Below are positions 1-64,000 of a stretch of DNA of 64,000 bases, one piece after another. Source of the DNA: an uncultured Candidatus Saccharibacteria bacterium (GTDB lineage: Bacteria > Patescibacteriota > Minisyncoccia > Phycocordibacterales > CAIJYI01); contig CAYPFT010000001.1 of NCBI GenBank assembly GCA_964410165.1, forward strand, positions 38,341 through 102,340, given 5' to 3'. The notes below the pieces were generated by a model. That model had not been told where the DNA came from. It worked only from the letters and a program-made list of their open reading frames with translations, and did no database searches. The stretch's first letter is position 1. Every line of letters starts with the position of its first letter. A program made the translations under genes and the position numbers.

Positions 1-252
1 TGGTAGCGGGAGCGAGAGCACGAAACAGGTTTAAGAAATCGTTTTTCGCAAGTCCTTCCTCATGTTCTTGCATCCCAAGACTGCAAGTAGTATGGAGGGT
101 ATGTATGCTTACTTGTCCGGTTTTTACTCGGGAATCAAGAACGCAAAATTCAACGTACTCGGTGATGTCAATGATAGCGTATCCTTCAAGGGAAAGAGTA
201 TCTCGGTATTCTGAAAGGGGGAGGATTAATTCGTATGTCCTGTAGATCATGA
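1..252 (-). CDS. YjbQ/UPF0047-family protein (secondary thiamine-phosphate synthase-like), 3' end cut by the window edge
   Basis: Minus-strand ATG at 252-250 with AAGAGG 7 nt upstream. Translation MIYRTYELILPLSEYRDTLSLEGYAIIDITEYVEFCVLDSRVKTGQVSIHTLHTTCSLGMQE resembles the YjbQ family (HTTxSL region). The ORF continues past position 1. Confidence 0.5.
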
Positions 253-336
253 TGATACCTCTTTGGTAAAAAACAAGGGACTAACCCGCATTGTATAACT
301 TTTCTCAAAAGAAACAAGTTACGGTTTTGTGATATA

Positions 337-1452
337 ATGGGCGCTATGGACGAGCCGAAAAAGGGAGATATTTCAATAAAAAGCTTCTCTCTGAAGAGAT
401 TTGGCAAGTGGTATGAGAAGCATGAGCGCACCGTTTCTTTTGCGGCGTTTTTCGGCGGGTTTATTTTCGACAATCTTACCTTGTCTCGGATAGATCGTTT
501 TTTTGATATGTTCGTTCTTTTTTTCTGGCTTGTCATTGCCGGAACTTCGATCATTATTCTCAACATCTCTCAAAAAAAGTTTTCCAAGTATACGAGCGTT
601 TTTTTGTTCTTCATTCAAATCGCCTTCGGGGCGCTCTTCAGCGGATTTACGGTCATTTATATGCGAAGCGGTTCTCTTGCGGCAAGTTTCCCGTTCCTTG
701 CGCTTGTTGTCTTTCTTTTTGTCGGCAACGAGTTTTTCCGAAAGCGCTACCTTCGTTTGGCGTTTCAAGTGAGCATTCTTTTCACCGCGCTTTTTTTCCT
801 CATGATTTTTTATATCCCCATTCTTCTCGGACAGATGGGTGCCGGGACATTTCTTTTAAGCGGCGCCGCAAGTCTCGCGATTATTTTTGTCTTTATTTCA
901 TCGGTATACTCCCTTCTTCCGAAGGAGGCGGGAGAAAAGAAAATGACGCTCATCAAAAGTATCGGCGGTATATTTTTAACCGTCAACATATTGTATTTCA
1001 CCAACAGTATCCCGCCGATACCGCTTTCGCTGAAAGACGCGGGTCCGTATCATTCCCTTTCAAAATCACCGGCGGGAGATTATATTCTTGAAGGCGAGCA
1101 CGTCCGCTGGATTGATTTTTTCAAGCCGCGCAAGGAGATTCATATTCTCTCCGGCGAATCGGTATACTTTTACAGCGCGGTATTCGCCCCCGCGAAATTA
1201 AGTACAGGTATCGCTCACGATTGGCAGTATTATGACGTGAACGCCGGAGAATGGCTTCCGCTCGGGAAATTTGCTTTCGGTATCACTGGCGGTCGCGACA
1301 TGGGCTACCGCGGATATTCCGTAAAGACAAACATCCGTCCGGGCCTCTGGCGCGTGGACGTGATAACCGACCGCGGGCAGGTCATCGGACGAACGAAGTT
1401 CATGGTTATTGAAACAGAAACGCCCGTTGCGCTTGAAACGGCGGTGCGGTAA
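337..1452 (+). CDS. Polytopic membrane protein with a C-terminal soluble domain (DUF2914-like), hypothetical
   Basis: 371-aa ORF. The N-terminal 200 aa are strongly hydrophobic (several predicted TM helices). The C-terminal 150 aa are hydrophilic (WIDFFKP...GYRGYSVKT). Confidence 0.55.
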   Translation: MGAMDEPKKGDISIKSFSLKRFGKWYEKHERTVSFAAFFGGFIFDNLTLSRIDRFFDMFVLFFWLVIAGTSIIILNISQKKFSKYTSVFLFFIQIAFGALFSGFTVIYMRSGSLAASFPFLALVVFLFVGNEFFRKRYLRLAFQVSILFTALFFLMIFYIPILLGQMGAGTFLLSGAASLAIIFVFISSVYSLLPKEAGEKKMTLIKSIGGIFLTVNILYFTNSIPPIPLSLKDAGPYHSLSKSPAGDYILEGEHVRWIDFFKPRKEIHILSGESVYFYSAVFAPAKLSTGIAHDWQYYDVNAGEWLPLGKFAFGITGGRDMGYRGYSVKTNIRPGLWRVDVITDRGQVIGRTKFMVIETETPVALETAVR

Positions 1453-1485
1453 CGTTATTTATTCTTTATTCATAATTCTTGCACG

Positions 1486-2506
1486 TATGCGGTATCATTT
1501 TTACACTACATCCGAAAAAGCATGGAAGGGGATGCTCGCCGCTATTTCCGGAGCGCAAAAGAGCATTTATCTTGAGATGTATATCTTCGAAAATAATACC
1601 GCCGGATACGATTTTCTTTCCGAGCTTGAAAAAAAAGCGCGCGAGGGCGTGCGCGTTATTTCGGTGTTTGACGCTTTCGGGAGCTCCGCGCTTTCTTCCG
1701 CCGCCGTCAATCATTTGCGGAGTGCGGGGGCGGAGGTTCTTTTTTTCAGCTTTTGGTTTCGACGCCTGCATCGAAAGGTGCTTATCGTTGACGAAACGGT
1801 CGGCTTTGTGGGCGGCGTGAATATCGGGAAACATTACGCACGATGGAGAGATTTACAGGTGCGGGTCGGCGGGAAAATCGTTCGCACCCTTGTTCGTTCT
1901 TTTGCGCGCATCTATCGCGAATCCGGCGGGAAAAATCCGGCATTTCGCGAATCGCACTATACGCCAATCCTCACCAAAGCCCGCTTGTGGTTTGTGGAAC
2001 GCGGTATCGGAGAAAGGCGGCATACTCTCAGGCGGCAGTACGCCGAACATATTGACGGAGCACAGAGCTCTCTTGTGCTCGTGACGCCATACCTCGTTCC
2101 GCGCCGGTGGCTTGTAGCGCGTTTGCATCAGGCGATTTTGCGCGGTGTTCGCGTGGAGATTATCGTTCCCGAACACACCGACTATCGGTTCGTTGACCGC
2201 ATAAATTATTACTACCTTCGTCTTTTTGCCAAACTTGGGGCGACCTGCTTGCTTTCTCGTGAAATGAATCACGCGAAAGCGATGCTCTCGGACGAGCGCA
2301 TCGGGATGGTCGGATCGCATAATCTTGATGCCCTTTCTTTCCACTGGAACGAAGAAGCGGGGGTGTTTTTTGACAATCCCGGCATGGTACGCAAACTGCG
2401 TCGGATTCTTGATATGTGGGAAAAAGGCGCGGTGCGTTTTGAAACAAAAACGTACCGACCCGATTGGATCGATACGTTACTCGCGGTGCTTCTTCGTCTG
2501 TTCTAG
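1486..2506 (+). CDS. Phospholipase D / cardiolipin synthase family protein (two HKD motifs)
   Basis: Two HxK(x)4D motifs: HRKVLIVDETVGFVGGVNIG and NHAKAMLSDERIGMVGSHNLD. The start was chosen at the ATG at 1486 (MRYHFYTT) rather than 1409 to avoid overlap with the upstream gene; the start is uncertain. Confidence 0.75.
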
Positions 2507-2507
2507 T

Positions 2508-2612
2508 ACCGGATTAACTTAATTTTGGCCCTTAAAATTTCTAAAATTTATTGAAGAACTTCCCAAGTTTAGAAATTTTTCTAGGTCAAAATTAAGTTAA
2601 TCTGGTACTAGG
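2508..2612. repeat. Long imperfect palindrome (24-bp arms, ~55-bp spacer) downstream of the PLD gene
   Basis: Arm agtaccggattaacttaattttggcc against ggtcaaaattaagttaatctggtact. The spacer holds a further short inverted repeat (ctaaaattt / aaatttttctag). Confidence 0.5.
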
Positions 2613-2614
2613 GT

Positions 2615-2643
2615 TGACAAAATATAAAAATTAAATTATCCTC
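2615..2643 (+). promoter_or_regulatory. Sigma70-like promoter for the SDR gene
   Basis: TTGACA, 17 nt, TATCCT (ttgacaaaatataaaaattaaattatcct), about 45 nt before ATG 2686. Confidence 0.4.
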
Positions 2644-2685
2644 CTTATGGGGGTTTTCCTTGTATTGAACTTAGAGAGGTGAAAA

Positions 2686-3489
2686 ATGAGTAAGCGAACA
2701 GTAATTGTGAGCGGCGCAAGCCGCGGAGTTGGTGCTGAGATTGCCAAGCTTTTGGGAATGTCGGACTGGAATGTGGTCATTTTTGGTAAAACCGATATGC
2801 CGCATCGGATACTTCCGGGTACGATACATTCGGTCGCGGCTGAAATAAAAGCCGCCGGCGGGAGCGTTCTTGCCCTTAAAGTGGACGTGCGTTTTGAAGA
2901 CCAAGTAAGAAATGCGGTAGAGGAGGTCGTTAAGACTTTCGGCGGAATAGACGCTCTCATCAACAATGCGAGTGCGCTTCCTTTTGACGGGTCGGAAAAA
3001 CAGCTTCAGTTGGTGTACGATGTCATCGTGAATGGCACGCGTTTTTGTACGGAGGCGTGCCTGCCATACCTGCAAAAATCTGACAGTCCGCATGTCATCA
3101 ACATCGCCCCGCCGCTTCCGATGGCAGAACACTGGATTGAAAAATACGGGACGTACGCGAAAGCGAAACGCACCGTAAGCAAATATACGGATGTACTGGC
3201 AGAGCTCTACCCGAACATATCTTTTTCCGCGGTGTGGTTCATGAAGATGCTTCTGACTTTGGCCACTATTTTCGGCGTTTTTAAGAGTCGGGAAAAAGCA
3301 GAGAAACATACTCGAAACCCGGTAATAGCGGCGGATTCGGTAAAGTTGTTGCTGGACAACGGGCGGAATGACAAAATATTTTGGACGGACGAAGAAGTCC
3401 TTCAAAAATTGGGCGGCGTAACTGATTTTAGCCGCTACTTAAACCCCGGTTCCAAAGAAGAAGATTTGATGGACGATGTGTTTGTCTAA
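2686..3489 (+). CDS. Short-chain dehydrogenase/reductase (SDR) family oxidoreductase
   Basis: N-terminal VIVSGASRGVGAEIAKLL glycine-rich NAD(P)-binding motif, 267 aa. RBS GAGAGGTGA before the ATG. Confidence 0.8.
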   Translation: MSKRTVIVSGASRGVGAEIAKLLGMSDWNVVIFGKTDMPHRILPGTIHSVAAEIKAAGGSVLALKVDVRFEDQVRNAVEEVVKTFGGIDALINNASALPFDGSEKQLQLVYDVIVNGTRFCTEACLPYLQKSDSPHVINIAPPLPMAEHWIEKYGTYAKAKRTVSKYTDVLAELYPNISFSAVWFMKMLLTLATIFGVFKSREKAEKHTRNPVIAADSVKLLLDNGRNDKIFWTDEEVLQKLGGVTDFSRYLNPGSKEEDLMDDVFV

Positions 3490-3498
3490 TGAGTAAGT

Positions 3499-3669
3499 TA
3501 CCTTACGCACGATGGGAAAGATTTGGTCGGTGAGTCCGCCCTTTTGGCGGTCTCTCCGCCAAATCTTCCGCTTCCGACGCTCTATTTTGGCGGTTCCACC
3601 GCCAAGAGGCGGAGAAACCGACCAAAATTCTACGCCGAAACCGTACGGTATCACAATCATGCGTAAGGT
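3499..3669 (+). mobile_element. Family-1 MITE, copy A (~171 bp, TIR ...cttacgcac / gtgcgtaag...)
   Basis: The termini taccttacgcacgatgggaaagatttggtcggtgagtcc and ggagaaaccgaccaaaattctacgccgaaaccgtacggtatcacaatcatgcgtaaggt are shared with the copies at 24838-25063, 33308-33535 and 38280-38405. Confidence 0.7.
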
Positions 3670-3686
3670 GAGTGAGTAAAGTAAAT

Positions 3687-3722
3687 AAGGGCGCGATGTT
3701 TTCCATCGCGCCCTTTGTTTTG
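3687..3722. terminator. Bidirectional rho-independent terminator between the SDR gene and ETF-QO
   Basis: Hairpin aagggcgcgatg-ttttc-catcgcgccctt followed by tgtttt; the other strand also has an A/T run. Confidence 0.55.
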
Positions 3723-3729
3723 CTCCCTT

Positions 3730-5385
3730 TTACATATCCGTATAATTTGGGCCACTGCCGCCTTCCGGCGCAACCCATGTGATATTTGAGAACGGGTCCT
3801 TGATATCGCAGGTTTTGCAATGGACGCAGTTTGCGGCGTTGATTTGAAACCGCTTCGCGCCGTTTTCGTCCGTAATGATTTCATACACTCCGGCGGGACA
3901 GTATCGTACGGCCGGTTCTTGGTAGAGCTGCAAGTTGAGTTCAATCGGAACGCCGGGATGGCGTAAATGCAAATGCACCGGCTGATCCGGTTCATGTACT
4001 ATATTTGCCCGATAGACCGAAGCCATTTTTCCGAAACTTATTTTTCCGTCCGGCTCGGGGTACTCTATCTTCCGAGATAGTTTTGCGAGCTTGAGCCAAG
4101 CATGGTCGGAAACTCGATTTCTAAGCGTGACAGATAATTTTCCTCGAAAAATATTCTGCTCGAGGAAAATCCACATCGCTCCGAGAAAAGTGCCGAACTT
4201 TGCGAGTGCGGGACTCCAGTTCCGAGATTGATGCAGTTCTTCATATACCCAAGAATTGCGGTATCTCTCGTCCATATCGGGCGTTTTTCTTTGCGTTAGT
4301 ATAGTGTCAAATATCGCTTCCGCCGCAAGCATTCCGGTTTTCATCGCGGTGTGGTTTCCTTTGATTTTTGCTCCATTCAAAAATCCGGCATCATCCCCGG
4401 CAAGCACTCCTCCGGGGAAAGACAGTTTCGGTACGGATTGAAATCCGCCCTTTATGATGGCGCGCGCTCCATACGATATACATTCTCCGCCTTCCAAATA
4501 TTCTCTGATTTTCGGATGCTCTTTCCATCGTTGAAACTCCATGTACGGGTCAAGGTATGGATTTTCATAATCAAGCGCCGTGATAAAGCCGAGCGACACC
4601 TTGTTGTCTTCAAAGTGATAAAGAAAGCCGCCTCCTTCGGTGTGATTGTCGAGCGGCCAGCCGAGAGTGTGAAGGACGAATCCGGGTTTGTGTTTTTGCG
4701 AATCAATGCGCCACACTTCTTTTATCCCGATGCCATAGTGCTGCGGGTCTGAATCTTTTTGCAATCCAAACTTTTCTATCAGCTGTTTGCCGAGATGCCC
4801 GCGGCAACCTTCGGAAAAAATGGTGAATTTGGCTCGTATTTCCACACCCGGCTGGTAATCGCTTTTCGGTTTCCCGTCTTTTCCGACTCCCATGTCTCCG
4901 GTAAGTACGCCTATGACTTCGCCCGTTTCACCATACAATATTTCCGCGGCGGCGAATCCTGGGAAAATTTCCACGCCCATCGCTTCGGCTTGTTCGCCAA
5001 GCCATCGGCACAGTTGCCCCAAGCTGATGACATAATTCCCTTCATTCCGCATAGTTTTCGGAATGAGGGAATGCGGAATTTTTACACCCCTCCTCTCACC
5101 GGAAAAAAAATGCAATTCTTCTTCCGTAAACGGCACATGAAGCGGTGCACCCATTTCGCGCCAGTCCGGGAAGAGCTCGTTCAAAGCTCTCGGTTCAAAC
5201 ACGGCGCCGGAAATAATATGCGCTCCAACGTATGCGCCTTTTTCAAGAACGCATACGGCGAGTTCTGTTCCGGTTTCCGCCGCGAGCTGTTTTAAGCGGC
5301 ACGCGGCGGAAAGTCCGGATGGTCCGGCGCCGACAATGACAACATCAAAGTCCATCACTTCGCGTTCCGCATAATTCATATCCAT
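3730..5385 (-). CDS. Electron-transfer-flavoprotein:quinone oxidoreductase / FixC-FixX-like flavoprotein with a C-terminal 4Fe-4S ferredoxin domain
   Basis: 551 aa. N-terminal FAD motif DVVIVGAGPSGLSAA. C-terminal CVHCKTCDIKDP ferredoxin-type cysteine motif. Lies adjacent to etfAB. Confidence 0.8.
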   Translation of the reverse strand: MDMNYAEREVMDFDVVIVGAGPSGLSAACRLKQLAAETGTELAVCVLEKGAYVGAHIISGAVFEPRALNELFPDWREMGAPLHVPFTEEELHFFSGERRGVKIPHSLIPKTMRNEGNYVISLGQLCRWLGEQAEAMGVEIFPGFAAAEILYGETGEVIGVLTGDMGVGKDGKPKSDYQPGVEIRAKFTIFSEGCRGHLGKQLIEKFGLQKDSDPQHYGIGIKEVWRIDSQKHKPGFVLHTLGWPLDNHTEGGGFLYHFEDNKVSLGFITALDYENPYLDPYMEFQRWKEHPKIREYLEGGECISYGARAIIKGGFQSVPKLSFPGGVLAGDDAGFLNGAKIKGNHTAMKTGMLAAEAIFDTILTQRKTPDMDERYRNSWVYEELHQSRNWSPALAKFGTFLGAMWIFLEQNIFRGKLSVTLRNRVSDHAWLKLAKLSRKIEYPEPDGKISFGKMASVYRANIVHEPDQPVHLHLRHPGVPIELNLQLYQEPAVRYCPAGVYEIITDENGAKRFQINAANCVHCKTCDIKDPFSNITWVAPEGGSGPNYTDM

Positions 5386-5388
5386 AAT

Positions 5389-6345
5389 TTACCTCCTCTC
5401 ATCAAGAGCGTTTCGCATGGCGGAGATGACCTCAAAGAGATCCCCGACGAATCCGATATCCGCGATTTCAAATATCGCGGCTTTCGGGTCTTTGTTTACG
5501 GCAATAATCGTACCGGCATCTTTTATGCCTGCACAATGCTGGGGCGCTCCGGAAATCCCGAAAGCGATGTAGATTTGCGGAGCGATGGTTTTCCCCGATT
5601 GTCCGACTTGGCAGTCATTCGGTATGAAGCCCAAATCTACCGCAACGCGCGATGCTCCGACGGCGGCTCCAAGCTTCTCCGCCAATTGGAAGAGAAGCTT
5701 GAAATTTTCTTTACTGCCGACCCCGGCTCCGCCTGAGACGACAATGCGCGCCGATTGAAGTTCCGGTCTTCCGCTCGCTTCGCTTTTTTCGAGCGAGAGG
5801 AAACGAGTGTGATTCGGTATCGTTGAAACGCGCTCAAGCATGAGTATCTTTGCATCGCCGGTTCGCGCGACTTCTTTGAAAGATGCCATTCGAACCGTTC
5901 CGCACACATACGGCGCACAAACTTCGGTTGTTACAATGCAATTTTCCGCATATGCCGGATTTTCAAACACTCTCGAATCCACCACGCGCATGATGTTGCT
6001 CACTTGCGGGACGCCGAGAAGCGCCGCCACTCGCGGCAGAAGATCCTTCCCGAAAGAAGTTCCGGGAGCGAAGATGTGGCTATAGTTAAGCGCAAGAAAT
6101 ACGGAAACGATTTCCGGCGCAAAAATATTTGCCACAGGATGGGCATGGGCATTGTCTCTGATTACAAAAACCGATTCCGCGCATTCAAGCATCGCGGCTT
6201 GTTTTCCGAGAGAGTCTGCGTTTTCAGGAGTGGCAAATACCGCAATGCCGACTGTTTCCGCCGCTTCATGGGCGCAGGCGACCGTTCTTGCCGTACTTCC
6301 GTTAAGCGTTATGCCGTCATGTTCGGCGATTACAAAAGCTTTCAT
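5389..6345 (-). CDS. etfA: Electron transfer flavoprotein alpha subunit
   Basis: 318 aa, MKAFVIAEH..., with FAD-binding C-terminal region (SGAPQHCAGIKD...). Lies between etfB and ETF-QO. Confidence 0.85.
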   Translation of the reverse strand: MKAFVIAEHDGITLNGSTARTVACAHEAAETVGIAVFATPENADSLGKQAAMLECAESVFVIRDNAHAHPVANIFAPEIVSVFLALNYSHIFAPGTSFGKDLLPRVAALLGVPQVSNIMRVVDSRVFENPAYAENCIVTTEVCAPYVCGTVRMASFKEVARTGDAKILMLERVSTIPNHTRFLSLEKSEASGRPELQSARIVVSGGAGVGSKENFKLLFQLAEKLGAAVGASRVAVDLGFIPNDCQVGQSGKTIAPQIYIAFGISGAPQHCAGIKDAGTIIAVNKDPKAAIFEIADIGFVGDLFEVISAMRNALDERR

Positions 6346-7115
6346 AAGAGTACCCCTCGTTCTGTAAGTAATGAAATAAATTCATCAATGCTTTCGGCAC
6401 GAATGCCTTTGGGGCGCACAGGCGGAGAGCTTACTCGAAGAATTTTTGTCATCGGCGACATGTCTACTCCCAAAATTTCTGGAGAAAGCGTTTCAATCGG
6501 TTTCTTTTTCGCTTTCATAATATCGGGAAGTTTTGCCCGGCGCGGTTCATTGAGGCGTAGATCAACCGAGATTACCGCCGGCAAATCTACCGAAAGGGTT
6601 TCAATCCCCCCATCAACCTCCCTTATCGCCGTTGTTCTTTCTCCGTCAATCGTGATTTTTGAAACCGATGTCGCTTGCGGAAAGCCAAGCAGAGCGGCAA
6701 GCATTGCCGGCACTTGTCCGGCATCGTCATCGGTCGCTTGTCTACCCATGAGAACAAGACCAGGAGATTCCTTTTTAATGAGAGACGCGAATATCCGCGC
6801 CGCGCAAAATGGCTCTCGGCATTCGTTCGTTACGACATGAATCGCGCGATCGGCGCCGATGGCAAATGCCGTGCGCAATACATCTTCCGCGACCTTGTCT
6901 CCGATCGTTACGGCGATCACTTCGACAACCATTCCATTTATCAATCCGGACTCTCTCATGCGAATCGCTTCCTCAAGAGCAACCTCATCGAAAGGGTTCA
7001 TCACCATCTTTACTCCGTCGGTTACTACGCCGGATCCGTCCGGGCGTATTTGAATTGTCAATGCGGGGTCAATGACCCGTTTGACGCCAATGAGAATTTT
7101 CATTTTTTCGTTCAT
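6342..7115 (-). CDS. etfB: Electron transfer flavoprotein beta subunit
   Basis: MNEKMKILIGVKRVIDPALTIQIRPDGSG... The start at 7115 was chosen because GTGAGGTGA lies 7 nt upstream. Overlaps the etfA start by 4 nt. Confidence 0.85.
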   Translation of the reverse strand: MNEKMKILIGVKRVIDPALTIQIRPDGSGVVTDGVKMVMNPFDEVALEEAIRMRESGLINGMVVEVIAVTIGDKVAEDVLRTAFAIGADRAIHVVTNECREPFCAARIFASLIKKESPGLVLMGRQATDDDAGQVPAMLAALLGFPQATSVSKITIDGERTTAIREVDGGIETLSVDLPAVISVDLRLNEPRRAKLPDIMKAKKKPIETLSPEILGVDMSPMTKILRVSSPPVRPKGIRAESIDEFISLLTERGVLL

Positions 7116-7304
7116 TTTTTTCACCTCACTTATTTTGTTAATTTCAATGAAACAAGATGTTTCTGTACTTATCAGTAGCAATAAAGTATGAATATGTCAA
7201 TAATTGACTACAATGCGATAAAGTAGTAGCCTCGGGAAAGATATTGACAAAGAGATTAATTGCTTTGCAATTTTTCACAACCAGCAGAAAGAGGTATAGA
7301 GAGA

Positions 7305-8653
7305 TGAACAAAACAAGATTTGACAAACGCATTGTTTTCGCAGGTGCGTGTCGTACCGCCGGTGCCAGCGTTCTTACCGGCATTGGCGGTGGCGGATTTT
7401 GGAGTAACAGCGCGCATGAACTCATGACGACTTGTGTACTTGAAACTCTGCGCCGCACCAATGTTCCGATCGGGGATGTTGACGGCGTTGTAATGGGAAC
7501 TTGCATGCATGACCCGCGCGTGCTCAATGTCGGGCGCATTGTTGCTGTACTTGCGGGACTTCCCGAAGAAATTCGCGAATCGTTTTTCCTCGGCGAGTAC
7601 CTGAGCGTGGAAACCGTATCAAACAGGTCGCTTGCATCGCATGTGGTTGGCGATACGGTGAGTTTCAACTGCGGTTCGGGACTTGTTTCAATCATTAACG
7701 CCGTTCGTCGCCTTCTTTTGGGAGAAGGAAAGGCATACATTGCCGGTGGTGGAGAAAGCATGTCGCATGCTCCGCTTCAAATACCGCGGACGGCAAAAGG
7801 TGAAAAGCCGTACAGCCAGCGGGACTTTGTCGTCAAGAACGGGGAAAATCACGACCTCTTTGTCGCGATGGAAAACGGCGTGACGGTTACGGACGCATTG
7901 CTTCACGGTTTACGCGATCCATTTACCGGATTGCATTACGGAGCGACGGCGGATCTCGCCGCGGTAAAGTATGGCATCACACGTCGGGAACAAGACAAAG
8001 CGGCGGTGATTTCCCACTCTCGCGCGCGGAAAGCTCGCGATGCCGGGTACTTTGCTCCGCAGATTGTTCCCATACGGACTCGCGATGCGGAAGCGCGGAT
8101 AATTGATTTGGACGAAGGAATTCGGACCGACCTTACCGAAGGAGTCCTCGCTTCCCTCAAACCGTACTTCACCACGGACGGCACGGTAACGGCGGCGACG
8201 AGCGCTCTCGTTTCCGACGGTGCGGCGAGCATGCTTGTCATGACGCTTGAAGAAGCGCTTCATAGCGGCATCGCTCCGGACGCTGAAATCCTTGACTATG
8301 AGTTCGTGGCGGGCGACCCATCGTATATGGGCGTTGTCCCCATTCTTGCCATTCAGAAAATTTACGAACGGTGGGGATTTGGCAAAGATACCGAGAATCT
8401 CATGCATATCAATAATGCCGCTTTTGAAGCAACCAACTTGTCCGTCCAAAAGCTCGCAGAAGTTCCGAAGAATCGTTGGAATTGGTGGGGGGATGCTATC
8501 TCCGGCTTCGGTCATGCGGTGGGCGGAAGCGGCGCGATGCGCACGGTAGAGGGAGCGTACATGCTCAAATTCCTTCCGGAATACGACTACGTACTCGTTT
8601 CTTTCTGCGTCGGCGGCGGACAGGCGGTTGCACTGCTTATCGGGCGCGTCTAG
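7305..8653 (+). CDS. Thiolase (acetyl-CoA C-acetyl/acyltransferase)
   Basis: N-terminal nucleophile motif SFNCGSGL. C-terminal GFGHAVGGSGAM and CVGGGQAV thiolase signatures. Start at MNKTRFDKR with AGAAAGAGGTA upstream. Confidence 0.8.
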
Positions 8654-8788
8654 TACAAAAATGCTTTGCAACAGAGCAGGCGAGACCCAAACTCTTGACT
8701 GTCTTTCAACAACAGAGAAAGGTGAAAAAAGATGAAATTAAAACAGAAAGCAGGGATCTTTGTCAATCAACAAATAAAGAGGCACATT

Positions 8789-10015
8789 ATGAACAATCCG
8801 ATAAAAAAGGTCGTCATCATTGGCGGCGGAGCCATGGGCGGCGGTTTCGCGGCTCGCATTGCCCGAGACGCGGGCAATCAAGGAGTAAGAACCGTTATAA
8901 TTGAACACCCGGACCGGGTAGATGCGGCGAGGCAATCGTTTTACGAACGCATCCATCGCTGGTTCAAGCTTGGGCACATTCCATTCGCACGAGTGGAGGA
9001 ACTCGTATCCTACGTCACATTCACCGGAAATCCGGCGGATGCGGCGGATGCAGATTTCTTTCTGGAGTGCGTCCCTGAAAACCTCGAACTCAAACAAGAG
9101 ATTTTCAGAACATACGATGCGATACTGCGTCCCGGCGTCATTATGGCGTCAAATACATCGTCGCGTCTCATCGGGGATATTGCGCAAGCCACCAACCGTC
9201 CGGAGCTTGTCGTCGGATTCCACGGCATGCAGCCGCCGACGAGCAGACCGCTCCTTGAAGTCATTCGTTCATCAATGACCTCCGATGAAACGGTGGAGAC
9301 GGTAACAAACTTCGCGGAAGGTCCGCTCAAGATGGTAACGATTCTCTCGAAAGACAGTCCGCTTGCCATCGTGAATCGCCAGCTCCTTGTCATTTTGGAT
9401 GAAGTCTACCACTGGCTTGAGCATTCCAATGTGAATACACTTGACATAGATGAGGCAAACAAGGACTGGCCGGCAGGATTTGTCACTCTCTCCAATTTCC
9501 TTGGTCTTGATGTAGTCTTGGAAGTCGGGAAAAACGGCAAAGTGGCGTATCCGGATCGTGTCGTCATGGGCGATCTCATTCCCGAGATGGTAAAACACGG
9601 ACTGGTCGGAAAGAAAAACGGCGAGGCGTGCGAGGGCTTCTATGCTCTTGATCCGGAAGAAGGTTCAGCGTTTGAAAATTTACGCAACGAACTCTTTTCG
9701 GATTTTCAAATTGCACGCCGGCATGACATTACCGGAGCGATGGTATATGAATACGCCATGCTCCGCGGGATGAATGAAGCGGCACTCATCCTTGAAGAAG
9801 GGGTGGCGAGTAAGAGTGACATTGAACGCGGGACCGTCGTCGGACTTGGCATCAAAAACGAAGGACTTTTGCATGCCGCGGATGCGTACGGCATTAATCG
9901 TCTGGTCGTTGCCCTCACGAAGCTTGAAAGCAAACACGGCATGCGATTCCATCCTGCGAAAATTCTCGTTGATATGACAAAGAGTGACGGGACATTCTTC
10001 GGGGATGAGTTGTAA
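8789..10015 (+). CDS. 3-hydroxyacyl-CoA dehydrogenase (NAD-binding, with C-terminal dimerisation domains)
   Basis: KKVVIIGGGAMGGGFAARIA Rossmann motif and a 3HCDH-like body. Start at MNNPIKK with AAAGAGG upstream. Confidence 0.8.
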   Translation: MNNPIKKVVIIGGGAMGGGFAARIARDAGNQGVRTVIIEHPDRVDAARQSFYERIHRWFKLGHIPFARVEELVSYVTFTGNPADAADADFFLECVPENLELKQEIFRTYDAILRPGVIMASNTSSRLIGDIAQATNRPELVVGFHGMQPPTSRPLLEVIRSSMTSDETVETVTNFAEGPLKMVTILSKDSPLAIVNRQLLVILDEVYHWLEHSNVNTLDIDEANKDWPAGFVTLSNFLGLDVVLEVGKNGKVAYPDRVVMGDLIPEMVKHGLVGKKNGEACEGFYALDPEEGSAFENLRNELFSDFQIARRHDITGAMVYEYAMLRGMNEAALILEEGVASKSDIERGTVVGLGIKNEGLLHAADAYGINRLVVALTKLESKHGMRFHPAKILVDMTKSDGTFFGDEL

Positions 10016-10037
10016 ACTCGTTCACTGTGCAATAGTT

Positions 10038-10072
10038 ACGGAGAAAGTCAAGATTGACTTTCTCCGTTTTTT
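10038..10072 (+). terminator. Rho-independent terminator after the 3-hydroxyacyl-CoA dehydrogenase gene
   Basis: acggagaaagtcaa-ga-ttgactttctccgt followed by tttttt. Confidence 0.6.
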
Positions 10073-10133
10073 GTATATAAAGGTTTTAGGCCTGTCAATG
10101 ACAGAATTACCACTTTATAGATGAGGTAACAAC

Positions 10134-12362
10134 ATGTACCCTGAAATTAAAACAAAAGTAGTCAAAAACCTTGGCGTTTTGACTTTGGAACCGGAAAATA
10201 ATGCATTGTCCGTTGACTTTCTCAAGGCGCTCGCCGGAGAATACGTCGAAATGGCGAACACTTCGGGTACGGATGCCACCATGCTCATGATGAAACGGAT
10301 GATTGTCGGGATGGATATCAAGGCAATTCTCGCGTTCATGGAATCCCGCGATCGCGAGCATGTTGACGAGTTCCTTTCGTTTGTCCATCGCGACTTAATC
10401 ACGGCATTCGCCGAGTCCGGGAAGCCCGTGATTGCGGCTTTGCAGGGATCGCATATCCTTGGCGGCGGACTTGAGCTCGTTCTGCCATGCCACATCATCG
10501 CCGATAAAGCGACAAGCATCGGGCTGGTGGAAAGCGGAATCGGGCTTTTCCCCGGATATATGGGAATTTTCTCAATGATGAAGAGAATCGGGGTGCGGAA
10601 AACGCTTGAGCATGTCCTTGCCGGAGATTTCATTCCGGCTCACCGCGCCTTTGAAGAGGGGATCATTGATTGCATCGCGGACACGGATTTTTCAAATACT
10701 GTGTTCGCATTTGCCGCCGATGTTTTGGAGGGAAGATTTGTGAAGCAATCGCACATTCTTATCCCCGAAGAAGCGAACTCTCTCTCGGAAGAAGAGATTT
10801 TGCGGCTCGCAAACGGAAAACCGGCGGAACTCGTGCAGGCGATAATTGATGCCGTTCGCGCTATCGCTTCAAGACCTACTTCAGTCGAGGCGTCTCTTGC
10901 GGAACGCGAGCGATTCTTGGATGTTTTCTTTTCTCGCTATGCCGGAGAATTTGTTTTGGCGTTCCTTGAAGGAAAGCGCAAACCAAAGTGGGATAATGTC
11001 ATCGGCGGGAATAAGAATATCGCCGCTTCCGTTGAAGTATTGCCAAGCGTTGTAGCGGAAATTCCGCCGTGGGAAAAAGAAGAGTTTAGCGATGCCCGCA
11101 CAGCGGTACGCGAATTTGTGAAAGAGAGAATTCTCGCGAACGAGAAGGATCTCCAAACAGACACTGCCGCGATTACGGAAATACTTCAGCATATGCATGA
11201 GTGTGGCGCGACCGGCTCGAAATTTCCCGAAGACAAATTGACGGAAATCCAACGCGCCCTACGAAAGGCGATGGAAACGAACGAGCCGTTGGTCAAAAAA
11301 ATCGTTTCTGAAATGTTTGACCTCGGGTTCTTCAGTGTCCAGTTTGCCGAACAGTACGGTGGCATGGGAATGGGCATGGTTGGAGCATGCATGGTGGCGC
11401 AAGAGATTGCCTACGGAGATCCGGCAATCGGCATCATCGTCGGCGCACATGCGTGTCTCTTTTCGGGACCGATTGCCGCTTACGGAACAGAAGACCAAAA
11501 GGAACGGTATCTGGTTCCCGGCATGCGCGGAGAATTCTTGGGCGGGCTTGCATCTACCGAGCCGCATGGGGGTTCAAATCCGGCGGGGAAACAGGCGCTT
11601 GCGCTGAAAGTTTCCGGCGGATGGGAAATAACGGGCAGATACTCGTTTATCTCAAACGGCAGAACGGCGCGGTATCTGCTCGTCTATGCGCAGACAGATA
11701 AGGACGCGCTTGAAGATGAGGCGCTCGCCAAGAGGACCATGGGAGCATTCATCGTGGATACGAAGAGCCCAGGATTTCTCGCCTACCCCGACGAAGACAA
11801 AGGGGGGCTCCTTGCTTCGTGTACCAACGGATTGTCGCTTGACTCAGTGTTCGTTCCCGAAAAAGATGTGCTTTCAATCGGGGTTGGAAATTCGGAAGGA
11901 TACAAGACTATGATGGAAACTTTCAACTGCGGCCGGATTATGCTTGCCGCCGCCAATGTCGGCGGGATACAAGCCGGTATTGATGAAGTGCTGAAATTCG
12001 CGACAACGAGAATGATTGGCGGCGGGCGGAAAATGTATGAGTCCGAATCCATTCTTGAAGAAATCGGAAACATGCGAGAACGGTTGGAAGTGCTGAAGAG
12101 AGCTGTGTATGCGACGGCATGGGAAGCCGACCGCGGCATGGACATACGCGTAAGCGCCGCCGCCGTGAAGACACTCGGTACTGATATGACACAGGATGTG
12201 CTCAAACTGGGTAGACAGCTCATGGGCGGTGCCGGTTTTATGAAGAGCAGAATGTGGAAGATGAACATTGACTTCGCCGTGTGGGACACATTTGAAGGTC
12301 CGAAGAAAAGAATCAACACCTTCATCGGCGTGCAGACGGTAATAGATTATACGCGCAGGTAA
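10134..12362 (+). CDS. Fusion protein: enoyl-CoA hydratase/isomerase (crotonase) N-terminal domain plus acyl-CoA dehydrogenase C-terminal domain
   Basis: 742 aa. N-terminal half has crotonase-fold motifs (ALQGSHILGGGLELVLPCHIIADKATSIGLVESGIGLFPGYMG). C-terminal half is ACAD-like (MVAQEIAYGDP..., GGLASTEPHGGSNPAG, ITGRYSFISNG, QLMGGAGFM). Confidence 0.75.
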   Translation: MYPEIKTKVVKNLGVLTLEPENNALSVDFLKALAGEYVEMANTSGTDATMLMMKRMIVGMDIKAILAFMESRDREHVDEFLSFVHRDLITAFAESGKPVIAALQGSHILGGGLELVLPCHIIADKATSIGLVESGIGLFPGYMGIFSMMKRIGVRKTLEHVLAGDFIPAHRAFEEGIIDCIADTDFSNTVFAFAADVLEGRFVKQSHILIPEEANSLSEEEILRLANGKPAELVQAIIDAVRAIASRPTSVEASLAERERFLDVFFSRYAGEFVLAFLEGKRKPKWDNVIGGNKNIAASVEVLPSVVAEIPPWEKEEFSDARTAVREFVKERILANEKDLQTDTAAITEILQHMHECGATGSKFPEDKLTEIQRALRKAMETNEPLVKKIVSEMFDLGFFSVQFAEQYGGMGMGMVGACMVAQEIAYGDPAIGIIVGAHACLFSGPIAAYGTEDQKERYLVPGMRGEFLGGLASTEPHGGSNPAGKQALALKVSGGWEITGRYSFISNGRTARYLLVYAQTDKDALEDEALAKRTMGAFIVDTKSPGFLAYPDEDKGGLLASCTNGLSLDSVFVPEKDVLSIGVGNSEGYKTMMETFNCGRIMLAAANVGGIQAGIDEVLKFATTRMIGGGRKMYESESILEEIGNMRERLEVLKRAVYATAWEADRGMDIRVSAAAVKTLGTDMTQDVLKLGRQLMGGAGFMKSRMWKMNIDFAVWDTFEGPKKRINTFIGVQTVIDYTRR

Positions 12363-12379
12363 CTCGCAACAACTAAACA

Positions 12380-12447
12380 GCCGTCGATCTTCGGGTCGAC
12401 GGCATTTTATTAAAAAAGCCGCCTCCGAATTGATCGGAAGCGGCTTG
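12380..12447. terminator. Back-to-back convergent terminators (plus-strand hairpin 12380-12410, minus-strand hairpin 12411-12447)
   Basis: ccgtcgatcttcgggtcgacgg + attttatt serves the plus strand. agccgcctccgaattgatcggaagcggct preceded by aaaaaa on the plus strand (T-run on the minus strand) serves the ligase gene. Confidence 0.55.
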
Positions 12448-12457
12448 CCTGCTTGTT

Positions 12458-14326
12458 TTACTCCGCTTCTGCGAGTACTGCGGTGCGCTCTTCCATGGCT
12501 TCCATGCGCAGCAGGTAGCGCAGAGTACTTTCTTTCCGTGATTTCGGAATTTCTGTTTTGAACCGTATCTCTTTGGGTATGTTATACGGCGCCATGTGGG
12601 CGGCTACCCAGTCCTTGAGTTCTTCTTTCAGCGCTTCGGTTTGGGTGTATCCGTCTTTCAACACCACAAACGCCCACACTTCCGGCTCAGAACTTTCATG
12701 AACATCTTTGGGCGGAATTCCGACGACCGATACCTCGGCGACGGCTTTGTGCAGTTTGAGCTTGGCTTCAATGTCGTCCGGGTATTTTTTGTTTTTGCCG
12801 ACGATGACATCATCTTTTCTTCCCGTACAATAATGATTGCCGTCTTCATCCTCGTAGCCGAGGTCCGCCGTTTGAATCTTGCCGTCTTTGGTGAGGACTT
12901 TTGCCGTCGCTTCGGGGTTGTTCCAATAGCCGTCCATGACTGACGGAGTTCTAACCCACATCCATCCGATTTCTCCTTGAGCCGTTTCCCTAAAGTGTCC
13001 ACCCTCTTCTTTCATGTATCGTATACTTATGCCGGGAAGAGGCGAACCAATGGATCCGGGCTTGTTTCTTCCCGGCTTGTTGCAAGTAACCACCGGGCCG
13101 CCTTCCGTGAAGCCGTATCCTCCAAAAAGAACCGCTCTCCCGACCCACGCATTGAATCGCTCTTCAATTGCGGGTGCAAGCGCGGATCCTCCGGAGATGC
13201 AATACTTCAGATTCTCCAAGCCCTCTTGGCACCTTTCTGTTTCTGACAGCGCCTCATATTGCGCCGGAACGCCGACGAACACGGTCGCTTTTGATTTCAC
13301 CAAACCGTTTCGTATGGCGGCAATATCTCGCGGATCTATTTCTATGACGATATGGCTTCCGGAAATGAGCGGAGCATTGATCGCTACAGTATCCGGAAAA
13401 GCGTGGTCAGGCGGCAGAGAGAGGAAAAATGTTTCCACGCCGCGTTTGATGCTGAAATGCTCAAGACACCGGTTGGCATTGTCCGCAATCTTTTTATGCG
13501 AGAACATGACGCCTTTTTGCCCCCCGCTCGTTCCGCCGGTAGACATGATGTGTCCGAGAGAGGAAGGAAGCGGACGGCGTTCGTCGAGTGCATCTATTTC
13601 TTCTTGTGATACATATCCATGTATAATCTTCCCGAACGAGTGGAAATTTCCGGCATCTTCGCGCAAGGCCTTTCGCGCTTTTTCAAAGAGCGTTACTTTG
13701 CGTTCAAGCCGGGCTATTTTTTTTTCCGCTTTGGCAAGAGACAGGCCGATAACGTCCGCATAGGCTTTTTCTTCTTCGGCTATTTCCAGATCCCGCCCGA
13801 ACTTCAAAGCGCTTACGGCGCAAAAAAGCGAAGAAACGGAGGTATGCAGAAATTCGGGCGCTGTGCCGGAAAAACACCATTCTGTGCCCGAAAGCATTTC
13901 GGGGATGTTCGCGACAATGGGAACAGAGCGCAAAGGGTTGCTCCACTTGAGAGGTTGTTCCGAAAACGCTTCCTTAACCGTCGGATAGAACAGGTCAAGC
14001 GTCGCGATATTCGCTGCGCCGTACTCAAGTATTTTCTCGGCGAGCTCAAGTTTCGGGGCTTCGGGAGAATATGGTGCCGGAACCGCGCCGGCATAAAAGT
14101 ATCCGAGATAGGCGATAATCCATTCTCTGCAGGGCGGCGCGACGATCATTACTCTGTCGCCGGGGCGTATGCCGAGGCGGATCAGATAAACCGCAAAGCG
14201 TTTGGCATACAATTGCATGTGTTCGTAGTCGGTCGTTTTTCCCATGAAAGTAACGCAAGGGGCTTTTGGTTTTCGTGCCACAGCATCGTCAAATCCGTCC
14301 AAAATCGTTTCATAATTAAAGTTCAT
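12458..14326 (-). CDS. AMP-dependent acyl-CoA synthetase/ligase with a coiled-coil insertion in the N-terminal domain
   Basis: AMP-binding motif MSTGGTSGGQKGVMFSH. C-terminal ligase body (GYGFTEGG..., DLGYEDEDGNHYCTGRKDD). Start at MNFNYE with GGAGG 6 nt upstream. Confidence 0.75.
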   Translation of the reverse strand: MNFNYETILDGFDDAVARKPKAPCVTFMGKTTDYEHMQLYAKRFAVYLIRLGIRPGDRVMIVAPPCREWIIAYLGYFYAGAVPAPYSPEAPKLELAEKILEYGAANIATLDLFYPTVKEAFSEQPLKWSNPLRSVPIVANIPEMLSGTEWCFSGTAPEFLHTSVSSLFCAVSALKFGRDLEIAEEEKAYADVIGLSLAKAEKKIARLERKVTLFEKARKALREDAGNFHSFGKIIHGYVSQEEIDALDERRPLPSSLGHIMSTGGTSGGQKGVMFSHKKIADNANRCLEHFSIKRGVETFFLSLPPDHAFPDTVAINAPLISGSHIVIEIDPRDIAAIRNGLVKSKATVFVGVPAQYEALSETERCQEGLENLKYCISGGSALAPAIEERFNAWVGRAVLFGGYGFTEGGPVVTCNKPGRNKPGSIGSPLPGISIRYMKEEGGHFRETAQGEIGWMWVRTPSVMDGYWNNPEATAKVLTKDGKIQTADLGYEDEDGNHYCTGRKDDVIVGKNKKYPDDIEAKLKLHKAVAEVSVVGIPPKDVHESSEPEVWAFVVLKDGYTQTEALKEELKDWVAAHMAPYNIPKEIRFKTEIPKSRKESTLRYLLRMEAMEERTAVLAEAE

Positions 14327-14544
14327 AACAAACCTCCGTATGTGTCTGTCAAGGTGAAAAATATGCAATGATTATTGCATGAACCTGCTCTATCTTTACT
14401 ACAAAATCTACTTTTTTGCAAGTTGTTTCGGGGCGCCTTGACTCCATTCGTTCTTTATGGAAGTATTGAAGATGGCAGAGCTTTTTTTACGCTCAAGATG
14501 CTTTATTGACATTTTTACAACTTTTTGACCAAAGGAGGCCAAAA

Positions 14545-16455
<1,911 letters not shown>

Positions 16456-16461
16456 AATAAA

Positions 16462-16498
16462 CACCCACCGTCTCTCTCGAGATTGTGGGTGCTTTTTT
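16462..16498 (+). terminator. Rho-independent terminator after ftsH
   Basis: cacccaccgtctctctcgagattgtgggtg followed by cttttttt. Confidence 0.55.
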
Positions 16499-16511
16499 AC
16501 AAACTTCAAAC

Positions 16512-17273
16512 TCAAGAAAGTTTCTTTCGTTGTTCATCAAGTCCTTGCCAGAACACGGCGATAGCGTCGAGCATTTCTTTCCCTGTGGCGATAAAGAGGT
16601 CATCGTTTACGTCAAATTCCATATACACTTCTTTGAATTCTTCATCCGCATGTTTGGCGTGGAATATCTCAACTTCATCGTGTATGCGAAAAAATGTCGG
16701 TTCTTGGGTGATACCAAGTTTTTTGTCCCAAGGCCAAAGGCCTTGCCGCAATTCTCCCCAAAAACCGGAACCGTATGCCCATGTAGACTCGACGATATCC
16801 GCCGCAGCCAAGCTGATAGTCATATCACTGTTCCCATACAGGCGTTTAAGCGCGTTGCAGAAAAAATAGGTTTCCGGTGTTCCTCTTCGCGGATTAAAAT
16901 CTTCCTCCCGCATGCCGTAGAGCATTCCTGTCTCGACACACCAATTGCTGTGACGGTTCTTAAATCGGATAATACTCCCGTCTGATTCGCCGCCAGGTGA
17001 AAAATCCGCACCGATCTCGCTTGCCGCGATACTCCATATCGGTTTCGCGATTTTAGGAATGTGCGACCACCATGCCAGCCTCTCCATTAAAGCTGGGATG
17101 AAGAGAACGGAGAAGACGTAAAACTGCTGAAAAAAATCGTGTATTTGCGGAAGAGTCTGTTCTCCTTGCGCCCACCATTTCGTGTACTCGTTCGCGATTA
17201 CTATCGAGTGAGTCGCCAGCTCGTTTTGCCGTCTTTCCACCAAAGCGAGAAATCGTTCGTGTTTGCTGTTCAT
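16512..17273 (-). CDS. Hypothetical protein
   Basis: ORF with RBS GAGAGG before ATG 17273 (MNSKHERF...). The start was chosen to avoid overlap with the LOG gene. No motif recognised by eye. Confidence 0.45.
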   Translation of the reverse strand: MNSKHERFLALVERRQNELATHSIVIANEYTKWWAQGEQTLPQIHDFFQQFYVFSVLFIPALMERLAWWSHIPKIAKPIWSIAASEIGADFSPGGESDGSIIRFKNRHSNWCVETGMLYGMREEDFNPRRGTPETYFFCNALKRLYGNSDMTISLAAADIVESTWAYGSGFWGELRQGLWPWDKKLGITQEPTFFRIHDEVEIFHAKHADEEFKEVYMEFDVNDDLFIATGKEMLDAIAVFWQGLDEQRKKLS

Positions 17274-17334
17274 GTCAAACCTCTCAATCAGGTTGTTTTT
17301 ACTGTCATTATGGTATTCAAAAAGCGTTTGCGTG

Positions 17335-18036
17335 TCAATCTTGACGCCGTATCGGCGCGTGGCGGACAATATCCGTTATCTTCTCCACGTCGTCTGATAT
17401 GACGTAGAGCTTGCGGTCGTCTTTGTTGATCGCCTTGTGTTTTTTGTAGAGCTGTTGTTCTATGAATTTATCAAGCGCATTCCAATAATCGCTCCCCATG
17501 AGGATTATGGGAACTTGTTCAATCTTTCCCGTCTGGACGAGCGTGAGAATCTCGAAAAATTCATCAAGGGTTCCGAAGCCGCCGGGGAAGAAGATATACG
17601 CTTCGGCCGCGTAGGCAAGGAGAACTTTTCGCACGAAGAAGTAGTCGAATGTCATGCTTTCCGTCAGATAAGGATTTTCACTCTGTTCATGATTGAGCTT
17701 GATGTTGAGTCCGAGAGAAAACCCTTTTGCTTCATGCGCGCCGCGGTTGCCGGCTTCCATGATGCCCGGACCGCCGCCGGTAACGACGCCGATGCCGTAT
17801 TTTGAAAGCCCCGCCGCAAGCTTCCGCGCCGTTTTGTAATGCGCGTCCTTTTCCGTAAACCGCGCCGAGCCGAAGAACGTAACGGTTTTTTCAAGTCCTT
17901 GAATAAAATTAAAACCGTCTTTGAATTCGTTCGCGATACGCTCCACGCGCTCATTCACGATTTTTCCAAACTCTTTTTTTGAGAGCGTGGGAGGAATGGA
18001 AGGGGAAGTTTTTTGCGGAATTATTTTTTTTGCCAT
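17335..18036 (-). CDS. LOG family protein (TIGR00730, lysine-decarboxylase-like / cytokinin riboside 5'-monophosphate phosphoribohydrolase fold)
   Basis: VTGGGPGIMEAGNRGA and PGGFGTLDEFFE motifs. Confidence 0.8.
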   Translation of the reverse strand: MAKKIIPQKTSPSIPPTLSKKEFGKIVNERVERIANEFKDGFNFIQGLEKTVTFFGSARFTEKDAHYKTARKLAAGLSKYGIGVVTGGGPGIMEAGNRGAHEAKGFSLGLNIKLNHEQSENPYLTESMTFDYFFVRKVLLAYAAEAYIFFPGGFGTLDEFFEILTLVQTGKIEQVPIILMGSDYWNALDKFIEQQLYKKHKAINKDDRKLYVISDDVEKITDIVRHAPIRRQD

Positions 18037-18045
18037 GATTTTTTG

Positions 18046-18303
18046 TTAAAAATACAATTCGCTGTGTGTGCCGATTATATAAAAAGTAACGCCATCCTCT
18101 GATTCCTCGAAAATAGCACGATAATCCCCGGTAACATTTAAGCTTCGGCAGTTTGGAAATGTTTTATCCACCGAATGGTTGTTCAACACGACGTCGAATT
18201 TGTTCGCGATAAAAACCTCAAGTCTATCATAAAATTGTTCCTTGATTTTTGGCGGAAGTTTTTTGAACGCCTTTCCAAACCGTCTCTTATATTTGATTTC
18301 CAT
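18046..18303 (-). CDS. RelE/ParE-family type II toxin
   Basis: 85 aa, basic N-terminus, C-terminal GDYRAIFEESEDGVTFYIIGTHSELY typical of RelE/YoeB-like mRNA interferases. Sits immediately downstream of a small acidic ORF. Confidence 0.55.
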   Translation of the reverse strand: MEIKYKRRFGKAFKKLPPKIKEQFYDRLEVFIANKFDVVLNNHSVDKTFPNCRSLNVTGDYRAIFEESEDGVTFYIIGTHSELYF

Positions 18304-18306
18304 GAA

Positions 18307-18561
18307 TTACAGGCGTTTAAGATAGGCAATAGCATCTTTCGCGTTATTAAATCCCGGGGATATATTTTTACCTTCTTTGCTTTCTTGCAATTCGCGTGCA
18401 AGTATTTTTTTTGTGCGAGGATTCAGTTCCTCATGAACAACAAGCTCGACATTGAGTCGGTCATTCACAAAAGCGTCGGCGGCGAAATTAAGCATGGAAG
18501 AAAAAGTGATACCCTTCTCCCGCGCCTTTTTCATTGCCGCCTTTTTAAGCTTCGGCTCCAT
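18307..18561 (-). CDS. Putative antitoxin paired with the RelE-like toxin (RelB/DinJ-like)
   Basis: Small ORF (MEPKLKKAAMKKAREKGITFSSMLNFAADAFV...) ending 3 nt before the toxin start. Start uncertain. Confidence 0.4.
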   Translation of the reverse strand: MEPKLKKAAMKKAREKGITFSSMLNFAADAFVNDRLNVELVVHEELNPRTKKILARELQESKEGKNISPGFNNAKDAIAYLKRL

Positions 18562-18623
18562 TTTAAACATGAATTGAGTAGTCATAATGGAAGTATATAT
18601 ATTTTATATATACTTTGTCAAAT

Positions 18624-18670
18624 TATTCAAAATGCGCCACGCCGTCTTTTCTCGCGATTTTTTGCGCAAT
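18624..18670 (-). pseudogene. Duplicated remnant of the recG 3' end (encodes ...AQKIARKDGVAHFE*)
   Basis: 44 of 47 bp resemble recG 19581-19627 (tcaaaatgcgccRcRccRtctttYYtcgcgattttttgcgc), stop codon included. Confidence 0.6.
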
Positions 18671-18671
18671 T

Positions 18672-18700
18672 TGCAAATTTTCATATTTTGAGTACAATAA
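18672..18700 (+). promoter_or_regulatory. Promoter of the MazF-like cassette (TTGCAA-N16-TACAAT), start codon 7 nt downstream
   Basis: ttgcaaattttcatattttgagtacaat aaaaac ATG. Confidence 0.45.
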
Positions 18701-18704
18701 AAAC

Positions 18705-18845
18705 ATGAAAACCCTCAAGAAAACTAAATTTTCCGCTAAAAATATTCAAAAAAAATCTTCGGGTAAGACTATGACGGAGTCTAAGTTTTGGCAACAAGTT
18801 GCTTTACAACAGCAATCAATTCTTCATGCAAAACACCGCACATAA
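18705..18845 (+). CDS. Small ORF upstream of and overlapping the MazF-like gene (possible antitoxin)
   Basis: 46 aa, MKTLKKTKFSAKNIQKKSSGKTMTESKFWQQVALQQQSILHAKHRT. Overlaps the toxin start by 20 nt, which is a typical type II arrangement. No recognisable fold. Confidence 0.25.
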   Translation: MKTLKKTKFSAKNIQKKSSGKTMTESKFWQQVALQQQSILHAKHRT

Positions 18846-19173
18846 AAAAATACAGAAAGGGGATGTGTGGATTGTGGAGAACGCGAATGCGGTTGGTCAT
18901 ATCCAAAACGGGATACGCCCGCACGTTGTCGTCACTCAAGTGACGGGGGAGACCGTCACGGTTGCTCCGTGTACTTCGCAAAAGAAGCTCCATCGGAAAT
19001 ATATGGTGGAAATAGTTCCGTCGTCGGATAACGGACTTAACGCGACCTCTTTTGTTCTTCTCGCCCAATCTTTTGCGGCGGATGTGAGCTTGTTGCAGAA
19101 AAAAATAGGGCGCTTAAACCAAAACGAAATGATCCGCATTCAGCTTGAGTATGTAAAATATGTTACGGATTAG
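18826..19173 (+). CDS. PemK/MazF-family toxin (mRNA interferase)
   Basis: GDVWIVENANAVGHIQNGIRPHVVVTQ ... VTVAPCTS ... SFVLLAQSFAADVSLLQKKIGRLNQNEMIRI matches the MazF/PemK pattern (GDIxxVxxxxxxGxExxxxRPxxVxS...VxPxTS). Confidence 0.7.
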   Translation: MQNTAHKKIQKGDVWIVENANAVGHIQNGIRPHVVVTQVTGETVTVAPCTSQKKLHRKYMVEIVPSSDNGLNATSFVLLAQSFAADVSLLQKKIGRLNQNEMIRIQLEYVKYVTD

Positions 19174-19249
19174 GGTTTCGGTTTTGCCTTAAACTAAAAA
19201 TCCCGCCGTTCGCTTTCGCGATTGGCGGGGAGATAGCATCGAGACCTTA

Positions 19250-19504
19250 TCAGGGGCTCTTATTTTTTGCATTTTTCAGGCTGAACCTCTGGACTTTACG
19301 CAACTCTCTATGTGTACGTACTACTAAAATTCCCGTCAGAGCAACCATTAAAAGAGCAGGGCTTACGATAACTGTTTTCTTGATCACAATATAGTAGAGA
19401 AATGTCCCCATAGGAACAATAATCATGATTATTCCAAACAGTAAAATAAACCAAGGGAACCATAGCAGTACATCCCTTTTAAATTTTTTCCAATTCGTTT
19501 TCAT
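19250..19504 (-). CDS. Small membrane protein (two TM helices), hypothetical
   Basis: 84 aa with a hydrophobic core, LLWFPWFILLFGIIMIIVPMGTFLYYIVI and ALLMVALTGILVV. Confidence 0.35.
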   Translation of the reverse strand: MKTNWKKFKRDVLLWFPWFILLFGIIMIIVPMGTFLYYIVIKKTVIVSPALLMVALTGILVVRTHRELRKVQRFSLKNAKNKSP

Positions 19505-19580
19505 TTCACACCTCGTTTTGCGAAAAAAAAAGGGGGGACTTCCTCTAAAAACTTATCATAGAATTGTAGACCGCGCAATT

Positions 19581-21737
19581 TTACTCAAAATGCGCCGCAC
19601 CATCTTTCTTCGCGATTTTTTGCGCGAGCATGGGGTGTTTTTTCAAGTCTGGGTCTTTGGCAAGCATTTCTCGCGCTTCGGTCCTCGCGGCTTCCACCAT
19701 TTTTATATTCTTAATCGCTTCCATGCCGAGGTCGGAGATGCCCCACTGTTTCTTGCCGGAGAGTTCGCCGGCGCCGCGGAGGGCGAGGTCGAGTTCGGAA
19801 AGTTCGAAGCCGTTTTTGGCGGTCTTCAAGGCTTTCAACCGCTCGGCGGTTTTTGGGGAGAAGCTGTCGGTGAGGAGATAGCAGTATGCCTGGGTCTCGC
19901 TTCGAATGACGCGCCCGCGGAGTTGATGAAGCTGTGAGAGTCCGAAACGCTCGGCGCCTTCGATGGCGATAACCGTCGCGTTCGGGACATTCACGCCGAC
20001 TTCCACCACGGACGTGGCGCAGAGGATGTGGATTTCATTTTTTTCAAATTGTTCCATGATGCTCTCTTTTTCTTTCGGCGTCATTTTTCCGTGCAGTACG
20101 CCGATTTCATAATTTTGAAACACATTTTTCTTGAGCCGCTTCGCTTCTTCTTTGACGGACTTCGCATTCAGGGCAAGTTCTTTTTCCGGATCCGGTTCGT
20201 CGATGCGTGGGCAAATGACGTACGCTTGCCTTCCTTTTTCAAGCTCGCGTTTCATTTCGCCGTACATTTTCTCGCGTTTTGACGCGAGCACGATTTCCGT
20301 GATGATCGGTTTTCTTCCCGGAGGCATCGCATCAAGCAGGGTAAGGTCGAGGTCGCCGTAAATGGTGAGCGCGAGCGTGCGCGGAATCGGCGTTGCGGTC
20401 ATGGAAAGGAAGTGCGGAGCAACAGCGCCTTTTTTCACGAGTTTCATTCTTTGGGTGGTGCCGAAGCGGTGCTGTTCGTCAATGATGACGAGCGCGAGGT
20501 TTTTGAATTTCACCGATTTTTGGATGAGCGCGTGCGTGCCGAAGAGAATGTCCACTTCGCCTCCCGCGACCCATTTCAAAAGTTGCGGGCGGGAGATTTT
20601 CGTCCATTCGTCGGGCGAGACTTTGGATGGAAATTTTTTACAGCCGGAACCGGTGATAAGCCCTACCGTCACGGGAAGGTGGGAAAAATATTTAATGAAA
20701 GATTCAAAGTGCTGATTGGCGAGAATTTCCGTCGGCGCCATGTAGGCGGTTTGGAGTTTCTCAAAATCACCCTGTGCGTGTTCTTGCGTGAGCGTGTAGG
20801 CTACCGCGGCGGCAACGAACGTTTTTCCAGAACCGACATCACCCTCAAGAAGCCGGAGCATCGGTTTCCCCGAAGCCATGTCTTTCTGCACATCTTCTAT
20901 GGCGCGGTTTTGCGCTTCGGTCGGCGTGAAAGGGAAGCGTGAAATAAATTCTTCCACGTCGTCTTTGTTCGGACGAATAATAAACGATTTATTTTTCTCA
21001 AATTCCACCCTCGCCATTTGGCGGACGAGCTGAATGAAAAATATTTCTTCAAAAGCGAAACGCTTCCGCGCCGCCTCCGCATGGTCTTTTTCTTTCGGCG
21101 CGTGAATCCACACGAGCGCGGTTTTGAGAGAGGGGAGATGATATTTTTGCGTAATCTCTTCCGGTATCGGGTCAGCGATATTTTCGAGTACACCTCCTTT
21201 GATGGCTTTTTGAATGGCGTGATAGAACCACTTGCTCGTAATTCCGCGCGTTTCGGGGTACACGGGGTATGAGAACGCGTCCAGAGCATCCGTATCCCTG
21301 AAAAGCGAGTTGCCCGCATCAATCGGCATATCCTTCGTTTTCTCAATTTCTGGATTATTGAGGTAGAGCGTTCCTTTCCGCTCTGCGAGAGCCCCTGAGA
21401 GCTTCACCAAGTCGCCCTCGGCAAACATTTTGGCGATATACGGCTGGCGGAACCACACCGCCTTCAAATGCCCCGTACGGTCTTCCACAGACGCCTCCGC
21501 GAATGTCATTTTAGACTTAAACCCCTTGGCGGTTTTGAGCCCCGATATCTTCCCATAAATCACCGCCTTTTCACCCAAAACAAGCTCCGATATATTTTTC
21601 ACCTCTGAAATGGTGCTGTATCGCGAAGGGAAGTAGTAAATAAGGTCGCCAAGCGTGCGCAAATTAAGCCTTTCCAACGCCTGTCGTTGCGTCGGCTGGA
21701 GGCGAAAAGTTTCTTCAATAGAAGAGTCGAGCTTCAT
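19581..21737 (-). CDS. recG: ATP-dependent DNA helicase RecG
   Basis: Wedge domain, helicase motifs (GDVGSGKT, DEQHRFG, TATPIPRT) and the C-terminal RecG region. Start chosen at MKLDSS (21737); the longer ORF reaches 21794. Confidence 0.85.
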   Translation of the reverse strand: MKLDSSIEETFRLQPTQRQALERLNLRTLGDLIYYFPSRYSTISEVKNISELVLGEKAVIYGKISGLKTAKGFKSKMTFAEASVEDRTGHLKAVWFRQPYIAKMFAEGDLVKLSGALAERKGTLYLNNPEIEKTKDMPIDAGNSLFRDTDALDAFSYPVYPETRGITSKWFYHAIQKAIKGGVLENIADPIPEEITQKYHLPSLKTALVWIHAPKEKDHAEAARKRFAFEEIFFIQLVRQMARVEFEKNKSFIIRPNKDDVEEFISRFPFTPTEAQNRAIEDVQKDMASGKPMLRLLEGDVGSGKTFVAAAVAYTLTQEHAQGDFEKLQTAYMAPTEILANQHFESFIKYFSHLPVTVGLITGSGCKKFPSKVSPDEWTKISRPQLLKWVAGGEVDILFGTHALIQKSVKFKNLALVIIDEQHRFGTTQRMKLVKKGAVAPHFLSMTATPIPRTLALTIYGDLDLTLLDAMPPGRKPIITEIVLASKREKMYGEMKRELEKGRQAYVICPRIDEPDPEKELALNAKSVKEEAKRLKKNVFQNYEIGVLHGKMTPKEKESIMEQFEKNEIHILCATSVVEVGVNVPNATVIAIEGAERFGLSQLHQLRGRVIRSETQAYCYLLTDSFSPKTAERLKALKTAKNGFELSELDLALRGAGELSGKKQWGISDLGMEAIKNIKMVEAARTEAREMLAKDPDLKKHPMLAQKIAKKDGAAHFE

Positions 21738-21826
21738 AAGGCTAGCATAGCAGACGGGCAGGGTACTTGACAAGAAAATTAAAGTATGATACACATAAAG
21801 ATGGATGAGTAATTTTTAGGAGAAAC

Positions 21827-22105
21827 ATGATGAGTATTTATTATTTAGAGGTTGAGGTAGATGGTTTTTGTGCGGATGCACTTTTTGGCTACTGTCATTA
21901 TAAAATCACCGCAAAATCGGATGAAGCCGCCAAAAAATACGCCAGAGAAAAAGTGAAGAAACTACATAATCCTTCCGGTAACTGGTTCAAAAAATGTAAA
22001 GTAATAGGGGTAATTTTAAAAAAAGAAACTACCCTCCTCAATTTATCTGCAGCAGTAATTATTACAAATAATCCAATCATTGAGTGGATTGAAGAAAAGA
22101 AGTAA
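21827..22105 (+). CDS. Hypothetical small protein
   Basis: 92-aa ORF with AGGAG RBS 6 nt before the ATG. Followed by a terminator. Confidence 0.4.
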   Translation: MMSIYYLEVEVDGFCADALFGYCHYKITAKSDEAAKKYAREKVKKLHNPSGNWFKKCKVIGVILKKETTLLNLSAAVIITNNPIIEWIEEKK

Positions 22106-22125
22106 ATTTTTAAGTTAAGTTTTAT

Positions 22126-22158
22126 CGCCGGACGGGATGTTGTACCCCCGTCCGGTTT
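22126..22158. terminator. Rho-independent terminator (bidirectional)
   Basis: ccggacggg-atgttgtacc-cccgtccgg followed by ttttt. Confidence 0.6.
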
Positions 22159-22303
22159 TTCGTGCAGTCAAACTTTGCATATGCAAGAAAGTGACTACGC
22201 ACATGAATGGAGAAAAAAGAAACAAAACAAAAAAGAAAAGTTTTTGGCGATGTTCGAGAGCGTGACTTTTAATTTTTTACTTTCAACTTTTAACCTCGCC
22301 TTT

Positions 22304-22753
22304 TTATTTCACGACAACCACCCCCATCATCTTCGGGTTCAAATGATTATGGTATCCCCATTCGCCGGGCTTAGTGAAAATGAATTCGTAAGTTTTTTCG
22401 TCGGGGATTTCTGTTTTTGAGTCAAAATCAGAATAGTCGGTGTGCATCGGGTGCGGGTTTGATGCGGGCAAAAAAGCCGAACCGCTTTTGTTGGTGAACG
22501 TTACCGTGTCGCCGACTGCGATGCTCAAAACGGCGGGAGCAAAACCATCGGCGGTATAGGTTACTTCATGTTTTTGCTTCGGTGTACTTGCGGCGCTCGG
22601 CGCTTCTTCGGGGGCGGACGGTGTGGTGTTTTCGGTTGCCGTGATTTTTTCGAGCGGCGGAGCTTTTACATCTTTCGGGTCGGAGAGTATGAAATATCCG
22701 CCGGCGAGAAGGATGATAAGAATGATTACAATCGAAAGGCTTTTGTTTTGCAT
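22304..22753 (-). CDS. Membrane-anchored cupredoxin-like protein, hypothetical
   Basis: N-terminal TM anchor, Pro/Ala/Ser-rich linker. C-terminal beta domain ending GEWGYHNHLNPKMMGVVVV, reminiscent of the cupredoxin C-terminus but without the Cys ligand. Confidence 0.45.
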   Translation of the reverse strand: MQNKSLSIVIILIILLAGGYFILSDPKDVKAPPLEKITATENTTPSAPEEAPSAASTPKQKHEVTYTADGFAPAVLSIAVGDTVTFTNKSGSAFLPASNPHPMHTDYSDFDSKTEIPDEKTYEFIFTKPGEWGYHNHLNPKMMGVVVVK

Positions 22754-22806
22754 AAGAGTTTTTACTGATTTTTAATACCCCCAGTATATACCCGCAACGT
22801 TCTTTT

Positions 22807-23631
22807 TTACAGAGAACAGACAACGACACGCCATCGGTCGAACTGGTCTTTCCAAAACTCCGTGCGGAAAGGGGAGAAGGCGGAGAGTTTTTTAATCTCT
22901 TCTTTTTGCCATGAGTCAAATTCAATGAACAGTTTGCCTCCATGGGCGAGGAATTGCGGGGCTTCAGCAAGGAGTTTTTTTATGTAAAACAATCCGTCGT
23001 CTTCGGCAAACAGCGCACCGTCCGGTTCGTAGTTGAGGACGGATTTTTGGACGGCTTCAATTTTCGCGCGGGAGATATAGGGCGGGTTCGCAAAGATAAA
23101 GTTATATTTTTTTGGTGAGATATTCTTGAAAACGTCTGATGTAAAAACCCGCGCACGTTTATGGTCAATATTGTTGAGAGCTAGATTTTTTTCTATTTGC
23201 GCTACAAAGGCAGGTTCTTTTTCTCCGAAGTCTACGGTCGCTGTCAAGAGGTGTTTTAAGAGAGCGATACCAATACAGCCGGAGCCGGAAAAAATGTCGA
23301 GAATTCGGAGGCTTCTCCACCTCTTTAGAGGGGAGTCCGCCAGCTGGCGGAGAGAGGGGGTGGTTTCTTTCACCCCACCCGGCCTCCCCTCTGAAGAGGG
23401 GAGGAGGACGTCGACTACGGCTTTTTCTACCCACCACTCTGTTTCTGTCCGGGGAATAAGCGGGCGGGAAGAGAGGTCGATTTTGCACCCTAAAAACTCA
23501 AAAAAACCGATAAGGTAATCTATCGGTTCTCCTGATTCAAGGCACTTCACGCCTTCGAAGAATTCGGGGGTTTTTTGTCCGCCGTACTTTTCGCGAAGCA
23601 ACCATTCTGTTTCTTTGGCGTAATTATTCAA
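22807..23631 (-). CDS. prmC: Release-factor glutamine methyltransferase PrmC/HemK, containing a ~32-codon in-frame repeat insertion
   Basis: NPPY motif (FIFANPPYI), SAM motif ILDIFSGSGCIGIAL. The segment LLPSSEGRPGGVKETTPSLRQLADSPLKRWRS is encoded by DNA shared with the MITE at 43891-44234. Confidence 0.75.
   Translation of the reverse strand: MNNYAKETEWLLREKYGGQKTPEFFEGVKCLESGEPIDYLIGFFEFLGCKIDLSSRPLIPRTETEWWVEKAVVDVLLPSSEGRPGGVKETTPSLRQLADSPLKRWRSLRILDIFSGSGCIGIALLKHLLTATVDFGEKEPAFVAQIEKNLALNNIDHKRARVFTSDVFKNISPKKYNFIFANPPYISRAKIEAVQKSVLNYEPDGALFAEDDGLFYIKKLLAEAPQFLAHGGKLFIEFDSWQKEEIKKLSAFSPFRTEFWKDQFDRWRVVVCSL
23325..23415. repeat. Family-2 MITE-derived fragment inserted in frame inside prmC
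   Basis: A 31-bp block ggggagtccgccagctggcggagagaggggg is identical to 44144-44174. Its neighbour cccctctgaagaggggaggaggacgtcg matches 44030-44056 with 3 mismatches. Confidence 0.65.
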
Positions 23632-23632
23632 A

Positions 23633-23989
23633 TTAGGCTGCTGTTTCTACTACTTTTGCAAACACTTCCGGATGAAATTCCGCGAGTTCGGCGAGCATTT
23701 TTCGGTTGAGGGAGATTTCTTTCTTTTTGAGTGCGCCGATGAGTTTGCTGTAAGAGGAAATTTTTTCATTTCCAAGAGCGCGGATGCCGGCATTAATCTT
23801 GATGTTCCATAATCGGCGGAAGTCGCCTTTTTTGTCGCGGCGGTGAGCGAAAGCATGAGAGCCGGCATGAACGATGGCGTCATACGCTTGGCGTTCTTTT
23901 GTGCTTCGGCCGAAGCGATACCCCTTCGTCTGCTTCAAGACGTTCTTTCTGGTTTTATTGGCGATGGTTCCTCGTTTTACGCGTGTCAT
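23633..23989 (-). CDS. rplT: 50S ribosomal protein L20
   Basis: MTRVKRGTIANKTRKNVLKQTKGYRFGRSTKERQAY... is a typical L20. Confidence 0.95.
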   Translation of the reverse strand: MTRVKRGTIANKTRKNVLKQTKGYRFGRSTKERQAYDAIVHAGSHAFAHRRDKKGDFRRLWNIKINAGIRALGNEKISSYSKLIGALKKKEISLNRKMLAELAEFHPEVFAKVVETAA

Positions 23990-24022
23990 GTTATTGATTT
24001 TTAGTACGAAGTTTATAGACGG

Positions 24023-24208
24023 TTAGGTGTTTGGGAGGAAACGGCTTTTGGTTTTGTTTTTCATAACAAAGCCGGAAACCTTCTTTTTCCCGAGCTGTTT
24101 CACCCTTGATTCTTTTGCATTAAAGTGATCGTGACCGCTTTTGCGGACAAGAATCTTTCCTTTCTTCGTTACTTTCATCCGTTTTGAATATGATTTATTT
24201 GATTTCAT
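24023..24208 (-). CDS. rpmI: 50S ribosomal protein L35
   Basis: 61-aa basic protein, MKSNKSYSKRMKVTKKGKILVRKSGHDHFNAKESR. Confidence 0.85.
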   Translation of the reverse strand: MKSNKSYSKRMKVTKKGKILVRKSGHDHFNAKESRVKQLGKKKVSGFVMKNKTKSRFLPNT

Positions 24209-24762
24209 GGTTGGTTTGTTTCTTTGGGGGGTTCGTTTACCGGACTCGGTGATATTTTTGCCGCCCCCTTTTCTATAATAAGCGTCAGCCCTTTCGGCCC
24301 TTTTTTCGGGCCGTCAACTATCTTAAACTCTTCGGTTATGAAGTGGAGCAGACGATCCAGCCGTTCTTTCAGGAAGGCGTCATTTAAGTATTTGGCGCGA
24401 CCTTTCAGAAAGAGATTGATTTTGACGCGATGACCTTCCTTGAGCCATGTCGAGGCGTTTTTTGCTTTCAGAGAGAGGTCGTGCTCGCCGGTGCCGATGG
24501 TAACTTGAAGGGACTTCAGTTCAACAATGTGCGCTTTTGACCTCGCTACCTTCTCTTTTTTGCTCTTCTCGTAGAGAAATTTACCATAATCCAGTATTTT
24601 TGCAACCGGCGGGGTCGCGGTGGGGGATATTTCCACCAAATCAAGCTCTGTTTTTTCAGCAAGAGCAAGCGCTTCTTCGCGCGACATCACTCCCAAAATG
24701 CCGCCATCGTGTCCGATGACCCGCAGTTGCGGCGAACGTATTTGGTTGTTAATTCTCTCCAT
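24205..24762 (-). CDS. infC: Translation initiation factor IF-3
   Basis: RINNQIRSPQLRVIGHDG...LDLVEISPTATPPVAKILDYGKFLYE and the C-terminal domain. The start is uncertain because IF-3 often uses non-ATG starts. Confidence 0.8.
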   Translation of the reverse strand: MERINNQIRSPQLRVIGHDGGILGVMSREEALALAEKTELDLVEISPTATPPVAKILDYGKFLYEKSKKEKVARSKAHIVELKSLQVTIGTGEHDLSLKAKNASTWLKEGHRVKINLFLKGRAKYLNDAFLKERLDRLLHFITEEFKIVDGPKKGPKGLTLIIEKGAAKISPSPVNEPPKETNQP

Positions 24763-24837
24763 TTGAAAATAAATATGCCTCATTCCGGGCAGGTGAAAAC
24801 ATACTAACAAATCCGGAGTCTTTTGGCAAATAAATAA

Positions 24838-25063
24838 CTCACCTTACGCACGACTGGAAAGATTTGGTCGGTGAGTCCACCACAAGAGTACTTCCATTTT
24901 CTAATCGCTTCGCTCAAGAAAATTAGGTCGCTCCTCTTGGAGGTCTCACCGCCAAATCTTTGACTTTCAGCGTTCGATTTTGGCGGTTTCACCTCCAAGA
25001 GGAGGAGAAACCGACCAAAATTTATGCCGAAGCCGTATGTTGTCGCAACTGTGCGTAAGTCCT
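24838..25063 (+). mobile_element. Family-1 MITE, copy B (~226 bp)
   Basis: tcaccttacgcacgactggaaagatttggtcggtgagtcc ... ggagaaaccgaccaaaatttatgccgaagccgtatgttgtcgcaactgtgcgtaagtcct. Lies between infC and a hypothetical gene. Confidence 0.7.
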
Positions 25064-25110
25064 AATAAAAAAGCCAGCACCTTTCATGGTGTGGCTTTTG
25101 CGATATGGCG

Positions 25111-25470
25111 TCAGGGCAGTATTCCAGCGACGAACACTTGTCCCTTGCTAAAATTTTCAACAACGGTTTGTGTTCGCCGTTCATCTTCCTGTTCCTGGTT
25201 TTCTGGCGGGCGCGGATAATTGCACCGCACGCCGTCCTCAATCCGGGAAAAAAAAGCAGGACTTGGTTCCTCGTCCCCATGCATCGTGTTTGCGGTTATC
25301 TCTGCCCCGCATGGCACATAGTTCAGGGCGAGGGTCGTTCCATCCGGGAACATTATTTTTACGGTTATTTGGTCGGCAGTACCGCCGCCCTCGATTTGGA
25401 TATTGCTTTTCGGCAATATCATTGTGCTTTTCGCTTGCTGTTCGGAACAACGGCAGACCTTATCACTCAT
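25111..25470 (-). CDS. Hypothetical protein
   Basis: ORF with GGGAGTGAG RBS before MSDKVCRC... No motif recognised. Confidence 0.4.
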   Translation of the reverse strand: MSDKVCRCSEQQAKSTMILPKSNIQIEGGGTADQITVKIMFPDGTTLALNYVPCGAEITANTMHGDEEPSPAFFSRIEDGVRCNYPRPPENQEQEDERRTQTVVENFSKGQVFVAGILP

Positions 25471-25539
25471 TTTTCTCACTCCCATGTTTGCGAAATTTTA
25501 AGGTTCAAACTATAACATGTATTTATAGCAACTCATTTT

Positions 25540-26130
25540 TTACTCGTCAAGTGTGGATAAGTTAGCCACTGCGGAGCAGGGGTTTTTGAAAAATGAAGCG
25601 GTTCGTTGCGTACGAACCGCCCTTTTCTTCATTCCATGTCGTAAAGCTTGAGCATCCTTTTCAATTTTTTTTTCCTCGTCATGGTCAGGCGGGCGCGGAT
25701 GCCGAACCCTTTTTTTGCCAGTGTAACCATGGCGGCAGGCTCCCTTCCCTCTTTGCCTTTGCGTCGGTTTACTCCCGTAGACAACATCGTCCTCTGTTAG
25801 TGTCGAGAAATCCACACAGGAGGACGAGGGAGCGACTGAAGAAATCATTTTTTTGTTCGCGGCTTCCCAGTCTTCGGCAAAGCACCACGGGGAAGCCATT
25901 AACTTCCCTTCCTTTCCTGCGACGGCATCAAACATGACGCGATCGTCAGTCTTTGGTTCGCGGTCAAGCTTCTTTTCGGACACCTCCGCTTTGCCGCCTT
26001 CCCCCACTTTAATGCTTTTTCCATTTTTCACACGAAAAAAGATATCCTTTCCTCCCTCTTCATGTGCGATAAATCCAAAACCTTTTTGAGGGAAAAAGGT
26101 TTTTACAACCCCAATTTCTTTCATTTTCAA
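25540..26130 (-). CDS. Cold-shock domain protein with a long low-complexity C-terminal extension
   Basis: N-terminus GVVKTFFPQKGFGFIAHEEGGKDIFFRV is the CspA-like RNP motif. A 196-aa stop-free frame follows. RBS GGAG present. Confidence 0.6.
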   Translation of the reverse strand: MKMKEIGVVKTFFPQKGFGFIAHEEGGKDIFFRVKNGKSIKVGEGGKAEVSEKKLDREPKTDDRVMFDAVAGKEGKLMASPWCFAEDWEAANKKMISSVAPSSSCVDFSTLTEDDVVYGSKPTQRQRGKGACRHGYTGKKRVRHPRPPDHDEEKKIEKDAQALRHGMKKRAVRTQRTASFFKNPCSAVANLSTLDE

Positions 26131-26298
26131 TCTCCAAAAAAATTTAAATTGTCGCTACTTAAAAGCGGCATTTTTGTTCTTAACGTCAAGTTTCAGTACT
26201 TTTTAAGCCTAGCATATGAATGGTTTCTTGTCAAATTATTTTTTGCCATTGTCGGAGTTGCCGAAGTTCGTGGTAGTATTATAGAACTTACGCAAACG

Positions 26299-26886
26299 AT
26301 GGCATATTACATATACAATACCCGCGGTTTTATCGCGGACAGTACGAATATCGGCGAAGCGGATCGCGCGGTATCGGTTTTTACCGAACACCTCGGACTT
26401 CTTCGCGTGAATGTTCGTGCGGCACGGAAGGTGTCTTCCAAGCTGCGTTTTTCACTTTCACCGTATTCATTGGTGCGCATCGCGCTGATACGCGGAAAAA
26501 ACGCGTGGCGCCTTACGGATGCCGAGGAGATCGTATCTTTTCGCGGGATTCGCGCAGAAAGGAAACGGCAACTGATCGCCGGCGTTTTTTCTCTCGTGAA
26601 TCGGCTGGTTCACGGCGAAGGGGAGAATCAGGCGCTTTTTCGGGGACTGGAAGACCTCTTCGGTTTTCTGCAAAGAGAAGAGAATCTTTCAGACGGCGAG
26701 GCGTTGATAACGGAAACCGTCACGGCGTGTCGGATTCTCTCCGCACTCGGGTATATGGGAGAAAACAAAAACGTTTCAGCGCTCCTCTCCCTTCCAATTT
26801 CAAAATCTCTTCTGGATGATTTCTCGCCGCATTGGCGCGGAATACGGGAGGAGATTGTTCGAGCGTTGCGGGAATCGCATTTATAG
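26299..26886 (+). CDS. recO: DNA repair protein RecO (short form)
   Basis: MAYYIYNTRGFIADSTNIGEADRAVSVFTEHLGLLRVNVRAARKVSSKLRFSLSPYSLVRIAL matches the RecO N-terminal OB-fold. Start chosen at 26299 within the longer ORF. Confidence 0.55.
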   Translation: MAYYIYNTRGFIADSTNIGEADRAVSVFTEHLGLLRVNVRAARKVSSKLRFSLSPYSLVRIALIRGKNAWRLTDAEEIVSFRGIRAERKRQLIAGVFSLVNRLVHGEGENQALFRGLEDLFGFLQREENLSDGEALITETVTACRILSALGYMGENKNVSALLSLPISKSLLDDFSPHWRGIREEIVRALRESHL

Positions 26887-26925
26887 TAGCTACACGCACG
26901 CAAAGTGCCGTGGTATAATGTTTTT

Positions 26926-28875
26926 ATGCCAGAGGGTCTTCACAACAACATAAATCAAGAAGAAAAATCCCGCATCGAGAAGATACAAGAAAAACTCTAT
27001 TCGCGAACCGCGAAAATAAAACAGAAAGACCGGACGAAGCTTCATCCGAAAAAATTTACCGGCACCGAGGATTGGGAAGGGAGCGAAGATGCTCTGCGCT
27101 TCGGAAAGAAACAAAAACCGGAGCATCTCTCTCCTTACGCGGCGTTTTTTTTCATTTCTCTCACCTTTTTTATCGTGGCCGGCTCTCTTGCCGGGTTTAT
27201 GTTTTTGGACAAAAGGAAGACCATTTCGCCGGATAATGTCGGCATCTCGGTGTTCGGTCCCGTTTCTCTCCCAAGCGGCGGCGTTCTTTCTCTGCAAGTT
27301 ATCATTGAAAACAAAAACAGCGTGCCGCTTGAAGACACTGACCTTTTAATCGAGTTTCCCGAAGGTACGCGCTCTCCCGCGCAATCAGACAAAGAATTTT
27401 TGCGATCCCACAAAGTCCTCGGAGTCATCGCGCCGGGAGAAATTCGGACGGAAACGATTAAAGCGATAATTTTGGGCGAGGAAAAGGACGTAAAAAATGT
27501 TTCCATAGCGATGACGTACCGGTTTGAAGGCTCCGACGCCAAATTCACGAAGGACAAAACATACGCCGTAACGATGTCCGCTCCCGCTTTTTCCATAAAA
27601 ACGGAACTCCTCAAAGAGGTGACCGCGGGACAGGAAATAATGCTCTCCATGGACATCACCTCAGAGTCACCGTCCCTCGTTTCCGGTGCGCTCCTGCAAG
27701 TTGATTATCCGCAGGGCTTTGTTTTTGAAACCGCGGCTCCTGTGCCGTCATTTCAGAATAATGTCTTTGCGCTCGGGAATATGGCGCTTGGTGACAAAAG
27801 ACGAATAGAGATAAAAGGAATTATGAACGGGGAAGACGGGCAAGAAAAAGTGTTTCGTATTTATACCGGCACAGCCAAGAGCGAAACTTCCCCCGCGCTT
27901 GATACCGTTTTCTCGTCCCTTTTTCAAGCACTTGTTGTGAAGAAGCCGTTTCTTGGCATCGGCGTAGTGATAAACGGAAGCGCCGATCCGTCTTTTGTGT
28001 TCAACAAAAGAATGGGGGGAGATGTGTCCGTGTTGTGGACGAACAATCTGCCGGACAAAATCATTGACGGGGAAATTAAAATATCCATCAAGGGTGCCGT
28101 CATAAACCGGAATTCCATACTCGCGAATGACGGCGGGTTTTATAAATCTTCAGACGATACGCTATTGTGGGATGAAAGAACCACGAAGAGTTTGCGGAGT
28201 ATTCCCGCGGGAGGGAAAAGCGGCGTCAGTTTTTCTTTTTTGCTCCTCCCTCTCGCCTCCGGGAGCAACACGGTATTCCGAAATCCGGAGATTGAGATTG
28301 ACATCGGCGTAAAAGGCAAGAGAGTTTCCGAAAATAATGTACCGGAGGAAATCAATTCATTTGTCACAAAAAAATTCAAGGTGGCGACCAATCTGCAATT
28401 CGCCGGACGAAGCGTGTATTACGTCGGGCCGTTTTCAAACACCGGCCCGATGCCGCCGAAGGTTCAAAATGAAACTACGTATACCATCATGTGGGCGATA
28501 CGGAATACTTCCAATCAGGTTTCCGAAGCGGCGGTAAAAGCGGTTCTCCCGCCGTATGTCGAGTGGAAAGGGCTGGTTTCTCCGAATGGGACAAATATAG
28601 AGTATAACCCCGTCAGCCATGAAGTGACATGGAGTATCGGAAAAATCAATGCCGAGGCGGGATATGGCTTTGACGCTCCGGAAGTGTCCTTCCAAATAGC
28701 CCTGACCCCGGGGTTGGCGCAAGCCGGCAAGATACTCCCCCTTATTTCAGAAACGGTATTCACTGGAGTAGACGACTTTGCCGGGGTTCCGATAGAGAAA
28801 ACGATATACTCCTTATCCACCATGCTTTCCACCGACCCGCAGTTTGATCCACAGCACGCGAATGTGGCGCCGTAA
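26926..28875 (+). CDS. Large membrane-anchored surface protein (single TM, then ~550-aa extracytoplasmic beta-rich region), hypothetical
   Basis: Cytoplasmic K/E-rich N-terminus, TM AAFFFISLTFFIVAGSLAGFMFL, long extracellular portion. The extended -10 TGGTATAAT ends 7 nt before ATG 26926. Confidence 0.5.
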   Translation: MPEGLHNNINQEEKSRIEKIQEKLYSRTAKIKQKDRTKLHPKKFTGTEDWEGSEDALRFGKKQKPEHLSPYAAFFFISLTFFIVAGSLAGFMFLDKRKTISPDNVGISVFGPVSLPSGGVLSLQVIIENKNSVPLEDTDLLIEFPEGTRSPAQSDKEFLRSHKVLGVIAPGEIRTETIKAIILGEEKDVKNVSIAMTYRFEGSDAKFTKDKTYAVTMSAPAFSIKTELLKEVTAGQEIMLSMDITSESPSLVSGALLQVDYPQGFVFETAAPVPSFQNNVFALGNMALGDKRRIEIKGIMNGEDGQEKVFRIYTGTAKSETSPALDTVFSSLFQALVVKKPFLGIGVVINGSADPSFVFNKRMGGDVSVLWTNNLPDKIIDGEIKISIKGAVINRNSILANDGGFYKSSDDTLLWDERTTKSLRSIPAGGKSGVSFSFLLLPLASGSNTVFRNPEIEIDIGVKGKRVSENNVPEEINSFVTKKFKVATNLQFAGRSVYYVGPFSNTGPMPPKVQNETTYTIMWAIRNTSNQVSEAAVKAVLPPYVEWKGLVSPNGTNIEYNPVSHEVTWSIGKINAEAGYGFDAPEVSFQIALTPGLAQAGKILPLISETVFTGVDDFAGVPIEKTIYSLSTMLSTDPQFDPQHANVAP

Positions 28876-29001
28876 TGTGTCAATTACGTTATCATTAGGG
28901 AGAAGAGTTTTCCACAACAGTTTGATTGTTGTTGTTTACGATATGCGTAGAGGGGGGGTATAATTAAGAGAACTTAACAACCACGTTAACAACTATTTTT
29001 T

Positions 29002-29523
29002 ATGGCTGAAAAAATAAAAAACCTCGTTCGCATCGCCGTCCTCTCCCTCATCTTTTCCGCCGCCATCGGTTCGGCTCTTGCCAACTGGTCGCCGCCGGCG
29101 GGAACCCCTCCGTTCAACAATATCCCCCCGCCGATTAACGTCGGCGCCGCCACGCAGGAGAAAGCGGGGAATTTGTTTCTTGGTAATTGGCTTATCGCGA
29201 AGAAGGCGCAGGTGGTAAGCCCGACCGTGTCGGGAGATAACCGTCTGGTATTGGCTACCAAGGGGTACGTGGACGATCGAGTCTCCAGTATATCCGGAAT
29301 GATGGGCGGTTTTGGGCAAGCCTATATACGTCCGGATGGTTCATTTGGCGGATGCCGGAACCTTTGGGGCGTGGCTTATTGCTCTGGCGGCACCGTTTCT
29401 TGCGGCGGCGGATATTCACGTCACGGTCTTTTTGCAGATGATACCTTGGCACCAGGGGAGTTTACTTATGCTTGCTCCTCTCTAGAGGACTGCCACACAA
29501 CACTGGTCTTTTGCGTTAAGTGA
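29002..29523 (+). CDS. Secreted hypothetical protein (signal peptide, Pro-rich N-terminus, Gly/Cys-rich C-terminus)
   Basis: MAEKIKNLVRIAVLSLIFSAAIGSALA signal-like N-terminus. A TATAAT -10 lies ~35 nt upstream. Confidence 0.45.
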   Translation: MAEKIKNLVRIAVLSLIFSAAIGSALANWSPPAGTPPFNNIPPPINVGAATQEKAGNLFLGNWLIAKKAQVVSPTVSGDNRLVLATKGYVDDRVSSISGMMGGFGQAYIRPDGSFGGCRNLWGVAYCSGGTVSCGGGYSRHGLFADDTLAPGEFTYACSSLEDCHTTLVFCVK

Positions 29524-29593
29524 TTTCGCGCCACATGGAAACGCGAAACACCGTCGATAGACAAAAAGGGAGAATAAAGAAGAGAAAATACTT

Positions 29594-30694
29594 GTGATTA
29601 TAAGCAGAAGCGAGTATACTTTTTGTATGAGAGCTTCCGTAAAAAAAAATAAAGAAACGATACACATGGACATAAGCACCGGAACCATCGTGAGGGCGGT
29701 TCTGGTGCTTGTCGGTTTTTACTTGCTCTATGTTTTGAGCAACTTACTGCTCGTGCTTCTCACGTCAATCGTCGTAGCGTCGGCGGTCGAGCCTGCTACG
29801 AAATGGTTTATGGGGCGGAAGTTTCCCCGGATGCTCGCGGTCCTCGCGGTATACGTGGTTTTTCTGCTTTTATTCGGAGGGATTTTTTACTTCTTTCTTC
29901 CGCCGCTCTTGAAGGACTTTTCGCATTTCTTTTCTTCTTTGCCGAGTTATTTTGATTTTCTTGAACAGTGGAATCCGTGGAGCGACGTCTTGGATTACCA
30001 GCAAATTCTTACGAATCTTACCTCGAATTTTACCGGCGGAACAAGCACTCTCGGCGCGGCGTCCGATGCCGTCGGCGGAATCGCCCGCACGGTCGGCGGC
30101 GTTTTTCACGGATTGCTGAATTTCATATTGATTATCGTCATCTCGTTTTATCTCGCGGTACAGGAGCGGGGGATTGAGAATTTTTTGAAAATAATCGTTC
30201 CGCAAAAGAACGAAAAGTATGTCATTGATCTGTGGTATCGTTCACAGCATAAAATAGGCCGATGGATGCAGGGGCAGGTAATTCTCGGCGTGATGGTCGG
30301 TATCTTGGTGTACCTCGGACTCGCGATCATGGGGGTACAGCACGCGTTCCTTCTTGCCATCGTTGCGGCGGTTTTTGAGCTCATTCCCGTTTTCGGTCCG
30401 ACGCTTGCCGCAGTGCCGGCGGTGCTTATCGGCTTCACATCAAGCGTTACTTTGGGGCTTATGGTCATCGCGTTTTATATCATCATCCAACAATTTGAAA
30501 ACCACCTCATTTATCCGATCGTGGTACGCAAGGTCGTCGGCGTGCCGCCGATCCTCGTCATTATTGCGCTCTTAATCGGCGTGAACCTCGCGGGCTTCAT
30601 GGGGGTCATACTCTCCGTTCCTCTCGCCGCCGCGATCATGGAGTTTGTCAACGATATTGAGAAGAAAAAGGCGGAAGAAATAAAAGAAATATAA
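29594..30694 (+). CDS. AI-2E family transporter (PerM/UPF0118)
   Basis: Multiple TM helices and the conserved C-terminal region (VILSVPLAAAIMEFVND). The start is uncertain (GTG 29594 or ATG 29666). Confidence 0.75.
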   Translation: MIISRSEYTFCMRASVKKNKETIHMDISTGTIVRAVLVLVGFYLLYVLSNLLLVLLTSIVVASAVEPATKWFMGRKFPRMLAVLAVYVVFLLLFGGIFYFFLPPLLKDFSHFFSSLPSYFDFLEQWNPWSDVLDYQQILTNLTSNFTGGTSTLGAASDAVGGIARTVGGVFHGLLNFILIIVISFYLAVQERGIENFLKIIVPQKNEKYVIDLWYRSQHKIGRWMQGQVILGVMVGILVYLGLAIMGVQHAFLLAIVAAVFELIPVFGPTLAAVPAVLIGFTSSVTLGLMVIAFYIIIQQFENHLIYPIVVRKVVGVPPILVIIALLIGVNLAGFMGVILSVPLAAAIMEFVNDIEKKKAEEIKEI

Positions 30695-30798
30695 CTTTAT
30701 TTTGCTCGTCTACTTGGAGGTTCAACCTCCAAGTAGGAACACTTTCTAGAAAAACAAAAATGCCGCGTGCGAAAATAACAGCTCGCGCAGGACATTAT

Positions 30799-32349
30799 AT
30801 GCCCGAAAAATTCTACATAACCACCTCAATACCCTACGCGAATGCCGCGCCGCATGTGGGGCACGCGTATGAGGCGTTTTTGGCGGACGTTATTGCACGA
30901 TACAAAAGAATGGAAGGATTCGACGTGTTTTTTTTGGCTGGAACGGATGAACACGGGATCAAGATAAGCCGTGCGGCGGAAAGGGGAGGTCTTGGCCCGC
31001 AGGCGTTTGTCGACACAAACGTCAAAGAATTTATCGCGCTGTACGAGTCCCTCGAGATTTCATACGACGAGTTTATTCGAACATCGGACAAAGAAAAGCA
31101 TTGGCCGGGCGCGAACGCTTTGTGGAAAAAACTCTCAGACAATGGAGATATGTACAAATCAAAATACATCGGTCTCTATTGCGTCGGGTGCGAATCATTC
31201 GTCACGGAAAAGGACTTGGTAGGCGGGCTTTGTCCGAACCATAATGCCCCGCCCGACAAGATTGAAGAAGAAAATTGGTTCTTCCGCCTCTCGAAGCATG
31301 CGGGAGCCGTGAAAAATCTGATTGAAAAGGACGAACTCCGCGTTATTCCAGAAACTAGAAAACGCGAGATACTTTCATTGTTCAACGAAGAGATCCCCGA
31401 CATCAGTTTTTCAAGACCGGAAGGCACTATTCCATGGGGGGTGCCGGTCCCGGGAGACCCGACGCAGGTGATGTATGTGTGGTGCGATGCGCTTGCGAAT
31501 TATATCTCCGCACTCGGGTATGGCAGGGAGGATGCCGAGAACCTCACAAAGTATTGGCCGGCGGACTTGCATGTCATCGGAAAGGACATTCTCCGCTTTC
31601 ACGCGCTCTTCTGGCCGGCGATGCTTTTATCCGCAGGACTGCCGCTTCCGCGGGAGATTCTCGTACACGGGTTTATTACCTCGGAAGGAAAAAAAATGTC
31701 AAAGTCGATCGGCAACGTGATTGATCCGAAAGAATATATTGAAAAATACGGAGCGAACGCCTTTCGCGCGTATTTCGCGCGCGAGATTTCTCCATTTGAG
31801 GACGGCGATTTCACGGAAGCGAAGTTTCTGGAGAGTTATAATGCGAATCTCGCCAATGGTCTCGGGAACCTCGTTTCGCGCGTTGCCAAGATGGCGGCGG
31901 AGTATTTTGACGGAAATATCAAGAACTGCATGGAGACATCGGTTCCGCTCAAGCGGAAATTTGAAACGGTTTCCGGCGTGGAAGAGGCAGACGGGTCGCC
32001 GATTTCGCGCGTCATTGCGGGAGAAATTCTGCCGAAATATCGCGAATATATGGACCGGTATGAAATTCACAGAGCGGCCGAAGTTTTATGGGGGCTTATG
32101 AAGCGTCTCGACGGATATGTAACGGACTACGAACCATACCGGCTGATTAAAACCGACACGGATAAAACGGAGGCCGTGTTGTGGAATTTGTTGTACGGGA
32201 TTCAGTATGTGAGCGCCATGCTCTACCCGATCATGCCGGATGCGTCGGATAAAATTCGCGAGATCGTCGGCGCGAAAGTTTCCGAGCAGGGAGAGCCGGA
32301 GTCGTTTTCGGTCAAGCCTGTGGAGAGGGCGCTGTTCCCGCGGCGGTGA
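30799..32349 (+). CDS. metG: Methionyl-tRNA synthetase (short form, no C-terminal tRNA-binding extension)
   Basis: HVGHAY (HIGH-like) and KMSKS motifs; CxxC zinc knuckle (CVGCESF...CPNHN). Start chosen at 30799 within the ORF that begins at 30760. Confidence 0.88.
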   Translation: MPEKFYITTSIPYANAAPHVGHAYEAFLADVIARYKRMEGFDVFFLAGTDEHGIKISRAAERGGLGPQAFVDTNVKEFIALYESLEISYDEFIRTSDKEKHWPGANALWKKLSDNGDMYKSKYIGLYCVGCESFVTEKDLVGGLCPNHNAPPDKIEEENWFFRLSKHAGAVKNLIEKDELRVIPETRKREILSLFNEEIPDISFSRPEGTIPWGVPVPGDPTQVMYVWCDALANYISALGYGREDAENLTKYWPADLHVIGKDILRFHALFWPAMLLSAGLPLPREILVHGFITSEGKKMSKSIGNVIDPKEYIEKYGANAFRAYFAREISPFEDGDFTEAKFLESYNANLANGLGNLVSRVAKMAAEYFDGNIKNCMETSVPLKRKFETVSGVEEADGSPISRVIAGEILPKYREYMDRYEIHRAAEVLWGLMKRLDGYVTDYEPYRLIKTDTDKTEAVLWNLLYGIQYVSAMLYPIMPDASDKIREIVGAKVSEQGEPESFSVKPVERALFPRR

Positions 32350-32367
32350 TTGAGGTATAATAAAAAA

Positions 32368-33285
32368 ATGAAAAAAGTTTTCTCACGGAGTAAAATATTT
32401 TTTGCCGCACTTTCTTTTTTTATTCTCCCGTTTCTTTTTTCTTCGGATGTTAGCTCCGAGCCAATTTTTACCTGTGCTTCCGTGCGCGGTACTTGTATGG
32501 AGGCGAGCAAGTGTGCCGTGCCGCCGAATAGCTTGTTTGGCGGCACTGAATGCGACAAAAGCGGCACCACCATGACTTGTTGTTCAGCCCCTAAATCTGC
32601 GCCAACCACTGCGCCAACGGCACCCACCTGCATTTCGCAGGGAAAGGAATGTCTACTGGAGGCCGCTTGCGAGCCGGGTTCAATTGTGCCGGCCGGGGAT
32701 TGTTTTTCGTACCAAAAATGTTGCACTCCCGGTGTCGTTTCAGGAATCCCCCCACCTCCCACGCCGACAATTACTTGTGTCGGATCATGCGACCCTGGCT
32801 CTTGTCAAAGCGGAACGGTGCCGGCAAGCGGTACTTGTGGCATTGGTGAATCATGCTGCGCTCCCGCCCCTGCATCAGCAACGCTTCCGTCAACAACACC
32901 ACCCCCAACAACCGGCGCTTCTTCGGGGTCAACGGCCGACAGCGGAGGCAGCGGTCTCGTGCCGTGCGGGTATCAGGAGGGGCTAGAAGCCGCTGAAAAC
33001 TGCCAGTTCCAACACTTTTTGATACTTGCCAAAAACGTCATAAATTTCCTCCTCTTTACCATCGCCGTACCGATTGCCGCCATTTCTTTCGCGTGGGCGG
33101 GGTGGCTGTACCTCTCCGCCGCCGGCAATGAGAGCAAGGTGCAGGAAGCACACAGGATATTCGGGTATGTCGTACTCGGCCTCTGCATTGCTCTCGCGGC
33201 ATGGCTTATCGTGAATGCCATCATCGTCGGGCTCGGCCTCTTCCCGAAGTACAATCCTCTCACCGGCGGGACTTTTGGAGGATGA
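32368..33285 (+). CDS. Secreted cysteine-rich repeat protein with a C-terminal VirB2/TrbC-like (T4SS pilin-like) two-helix membrane domain
   Basis: Signal peptide, three Cys-rich repeats each ending in CC.P, Pro/Thr linker. C-terminus FLLFTIAVPIAAISFAWAGWLYLSAAGNESKVQEAHRIFGYVVLGLCIALAAWLIVNAIIVGLG. TATAAT ends 6 nt before the ATG. Confidence 0.5.
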   Translation: MKKVFSRSKIFFAALSFFILPFLFSSDVSSEPIFTCASVRGTCMEASKCAVPPNSLFGGTECDKSGTTMTCCSAPKSAPTTAPTAPTCISQGKECLLEAACEPGSIVPAGDCFSYQKCCTPGVVSGIPPPPTPTITCVGSCDPGSCQSGTVPASGTCGIGESCCAPAPASATLPSTTPPPTTGASSGSTADSGGSGLVPCGYQEGLEAAENCQFQHFLILAKNVINFLLFTIAVPIAAISFAWAGWLYLSAAGNESKVQEAHRIFGYVVLGLCIALAAWLIVNAIIVGLGLFPKYNPLTGGTFGG

Positions 33286-33307
33286 CTCGCAATGCTCGAA
33301 ACTTGAA

Positions 33308-33535
33308 TAGGACTTACGCACTGTTGCGACAGCGTACGGTTTCGGCGAGGAATTTTGGTCGGTTTCTCCGCCTCTTGGCGGTGGAACCGCCAAAATTCAG
33401 CGCTGAAATCGAAGATTTGGCGGAGAGACCGCCAAAAGGGCGCGACCTGATTTTCTTGAGCGAAGCGATTAGAAAATGGAAGTACCCGTGTGGCAGACTC
33501 ACCGACCAAATCTTTCCCCAGTGCGTAAGTCCTAT
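33308..33535 (-). mobile_element. Family-1 MITE, copy C (~228 bp, inverted relative to copies A and B), ending 9 nt before the tatD start
   Basis: taggacttacgcactgttgcgacagcgtacggtttcggcgaggaattttggtcggtttctcc ... gactcaccgaccaaatctttccccagtgcgtaagtcctat. Confidence 0.7.
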
Positions 33536-33543
33536 TGAATATC

Positions 33544-34365
33544 ATGAACCCTCCTCTTTATTTTGACGCTCACTCCCACATAAACGACCCTCGTTTTGAT
33601 ACCGACATCGGCGAAGTCCTTTCTCGCATGAAAGAATCGGGAGTGTGGTCGCTTGTGGTGGGGACGGAAAAAAATCTCTCATCGCGTGCGGTAGAGCTTG
33701 CGAACGAACATGATGGCATTTTCGCCTCCGTCGGACTCCATCCGACGGATGACGCGCATGAGCAATTTGATGAAGCCTTTTACCGGACGCTTGCCGAAGA
33801 TCCGGAAACTGTTGCGATAGGCGAGTGCGGACTGGATTATTTCCGTCTCGGCGAAGAAGAGAGAAAAAAAGAAGAAGCAAAGCAGAAAACCGTGTTTGAA
33901 AAACAGCTTGAGCTTGCCGTTTCACTCGATAAACCGCTGATGATCCATTGCCGCAACGCCCATCAAGACATGCTCGGTATCCTCGGCTCAAAGAAGAAAG
34001 AACACGGCGAAAAACTCCGCGGAAACATCCACTTTTTTTCGGAAGGTCCGGAAACCGCAAAAAAGTATTTTGACCTTGATTTCACGATCTCATTCACGGG
34101 TGTTATCACCTTCGCGAGAGAGTATGATGAAACCATCCGCTACGCTCCACTTGACCTCATCCTCTCCGAAACCGATTGCCCGTATGTTGCCCCGGCTCCG
34201 TATCGCGGCAAACGCAATGAACCCGCTTATGTTGTTGAGGTGGTCAAAAAGATTACTGAGATCCGCGGCGAAGATTTCGAAACCGTCCGCGAGCAGTTGG
34301 TCAAAAATGCCCTGCGGGTGTTCGGGATTCGCGAAACAAAATTTGACAAGAATACTAGTATGTGA
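33544..34365 (+). CDS. tatD: TatD-family metal-dependent hydrolase (DNase)
   Basis: FDAHSHIN...GLHP...GECGLDY...HCR...FSG TatD motifs. Confidence 0.85.
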   Translation: MNPPLYFDAHSHINDPRFDTDIGEVLSRMKESGVWSLVVGTEKNLSSRAVELANEHDGIFASVGLHPTDDAHEQFDEAFYRTLAEDPETVAIGECGLDYFRLGEEERKKEEAKQKTVFEKQLELAVSLDKPLMIHCRNAHQDMLGILGSKKKEHGEKLRGNIHFFSEGPETAKKYFDLDFTISFTGVITFAREYDETIRYAPLDLILSETDCPYVAPAPYRGKRNEPAYVVEVVKKITEIRGEDFETVREQLVKNALRVFGIRETKFDKNTSM

Positions 34366-34400
34366 TAAGCTGAAAACCGGATAAGGATGCTTGAAAACAC
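34343..34400 (+). promoter_or_regulatory. Promoter-leader module 1 (TTGACA-N17-TAAGCT plus conserved leader gaaaaccggataaggatgcttgaaaaca)
   Basis: Near-identical module at 35302-35360. Overlaps the tatD 3' end. Confidence 0.5.
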
Positions 34401-34544
34401 CGCATATCAGCCGCGATTTTGGGACGACAACCACCTTTTTTGCCGTTTTCTTTTTGTTTTCTTCCCAAAACCGGGGCTGATTAGCTTTGCGGAAACCATA
34501 TTTGGTACCTCTTATGAGAGTATCCCAACTACAGGAGAGTTATA

Positions 34545-35075
34545 ATGAAAACAGACACAACCTTAAAAATTGACGAAGAGAAATTTCGGGAAGTATGCGG
34601 ATTAAAATCGTCGCTTAAAGAAACTTTTGCGCAAATGATTGCGGCAGGCACCATGATAGTCCACCCTGGTGTCAAAGTAAACCGCAACCGTAGTCCAGAA
34701 GAAGCAATCGGCGCTACGGGTCGGAAACAACACGTCCTCTCCGACAGTGCACTCGCAACCATGCCGCGAGGACAAGGCGAAGTCGTTGACCTCTACTATA
34801 TGAAGAGGGAGGGCTTTACGAGCGATAACAAATGGGAACAATATCTCAAAGAGCTCAGGCTCGCTCCCGACCCGTACGCCCAAGCCGCAGATAACGAAGC
34901 CAACCCATGTTTTGCCGATGAGCACCCTAACGGCACTCATTGGAAAAACAGCGAAGGCGAGTGGTATCTTGTCTCCTTCAACCGTTGGCACGGTGAGCGC
35001 GGTGTGCTTGTTCGCCGGAGCGATCTCGACTGGCTTGACGACTTGTGGTTCGGCGGGCGTGAGTTAGATCTTTAA
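34545..35075 (+). CDS. Hypothetical protein
   Basis: 176-aa ORF with AGGAGAG RBS. Followed by a strong terminator. Confidence 0.45.
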   Translation: MKTDTTLKIDEEKFREVCGLKSSLKETFAQMIAAGTMIVHPGVKVNRNRSPEEAIGATGRKQHVLSDSALATMPRGQGEVVDLYYMKREGFTSDNKWEQYLKELRLAPDPYAQAADNEANPCFADEHPNGTHWKNSEGEWYLVSFNRWHGERGVLVRRSDLDWLDDLWFGGRELDL

Positions 35076-35111
35076 TGTTTGCTGCTTTAGTCTTTTTTGT
35101 CTTCTGATCTT

Positions 35112-35147
35112 AGTCCTATCCCGATACATCGGGATAGGACTTTTTTT
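35112..35147 (+). terminator. Rho-independent terminator
   Basis: agtcctatcccgat-aca-tcgggataggact followed by ttttttt. Confidence 0.7.
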
Positions 35148-35301
35148 GTGTACACTGAGGAGGTAACCGGTCGCGGGTTTGCAACCCAGACCGTAATGTT
35201 TGAAATTACATTCTGCGGTAAATTTAAACATTCCGACTGGGTTACCAACCTCGTCGGGCGACGACACGGGTAAGTGGTGCGAGTACGGGCGAGCAGAAAT
35301 T

Positions 35302-35360
35302 TTGACAAACATGCCGCTATGTGCTAAGTTAAAAACCGGATAAGGACTCTTAAAACAGCA
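35302..35360 (+). promoter_or_regulatory. Promoter-leader module 2 (TTGACA-N17-TAAGTT plus conserved leader aaaaaccggataaggactcttaaaaca)
   Basis: Paralogous to 34343-34400. Confidence 0.5.
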
Positions 35361-35397
35361 TGATTTTTTAGCCCTCTTCTCAGAGGGTGAGGAGTAA

Positions 35398-36000
35398 GTG
35401 ATGAAACAAAAATTGAAGATTGCGGAACTTCACAACGATTACTACGTCCAAAGGCATGGTGAAAGCACTGCGAATATACGTCGGATTATCGTGTCTGACC
35501 CACAACGTGGAAAACGGAAAGAATTTGGACTGACGACATTTGGAAAATCCCATGCAAGAGGTATCGCAGGGGAAAATGAATGCGCCCTCGGACCGGACAC
35601 CGTAATAATAACCTCCCCTTTCTCTCGTGCCAAGGATACCGCCAAAATAACGGCGGATGTCCTCGGCGTACAAAAGATAATCGTGTCGTGGCGGTTGAAG
35701 GAAAGATACTTCGGGTGTTATGAAGGGACAACCAACGCCAATTATCAAAAAGTATGGGACGATGATAAAAAAAATCCAAACCACAGAAATCATGGAGGAG
35801 AATCAGTGAATGATGTTTTGAGGCGAGTGCGGGTTCTTATCACCAAGCTCGAGAATAATTACACGGGCAAAAAAATTTTGTTCGTAACCCATGGAGACAC
35901 CGGGCAGATTACGACGTGTTTTTTCCAACACATCGCCCCCCGTCATCACCGAAAATTGGAGCATCTTAAAACAGGAGAAATACGAAAACTTTCTCGGTGA
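35398..36000 (+). CDS. Histidine phosphatase family protein (phosphoglycerate-mutase-like)
   Basis: RHGESTAN catalytic motif near the N-terminus, and a C-terminal H (VTHGD). Confidence 0.7.
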   Translation: MMKQKLKIAELHNDYYVQRHGESTANIRRIIVSDPQRGKRKEFGLTTFGKSHARGIAGENECALGPDTVIITSPFSRAKDTAKITADVLGVQKIIVSWRLKERYFGCYEGTTNANYQKVWDDDKKNPNHRNHGGESVNDVLRRVRVLITKLENNYTGKKILFVTHGDTGQITTCFFQHIAPRHHRKLEHLKTGEIRKLSR

Positions 36001-36300
36001 ACATGATAGAGTGCGAACGGCGTCCGGCAAGGATGCCGTTTTTTGTACAAAAATTTGACTTCATTCGTCCTTTTTGTTAGGATACTCCGTACGGCTCGAC
36101 TTAGTGAGCTTTTGTTAAATACGTATAATTCCACCACAACAGTATTTTAGCCACTCGCACGAGACGGGGATTTTCGATGAATTGCACTTTTGTTTTACGA
36201 GGAGTTCGCGGGGTTGTATAGCAATACTACCCCGCAACCCCGCAGAAAAACAAAATTGCAAGGCGCGAAAATAACGGCTCGGGCAGTCTCTGTAAAATAT

Positions 36301-36651
36301 ATGACCAGATCCCTGAAGAAAGGTCCCTACGTGGACGAAAAACTGATGAAAAAGATCGAAGGGAAGAAACCGACGGATGTTGGCGTTATTAAGACGTGGC
36401 GCCGCGCTTCTCAGATTGCGCCGGAAATGGTCGGTTTTACCTTCGGCGTTCATAATGGACGCCAGCACATTGAAGTGCTTGCAACGGAAGACATGGTCGG
36501 GCATCGTTTGGGCGAGTTTTCTCCGACAAGAAAGTTTTTACGGCACGGCGGTAAAATGCAGAAAGAACTCGAACAGAAGAAAAAAGAAGCGGAAATATCG
36601 GCGGCAAAAGCGGCAAAAGCTTCAGGAGATTCGGCATCTAAAAAGAAATAA
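36301..36651 (+). CDS. rpsS: 30S ribosomal protein S19 with a lysine-rich C-terminal extension
   Basis: [20 protein letters not shown]...GHRLGEF. The extra C-terminus [29 protein letters not shown] is unusual. Confidence 0.9.
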
Positions 36652-36660
36652 TCTGCTATC

Positions 36661-37047
36661 ATGGAACAAGGAATCGCCAAGCTCGCAAATTATCGACAGT
36701 CACCCAGAAAGGTGAGGCTTTTAGCCGATATGGTTCGGGGGAAAGAAGTGGGAGAAGCCCTTACGGCGCTTCGCTTTACGCCGAAAAGAGCATCGCTTCC
36801 CATCATGAAGCTCATTAAAAGCGCCTTATCCAACGCACAGAACGCGGGAGCCGGTGCGAAAGACATTTTTCATATCACCGCCATAGCCGTTGACAAGGGC
36901 GTGGTACTCGCAAGACACATGCCGCGTGCCCGAGGAAGAGCATTTCCCATAAAAAAACGTTCCAGTAATGTAACCATTGTAATAGAAAAAGGCGAAGCGA
37001 AACAGAAGAAATCCAAAAACACAAAGGCAATAAAAACAAAATCGTAA
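36661..37047 (+). CDS. rplV: 50S ribosomal protein L22
   Basis: Typical L22 core with a K-rich C-terminal tail. Confidence 0.9.
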   Translation: MEQGIAKLANYRQSPRKVRLLADMVRGKEVGEALTALRFTPKRASLPIMKLIKSALSNAQNAGAGAKDIFHITAIAVDKGVVLARHMPRARGRAFPIKKRSSNVTIVIEKGEAKQKKSKNTKAIKTKS

Positions 37048-37065
37048 CCGTCTTTCGTCCCCGGT

Positions 37066-37093
37066 ACTTATACTAATCCCTTATACTTAACAT
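37066..37093 (+). promoter_or_regulatory. 28-nt motif acttatactaatcccttatacttaacat immediately 5' of the rpsC ATG (identical copy before fusA)
   Basis: Exact 28/28 identity with 41205-41232. Contains two TATACT hexamers; the second ends 6 nt before the ATG. Confidence 0.5.
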
Positions 37094-37777
37094 ATGTCTC
37101 ACACCGTTCATCCATATTCACACCGCCTCGGCATATTGCGAGATTGGAAATCGCGCTGGTTTGCGGCACCGGGAAAATATCAAGAATTTTTGAGAGCGGA
37201 CGTGCTTTTGCGGGAATATTTGGAAAAACGCCTCCGCGGATGCTCGGTGAGTTCCATTGACATCGAGAGAAACCAAAATACTTTGAAGATACTCATTAAA
37301 ACGGCACGTCCGGGAATGATCATCGGCCGAAGCGGCGAAGGGGCGGCAAAGCTCAGGAACGACATTTTTACGTTTGCCAAAAGACGCAAAATCGCGATTT
37401 CCGAGAATCTGAAGGTTGATATTGAAGAAGTCCGGTTTCCCGAAGCCGATGCCGTTATTGTGGGAGAAATGGTTGCGGAAGGTCTGGAAAAACGCATGCC
37501 ATTTCGCCGCGTCCTGAAGCAGACCATTGAAAAAGTTATGGCGAATCGCGATGTGCAAGGAGCGAAAATCGCTATTTCCGGGAGGCTCGGCGGTGCCGAT
37601 ATGAGTCGCGCCGAGCAGATTAAAAAAGGAAACATTCCCCTGCAGACATTCCGCGCGGATATTGATTTCGCCCGCGAGAGAGCTTATCTCCCGTACGGCG
37701 TCATCGGCGTCAAGGTGTGGATTTATAAAGGTGAAGTCTTTGCAGACAAGCCGAAAACGGCAACATCAAGAAATTAA
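37094..37777 (+). CDS. rpsC: 30S ribosomal protein S3
   Basis: KH domain and S3 C-terminal domain. Confidence 0.9.
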   Translation: MSHTVHPYSHRLGILRDWKSRWFAAPGKYQEFLRADVLLREYLEKRLRGCSVSSIDIERNQNTLKILIKTARPGMIIGRSGEGAAKLRNDIFTFAKRRKIAISENLKVDIEEVRFPEADAVIVGEMVAEGLEKRMPFRRVLKQTIEKVMANRDVQGAKIAISGRLGGADMSRAEQIKKGNIPLQTFRADIDFARERAYLPYGVIGVKVWIYKGEVFADKPKTATSRN

Positions 37778-37787
37778 ATTAACCGCC

Positions 37788-38210
37788 ATGCTCCTCTTTC
37801 CAAGAAAAGTAAAACATCGAAAATGGCAGACAAGCCGCAAAAACCCGAATAAGCCTCGCGTGGCTACCCGGGGCGTTACGGTTGCTTTCGGTGCGTATGG
37901 GCTGAAAGCGCAGAGCGTAGGCCGCATCCGGTCAAACCAGATCGAAGCGGCGAGGAAAACGCTCGTACGCACTATTTCCAAGACGGGAAAAGCGTGGATT
38001 CGCATTTTTACAGACCGGCCGGTAACTCAAAAAGCGGCGGAAGTGGGGATGGGAAAAGGGAAAGGAGATCCGGTGGGGTACTGCGTAGAAGTTTTTCCGG
38101 GGCGGGTGCTTTTTGAGGTTGACGGTGTTTCGGAAGCTGTAGCGAAAAATGCGCTTCGAAAAGCCGGCGCCAAACTTCCGGTAAAGACGAGAATCGTGAG
38201 CCGAATATAG
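37788..38210 (+). CDS. rplP: 50S ribosomal protein L16
   Basis: MLLFPRKVKHRKWQTSRKNPNKPRVATRG... Start chosen at 37788 within the longer ORF. Confidence 0.9.
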   Translation: MLLFPRKVKHRKWQTSRKNPNKPRVATRGVTVAFGAYGLKAQSVGRIRSNQIEAARKTLVRTISKTGKAWIRIFTDRPVTQKAAEVGMGKGKGDPVGYCVEVFPGRVLFEVDGVSEAVAKNALRKAGAKLPVKTRIVSRI

Positions 38211-38279
38211 CGCAATGCCGAGCAGATTGACGCAGAGCAAAAAATGCGCTAAAGTCATGGTTGCGGCGTAATGTATCAA

Positions 38280-38405
38280 ATAGGACTTACGCACTTGGAT
38301 GAGATTCGAGGCGAAACAAGGGTTTTTACGGAGATGTACTAACAGTACATTGACGGGAAAACCCGATGTTTCAACGACGAAGATCGCCAAATGCGTAAGT
38401 CCTAT
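38280..38405. mobile_element. Family-1 MITE, copy D (126-bp minimal copy) between rplP and rpmC inside the ribosomal operon
   Basis: ataggacttacgcac ... gtgcgtaagtcctat termini identical to the other copies; the internal sequence is unrelated. Confidence 0.65.
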
Positions 38406-38419
38406 CAAAATCAAAATCA

Positions 38420-38626
38420 ATGTCCGACAGTATTAAAACGCAAAGCGATAAAGATTTGGAGAAAACAGTGCTTGAGAAGCGCGGAGTTTTGCGCGATGCT
38501 CGATTTAACGCGGCCGGTTCAAAGACCAAAAATGTTCGCGAGCAAAGAACCGTCAAACGGGAAATAGCAAGAATTCTCACCGAACTTGTCGCGCGACAGA
38601 AAGCGGGTACGCAAAACCCAAAGTAA
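38420..38626 (+). CDS. rpmC: 50S ribosomal protein L29
   Basis: 68 aa, [20 protein letters not shown]... Confidence 0.85.
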
Positions 38627-38633
38627 TATTTTT

Positions 38634-38894
38634 ATGAAAAAAATACAAACACAGACCGAAACAAAGAAAAAAACTCTTCACGGGGTTGTTGTTTCCGATA
38701 AAATGCAAAAGACGGTCATTGTCCTCGTTCATCGTTTTGTGAAGCACCAAAAATACGGCAAATACATAAAACAGAGCAAAAAATACAAAGCGCACGACGA
38801 GGAGAATGCTTACAAGACGGGGGACAAGGTCAGTATTGAAGAGACCCGCCCGATTTCAAAAGACAAGAGTTTTAAGGTCGCCGGGAAAACATGA
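38634..38894 (+). CDS. rpsQ: 30S ribosomal protein S17
   Basis: [30 protein letters not shown]... Confidence 0.88.
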
Positions 38895-39012
38895 TAAAGT
38901 AAAAATTGAAAACGAAAAATGAAAAACGAAAATCCAAAAGTAAAAACCGCTCGGACTTTTTAATTTTTTCTTGTCGTTTTTAGATTTTCATTCTTCAATT
39001 TTAATTCGCACC

Positions 39013-39384
39013 ATGATTCAGCCGCAAACCATCGTAAAGATAGCAGACAACACCGGTGGAAAGATCGGGCGGGTGTTCAAGGTACTTGGCGGATCAAAGA
39101 GGCGGTACGCTCAAATTGGAGATATTGTTATTCTCGCGGTGCAGGTTGCGGAACCGCGCAAAGGAGTAAAAAAGAAAGATGTGGTGTCCGGGGTGGTGGT
39201 GCGCCAGACGCGGCCGTTTCGCAGAAAAGACGGTTCCTATGTTCGCTTCGATGAAAATGCGGTAGTTATCATCGAGAAAGGAAAGAAAGACCCGAAAGGA
39301 GGGCGAATTTTCGGGCCGATTCCGCGTGAAATGTCCGAACGCGGGTATCAGAAGATTATTTCGCTGGCGCCGGAAGTCGTTTAA
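39013..39384 (+). CDS. rplN: 50S ribosomal protein L14
   Basis: MIQPQTIVKIADNTGGK... Confidence 0.92.
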   Translation: MIQPQTIVKIADNTGGKIGRVFKVLGGSKRRYAQIGDIVILAVQVAEPRKGVKKKDVVSGVVVRQTRPFRRKDGSYVRFDENAVVIIEKGKKDPKGGRIFGPIPREMSERGYQKIISLAPEVV

Positions 39385-39470
39385 GAACATAAGACATGAA
39401 TCATGGAACATGAAACAAGCAAAGTGACAGATTGATTTATGTTTTATGATTTATGGTTTATGAATAACCC

Positions 39471-39776
39471 ATGCAAATTAAAAAAGACGACAATGTAATA
39501 GTCCTCACGGGCAAAGATAAAGGCAAGAAAGGAAAAGTCCTGCGTGTGCTTCGCGGACAAGGAAAGGTGGTTGTTGACGGTGCGGCGGTGCATAAAAAGC
39601 ACCAGAAAGCGGCAAAACACGGCGGCAAGGGCTCGATCATCGAGAAAGCGACTCCGATCCACGTATCGAATGTCGCGCTCATGGATCCGAAGACCGGCAC
39701 GGCAACGCGGATTGGAACAAAGATGGTCGGAGGGAAGAAAGTGCGAATCAGCAAGAAAAGCGGAACAGAAATATAA
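39471..39776 (+). CDS. rplX: 50S ribosomal protein L24
   Basis: KOW motif, MQIKKDDNVIVLTGKDKGKKGKV. Confidence 0.9.
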   Translation: MQIKKDDNVIVLTGKDKGKKGKVLRVLRGQGKVVVDGAAVHKKHQKAAKHGGKGSIIEKATPIHVSNVALMDPKTGTATRIGTKMVGGKKVRISKKSGTEI

Positions 39777-39784
39777 TTTACACC

Positions 39785-40330
39785 ATGCAAAATATAAAAG
39801 AAAAACAAAAGAAAGCATTCACCGAAATGAAAGGTACTTTCGGCTACAAAAACCCGATGCAGGCGCCTCGTTTGGTTAAGGTTGTCGTTAGTGTCGGTAC
39901 AGGAAAAGCGAAAGACCCGAAGCGCAACGACTTTATTGTGGACAGGCTTTCAAAAATTACCGGTCAAAAGCCGGCCCTTCGCGGGGCGAAAAAATCCATC
40001 GCGTCTTTCAAAGTGCGTCAGGGCGACCCGGTGGGCGTTACCGTCACGCTTCGCGGCGAGCGAATGCAGAGTTTTCTCGACAAGCTCATCAATATCGCCA
40101 TTCCACGCATGAAAGACTTCCGCGGACTTGAGCCATCCGCGGTGGATGAAATAGGAAACTACACCCTCGGACTTCGCGAACACTCCATTTTCACCGAAAC
40201 CGCGAACGAAGACTTGAAAGACATCTTCGGACTTGCCATCACGGTGGTAACCACAGCAAAGACCCCGAAAGAAGCCAAAGCATTTCTCGACATTCTCGGT
40301 TTTCCTTTCAAAAAAGCGGAAGTGAAATAA
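39785..40330 (+). CDS. rplE: 50S ribosomal protein L5
   Basis: Typical L5 (FGYKNPMQAPRLVKVVVSVG...). Confidence 0.92.
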   Translation: MQNIKEKQKKAFTEMKGTFGYKNPMQAPRLVKVVVSVGTGKAKDPKRNDFIVDRLSKITGQKPALRGAKKSIASFKVRQGDPVGVTVTLRGERMQSFLDKLINIAIPRMKDFRGLEPSAVDEIGNYTLGLREHSIFTETANEDLKDIFGLAITVVTTAKTPKEAKAFLDILGFPFKKAEVK

Positions 40331-40348
40331 CACCGGAAAAATATTTGC

Positions 40349-40621
40349 ATGGAAAGTTTTTCAAAAGTTAAAAAAGAAATGATGAAAAATCCGGAATTTC
40401 GCCGGCTCTACGATGAGATGGCTCCTCAATACGAGCTTATCAGTGAAGTCATCCGCAAAAGAATCGAGCGGAAAATGACGCAGGCCGAACTCGCGAAGAA
40501 AATGGGAACGAAGCAATCCGTCATCTCGCGCCTCGAATCCGGCAACGCCAATCCCACGCTTTCTTTTATGCGAGAAGTCGCCACTGCTCTCGGCAGCGAG
40601 CTCAAAATCTCATTCAAATAA
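40349..40621 (+). CDS. XRE-family helix-turn-helix protein
   Basis: MTQAELAKKMGTKQSVISRLESG HTH motif. Lies directly after rplE, where S14/S8 would normally be. Confidence 0.7.
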   Translation: MESFSKVKKEMMKNPEFRRLYDEMAPQYELISEVIRKRIERKMTQAELAKKMGTKQSVISRLESGNANPTLSFMREVATALGSELKISFK

Positions 40622-40648
40622 AAAAGCCCGCGTAACGACGGGCTTTTG
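40621..40648. terminator. Bidirectional terminator hairpin
   Basis: aaaaagcccgcgtaacgacgggcttttgg. Confidence 0.55.
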
Positions 40649-40672
40649 GGAAAAGGACTTTCAATTAAGAGC

Positions 40673-40930
40673 CTAACAAACCCCGTATGTTTCCGCATCT
40701 ACCACAAGGCGTTTGCGTTCGTCCTCATCAGGAACGACAGACTCTAATTTCAGAAATGAATCTGGATGTTGAACTAACCCCAAAAACTGGTACGCTTGTT
40801 CACACCGAGCGTCTTTGTCAAGATGAAGCCCTTCGGCTGTGATACCCGTTCTCCATGCTTTGAGAAGGGCTTGCGAGTCCCAGTCGGCGAAAGCCGCAGT
40901 TATATTGTAATCTGGCAGCAATGGTTCCAT
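40673..40930 (-). CDS. Hypothetical protein
   Basis: 85-aa ORF with AGGAG RBS. Confidence 0.4.
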   Translation of the reverse strand: MEPLLPDYNITAAFADWDSQALLKAWRTGITAEGLHLDKDARCEQAYQFLGLVQHPDSFLKLESVVPDEDERKRLVVDAETYGVC

Positions 40931-41204
40931 TTTCTTCTCCTAAAAATTGTGATTGAATTTAGTATGTACCGCTGAAAACAGTTTATCACAATACAACACA
41001 TTTGTCAACTCTTTCCACGTCACCAAAAATAGGGTAAGATAAATACATCTTTTAATGACCGCTACCGGGTCTTTTTATTTAGACAAGCGAGGAAGGAATA
41101 GGAGCTTGCTCATATTCCAGCCGAGTGCCGTCTAAATATGAGAATTTATTGCTCATATTTAATAAACGATGAGTAGAGAAAAAAGGGCGTTCGTTTTCCC
41201 TTAT

Positions 41205-41232
41205 ACTTATACTAATCCCTTATACTTAACAT
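41205..41232 (+). promoter_or_regulatory. Second copy of the 28-nt motif acttatactaatcccttatacttaacat, 1 nt before the fusA ATG
   Basis: Exact copy of 37066-37093. Confidence 0.5.
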
Positions 41233-41233
41233 T

Positions 41234-43381
<2,148 letters not shown>

Positions 43382-43466
43382 GAAAAGAATCAGGAATAGG
43401 GAATCACGAATAGAGAAAAACCCCTCCGATGGATATCGGAGGGGTTTGGCGGATACGGGGAATGTT

Positions 43467-43817
43467 TTATTTTCCTTCGTCTCGTCCGGTCTTATAGAGA
43501 CCTTGACTTGGCGATTCAGTTTTCGGCAAATCTTCCGTTGTGGCAGAGGAGCGAGTCATAATAAAGTCGCCCCGGCGATCTTGACGCGTGAAGCATTCCG
43601 CTACACAGAAAGCTCGTTTTTCCGCGTCTTCTCCCGTGAAGTTGAGTACATCTTCGTCCATGATATTTATCCACCACTCGGCTGAATCATCTGGCGGCGG
43701 AAAGATGAAAACAAGATTACCAGCGGTGCTTTTCCAGTGTCCCGTCATTAAGAGGTTTTTCTCCCTCCACTCCCATACCTGCCCAAAACGTTCGATTTTT
43801 TCACCTTGTAAATTCAT
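43467..43817 (-). CDS. Hypothetical protein
   Basis: 116-aa ORF. No motif recognised. Confidence 0.35.
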   Translation of the reverse strand: MNLQGEKIERFGQVWEWREKNLLMTGHWKSTAGNLVFIFPPPDDSAEWWINIMDEDVLNFTGEDAEKRAFCVAECFTRQDRRGDFIMTRSSATTEDLPKTESPSQGLYKTGRDEGK

Positions 43818-43890
43818 GATATTTCTCCAACAAAGAACGGATGTTGTTCAAGTATAAGTAAATCATTTTTTGTTGGCTTTGTCAATCTTT

Positions 43891-44234
43891 TGACAAGTAA
43901 GTTCTCACACCCCACCCCAATCCTCCCTTACAGGGACTGTACACCTTTTGGACTTTTTGTTTCCCCGCCGGCTGGCGGGTCACAAAAATCCTCAAAAGGT
44001 CTTGCGGAACGGGTCCCTGCCCATTCCTCACCCTCTAAAGAGGGGAGGAGGCACGACGGTTGGCGTCCTTACCGCATGGGCACTTCCAATTTTATACTCC
44101 TTTCAGTCGTTAAAATTTAGGTCGCTCCCCCTTTTCAAAGGGGGAGTCCGCCAGCTGGCGGAGAGAGGGGGTTCGTGTGTAATATCGCTCTGTACAGTAA
44201 AGATATTTTTGGGGTGTGAGGACTTACTTTGACA
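43891..44234. mobile_element. Family-2 MITE (~344 bp) with ~25-bp terminal inverted repeats ttgacaagtaagttctcacacccc / ggggtgtgaggacttactttgacaa
   Basis: Perfect inner TIR ctcacacccca/tggggtgtgag. Internal palindromes ccgccggctggcggg and ccgccagctggcgg. Shares a 31-bp block with the prmC insert. Confidence 0.65.
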
Positions 44235-44257
44235 AAAATGTCAAGGACGGGTATCAT
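44229..44257 (+). promoter_or_regulatory. Promoter TTGACA-N17-TATCAT whose -35 lies inside the MITE right TIR; the start codon is 6 nt after the -10 (leaderless)
   Basis: ttgacaaaaatgtcaaggacgggtatcat gggtgt ATG(44264). Confidence 0.45.
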
Positions 44258-44263
44258 GGGTGT

Positions 44264-44577
44264 ATGAAAACACTCAAAAAAGAAACTTCAACCGAATATT
44301 CGTTTACTGTCATATACGAGCCGGTAAAGGGTGGCGGGTATCAGATAACCGTACCGGTTTTACCGGGCGTTATTTCGTACGGGCGGGATATTGAAGAAGC
44401 CAAAAAAATGACCCGACGATTCGATTGATTGATAAAAATGGCATTCATCCGCCGCATTCGCTCAACGCTCAAACTGTCGACGAGGCGGTATATTTTTTGG
44501 ATCAATTTATGTCTGAATGCGAAACACAAGAGTTGCTTCCTTTCGACTACTTCACAAAGGAAGACAAGGTTAAGTAA
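44264..44577 (+). pseudogene. HicB-like antitoxin gene, apparently frameshifted at an A7 tract (44410-44416)
   Basis: N-terminus YSFTVIYEPVKGGGYQITVPVLPGVISYGRDIEEAKK matches the HicB N-domain. The frame stops at 44428, but a +1 shift in the A7 run opens a further 57 codons (NDPTIRLIDKNGIHPP...FTKEDKVK). Confidence 0.4.
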
Positions 44578-44592
44578 TAGCAAAGGAAGAAA

Positions 44593-44619
44593 AGAGAGGC
44601 ATACCGTCTCTCTTTTTTT
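44593..44619 (+). terminator. Terminator hairpin plus T-run
   Basis: agagag-gcataccgt-ctctct followed by ttttttt. Confidence 0.45.
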
Positions 44620-44672
44620 GTCTTCATGAAACGTTTATGTAAGACGGGTGTTGTAGTAGAGAGAACAAGCGG

Positions 44673-44701
44673 TTGACTATTTTTGGACTTCCGCATATCC
44701 T
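44673..44701 (+). promoter_or_regulatory. Promoter TTGACT-N17-TATCCT upstream of ppsA
   Basis: ttgactatttttggacttccgcatatcct. Confidence 0.4.
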
Positions 44702-44774
44702 TTTTACAGAAAGGGGTGTTGTTTGCCCCCCAAAATAAGACAGATGTTTCTTTGGCATCAAGGGGAGAGAAGAA

Positions 44775-47177
44775 ATGGTCAATCATATTAAATGGTTTTT
44801 TGAAATAACGATAGATGATGTTCCTTTGGTCGGCGGTAAAAATGCGTCGCTTGGAGAGATGTATAGAGAATTAACGCCGCAAGGTATTCGTATCCCGAAC
44901 GGTTTTGCTGTAACGTCGGAAGCATATCGTTATGTGATGGATCAAGCCAATGCTTGGGAACCACTACACGAAGCGCTTGATGATTTGGATCCGAACGACA
45001 TGTTGGATCTTGCTAAACGAGCTCATCGGGCGAGAGAAATTGTGTATGCGGCGCCGTTTCCCGACGATTTGAGAGAGCAGATTTTGGCATCTTGCGCCAA
45101 ACTGAAAGAACAGTACGGCGATGACACGAGCGTGGCGGTACGAAGCTCTGCTACGGCGGAAGATTTACCGACGGCGAGTTTTGCCGGACAACAGGATACC
45201 TATCTTAATATTCGACCGGATAGAAGCATTATTCATTTTTGCCAACGTTGTTTTGCGAGCCTCTTTACCGACAGAGCTATCCACTATCGGGTTGATCATG
45301 GGTTTGATCACTTCAAACTGGCGCTATCGGTTGGCATCATGAAAATGGTGCGTTCCGATTTGGCTTCAAGCGGGGTTATGTTTTCGCTTGATACCGAGTC
45401 GGGCTTTAAGGACGTGGTGTACATTACCGGCGCGTATGGTCTCGGCGAGAACGTCGTCCAAGGTGCGGTTGATCCGGATGAGTTTTATGTTCACAAGCCA
45501 ACCTTTATGAAAGGATATCGGAAGGTTTTGAAACATTCGCTCGGAACGAAAAAAATAAAAATGGTATATGCGGATACATGGGGAACGGCATCGACTAAAA
45601 ATGTACACACTTCGTTTCATGACCAAAATCGGTTTTGTCTTAATGATGAAGATGTTCTTACTCTCGCCAATTGCGCTATAAAAATTGAAAAACATTATAG
45701 CAAAAAGGCGGGGCGCTCAAAACCAATGGATATGGAGTGGGCGAAAGACGGTATTGACGGAGCGCTGTACATTGTCCAAGCTCGTCCGGAAACGGTCGTC
45801 TCTCAAAAGTCAGGAATGATATTAGAGCAATACGAACTAAAAGAGAAAACAGCGAAGTCGGTAGTAACGGGACATGCGGTGGGCAGTAAGATTGCCGCAG
45901 GACCCGTGCGTATTATGGGAAATGTGAGACAGCTTTCTGATTTTAAGAAAGGCGATGTGCTTGTGGCGGATATGACCACGCCCGATTGGGAGCCGGTGAT
46001 GAAAATCGCTTCCGCAATAGTTACGAACCAAGGCGGACGCACCTGCCATGCGGCTATTATTTCGCGAGAGCTTGGCGTTCCGGCTGTTATCGGTTGTGAA
46101 AACGCAACGACGGCGCTTCGGAATAGCAAGCAGGTGACCGTGTCTTGCGCCGAGGGCGATAAAGGTAAGGTTTATGAAGGTATTCTTCCTTTTGAAGTAA
46201 TCACCACAGATTTATCCCACCTTGGGCGCCCAAAGACGCATATCATGCTCAATCTTGGCAATCCGGAGCTTGCTTTTAAGACGAGCTTTTTGCCCAACGA
46301 CGGGGTCGGCTTGGCAAGAATGGAATTTATCATTACCGAGTATATCAAAGCCCATCCGATGGCGTTGATTCATTCGGAAAAAGTACAAGATGAATCCGAA
46401 AAAAAAGAGCTTGCTTTATTGGTCAAGAATCAACTGCCGGAAGAGTTTTTCATAGAACGTTTAGCGGAAGGCGTGGGAACTATCGCGGCGGCTTTTTATC
46501 CAAAACCGGTTGTGGTACGGATGTCTGATTTCAAGACTAACGAATATGCCACTTTGCTCGGCGGACGCTGGTTTGAATTTGACGAAGCCAATCCGATGAT
46601 TGGTTTTCGCGGCGCTTCGCGTTATACACATTCCGCGTATGCCGAAGCTTTTGCTTTGGAATGCGCCGCGATGAAACGAGTTCGCAACGACATGGGATTG
46701 ACGAATGTCATTCTGATGATTCCATTTTGCCGCCGCATTCGTGAAGCGGAGCGGGTGCTTGAATACATGGCGGAGCTTGGCTTGAGGAGGGGAGAGAACG
46801 GATTGCAAGTGTATGTCATGTGCGAGATTCCGAACAATGTAATTCAAATTGACGAATTTTCAAAGTATTTTGACGGCTTCTCTATCGGCTCCAATGATCT
46901 TACTCAGCTAACTTTGGGTGCAGATCGAGATTCTGCCATTATTGCCGAAAGCTTTGACGAACAAGATCCGGGAGTGAAGGAAATGATTCGGTTTGCCGTC
47001 GCAGGCGCAAAACGAAACGGCAAGCATTCCGGATTGTGCGGTCAAGCGCCGTCCGATTACCCGGACATGGCGGAGTTCTTGGTGGAAATCGGAATTGATT
47101 CTATGAGCGTTACTCCCGACACAGTACTTAAAATCACAGAGCGAGTGCTGGAAGTGGAAAAGAAGCTCGGACGATGA
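44775..47177 (+). CDS. ppsA: Phosphoenolpyruvate synthase (pyruvate, water dikinase)
   Basis: 800 aa; phosphohistidine region GGRTCHAAIISRELGVPAVIG; PEP-utilising C-terminal TIM-barrel domain. Confidence 0.9.
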   Translation: MVNHIKWFFEITIDDVPLVGGKNASLGEMYRELTPQGIRIPNGFAVTSEAYRYVMDQANAWEPLHEALDDLDPNDMLDLAKRAHRAREIVYAAPFPDDLREQILASCAKLKEQYGDDTSVAVRSSATAEDLPTASFAGQQDTYLNIRPDRSIIHFCQRCFASLFTDRAIHYRVDHGFDHFKLALSVGIMKMVRSDLASSGVMFSLDTESGFKDVVYITGAYGLGENVVQGAVDPDEFYVHKPTFMKGYRKVLKHSLGTKKIKMVYADTWGTASTKNVHTSFHDQNRFCLNDEDVLTLANCAIKIEKHYSKKAGRSKPMDMEWAKDGIDGALYIVQARPETVVSQKSGMILEQYELKEKTAKSVVTGHAVGSKIAAGPVRIMGNVRQLSDFKKGDVLVADMTTPDWEPVMKIASAIVTNQGGRTCHAAIISRELGVPAVIGCENATTALRNSKQVTVSCAEGDKGKVYEGILPFEVITTDLSHLGRPKTHIMLNLGNPELAFKTSFLPNDGVGLARMEFIITEYIKAHPMALIHSEKVQDESEKKELALLVKNQLPEEFFIERLAEGVGTIAAAFYPKPVVVRMSDFKTNEYATLLGGRWFEFDEANPMIGFRGASRYTHSAYAEAFALECAAMKRVRNDMGLTNVILMIPFCRRIREAERVLEYMAELGLRRGENGLQVYVMCEIPNNVIQIDEFSKYFDGFSIGSNDLTQLTLGADRDSAIIAESFDEQDPGVKEMIRFAVAGAKRNGKHSGLCGQAPSDYPDMAEFLVEIGIDSMSVTPDTVLKITERVLEVEKKLGR

Positions 47178-47187
47178 CTTGTTAAAG

Positions 47188-47218
47188 TGCCTCATGGGAA
47201 ACCAGTGAGGCATTTTTT
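47188..47218 (+). terminator. Rho-independent terminator after ppsA
   Basis: tgcctca-tgggaaaccag-tgaggca followed by tttttt. Confidence 0.6.
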
Positions 47219-47229
47219 ATGAGCAAAAT

Positions 47230-47503
47230 CCCTATAGCTAATTCTAGCATATGCCACTTAGCCGGATTAATTTGGTTGATAATCAACTCGGATTGCAGGT
47301 AATGTGCCTCGTACACCGGCTTCTTCTCTCCTCAAAACGAACGATTTTAAGCTCGCAACACGATGATTTCGCATGTATTTTTTTTATACACGCGAATTGT
47401 TTCAAAAAAACGAAAAAAATGCTTACGCTACCGAACTAAAACGACTACGCTATCAACCAAATTAATCCGGCTATTACGCATATGCTAGAATTAGCTATAG
47501 GGG
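47230..47503. mobile_element. Family-3 MITE (~274 bp) with ~50-bp terminal inverted repeats
   Basis: ccctatagctaattctagcatatgc ... gcatatgctagaattagctataggg (25/25 perfect), extended by ccggattaatttggttgata / tatcaaccaaattaatccgg. Confidence 0.7.
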
Positions 47504-47514
47504 AAAAAGAAAAA

Positions 47515-48804
47515 TTATTTTTTAGTTTTTATGGATTCGCCGATGCTTGTCCCCGCGACGAAGCCTGTCGTCCAGCAGAGTTGAAGCGAGAAGCCGCCGG
47601 AAGGGCGGTTGATGTTTAAAATATCTCCGAGAAGGTAGAGGTTCGGGTGAATGCGCGAGGTCATGTTTTTGAAATTCACTTCTTCAAGCATTACTCCGCC
47701 GTCGGCGATGACGGCTTTGTCGAAACCGAGTGTGCCGATGATGGGGAAGGCGAGGTTTTTCATTTTTTTCACGAGCTTCTTTCGTTCTTCTTTGGTAACT
47801 TCGTTTACGGGCTTTTCAGAAAGCGAAACGCCGGTGGGGTTGATATCCTGCATCACAAGTATTTCGGCGGCGACCGCCTTATCCATCATCTCCGGCAAGA
47901 CATTTTTCATTTTTTTATTCTTGTTCTGCTCAAAGAGGCGCCATACCCGGCGGTCGAGCTCGTTTTCTTCCGTGTCGGGAAACATATCAATGGTCGCTTC
48001 CACTTGTCCCGCTTTCAGTAATTTAATGACTTCAAAAGACGAGTTGAGTACGAGCGGCCCGGAAACGCCGAAGTGGGTGAAAAGAATTTTCCCCGTTTTT
48101 TTCAGTTTTATTTTCCCGTCGAGCTTGAAGCGGATGGTCATGAATGAAAGCGTAACCCCCGAAAGCCGGTGCACCCACGTGGCATCGGTGGCAAGCGGAA
48201 CGATATTCGGACTCGGATTTTTGGCGGTATGTCCGAGCGATTTCAAAAGGTTGAACCCATCATCGGTTGAGCCGGTTTCCGGAGCGGCGAGATTGCCGGT
48301 AGCAATGGCGATATTTCGCGCAATGAACGCATCTCCTTTTTTTGTTTTTACCTCAAAATTTCCGTCCCGCATTTTTTTGAGGTATGAAACGCGGGTGTTC
48401 GCCTTTATCTCCACGCGGTTGTTTTTGACATACTTCTCCATAACCCGCGTTACATCCGGCGCTTTCTGCGTATTTGGGAAAGCTCGTTTGCGCGCCTCAA
48501 TGACGAGAGGAAGTCCGTGGTTCTCAAAAAAAGTGAACGTATCTTTTGCCGAGAATTTTGAGAAAGGAGAGAAGAGAAATTCCTTCGCTTCGGGAAAATT
48601 CGCCAAAAAAGCGCGAACATTGAATTCCGCATTGGTGATATTGCACCGTCCGCCACCAGTTAAAGAGAGCTTTTTCCCAAGCTTCTTGTTTTTCTCAAGC
48701 AGAAGCACGCGCGCGCCAAGCTCCGCCGCACGTCCGCCGCACATCATCCCCGATGGCCCGCCGCCGATGACGATGAGGTCGTATGTAGAATGGTCTAATT
48801 TCAT
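47515..48804 (-). CDS. HI0933/BaiN-like FAD-dependent flavoprotein (TIGR00275 family)
   Basis: YDLIVIGGGPSGMMCGGRAAELGARVLLLEKNKKLGKKLSLTGGGRCNITN. Confidence 0.75.
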   Translation of the reverse strand: MKLDHSTYDLIVIGGGPSGMMCGGRAAELGARVLLLEKNKKLGKKLSLTGGGRCNITNAEFNVRAFLANFPEAKEFLFSPFSKFSAKDTFTFFENHGLPLVIEARKRAFPNTQKAPDVTRVMEKYVKNNRVEIKANTRVSYLKKMRDGNFEVKTKKGDAFIARNIAIATGNLAAPETGSTDDGFNLLKSLGHTAKNPSPNIVPLATDATWVHRLSGVTLSFMTIRFKLDGKIKLKKTGKILFTHFGVSGPLVLNSSFEVIKLLKAGQVEATIDMFPDTEENELDRRVWRLFEQNKNKKMKNVLPEMMDKAVAAEILVMQDINPTGVSLSEKPVNEVTKEERKKLVKKMKNLAFPIIGTLGFDKAVIADGGVMLEEVNFKNMTSRIHPNLYLLGDILNINRPSGGFSLQLCWTTGFVAGTSIGESIKTKK

Positions 48805-48885
48805 GAGTTTTTACAATAACATAAAAATAGGGAAAAGAAAAGCCCCCCAATAAATTGGTGGGGGGTCATATAAGATGGGCTGGAA

Positions 48886-49188
48886 TTACTCTTTAGTTTT
48901 CCAACCAGCAACATTTTCTTTTCTGAATGTTTCCGAAGTGCCCGTGTATCGTGTCCCACTCCATACACTGAAAGCATCCCACGATATTCCTTCCACTGTG
49001 TACTGCTCCGAAAGGTCAAGTGTCGCGAGATATTTCTCTCCATCAGACGCGATAATTTCGAATATTTCGCCCGGGGTGCGATTTTTGGGGAAGCCTTCGT
49101 TAAACGGAAATCCGGCTAACTTTGTTCCAATAAATTGTTGGTCAACAGTTTTTGATACTGTTTCCCAATTTTTGCTTTGCTCTGCCAT
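48886..49188 (-). CDS. Hypothetical protein
   Basis: 100-aa ORF. No motif recognised. Confidence 0.35.
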   Translation of the reverse strand: MAEQSKNWETVSKTVDQQFIGTKLAGFPFNEGFPKNRTPGEIFEIIASDGEKYLATLDLSEQYTVEGISWDAFSVWSGTRYTGTSETFRKENVAGWKTKE

Positions 49189-49356
49189 TTTACGCTCCTC
49201 GTTTGTTGGGGGGTTGAAATGTGCCGTTTTTGACGGTATTGATACGCCAAATGTAGAGTATCCTACTATAGGTTATTTGTCAAACTTATAAATTTGACTC
49301 AACGTAAAAGATATGCTTTTCTTATCCCAGACAAACAATTTTTGGAGGTTCTTTAC

Positions 49357-49980
49357 ATGAGAAATTGGCTGGGGTACGAGTGGACTCCGGAGGCGATAAG
49401 CTCTTACGGAATCATTTTTTTTATTTTCTTCGGTTCCGTCGCGCTTGGTATCCAGGGATGGAAAATTTGGAAAAATAAATCGGGGGATTCGGTGTCGGCC
49501 ACATGGGTATTCATTTTCTTTTTCATGTTTATCACTTACCCCATTTTCGGGGTTAAAGAAAGTAATTCTCTTTTGGCATGGCAGGGAGTGTTTCGCATTG
49601 CATTTTACATCCCGATTCTTTACGGACTGTATAAATTCAAAGGGTTCACAAAAAAAGAATTACTGCTTGTTCGGCTTCTTTTCATTATGATATTTATCAT
49701 GATTGAGTTTCCGCGTACGGGAGAATTTGTTTTTTCCATGATAAACTTTTTTGCCGTTCTCGGTGTTTTTGCTCAAGGGGAGCTCATCAGGAAAGAAAAA
49801 AGCGCGGGCATGGTCTCTCCGGTTTTGCTTTTCGCTTATGCTGTGAATGTGGTCGTTTGGATATGGTATTCTTATGAAATTGACGATTGGCTCGTGTTTG
49901 CAAACTCCGCCCTCTTCCTCTTTTCGTATGGGTATACCATTGCTCTTTGGATGCGTTTTCGGCACAAGCGCGTGATGTAA
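49357..49980 (+). CDS. Polytopic membrane protein, hypothetical
   Basis: GGAGG RBS 9 nt before ATG 49357. About six hydrophobic helices. Confidence 0.5.
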   Translation: MRNWLGYEWTPEAISSYGIIFFIFFGSVALGIQGWKIWKNKSGDSVSATWVFIFFFMFITYPIFGVKESNSLLAWQGVFRIAFYIPILYGLYKFKGFTKKELLLVRLLFIMIFIMIEFPRTGEFVFSMINFFAVLGVFAQGELIRKEKSAGMVSPVLLFAYAVNVVVWIWYSYEIDDWLVFANSALFLFSYGYTIALWMRFRHKRVM

Positions 49981-50077
49981 AAAAGCCGCTCTGATTGAAA
50001 GAGCGGCTTTTGTTTTTGTGTATAAAAATTTCATGATACAATACAAGCATAACTTACCAGCGTAATCATATCTTTGT

Positions 50078-50140
50078 ATGGCAAAAGGAATGTCGCATAA
50101 AAAAGAAGCGAAGAAGCCGAAGAAAGGCGCGAAGAAATAA
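50078..50140 (+). CDS. Tiny lysine-rich ORF (20 aa, MAKGMSHKKEAKKPKKGAKK) with its own promoter-like element and terminator
   Basis: Extended -10 TGATACAAT at 50024-50032. The terminator at 50145-50177 sits directly after the stop codon. No SD sequence. Confidence 0.2.
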   Translation: MAKGMSHKKEAKKPKKGAKK

Positions 50141-50144
50141 TAAA

Positions 50145-50177
50145 GAAAATCCGCCCTTCGGTTTGGGGGCGGATTTT
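50145..50177 (+). terminator. Rho-independent terminator
   Basis: atccgccc-ttcggtttg-gggcggat followed by ttttt. Confidence 0.6.
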
Positions 50178-50200
50178 TTACCCTGCGTATAAGAGAGTTA

Positions 50201-51313
50201 TCATGCCGCATCATTCTTTAAAATTCTTTGTATCTCTCGTTTCCTTTGCCGCGGTGAAAGTTTCGCGAGCCGCTCCGTTTGCCGGTAGAAACCCTGAAAA
50301 TCGCGATTGGAAAATTCAAAAAGCTTTTCGAAGAGAGGTACCAGATTTCCGTAATCGTTTGTTTCACTCACGCGGGCGTTGTTCAGAGACTTTTTAAACC
50401 AACCATCGTAGCCGCCGTATCCGCCCCAGCTTTCTTTCAGTACGGCGTAATCTTCTCGCATTTTTTGAAAAACGTTTCGTTTCAAAAGACGCGTTTCTTT
50501 CGGCGAAAGATTTTTCATGTACAGCGTATCGAGTTCACGCCATGTTGCGGCGACAAGGTTTGCAAATTCAACCGACCTTTGCGTGCGTTCGAGGATCCGC
50601 TTCGCCAAAAGAACTTTTTGGTCTTTTTCGTAATGTTTTTCCACCCACAAGTATTGGCCGATTCTTCCGACAAACACGGCGAACGATTCATTGAAAGCCG
50701 GCTCGCCCGGTATGCGCAATTTTTCATGAGCCATTTCGTGGAAGACGGTACTCGCGTACTCGTAATCTGGATATTCAAAAAGAGTGTTCATTGCCGGGTC
50801 GGCGAAATTGCCACCCGTGGAATATGCCGTGACGCCGCGAACGGAAACGTCATATCCTTCGCGCGACAGTTTTTTCTCGTATTCTTTGGCGAGCCGCTCG
50901 TCAAAGAATGTCAGATGAGAAGCGCATCCGGCGAAAGGGAAACACCATGTTTTCGGCCGTACCGAAAATTCCGGCGTTGCAGTAAGCGACCAGTTTGCGA
51001 ATTCTCTGCCGGTGTCCATGTAGGTGGTGAAGCTTTTCGTCGCGGGAAGGCCGAGTTCTCGTATCGCGAATTCGCGTATTTCAAGTACGGAACGCAAATC
51101 CTTTTTTAATTTTTCCGGCACTTGTTTGTCGTCGAGCATGTCGCGTATCGGCACGCGGTTGGTTAAAACGCGGGTTTCTCCGGCGACCAATTGCGCGTAG
51201 TAACCCGGGCCGGTAAAATTCGCGCAAGAAACCAGACAAGAAGATACGAAAGGAAAAATAATAAAAAGAAAGGCAAGCCGAAATGTTTTGGCGCGTTTGA
51301 GAAGAGTGTTCAT
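50201..51313 (-). CDS. Putative zinc metallopeptidase lipoprotein (HExxH)
   Basis: Lipoprotein-like signal FPFVSSC. HEMAHE zinc-binding motif. Confidence 0.55.
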   Translation of the reverse strand: MNTLLKRAKTFRLAFLFIIFPFVSSCLVSCANFTGPGYYAQLVAGETRVLTNRVPIRDMLDDKQVPEKLKKDLRSVLEIREFAIRELGLPATKSFTTYMDTGREFANWSLTATPEFSVRPKTWCFPFAGCASHLTFFDERLAKEYEKKLSREGYDVSVRGVTAYSTGGNFADPAMNTLFEYPDYEYASTVFHEMAHEKLRIPGEPAFNESFAVFVGRIGQYLWVEKHYEKDQKVLLAKRILERTQRSVEFANLVAATWRELDTLYMKNLSPKETRLLKRNVFQKMREDYAVLKESWGGYGGYDGWFKKSLNNARVSETNDYGNLVPLFEKLFEFSNRDFQGFYRQTERLAKLSPRQRKREIQRILKNDAA

Positions 51314-51379
51314 GCGGTACCTCGCGTAGCGGTATCAAAGGGTTTCTTGTTTCAAGATAGCATGTTTTCCAGAGAACAG

Positions 51380-51860
51380 AAACGGATATGCCAGTAAAAA
51401 CAAAAACCGACTGATGCCGGTTTTTGCGCCAAACTTGGTGGAGATGGGGGATCGGTCACAAGTATTTTTTCTGACAAAAAATCTTGCGACCCCGGCTCGC
51501 GGTTTTTGCCTTGTGCTTCGCACAAACAAAAACATCGCTGCGCCTTTCAATCCCCCCACGTGAGCAAAGCAGTTTGCTCACTCATCTCCACAACTCAAAA
51601 CAACAAACCGCCCTAAATCGGGCGGGTTGTTTTGGCTGTGGAGATGGGGGGAATCGGTCACAGATAAATTTTTGTTGCTACAAAAATTTTCCGCGACCCC
51701 ACCTCGGCTGTTTTGTCGCTTGCGAGCGATAAAACATGCCTGCGGTTTTCGATTCCCCACGGAAGCCAAGCAGTTGGCTTCCTCCATCTCCACCGAATTT
51801 TGGCAAAACAAAAACCGACTGATGCCGGTTTTTGCGCCAAAATTGGTGGAAACTAATGAA
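51380..51860. repeat. Array of degenerate repeats derived from the ssrA 3' end (old att remnants) plus 45-bp direct repeats
   Basis: tggagatggggg(g)a(a)tcggtcaca occurs at 51438 and 51643. Inverted ...catctccac... occurs at 51585 and 51784. ~110-bp diverged repeats lie at 51484-51595 and 51690-51800. The 45-bp direct repeat aaaacaaaaaccgactgatgccggtttttgcgccaaaNttggtgga lies at 51393 and 51804. Confidence 0.6.
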
Positions 51861-52175
51861 TGACGTTAGAACCTATATTCTGGAACCAGATGTGTGCTCT
51901 TCCCTTAAGATCGTTCAATCGTGGTAATGGTTGAGGGACACTAGAATCACTTGAGTGGGTAGTTTACACTCTCGGTTGGTATTTCTACCACTTTGAATAG
52001 AACCACCATCACATCCTACTCTCCAGGATGTTAACTATGTTAATGACATTCATTAACTGAATAAAAAAAATAGGCCTGAAAAAGTGCCTATGGGGTAACG
52101 GATACTTTTCGCGAGATTTATCCGGATTCTTTGTTTGAGTCCATTCCGGACAAGGGGTATAATGATATTGACACC

Positions 52176-53489
52176 ATGCCTCTATCCACTACTGATATAA
52201 AAGATTTATTTGTTTCTTTAGAACCAAGGGAAGATTGGTCATTTCGTGATGTTGGGAGATCTCAGACTACGGCCTTTACTCATGACTATCACCGGTATCC
52301 GGCAAAGTTTATCCCCCAAATCGTGAAGAAACTTATAGAAGATTATGCTCCAAGTGGGACTCAGGTTGTTTGCGATCCTTTTGGTGGATGTGGCACTACT
52401 CTTGTGGAAGCAAAAATGTTGGGTCACAAGAGTATTGGATTTGATATAAATCCAGTTGCGAAGTTGATAACTCAAACAAAGACCACTCCAATCAAACCAA
52501 GAACTCTCACTAATTACAGAAGTAAATTCTTGGAGGATTATGATAATGCTCCCACGGTATCGTATGAACACCACCCCAGGATTGGATACTGGTTTGAGCC
52601 AGATATGGTTCGAGAGCTGGACAGAATATATTTTGCTATAAAGGAAATAAAAAACCACAATGTTAGAAGGTTCTTCTTGTGTTCTTTTTCACACAACTTG
52701 AAAAATTGCTCGCGTTGGTTAATGAAAAGTATTAAACCAACTATTGATAAGGAAAAAGTGCTACCTAATCCAAAAGCGACATTCTTGCGTCATCTTGATT
52801 CGATGATACGAAAGAATGAGCAGTTTTACACTTCGTTAGTTCAGTCTAAGTACACGAATGTCCCAGCGAAAATGTACAGGAGGGATTCGACAAAGAAGTT
52901 TCCTCTGGAAACAAATTCTGTAGACCTCATTATTACATCACCACCTTATGTCACTTCATACGAATACGCTGATTTACATCAGCTATCTTTGCTCTGGTTT
53001 GGGGATGACCCGAAGCATTTCAAGAAGTGGCATCATTTTAGCAAAGAGTTCATAGACTTCAGAAGGACTTTCATAGGCACTAGCTCAAAGGCAGAAAAAA
53101 GGGGCGAGTTCGACAGTGAGATAGGCAATCAAATAGTGAATGCGTTAATGTCTGTGGAGCGACCTTTGGCGATTGATGTTGCGAATTACTTTTTGGATAT
53201 GAAGAAGGTTTTTGCAGAAATGCATAGAGTGTTAAAGCCAGGAGGCAAGGCGTGCATCATAATCGGAAATACAAATCTGCGCGGTGTAGAGATTTCCAAT
53301 GCTCAGGTTACTGCAGAGCAAATGCAAGTTGCTGGGTTTAAAAAACTCGATTTCATCAAGCGGGAAATACCCAACAAGATGATTACTCCCTGGAGAGATT
53401 TAGACAGTGGCAAGTTCACCGGCAAGGATAATCCTTCAAAAACTAGAGCTTATGAGTTTGAGTATGTTGTTGTGATGGAAAAAGTTTAG
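52176..53489 (+). CDS. DNA amino-methyltransferase (N6-adenine or N4-cytosine; motif I DPFGGCGTT, motif IV SPPY)
   Basis: CDPFGGCGTTLVEA SAM motif and IITSPPYVTSYEY catalytic motif. Start chosen at MPLSTT, 11 nt after a TATAAT. Confidence 0.8.
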   Translation: MPLSTTDIKDLFVSLEPREDWSFRDVGRSQTTAFTHDYHRYPAKFIPQIVKKLIEDYAPSGTQVVCDPFGGCGTTLVEAKMLGHKSIGFDINPVAKLITQTKTTPIKPRTLTNYRSKFLEDYDNAPTVSYEHHPRIGYWFEPDMVRELDRIYFAIKEIKNHNVRRFFLCSFSHNLKNCSRWLMKSIKPTIDKEKVLPNPKATFLRHLDSMIRKNEQFYTSLVQSKYTNVPAKMYRRDSTKKFPLETNSVDLIITSPPYVTSYEYADLHQLSLLWFGDDPKHFKKWHHFSKEFIDFRRTFIGTSSKAEKRGEFDSEIGNQIVNALMSVERPLAIDVANYFLDMKKVFAEMHRVLKPGGKACIIIGNTNLRGVEISNAQVTAEQMQVAGFKKLDFIKREIPNKMITPWRDLDSGKFTGKDNPSKTRAYEFEYVVVMEKV

Positions 53490-55774
53490 TCTTCTCCAAG
53501 TTGCTCTGCTCTATTGGTGAAAGAAAGGTCAAGAATAAACTTGCTTATAGCTTTAAGTGAGTTGGGAATTGCCCAATCTCGTTTGTCGGGCTCATTTTTC
53601 ATTTCAAAAAACATTGCAATAGCATAAAGATAAATGCTGGCGAAAAATCGTTTTTGGATCGTAGACATCATATCTCCAGATGCATACTTTGGATTTCTTT
53701 TTGGAAATTCAATAAGTACGTCGGGTTCTTTATTTATGTAGACTGTAATTCCTTCTTGGTCTTCCACAACCTCAGCGATATCAACTCCAGTCCATCGTTT
53801 ACCAGATGGCGAAGCCCAGTCTTCTTTTGTCCAGTCTTCTTTGGGAATATATTTTCTTTCCGGGAGTTTAAGGGCAAGTTTTGTCGGCTGTTTTGGAGTA
53901 CCAGGCTTTCCTACATGCGGTTCTTCAAATTCACCTATGATTATTTTCAGCTCAACTTTGAGTGATTCCTGATTTGGTCGTGTAAGTTCAAAAGTCACAG
54001 TGTCGGTTTCTCCCGGTTTTGCGCCTTTGGCTGGTTCAATACGAATAGGCAAGAAGCCGTCTTTTAATGAATACTGATTGATTTGAACCAATTTTGATGC
54101 TGTCCAGCGAAACTCACCGCTGTCTTTGGTTCGTATGAGGTAGTCATTCTGCGCGTCTGTTTTTATTCTCAATCGAGCGTAACGATTGAAAGGAATTGTT
54201 TTTTCATTCTCCTTGAGTTCAAAGAATGTAGGTATGTATTCTCCTTTGTATTCTTTTTTATTTTGTCCCTCGGGTCTCTCTGTGGGCACCTCTTCTCCCA
54301 CATTCAAGAGTGAAGCAAGAAAAGGATTGTCTTTAACCAATCGACCTATATAACGTGATAGGTCTTGGTCTTCTGGTTGAGCATTCTTAAGTTTTCTTTC
54401 TTTGTACTCGCGATTTAACTCTTTCAGTGTTTCATCACCTTTAATAGAGTCAATGAGTCGTTGTTCAAATTCTTCTCTCTCCGGTATGTCAATGAGTCCA
54501 CTTCTTGCAGTATGGAAAACCTTGTTTGCTTCGTGGCTTGCGTTTGATAAATCAATGTGGATTGTCATGAACGGGGCGAGGTCTGGTAACAAGCACTCTG
54601 TTTTTAGAAAGTTTACGGAGTATGTATGTTGAGCTTGTCCGTTCACAGTTAGAAAGACTTTTTCTGTCTGGCTCTTATATGATTTCCCCTGCTCACTCTC
54701 ATCATTGAGAATGACTATTTCAATATTTCTTAACCCAAAAATACCTAACTCTGCTTTGAGCGGTAACACTTGGCGAACAATCTCCTTATCTGAAAATTGT
54801 TTTTTTAGAAGTCTCCAAAGACCGTAGATTCTCGTGACTTTATTTTTATCGGAATAACCTCGAAGCTGAGTACGAAGCTCGTTTATTTGAATTGGCAATG
54901 GCATTGAGAAGTACCTCTTGTTGATTTCACGAGCTAATTCTTTTTCTCTTTGACCGGTTATGAAAAGGTTGCTATTTCTAAGAGCGTAACTATATAGACG
55001 AACAAAACTTCCACTCTCAAAGCTACCCCCATCTGGCAAGATTTTAAGAGGTTCAAAAGGAATGGATGGTACATTGTTGTCTACAACGCAGTATTCATAG
55101 CGTTCTGCCTTAAATCCGGGTTCGTACCATTCACGGACTAGTGAAAATCCCCAAAGATCTTCTGCGCCGTTTTTTATATTTGGAGCTCGTCGTGAGAGAA
55201 CGAGTTGATACCCATTCCCACAGAACTTCAAAGCGGCGGAACCTCCTTGGTTGTATACACCATGAGCGAATTTTATCCTGATTTTATTTGAGCCACCTAT
55301 TGAAAGAAATGTTTTTGGAAAATCGTTCGGGTGTTGTCCTTCACCAGAGTCGAACACTGATATTGTTGGTTTGTCAGGAGAGCCCTCACCAGTTATACGA
55401 ACAGTCTTTAGGGCAATTTCTCGTACTTCTTTATCAGATAAGTCAAAGTCTGCGATTTTTTTACCAAAGAATTGTTTTATTGCTTCTCCCTGGCTTTGCG
55501 GAGCTGACGGTGAGGTAGGATCTATTCCGGTGTCCAAACAGAATCTAACTAATAGCGCATCGATTCCATTTGTAATTTTCTCAACCAAAGCACCAATGGG
55601 ATCTGGTGCTTGAGCCTTGATAGTTCCAGCATTGTTTTCCTGTCCGCCGTACGGTACCCATTTGCAAGTTTTGAAAAACGGGTGTGTGCTAATCAATTCC
55701 GTGACCTTTTCTTGGCTGGTCGCTTTTATGAGTTCCAAGAGAACATCTTTATTTAGCTTTTGTTGAGGAGTCAT
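53486..55774 (-). CDS. Large (762 aa) uncharacterised protein with N-terminal GHKL/MORC-like ATPase motifs; candidate restriction/defence partner of the methyltransferase
   Basis: Bergerat-fold motifs ALVEKITNGIDAL (ExxxNxxDA) and ISVFDSGEGQ (DxGxG); a glycine-rich segment KFAHGVYNQGGSAALKF follows. Convergent with the MTase gene, with 4-nt overlapping ends. Start chosen at MTPQQK, which follows the stop of the small upstream ORF by 4 nt. Confidence 0.5.
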   Translation of the reverse strand: MTPQQKLNKDVLLELIKATSQEKVTELISTHPFFKTCKWVPYGGQENNAGTIKAQAPDPIGALVEKITNGIDALLVRFCLDTGIDPTSPSAPQSQGEAIKQFFGKKIADFDLSDKEVREIALKTVRITGEGSPDKPTISVFDSGEGQHPNDFPKTFLSIGGSNKIRIKFAHGVYNQGGSAALKFCGNGYQLVLSRRAPNIKNGAEDLWGFSLVREWYEPGFKAERYEYCVVDNNVPSIPFEPLKILPDGGSFESGSFVRLYSYALRNSNLFITGQREKELAREINKRYFSMPLPIQINELRTQLRGYSDKNKVTRIYGLWRLLKKQFSDKEIVRQVLPLKAELGIFGLRNIEIVILNDESEQGKSYKSQTEKVFLTVNGQAQHTYSVNFLKTECLLPDLAPFMTIHIDLSNASHEANKVFHTARSGLIDIPEREEFEQRLIDSIKGDETLKELNREYKERKLKNAQPEDQDLSRYIGRLVKDNPFLASLLNVGEEVPTERPEGQNKKEYKGEYIPTFFELKENEKTIPFNRYARLRIKTDAQNDYLIRTKDSGEFRWTASKLVQINQYSLKDGFLPIRIEPAKGAKPGETDTVTFELTRPNQESLKVELKIIIGEFEEPHVGKPGTPKQPTKLALKLPERKYIPKEDWTKEDWASPSGKRWTGVDIAEVVEDQEGITVYINKEPDVLIEFPKRNPKYASGDMMSTIQKRFFASIYLYAIAMFFEMKNEPDKRDWAIPNSLKAISKFILDLSFTNRAEQLGED

Positions 55775-55781
55775 CTTTTTA

Positions 55782-56000
55782 TAGTTTAAAGTCCCGTCTC
55801 TTGGGGAAGTGGAATTTTGCTTTTGTGTTTCTGACATTTCGTTCTATTTCGGAAAAGATTTTGTTTATCTCGTCTTCAGTGTAGTCGTAAACACTCCTGT
55901 TCGCACAGTTTCCAAGAACCTTAAGACGTTTTAAGACCATGTTCGTCCGGAGAGTGGCGAGTCTTACAAAACGATCTCGATTTGTTTCTTTTCCTTTCAT
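55782..56000 (-). CDS. Small basic ORF translationally coupled to the large GHKL-like gene
   Basis: 73 aa. Its stop lies 4 nt before the ATG of the large gene. TATAAA lies directly upstream of its own ATG. Confidence 0.3.
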
Positions 56001-56343
56001 ATTTTTTATACTACAAGGGTTGTTTTATATTTGCAAGGGCGTAACGTATTTATGTAGGGTAGCTTATACATGAGTAAAAGTAAAGTCAAGAAAGCAGAAA
56101 GTGGAATTTTACTTTCAGGGGGGAAGGTAATACCATGTAAATACAACTGAATATCGTGCTCGAAAGAGCTAGGACCTAAACCAGTAGATTTGTCTCTGGC
56201 ATGGTCTCAAATCGTTGAGGATAGAAAACCCGTCATTCAGGGCGTCCTCAACGTTATAGGGGGAAACTCCTATAGGGCCGCAAGGCCTCCTGGTGGCGGG
56301 TTTTGTGTATCCCACCAGGAATTATCAATTAACAAAATTAGAT

Positions 56344-56571
56344 ATGACTGGTGCAATAAAATACAACATCATAGGTCTTTGGGTAGTGGTCGTTGGATTG
56401 GCGTTTATGACACTGAGTGGATTAAGTAGTTCTCGAAGTCAGTTCGAGCAACTCAAGAATGCTCTGCGAGCACAGGAAAGTTTTAATAACTCACTTGTTC
56501 AACAGTTGAATTTGCAGGGTGCTGTGAACGAAAACCTACTGAATTTCGATGGAGCGATCATCAACCAGTAA
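56344..56571 (+). CDS. Small membrane protein, hypothetical
   Basis: MTGAIKYNIIGLWVVVVGLAFMTLSGL TM segment, 75 aa. Confidence 0.25.
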   Translation: MTGAIKYNIIGLWVVVVGLAFMTLSGLSSSRSQFEQLKNALRAQESFNNSLVQQLNLQGAVNENLLNFDGAIINQ

Positions 56572-57005
56572 GTGCACGAAGTTCACACATTCACAATAAT
56601 ATGAAAGAAAGAGAGACGAACAACTCATCGGGGATTATTGCAATTTTTATATTACTGCTGATTCTTGTTCTTTGGTCGTTGACTTGGGATACGGATGAAG
56701 AGCAAGAGCCGTCAGTTCTTGATTCTCCAGAGTTCTTTCAAGAAATGTATGAGCTTGGCGGAGGGCAAATCAAAGAATAGTTTTAGCTTCTCTGGCAACC
56801 TCACTCTTTTTGGACATCTCAAATCAAAAGTAAAGAAACTGGGCACGGAGTGCTTCTGGGGGTAATCGATTAAGGGGATGGACACATCAAGTGTGCTCTG
56901 TGACATCACGGGCACATCTGAGACACTTTCGGTGGGTTGGTAATGGTATCTATCATCTAAAGTTGCTTTCTACCAATACGGCATGGTTTCCGTTAAAATT
57001 GAAGA

Positions 57006-57683
57006 ATGACTCAGGGCAAAATAGAACCAAGACTGCTCGATGAGCTTGAGCGTCTCTTCCAGCGTGAATCTTTTGGTATCGAAGTCATTTTGAAAAGGGC
57101 TAAAATCGGGATTCCTATTCTGGATGGTTTTGAATCCAACCAGAAGTATCTTTCTTGGCTGAAAACACACAAAGATAGATTTTTTGATATTCAGTCAGCA
57201 AGAGCGGACTTAGCTCGAAAGTTTAAGCTACCTCTCCCTCACTCTCAATGGATTGAAGGGTATTTGCTACTTGGAAAAAAGTTTAAGGATTTTGATACAA
57301 CTATCCCTTTTGGGATGTCATTTTCTCGTGGATGGGATAAGGCGGGTTTTTCGTGTGCATTTGAATTTGATAAAGATGAAGAATGCGTCAACATTAAGAT
57401 TCTTCCGGGGGCAAGTTATCGGGATGTGAGTAAATTCATTCGTGATAATAAGGGTGAGATTGAGAAGGCGTTGAGCTCATTTAAGCATAGAGTAGTGCCC
57501 ATTCGAGTACGGAGTCAAAAAGAGCGTGATGAACTTGTTTATGCTTGCTACAAGAAGGGGTTATTGGATCGGTATGGGAGAGATAAGACTTCTGATGGTG
57601 TTTGGCTTCCAGATGAGATTTTGAATATGGATATGGATATGCGACGGAAAATCATTGAGCAACAAATCACATTGAGAAGTTAA
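57006..57683 (+). CDS. Hypothetical island protein
   Basis: 225-aa ORF. No motif recognised. Confidence 0.4.
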   Translation: MTQGKIEPRLLDELERLFQRESFGIEVILKRAKIGIPILDGFESNQKYLSWLKTHKDRFFDIQSARADLARKFKLPLPHSQWIEGYLLLGKKFKDFDTTIPFGMSFSRGWDKAGFSCAFEFDKDEECVNIKILPGASYRDVSKFIRDNKGEIEKALSSFKHRVVPIRVRSQKERDELVYACYKKGLLDRYGRDKTSDGVWLPDEILNMDMDMRRKIIEQQITLRS

Positions 57684-57926
57684 GTGTAAACGCTTAACGG
57701 TTTATCGCGGGACTTCCGTTTTCTTTAGACTGCCTGGTGTAAGGCAGTTTTTTTATGGCATTCACACAAAGGTCGATTCAAAACTTCAAGCGGTTGTATC
57801 TCCAAGAATTCGAGGAGGAGCTTTCGGATGCGGAAGCAGAACGGAGGGCGGGATATCTCCTAGAAGTTTATAGGGTCGTCTTTGGACTGCCAAGCGTAGA
57901 GACGTTCTTTGACAACAAAATAGACG

Positions 57927-58478
57927 ATGAGAAAGCAAAGTGAGCTAGTCACTATCTGGGAGAGTGTGTCGATTATTCCCGGATGGTTGCGGTTGCTGTG
58001 GATGACGAAGCAGTACTCGGATGAGGAACTGGATGAGTTGGAACAGATTGATGATGAGTTTCGTGCTTTTTCCAGAGAGGAGGAAATCAAACATCGGAAG
58101 TGGTTGCGGGAGAATCTCCCTCGGACTACAGATGGGTGGTTGAAGATTTTTCCAGAGGCAGAGAAACTCATCCCTCGGAAGAAACGGAAGAATCAACGGA
58201 GATTCGAGGAGATGCTGGAAGTAGCGAGGGATGTGGACTTGGAGGATGTGGTATCGGAATACGTCGATTTGCGACGGGGCGGTACGCATCGGTTGGTCGG
58301 GCTATGTCCATTCCATGCAGAGAAGACACCCTCATTCGTTGTGTTCACGGATAACCCCCACTACTACTGTTTTGGGTGTCATGAGCATGGGGATGTCATT
58401 ACATTCGTGAGAAAAATTAAAAACTTAAAATTCAAAATGGCTGTGCTGGTGCTGTATAGGTACTCACAGCAAGATTAA
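57927..58478 (+). CDS. CHC2 zinc-finger protein (DnaG-primase-type zinc-binding domain only)
   Basis: VSEYVDLRRGGTHRLVGLCPFHAEKTPSFVVFTDNPHYYCFGCHEHGDVITFV matches the primase CHC2 finger. The start may be at the internal ATG at 58002. Confidence 0.6.
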   Translation: MRKQSELVTIWESVSIIPGWLRLLWMTKQYSDEELDELEQIDDEFRAFSREEEIKHRKWLRENLPRTTDGWLKIFPEAEKLIPRKKRKNQRRFEEMLEVARDVDLEDVVSEYVDLRRGGTHRLVGLCPFHAEKTPSFVVFTDNPHYYCFGCHEHGDVITFVRKIKNLKFKMAVLVLYRYSQQD

Positions 58479-58482
58479 AAAT

Positions 58483-60168
58483 ATGAGCAAGAAAAAAGAA
58501 AAAGAAATTGTGGAAAAGAAATCCATTGATCAAATTGCAGAAGAGGAGAAAACAAAGAATGAGAATCCTACTCCACCAAATGAAGCAGATACGGCTGATG
58601 GTGAAGATGTTGAGTGGCCGGGTGTGTCGTGCATTCTGCAAGACGGGTCATTAGTCGAGATGTTGCATGATTCGGTAAAGCGGACTACTAAGTTGGCGGT
58701 GTATAAAGACGGCAAAGTAAGTCTTGAGGATAGCGTGCGGTTCGATGATAGGACGGTGTTTAAGCCATTAGCTCCCAATCAAAGTCTTCTTGAGACTGGG
58801 TACATTTTGTTTCCTTCGGAGGTCGGAGATTATCAAAGTAATGAAGCCCTGTATTACGAAGTGAGAGCGTTCGTAGATAAATATGTGCAACTTCAAAATG
58901 AGTTTCTCTCGGTCGTTGCAGTCTACATCATGATGAGTTGGGTATACGACAAGTTTAGGAGCGTTCCCTATCTGCGAGTGACAGGTCTCTGGGGAAGCGG
59001 AAAATCTAGATTGTTGTCGGTGGCGGGAAATCTCTGTTACAAGACGGTGATGGCGGGCGGGTCAATCAGTAATGCGGCTTTGTTCAGGACTCTTGATTTG
59101 GTGAAGCCAACTCTTGTGTTTGACGAAGCCGAACTTAACGAAAAAGAGTCAACTGAAATGCGGATGGTTCTACGGCAGGGCTACAGTGCGGGTACTCCGG
59201 TTTCGCGGATGGAGAAGTTACCAAACGGAAAGATGTATATCCAAACATTCGATGTCTTTGGTCCAAAGATTATCGCTTCTTTGGCTCGATTCCATGATGT
59301 TGCTCTTGAAAGTCGATGTCTCACAGGTTGGATGCCTCCACACATGGATAGTGGAAGACCCATTGAGTTAACCAAAGCATTCAAGGAGGAAGCGTTGGCA
59401 TTGAGGAATAAACTTCTGATGTTCAGGTTTAAGAATCATCATCTGATGAGTGCGGACGAGAGTGCGTTGGGAGGGATAAGTCTTCCTCGGTTGAAGCAGA
59501 CGGGACTTGCGGTGATGAGCGTGGCGAAAATGCTTGGGGTACAACCAATCGAAGATGTAAAGAAGTTTCTGGTTGAGTACGAACAAGAACTCGGTATTGA
59601 GCAAGCAGACTCGGTAGAAAATGACATTCTACTCTGCGTGTTAGATCTTCTTACCCAACCAGGAATCAGGTATGCGGGCAAAATTCGTACGGGTGTGGAC
59701 TTGGCGGAGAAGTTCAACAATCTTCACTATGAAGACTACTCAAACAGGGAGACGAAAGAGTACAACTCTAGTTCGATGGGGGTGATGAAGTATCCGGGGT
59801 CAAAAGTGTCTGCGAAGAAAATCGGTTGGTATGTGCGGAAGATGGGCTTTCGAGTGGATAGAGATGCCCGGGGCTTCTACATCTCTATTGTGAAGGAGTA
59901 TCCAAAGATTCGGTTGCTGGCGAAGCGGTACGGGCTTGATTCTCTATTCGAGCTTCCAGAGGGCAATCTCAACGGAGTGAAGCGAGTCGTGGACGCTGCT
60001 ACTAAGGCACAAAATTTGAAGGCGCAGGAAGAGCGGAAGCAAAAGAGGGAGCTTGAAGAGAAACGGAAGAAAGAGGCGGAGGAGAGGGAGCGAAATCGTA
60101 AACCAATGTCAGATGAAGAATACAAGGAGATCTTTGGAGAGAACTCTCTACCTAAAGATACTCTTTGA
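58483..60168 (+). CDS. P-loop NTPase, putative replication/primase-associated ATPase of the island
   Basis: Walker A VTGLWGSGKSRLL and Walker B PTLVFDEAE. C-terminal K/E-rich tail. Confidence 0.45.
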   Translation: MSKKKEKEIVEKKSIDQIAEEEKTKNENPTPPNEADTADGEDVEWPGVSCILQDGSLVEMLHDSVKRTTKLAVYKDGKVSLEDSVRFDDRTVFKPLAPNQSLLETGYILFPSEVGDYQSNEALYYEVRAFVDKYVQLQNEFLSVVAVYIMMSWVYDKFRSVPYLRVTGLWGSGKSRLLSVAGNLCYKTVMAGGSISNAALFRTLDLVKPTLVFDEAELNEKESTEMRMVLRQGYSAGTPVSRMEKLPNGKMYIQTFDVFGPKIIASLARFHDVALESRCLTGWMPPHMDSGRPIELTKAFKEEALALRNKLLMFRFKNHHLMSADESALGGISLPRLKQTGLAVMSVAKMLGVQPIEDVKKFLVEYEQELGIEQADSVENDILLCVLDLLTQPGIRYAGKIRTGVDLAEKFNNLHYEDYSNRETKEYNSSSMGVMKYPGSKVSAKKIGWYVRKMGFRVDRDARGFYISIVKEYPKIRLLAKRYGLDSLFELPEGNLNGVKRVVDAATKAQNLKAQEERKQKRELEEKRKKEAEERERNRKPMSDEEYKEIFGENSLPKDTL

Positions 60169-60508
60169 GGAAGTTAACTTCGTTCACATCGTTAATGTGG
60201 GGGTGAGGGTAAGTCATACTCTCACCCCTCTTAGCGTGTGTGCGAATCTACCCAAAGTTGTTAACACTTTTTTGGGATTATTAACCTATACATATATAGA
60301 ATAATGTGGTATAATATATTTATGAAAATAAAGTATCTAAGCCATATTTTCTAATCTTGTATGGATTTCGAGTCACTCAAAGATTGTGTAATCGTAGACA
60401 TGATTGAGAAAGTCAAAAAAATGACTCGGGATGAGCTTGAGAGTCGTGTGATCGATTTTGAATCTCGAAAAATCGAAACTCTCAAAACCTTAAATGAGGT
60501 AATAGATT

Positions 60509-62200
60509 ATGGAAACAAAAACAAAACTTAGATATGTAGCGTATGCTCGTAAGTCGACTGACCAGGAAGAAAAACAAATCACTTCCATTGAAGATCAGTT
60601 GCGGGAAATTGAGCGGATAGGTGCTGATTGTCACATTACAAAGAAACTCACGGAAAAACGGACTGCTAAAACTCTGGGTCGTCCTGTTTTTGCTGAAATG
60701 TTGCAGTTGATTCTGGATAAGAAAGTAGACGGGATTGTTTGCTGGAAGCTGAATCGGTTAGCAAGAAATCCAATAGATGGAGGGCAGATAATCTGGATGT
60801 TGCAAAATGGGGTTATCAAAGAAATCAGGACTGATGATGGTATCTACACTCCAGAGAGTGACATGATAATGCTTCACATCCACTTCGGGATGGCTCATCA
60901 GTTCAGTTTGAATCTCAGTAAGGACATCAAGAGAGGTTTACAGGGTCGTCTTCGTGAGGGAGTTCGTCCAAGTATTGCTCCTATCGGGTACATAAACAGT
61001 CAGTATCACATCAAGAGGATGGAAGAAATCTTGGTTGATGAGGAGCGGTTCCCAAAAGTAAGAAAGTTATTCGATTTAATGCTTTCTGGACAATACTCTC
61101 CTCTCCAGTTGGTTGAGATTGCGGATAAGCAACTCCATCTGGAAACAAGGGGGACGAAGAAATGGCCGAGAAAAGCGATGAGTAAGTCAAATATGTATCG
61201 GGTTCTCACCAATCCTTTCTACTATGGGTCGTTCGAGTTTCCGGAGGGTAGCGGTGATTGGCATGTTGGTAAACATAAACCAATGATTACGGAAGAGGAG
61301 TATGACAAAATCCAATCTCTCCTTGGTCGTGAGGGTAGACCGAGACCGAAGACTCACATCTTTGCTTACACTGGATTGATGCGGTGTGCAGGTTGCCAGG
61401 CTCGCGTGACTGCTGAAGAAAAATGGAAACACCAACAGAATGGGAATAGTCACCATTACATCTACTATCGGTGTACGGGTAGTCAGGGTCCAGAGTGTTT
61501 GGAGAAGTCGGTTGAGGTGAAAGTTCTGGAAAAGCAAATTGATGAATTTCTCTCTAAGATTCAGATTCCACCAGAGTTCCATGAATGGGCTGTTGAGGAG
61601 TTGAAGAAACTCCATGAAAGAGAAAAGGGTGATAGGAACTCGCTGATTGTGAAGCATGAGCAGGACTATAAGGACTGTGTATTCAAGCTGGATCAGTTGA
61701 TGGAGCTTCGATTGGAGGGCAAGGTTTCGGATGAGATGTTCTCTCGGAAGGAATCACAACTCTTGAAGCAGAAAGCAGAATTGAAGAGATTGTCTGATGG
61801 AGATGATAAGAGAGTAGATGACTGGTTGGTTCGTCTTGAAAGCACTCTCACCTTTGCGGAGAGAGCCAGAGAGGAATTCCAAAAGGGTGATATTGCGAAG
61901 CGGAGGCAGATTCTTACTGCTTTGGGGACTGAGCATATCCTCAAAGACCGGGCAATCCACATCAATACGGAAAAACCACTCCTTGTACTTCAAGAAGTGG
62001 TTTCCGAGAGCAATCGTCTGTTAGATAAGTTAGAACCTCCCAAAAGTGTTGGAAACAATGGGCGGATTAAACAAATCTATGACAAAAGTTCATCAATGTG
62101 GAGATGGGGGGAATCGAACCCCCGTGCAAAAAGGAATTCTCGCTCCTTCTACAAACATAGATTATTTGTTTTTGGTTTAAGTGGAAAAAGTAAGGAATAA
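60509..62200 (+). CDS. Large serine recombinase (resolvase/invertase-type N-terminal domain plus recombinase and zinc-ribbon domains)
   Basis: YVAYARKSTDQEEKQITSIEDQ catalytic-serine motif. The recombinase domain (RPSIAPIGY) and CxxC...C zinc ribbon (RCAGCQA...YYRCTG...C) are both present. The 3' end reads through the ssrA terminus. Confidence 0.85.
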   Translation: METKTKLRYVAYARKSTDQEEKQITSIEDQLREIERIGADCHITKKLTEKRTAKTLGRPVFAEMLQLILDKKVDGIVCWKLNRLARNPIDGGQIIWMLQNGVIKEIRTDDGIYTPESDMIMLHIHFGMAHQFSLNLSKDIKRGLQGRLREGVRPSIAPIGYINSQYHIKRMEEILVDEERFPKVRKLFDLMLSGQYSPLQLVEIADKQLHLETRGTKKWPRKAMSKSNMYRVLTNPFYYGSFEFPEGSGDWHVGKHKPMITEEEYDKIQSLLGREGRPRPKTHIFAYTGLMRCAGCQARVTAEEKWKHQQNGNSHHYIYYRCTGSQGPECLEKSVEVKVLEKQIDEFLSKIQIPPEFHEWAVEELKKLHEREKGDRNSLIVKHEQDYKDCVFKLDQLMELRLEGKVSDEMFSRKESQLLKQKAELKRLSDGDDKRVDDWLVRLESTLTFAERAREEFQKGDIAKRRQILTALGTEHILKDRAIHINTEKPLLVLQEVVSESNRLLDKLEPPKSVGNNGRIKQIYDKSSSMWRWGESNPRAKRNSRSFYKHRLFVFGLSGKSKE

Positions 62201-62491
62201 TCAAAATCTTTCTCCACCCTAGCTTCTTTGTTTTGAAAATAAATCGAAGCGGTTTATATTTTCTATCCCGATTTGTATTACACCCGTATCCCACCCTCGG
62301 GAGAGGAGAGATAAAGACGCCGGTTTACGCTAAAGCGAATCCGGGATGAAAAGCAAAGTATGGTGATACAACGCTTTTCACCTTAGAAGAAAGTTTTGCA
62401 ACTATCAGTTTCCTGTGCGCTATAACGGGTGAACAGGAGTATCCGGTTTGCAAAGCGAGAAGACGACTTCTTGTCGAAGCCAGTCATCCCC
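62098..62491 (-). ncRNA. ssrA: tmRNA (SsrA)
   Basis: 5' end GGGGAUGACUGGCUUCGAC matches the tmRNA consensus. Acceptor pairing GGGGAUG/CAUCUCC carries G3:U70. T-arm GGGGGUUCGAUUCCCCC. Resume context GAUAGUU-GCA followed by a 24-codon tag ending FALA-UAA. Confidence 0.75.
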
Positions 62492-62502
62492 ATGTTGTTG
62501 AG

Positions 62503-62933
62503 TATCAGGGAAAGAGTATCAGTATCAGGAATTTTTATCCATTGCTGATTTTACTAAGCCGGAGATAAGTCGAATCGCGAGACGAATAGACATATTGATT
62601 TCATTGAAAGTTTCCTCATTTATAAACGCAAGGTCTTTCGCCACAAGTAATTGGCTCTCTGTTTCAAGTAATGACCCTTTTGCTATGGCGTAAAAATGCG
62701 CCTTATCTTTTGCAGAATTTCTTCCGAAGCCTTCTGCGATGTTTGAAACAATGGAAATCGAAGCTCTTCTGATTTGGTTTGTTAGACCAAACCTTTCGTC
62801 CGGAGGAAATGTTTTTGTAATCTTATAAATTACCAGCACAATTTTCTGCGCTTCTTTCCATGCTTCTAAGTCTGTAAAATTTTGAATTTTCATAATCGTT
62901 TTCGTCCCTGATACTGATACTTTCCCCTGATAC
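62503..62933. mobile_element. Inverted-repeat-flanked cassette carrying the four-helix-bundle gene
   Basis: 28-bp inverted repeats gtatcagggaaagagtatcagtatcagg (62503-62530) and cctgatactgatactttcccctgatac (62907-62933). Confidence 0.5.
62525..62893 (-). CDS. Four-helix-bundle protein of the 23S rRNA intervening-sequence (IVS) protein family
   Basis: 122 aa, DLEAWKEAQKIVLVIYKITKTFPPDERFGLTNQIRRASISIVSNIAEG...KGSLLETESQL is typical of TIGR02436. Confidence 0.7.
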   Translation of the reverse strand: MKIQNFTDLEAWKEAQKIVLVIYKITKTFPPDERFGLTNQIRRASISIVSNIAEGFGRNSAKDKAHFYAIAKGSLLETESQLLVAKDLAFINEETFNEINMSIRLAIRLISGLVKSAMDKNS

Positions 62934-62949
62934 TTAAATTATCAACGTG

Positions 62950-63390
62950 CTACCGTTTCATTTCGCGCGCCATTTCGCGTTCCGAGTCGCGTTTTTTAAT
63001 CGTCTCGCGCTTGTCGTATTTCTTTTTTCCGCGAACGATGGCGATTTCCGCTTTGATTTTCCTGCCCTTATTATACATGGATATAGGTATCACTGTCAAG
63101 CCTTTTTGCCCCTCGGCGTCGGCGAGCCTTGTTATCTCGCTTTTTTTGAGCAAGAGCCTTCTGGTGCGGTCAGGTTCGTAGCTTTTCGGGGCGTTTTTGG
63201 GCTGGAAGGCGGGGATAGAGGCGCCGATGAGGAACGCTTCACCGCCACGGACGATCACTCGCGCGCCTTCAAGAGATCCGCGCTTCATTTGCACGGATTT
63301 CACCTCGAAGCCGAGAAATTCGACCCCCGCCTCAAATTTCTCGAGGATTTCGTAGTTAAAAGAAGCTTTTTTGTTGAAGAGAAGCGACAT
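62950..63390 (-). CDS. smpB: SsrA-binding protein SmpB
   Basis: NKKASFNYEILEKFEAGVEFLGFEVKSV...DRTRRLLLKKSEI...KGRKIKAEIAIVRGKKKYDKRE. Start chosen at MSLLF; the longer ORF reaches 63561. Confidence 0.85.
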   Translation of the reverse strand: MSLLFNKKASFNYEILEKFEAGVEFLGFEVKSVQMKRGSLEGARVIVRGGEAFLIGASIPAFQPKNAPKSYEPDRTRRLLLKKSEITRLADAEGQKGLTVIPISMYNKGRKIKAEIAIVRGKKKYDKRETIKKRDSEREMAREMKR

Positions 63391-63500
63391 AGGTATATAT
63401 AGTAGCAGGGAAGCGTGGAGTTGACAAGTAATATAAACTACAGTATACTTAGCTTTAACAAATTGTTCATCGTTAATCATTTTTTTCGGAGGAAATCGCC

Positions 63501-64000
63501 ATGAACGCGTTAACGCTTGTGTTTCTCGCCGTGCTGTTAATCGCCATTTGCTGTGAAGCAAGGCTGACGCATAAGGATATGAGGCAGTTACGGCAGTCGT
63601 ATAAAACCAACCTCGCCATGTTTCTTTTCAACAACGCGGCGTTGTCATTACTGTCGGTATCCTCGCTCCTCTTGGTGGCAGGAAACTTTTCTCAATTCGG
63701 CCTGTTGAATCTCGCGGGGCCGTGGAAACTTCCGTTGTCTTTCATTCTGCTTGATGTAACGCTCTACGCGTGGCATCGGGCATGTCACACCTTTGAGTGT
63801 TTATGGATGTTCCACAAGGTGCACCACAGCGATCATTCAATGAATGTGACAACGGCGTTTCGCGTGCATGTGGTTGAGGTGTTTTTGACGACGGTGGTGA
63901 AAGCGATTTTTATCATCGTTGCTGGAGTAGACGTCATCCTTGTCCTCGTGAACGAAACAATAATCACGCTCTTCGTCATGTTTCATCATTCACAGATGAC
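63501..64000 (+). CDS. Fatty-acid hydroxylase / sterol-desaturase-family membrane protein, 3' end cut by the window edge
   Basis: GGAGG RBS. Histidine boxes WHRACH and HKVHHSDH. Hydrophobic segments. Confidence 0.55.
   Translation, partial: MNALTLVFLAVLLIAICCEARLTHKDMRQLRQSYKTNLAMFLFNNAALSLLSVSSLLLVAGNFSQFGLLNLAGPWKLPLSFILLDVTLYAWHRACHTFECLWMFHKVHHSDHSMNVTTAFRVHVVEVFLTTVVKAIFIIVAGVDVILVLVNETIITLFVMFHHSQM

Follow-up and report, generated by a model that had tools for sequence, protein, structure and literature searches.

Intervening sequences (IVSs) in rRNA have been known since about 1990. The IVS in the 23S rRNA of Coxiella burnetii is 428-444 nt long and has a 28-bp terminal stem with one mismatch and one bulge, and RNase III cuts this stem in the middle (PMC4990558). 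Two to four tandem GACAGAT heptamers are located right before the ATG of a sense-oriented ORF encoding S23p, a protein that is apparently not made in Coxiella (PMC4990558). The origin and mobility of rRNA IVSs and the role of S23p remain open questions (PMC4990558). The DGR protein Avd is a positively charged pentameric barrel that has been described as "similar to S23 ribosomal proteins", and in its cryo-EM structure an RNA stem-loop is touched by all five protomers, with flipped-out bases held in the inter-protomer crevices (bioRxiv 10.1101/2023.10.23.563531).

Other insertions in stable-RNA genes have also been described. In CPR bacteria, 16S and 23S insertions are known within rRNA genes (PMC11270868), and the known variants of the tmRNA gene include group I introns and permuted genes (PMC11915505). 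The searchable literature treats IVSs as a peculiarity of rRNA: S23p IVSs are described only within rRNA genes, and heptamers are mentioned only for Coxiella. We found in it no IVS-type cassettes in pre-tmRNA leaders or operon spacers and no general five-heptad design, an absence that is not proof. Here, we describe a CPR locus and about 100 relatives that extend IVSs beyond rRNA. The locus lies in a 64-kb stretch of DNA, referred to below as the window. Homologues of its genes carry names that assign the source organism to the CPR / Patescibacteria (Paceibacterota).

An IVS-type cassette between smpB and the tmRNA gene

The gene order on the minus strand of the window is smpB, a 122-aa ORF and the tmRNA gene (Table 1). 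This computed order agrees with an earlier note on this DNA, which had proposed that a small cassette separates ssrA from smpB. ARAGORN placed the tmRNA gene at 62096/62098-62491 on the minus strand, and Rfam also recognised it (137.9 bits). The tmRNA was the only Rfam match at the smpB-ssrA locus, with no ribozyme fold and no rRNA location for the cassette. Measured from outer arm end to outer arm end, the cassette is 440 nt long. Its only ORF is the four-helix-bundle gene, and no promoter of its own was predicted within it. The immediate neighbors of the cassette are smpB, ssrA and a serine recombinase gene.

Table 1 Features of the window that belong to, or are compared with, the smpB-ssrA cassette.
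Feature	Position	Strand	Description
smpB	62950-63393	-	PF01668, E 2.8e-46; host gene directly upstream of the cassette, same strand
Consensus sigma-70-type promoter, TTGACA-N18-TATAAT	63070..63099	-	within the smpB reading frame (Leu-Thr ... Tyr-Asn codons)
Upstream (5') arm	62906..62937	-	sense orientation TTAAGTATCAGGGGAAAGTATCAGTATCAGGG; GTATCAG-type units at 6-7 nt spacing
PF05635 / TIGR02436 ORF	62525..62893	-	122 aa; S23p / IVS protein family; four-helix bundle, Avd-like fold
Downstream (3') arm	62498..62530	-	pairs with the upstream arm; 6 nt between its end and the tmRNA 5' end
ssrA (tmRNA gene)	62096..62491	-	host gene directly downstream of the cassette, same strand
ORF-less hairpin, inverted heptad array	38902..39005	+	GAAAAAY units; rpsQ-rplN spacer
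ORF-less hairpin, inverted heptad array	39388..39462	+	CATGAAN units; rplN-rplX spacer
Solo array	43370..43417	+	about 7 heptads (AGTAGGA / NNGGAAT); directly 3' of the fusA stop codon

The ORF is enclosed by an inverted repeat with an exact 15-nt core (62515-62529 / 62907-62921) and an outer part that matches at 88% (62498-62513 / 62922-62937). For comparison, an exact 13-mer inverted pair within 1 kb occurred 0-3 times in shuffled windows. The TGA stop codon of the ORF (62525-62527) falls inside the downstream arm. On the minus-strand RNA, the arms are predicted to form a 30-bp stem with one bulged base that encloses the ORF, so that the cassette has the terminal inverted repeats and the long enclosing stem of an IVS. 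The predicted energy of the arm-to-arm duplex is -50.5 kcal/mol. The fold of the whole cassette reaches -129.9 kcal/mol (z = -5.5), and none of 100 shuffles was as stable.

The 28-bp inverted repeats given in the earlier note are real, but the two 28-mers differ by small indels, which appear as one bulge in the fold, and not by a single change. The distance of 12 nt to the tmRNA 5' end given there holds for its narrower definition of the repeat, and the stem base lies 6 nt away when the TTAAG/CTCAA extension is counted. The arms of the window cassette are irregular, with about four units of 6-7 nt and not a clean 5 x 7 pattern. Neither a second PF05635 gene nor a second GTATCAG-type array was found within the 64-kb window.

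The cassette encodes a conserved Avd-like protein

The 122-aa protein matched PF05635 with 126.4 bits (cut-off 33.8; E 6.8e-37) and TIGR02436 with 118.6 bits (cut-off 24). These scores confirm its assignment to the family first found in 23S IVSs, as had been claimed. The Avd-specific models stayed below their cut-offs (NF033474, 20.5 bits vs 80; PF22296, 20.5 bits vs 40), and none of the PADLOC defence models gave a family at E <= 0.01 for this protein. An AlphaFold2 model (pLDDT 95.8) is a four-helix bundle with a fold like that of 2GSC and 2RLD. The predicted fold also matches that of Avd (PDB 4DWL, 8UB7), at a sequence identity of only about 8%.

In the two PDB homologues, 2gsc and 2rld, five chains are deposited in each entry. 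By analogy with Avd and these two crystallised homologues, the 122-aa protein is probably a homopentamer. Its likely binding sites are the arrays of its own cassette, at one protomer per heptad, which we suggest because of the homology with Avd and because the modal number of repeats is five (see below). Between the ORF of the window cassette and that of the relative L003 (Table 2), dS is 0.92 and dN/dS is about 0.07. This indicates that the ORF is under strong purifying selection and that the protein is functional.

A putative ssrA promoter inside smpB would place the cassette in the pre-tmRNA leader

The promoter sequence inside smpB matches the consensus perfectly (Table 1). We searched for the same motif in 80 relatives and found it in 77 of them at the same distance from the smpB stop codon (61 perfect, 16 at 11/12), while the best promoter score in a control region of the same smpB genes was never above 10/12. 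Based on codon usage elsewhere in these genes, the four codons that the motif requires are expected to coincide in 2.3% of genes, compared with 76% observed. In many relatives, the tmRNA begins just 11 nt past the smpB stop codon.

From this sequence conservation, we infer that ssrA is transcribed from the promoter embedded in smpB. The cassette would then be situated in the 5' leader of pre-tmRNA and be transcribed with the stable-RNA precursor. This placement would parallel that of rRNA IVSs, which are also transcribed as part of a stable-RNA precursor. It would also mean that, in the CPR clade of the window, ssrA is apparently driven from a promoter written into the smpB reading frame.

Inverted heptad arrays are a family-wide feature

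To describe the family, we collected 80 loci with 44-60% identical homologues from contigs representing one genome per species and added the closest relatives of the window cassette (84 loci in total). At each locus, the 150 nt upstream of the ORF were aligned with the reverse complement of the downstream flank. The controls were reverse-only and direct-orientation alignments, both of which preserve composition. They replaced a mismatched-locus control, which was contaminated since different loci share arm types. An alignment score of at least 16 was reached by 52 of the 84 loci and by none of the 84 in either control. At a score of at least 12, the count was 72 of 84, compared with 2 and 6 in the controls.

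The arms across the family are not arbitrary palindromes. They are built from heptamers repeated in tandem, whose 4-nt core is, for example, GAAT, GTAT, GATT or GTAG. At lags of 7 and 14 nt, autocorrelation was 0.48-0.52 (0.49-0.52 at lag 7; about 0.27 in controls), and the best period was 7 in 63/84 loci for the upstream arm and in 65/84 for the downstream arm. When one core mismatch was allowed, the modal number of heptads was five in both arms (33/84 loci each), whereas ORF-internal controls peaked at two. The median arm length was 30 nt, the ATG and the stop codon were located at or inside the arrays, and the median element length between outer arm ends was 441 bp (range 411-516). No target-site duplication was found in 41 of 49 loci, and the 2-3 nt seen in the remaining loci are as expected by chance.

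Inverted heptad arrays without an ORF, as well as a solo array, are also present in the window (Table 1). Further ORF-less hairpins or solo arrays were seen in relatives, in the prgI-traC spacer of L004 and in spacers of L090, L095 and L099.

The cassettes turn over at the smpB-ssrA site and occur at many other sites

We surveyed the insertion site in 80 metagenomic loci with SmpB 58-73% identical to that of the window, and found the tmRNA directly downstream on the same strand in 70. ARAGORN alone missed most CPR tmRNAs (30/81 loci); with an nhmmer profile built on the 5' part, 71 were recovered. Among the 70 loci, 65-66 have a spacer of 3-201 nt between smpB and ssrA without a cassette. Only two (L101 and L137) carry a PF05635 cassette there, and these cassettes are only 55-56% identical to that of the window and have other heptads. 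Two or three of the 70 contain a small GIY-YIG gene in the spacer instead, which marks the spacer as a landing place for selfish genes.

The closest relatives of the window cassette are listed in Table 2. Cassettes with GTATCAG-type arms and 66-89% identical genes were found both at the smpB-ssrA site of a distant host and between a traG-like gene and the next gene. A cassette between secD and secF that belongs to this lineage has related arms of the GTATAAG type. A host with 93% identical SmpB carries a cassette with different arms at the same position. In these comparisons, cassette similarity does not track host similarity. The patchy presence in close hosts, together with this mismatch between cassette and host, indicates that the cassette moves or is exchanged over evolutionary time.

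Table 2 Closest relatives of the window cassette, with the identity of host SmpB and of the cassette protein.
Locus	Host SmpB	Cassette protein	Arms	Position
L003	94%	89%	GTATCAG type	smpB-ssrA
L175	93%	71%	different arms (GTATATG / GGATTT)	same position
L174	67%	74%	GTATCAG type, central unit mismatched between arms	smpB-ssrA
L173	smpB not adjacent	67%	as L175	between own consensus promoter and tmRNA
L004 / L007		77-78%	GTATCAG type	traG-like / next gene, type IV secretion operon
L176-L178		66%	related arms, GTATAAG type	between secD and secF

The earlier note had taken the inverted flanks as the mark of a small mobile cassette and had suggested looking for similar flanks at other sites and for relatives in which smpB and ssrA are adjacent without it. 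Both were found: the arms recur elsewhere, the site is mostly empty, and one close host has a different cassette. Uniqueness of the repeats to this locus, with the gene at the same position in all relatives, had been named there as the opposite outcome and is not what the survey returned.

Across the family, 59 of the 77 cassettes with assignable neighbors were co-oriented with both of them, 10-60 nt behind the upstream gene. Counted by Pfam family, the neighbors fall into 90 and 132 families, among them LexA, a DinB-type polymerase, FtsZ, the ribosomal proteins S2, S7 and L2, ATP synthase and pyruvate:ferredoxin oxidoreductase. The cassettes show no functional linkage with these genes. The pre-tmRNA leader hosts cassettes of at least three heptad types. 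No relative of the cassette was found on IMG/VR viral contigs. Together, the comparison with about 100 relatives suggests that IVS-type cassettes are a widespread, evolutionarily mobile element of fixed design.

Comparison with known elements

The window element matches an IVS in every testable structural respect except location. The 23S IVSs of Coxiella burnetii (helix 45), Leptospira, Xanthomonas and Brucella resemble it in size and in their bulged stem of about 28-30 bp. Their tandem heptamers also directly precede the ATG, and their PF05635 ORF also runs in the direction of the host transcript. They likewise reside in a highly expressed stable-RNA unit and occur sporadically among relatives. 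On an Azospirillum plasmid, a 23S rRNA gene (500.8 bits with Rfam LSU) contains a PF05635 ORF surrounded by inverted CAGAGGA/CGGAGGA heptads. There are also differences. The 23S IVSs sit in an rRNA helix, whereas the window cassette lies in the putative pre-tmRNA 5' leader and its relatives lie between protein genes in operons. In addition, the ORF of the Coxiella IVS is decaying and apparently untranslated, whereas the window ORF is under strong purifying selection. The earlier note had recognised the protein family and the mobile cassette, and had missed the IVS anatomy, the heptamer arrays, the promoter inside smpB and the Avd-like fold.

Several other element classes share some of these features. 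Group I introns of tmRNA and rRNA genes and homing-endonuclease genes are, like the cassette, selfish inserts that exploit conserved stable-RNA genes (PMC11915505; PMC11270868). Unlike them, the window cassette has no ribozyme fold detected by Rfam and no nuclease domain, and splicing is not needed since the insert is outside the mature RNA. MITEs and REPINs resemble the cassettes in being short, with terminal inverted repeats, in operon spacers and with ORF-less copies (the two hairpins in Table 1 and the L004 spacer). They differ in that the cassettes lack target-site duplications, have no transposase or RAYT gene in view and carry heptamer arrays in place of a single palindrome. An IS or MITE with target duplication was rejected because 41 of 49 loci lack a duplication and the window cassette contains no transposase. 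An integron cassette was rejected because arrays are present at both ends and single cassettes are located in housekeeping operons, and the loci with inspected gene tables showed no integron integrase. Membership in a DGR was also rejected because of the sub-cut-off Avd scores and the lack of an adjacent reverse transcriptase; a template and a variable repeat are likewise missing among the neighbors.

Processing and spread of the cassette

We consider it fairly probable that the window element is an IVS-type cassette, of the S23p-encoding kind, that has its place in the tmRNA precursor, within the 5' leader, and not in rRNA, that it is excised by RNase III, and that its protein binds the arrays. 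The cassette would be transcribed as part of pre-tmRNA, and the arms would pair into a 30-bp double-stranded RNA stem. By analogy with the experiments on rRNA IVSs, RNase III would cut this stem and separate the cassette RNA. This would free a pre-tmRNA with a short leader, which would then be trimmed by RNase P. Such cleavage would make the insertion harmless to tmRNA, and it would be tolerated. The protein, probably a pentamer, would bind its own heptad arrays, and this may serve expression control (for instance of translation), protection or the spread of the element. The enzyme that inserts the cassette at new sites is not encoded in the cassette. No rnc gene signature was found in the 64-kb window, which is uninformative for such a small piece of the genome.

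The main rival to this reading, although the two are not mutually exclusive, is that the arms act at the DNA level and that the RNA stem is a by-product. The cassette would then be a small non-autonomous mobile element, with its inverted heptad arrays recognised by a machinery for recombination or transposition that is provided in trans and may act on hairpins of single-stranded DNA. We regard this as a possible but not a likely account. We compared RNA-level and DNA-level signatures in the arms. In 72 loci, G.U pairs in the sense orientation (55) were not above A.C pairs (86), so the complementarity is strictly Watson-Crick with no excess of wobble. The duplex energies of sense and antisense arms did not differ over 84 loci (-30.4 vs -30.6 kcal/mol, p = 0.6), and we therefore do not claim RNA-specific selection on the stem. 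Pairing reached 83% in register, and a shift of 7 nt lowered it only to 62-65%. Much of the complementarity is thus carried by the shared repeat unit, and the arms may be conserved as repeat arrays and not as a stem. Other observations that weigh against the main reading are the mismatched central unit of the L174 arms, direct arrays in one cyanobacterial cassette, the irregular arms of the window cassette and the apparent lack of S23p synthesis in Coxiella.

Hairpins without an ORF and solo arrays, which are present both in the window and in relatives and resemble MITE derivatives or footprints, also fit action at the DNA level, as do the patchy distribution and the replacement of cassettes at one site. 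However, the lack of target-site duplications and of any transposase or recombinase domain in the cassette argues against it, and rRNA IVSs are experimentally processed at the RNA level (PMC4990558). The hairpin in the rplN-rplX spacer also speaks against it: its sense RNA reaches -28.1 kcal/mol (z -6.7) and contains five G.U pairs, and it is stable only as sense RNA. Unlike this hairpin, the one in the rpsQ-rplN spacer is more stable in antisense. On these results, what is maintained in the arms may be the repeat arrays or sites that act in DNA, and the double-stranded RNA stem may follow from them, which is compatible with RNase III processing.

A role as a retroelement accessory appears improbable. 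In this scenario, a reverse transcriptase encoded elsewhere would be brought to the RNA of the excised cassette by the Avd-like protein, and the element would spread via cDNA. The Avd models are below cut-off, and no reverse transcriptase, template or variable repeat is located next to the window cassette or the other inspected cassettes. Ascertainment is enough to account for the bias toward the sense orientation, since an ORF stays intact only if it is expressed.

It is also quite unlikely that the cassette is a module kept for its benefit to the cell, with protein and stem controlling tmRNA maturation or amount, or neighboring genes elsewhere. The conservation of ORF and arms between the window and L003 despite a dS of about 0.9 would fit such a module, as would the recurrence of cassettes of several heptad types in pre-tmRNA leaders. 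Most SmpB relatives, however, manage without any insert at this site, the same cassette type occurs in functionally unrelated operons, and the spacer also receives GIY-YIG genes. Finally, an ancestral resident gene with a chance or local palindrome, such as an smpB terminator or attenuator, is hardly credible even though the GTATCAG array and the PF05635 gene occur once in the window, given that the repeats are family-wide, most relatives have no insert here, arms of the same type are present elsewhere in genomes and the arms do not have the form of a T-tract terminator.

A possible wider class of PF05635 cassettes

The window locus and its roughly 100 relatives present this kind of element outside rRNA, with a fixed design: about 440 bp, inverted arrays of about five heptamers, an ORF under purifying selection, sense orientation in operons and no target duplication. 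We tentatively raise the possibility, and consider it some way from likely, that PF05635 cassettes constitute one widespread class of bacterial mobile elements that has so far gone undescribed. Such an element would combine a pentameric Avd-like protein with two arrays of about five heptads as its cognate sites, one protomer per repeat. The class would settle in strongly transcribed units, namely rRNA, pre-tmRNA and operons for ribosomal proteins and other housekeeping functions, in hosts ranging from CPR bacteria to Proteobacteria, Bacteroidota and Cyanobacteria, and would leave ORF-less hairpins and solo arrays behind, with 23S IVSs, and perhaps STRR, as special cases or footprints. That a pentameric RNA-binding fold goes together with arrays of about five repeats could explain why four-helix-bundle genes are dispersed in dozens of copies over Bacteroidota, Cyanobacteria and CPR genomes. 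For genome annotation, it matters that essential RNAs have longer leaders and spacers where such cassettes or ORF-less hairpins are present.

Cyanobacterial STRR are arrays of short tandemly repeated heptanucleotides in intergenic regions of Nostocales. PF05635 genes with the same kind of arrays as in our family were found on plasmids of Nostoc, Trichormus, Scytonema, Calothrix and Anabaena, as well as in a Riemerella record. Like STRR, these arrays consist of tandem 7-nt repeats, and a link between the two is possible, judging from a few plasmid loci and the STRR literature. One cyanobacterial cassette carries direct arrays instead of inverted ones.

A consensus promoter within smpB and the smpB-ssrA spacer in relatives

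We compared the smpB-ssrA region of the window with loci from relatives fetched by cassette-protein or SmpB similarity (L-numbers). A consensus promoter, TTGACA-N18-TATAAT, was found inside the smpB frame, about 150 nt upstream of the smpB stop in the window, in the close relative L003 and in L090-L167. The motif recurs in 77 of 80 relatives, with 61 perfect matches, while codon usage predicts 2.3%. This is probably the promoter of ssrA in this CPR clade.

The spacer that follows was found to vary in content. Small GIY-YIG genes or their remnants were identified in the spacers of three relatives (L097 2942-3335, L119 991-1337, and L162 1889-2089; Pfam E 1e-13 and 2e-10 for the matches), so that small selfish genes of several kinds use this spacer as a landing site. 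The cassette-free spacers of L090, L095, and L099 hold a solo array of four to five CATACTT-type heptads ending about 8 nt upstream of the tmRNA 5' end. This array may be the footprint or the target of a cassette. In many relatives (L003, L107, L118, L097, and L119), a perfect hairpin was located just 5' of the tmRNA, with the first GGGG of the tmRNA falling within its 3' arm. The window has no such hairpin before its tmRNA, and the cassette stem adjoins the tmRNA there.

Cassettes and arrays at other loci

The cassette of L174, from a more distant host, lies at about 880-1400 in the smpB-ssrA spacer, and the smpB frame there terminates within the heptad array. Its 5' arm is of one type (GGGATTAG, as in L007) and its 3' arm of another (CTTTCCCC, as in the window), so that the central unit is unpaired. 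These mixed arms suggest recombination between cassette variants. Between prgI and traC, L007 itself has a PF05635 cassette that is complete and bears TTAAATGG-type arms; in L004 the spacer between these two genes contains AATTTTC-type heptads arranged as an inverted array with no ORF (2263-2481). PF05635 genes were also found between cas6 and cas4 on plasmids of Pseudanabaena galeata (L172) and Anabaena sp. 90 (L182). The arrays flanking the Pseudanabaena gene are direct, not inverted (AGCTAAA x10 and AGCCAAA x9).

Other elements in the window

In the ribosomal protein operon, two spacers are filled by ORF-less hairpins. For the rplN-rplX hairpin, only the sense RNA fold is stable, with five G.U pairs (-28.1 kcal/mol, z -6.7); for the rpsQ-rplN hairpin, the antisense RNA is the more stable strand. 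The solo array adjoining fusA is followed by a terminator-like hairpin. A tRNA-Lys(ctt) called by ARAGORN at 43210-43303 (+), within the 715-aa reading frame of EF-G (41234-43381), is a probable false positive.

The element integrated at the tmRNA 3' end has its direct-repeat copies at 62097-62116 and 51637-51656. Besides the recombinase, its cargo includes a DnaG-zinc-ribbon protein, a DNA methyltransferase, and large unknown ORFs. One copy of the small element ending in AATAGGACTTACGCA is located within the ribosomal protein gene cluster. The arms of the large inverted repeat are 25 and 23 exact nt, separated by about 200-260 nt.

Features identified in the window
Feature	Position	Strand	Remarks
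Small element, copy 1	33305-33541		237 nt; inverted termini AATAGGACTTACGCA common to both copies
Small element, copy 2	38279-38406		128 nt
ORF-less inverted heptad-array hairpin	38902-39005	+	rpsQ-rplN spacer
ORF-less inverted heptad-array hairpin	39388-39462	+	rplN-rplX spacer
Solo array	43370-43417	+	~7 heptads (AGTAGGA, NNGGAAT); directly 3' of fusA stop
Large inverted repeat	47230-47502		Between PEP-utilising enzyme gene and next ORF
Integrated element	51637-62116		~10.5 kb; bounded by 20-nt exact direct repeat of tmRNA 3' end
LOOT RNA	56173-56288	+	Rfam RF03000, 72.7 bits; within integrated element
Large serine recombinase	60509-62200		Of integrated element; overlaps tmRNA 3' end antisense
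Consensus promoter	63070-63099	-	smpB codons Leu-Thr...Tyr-Asn
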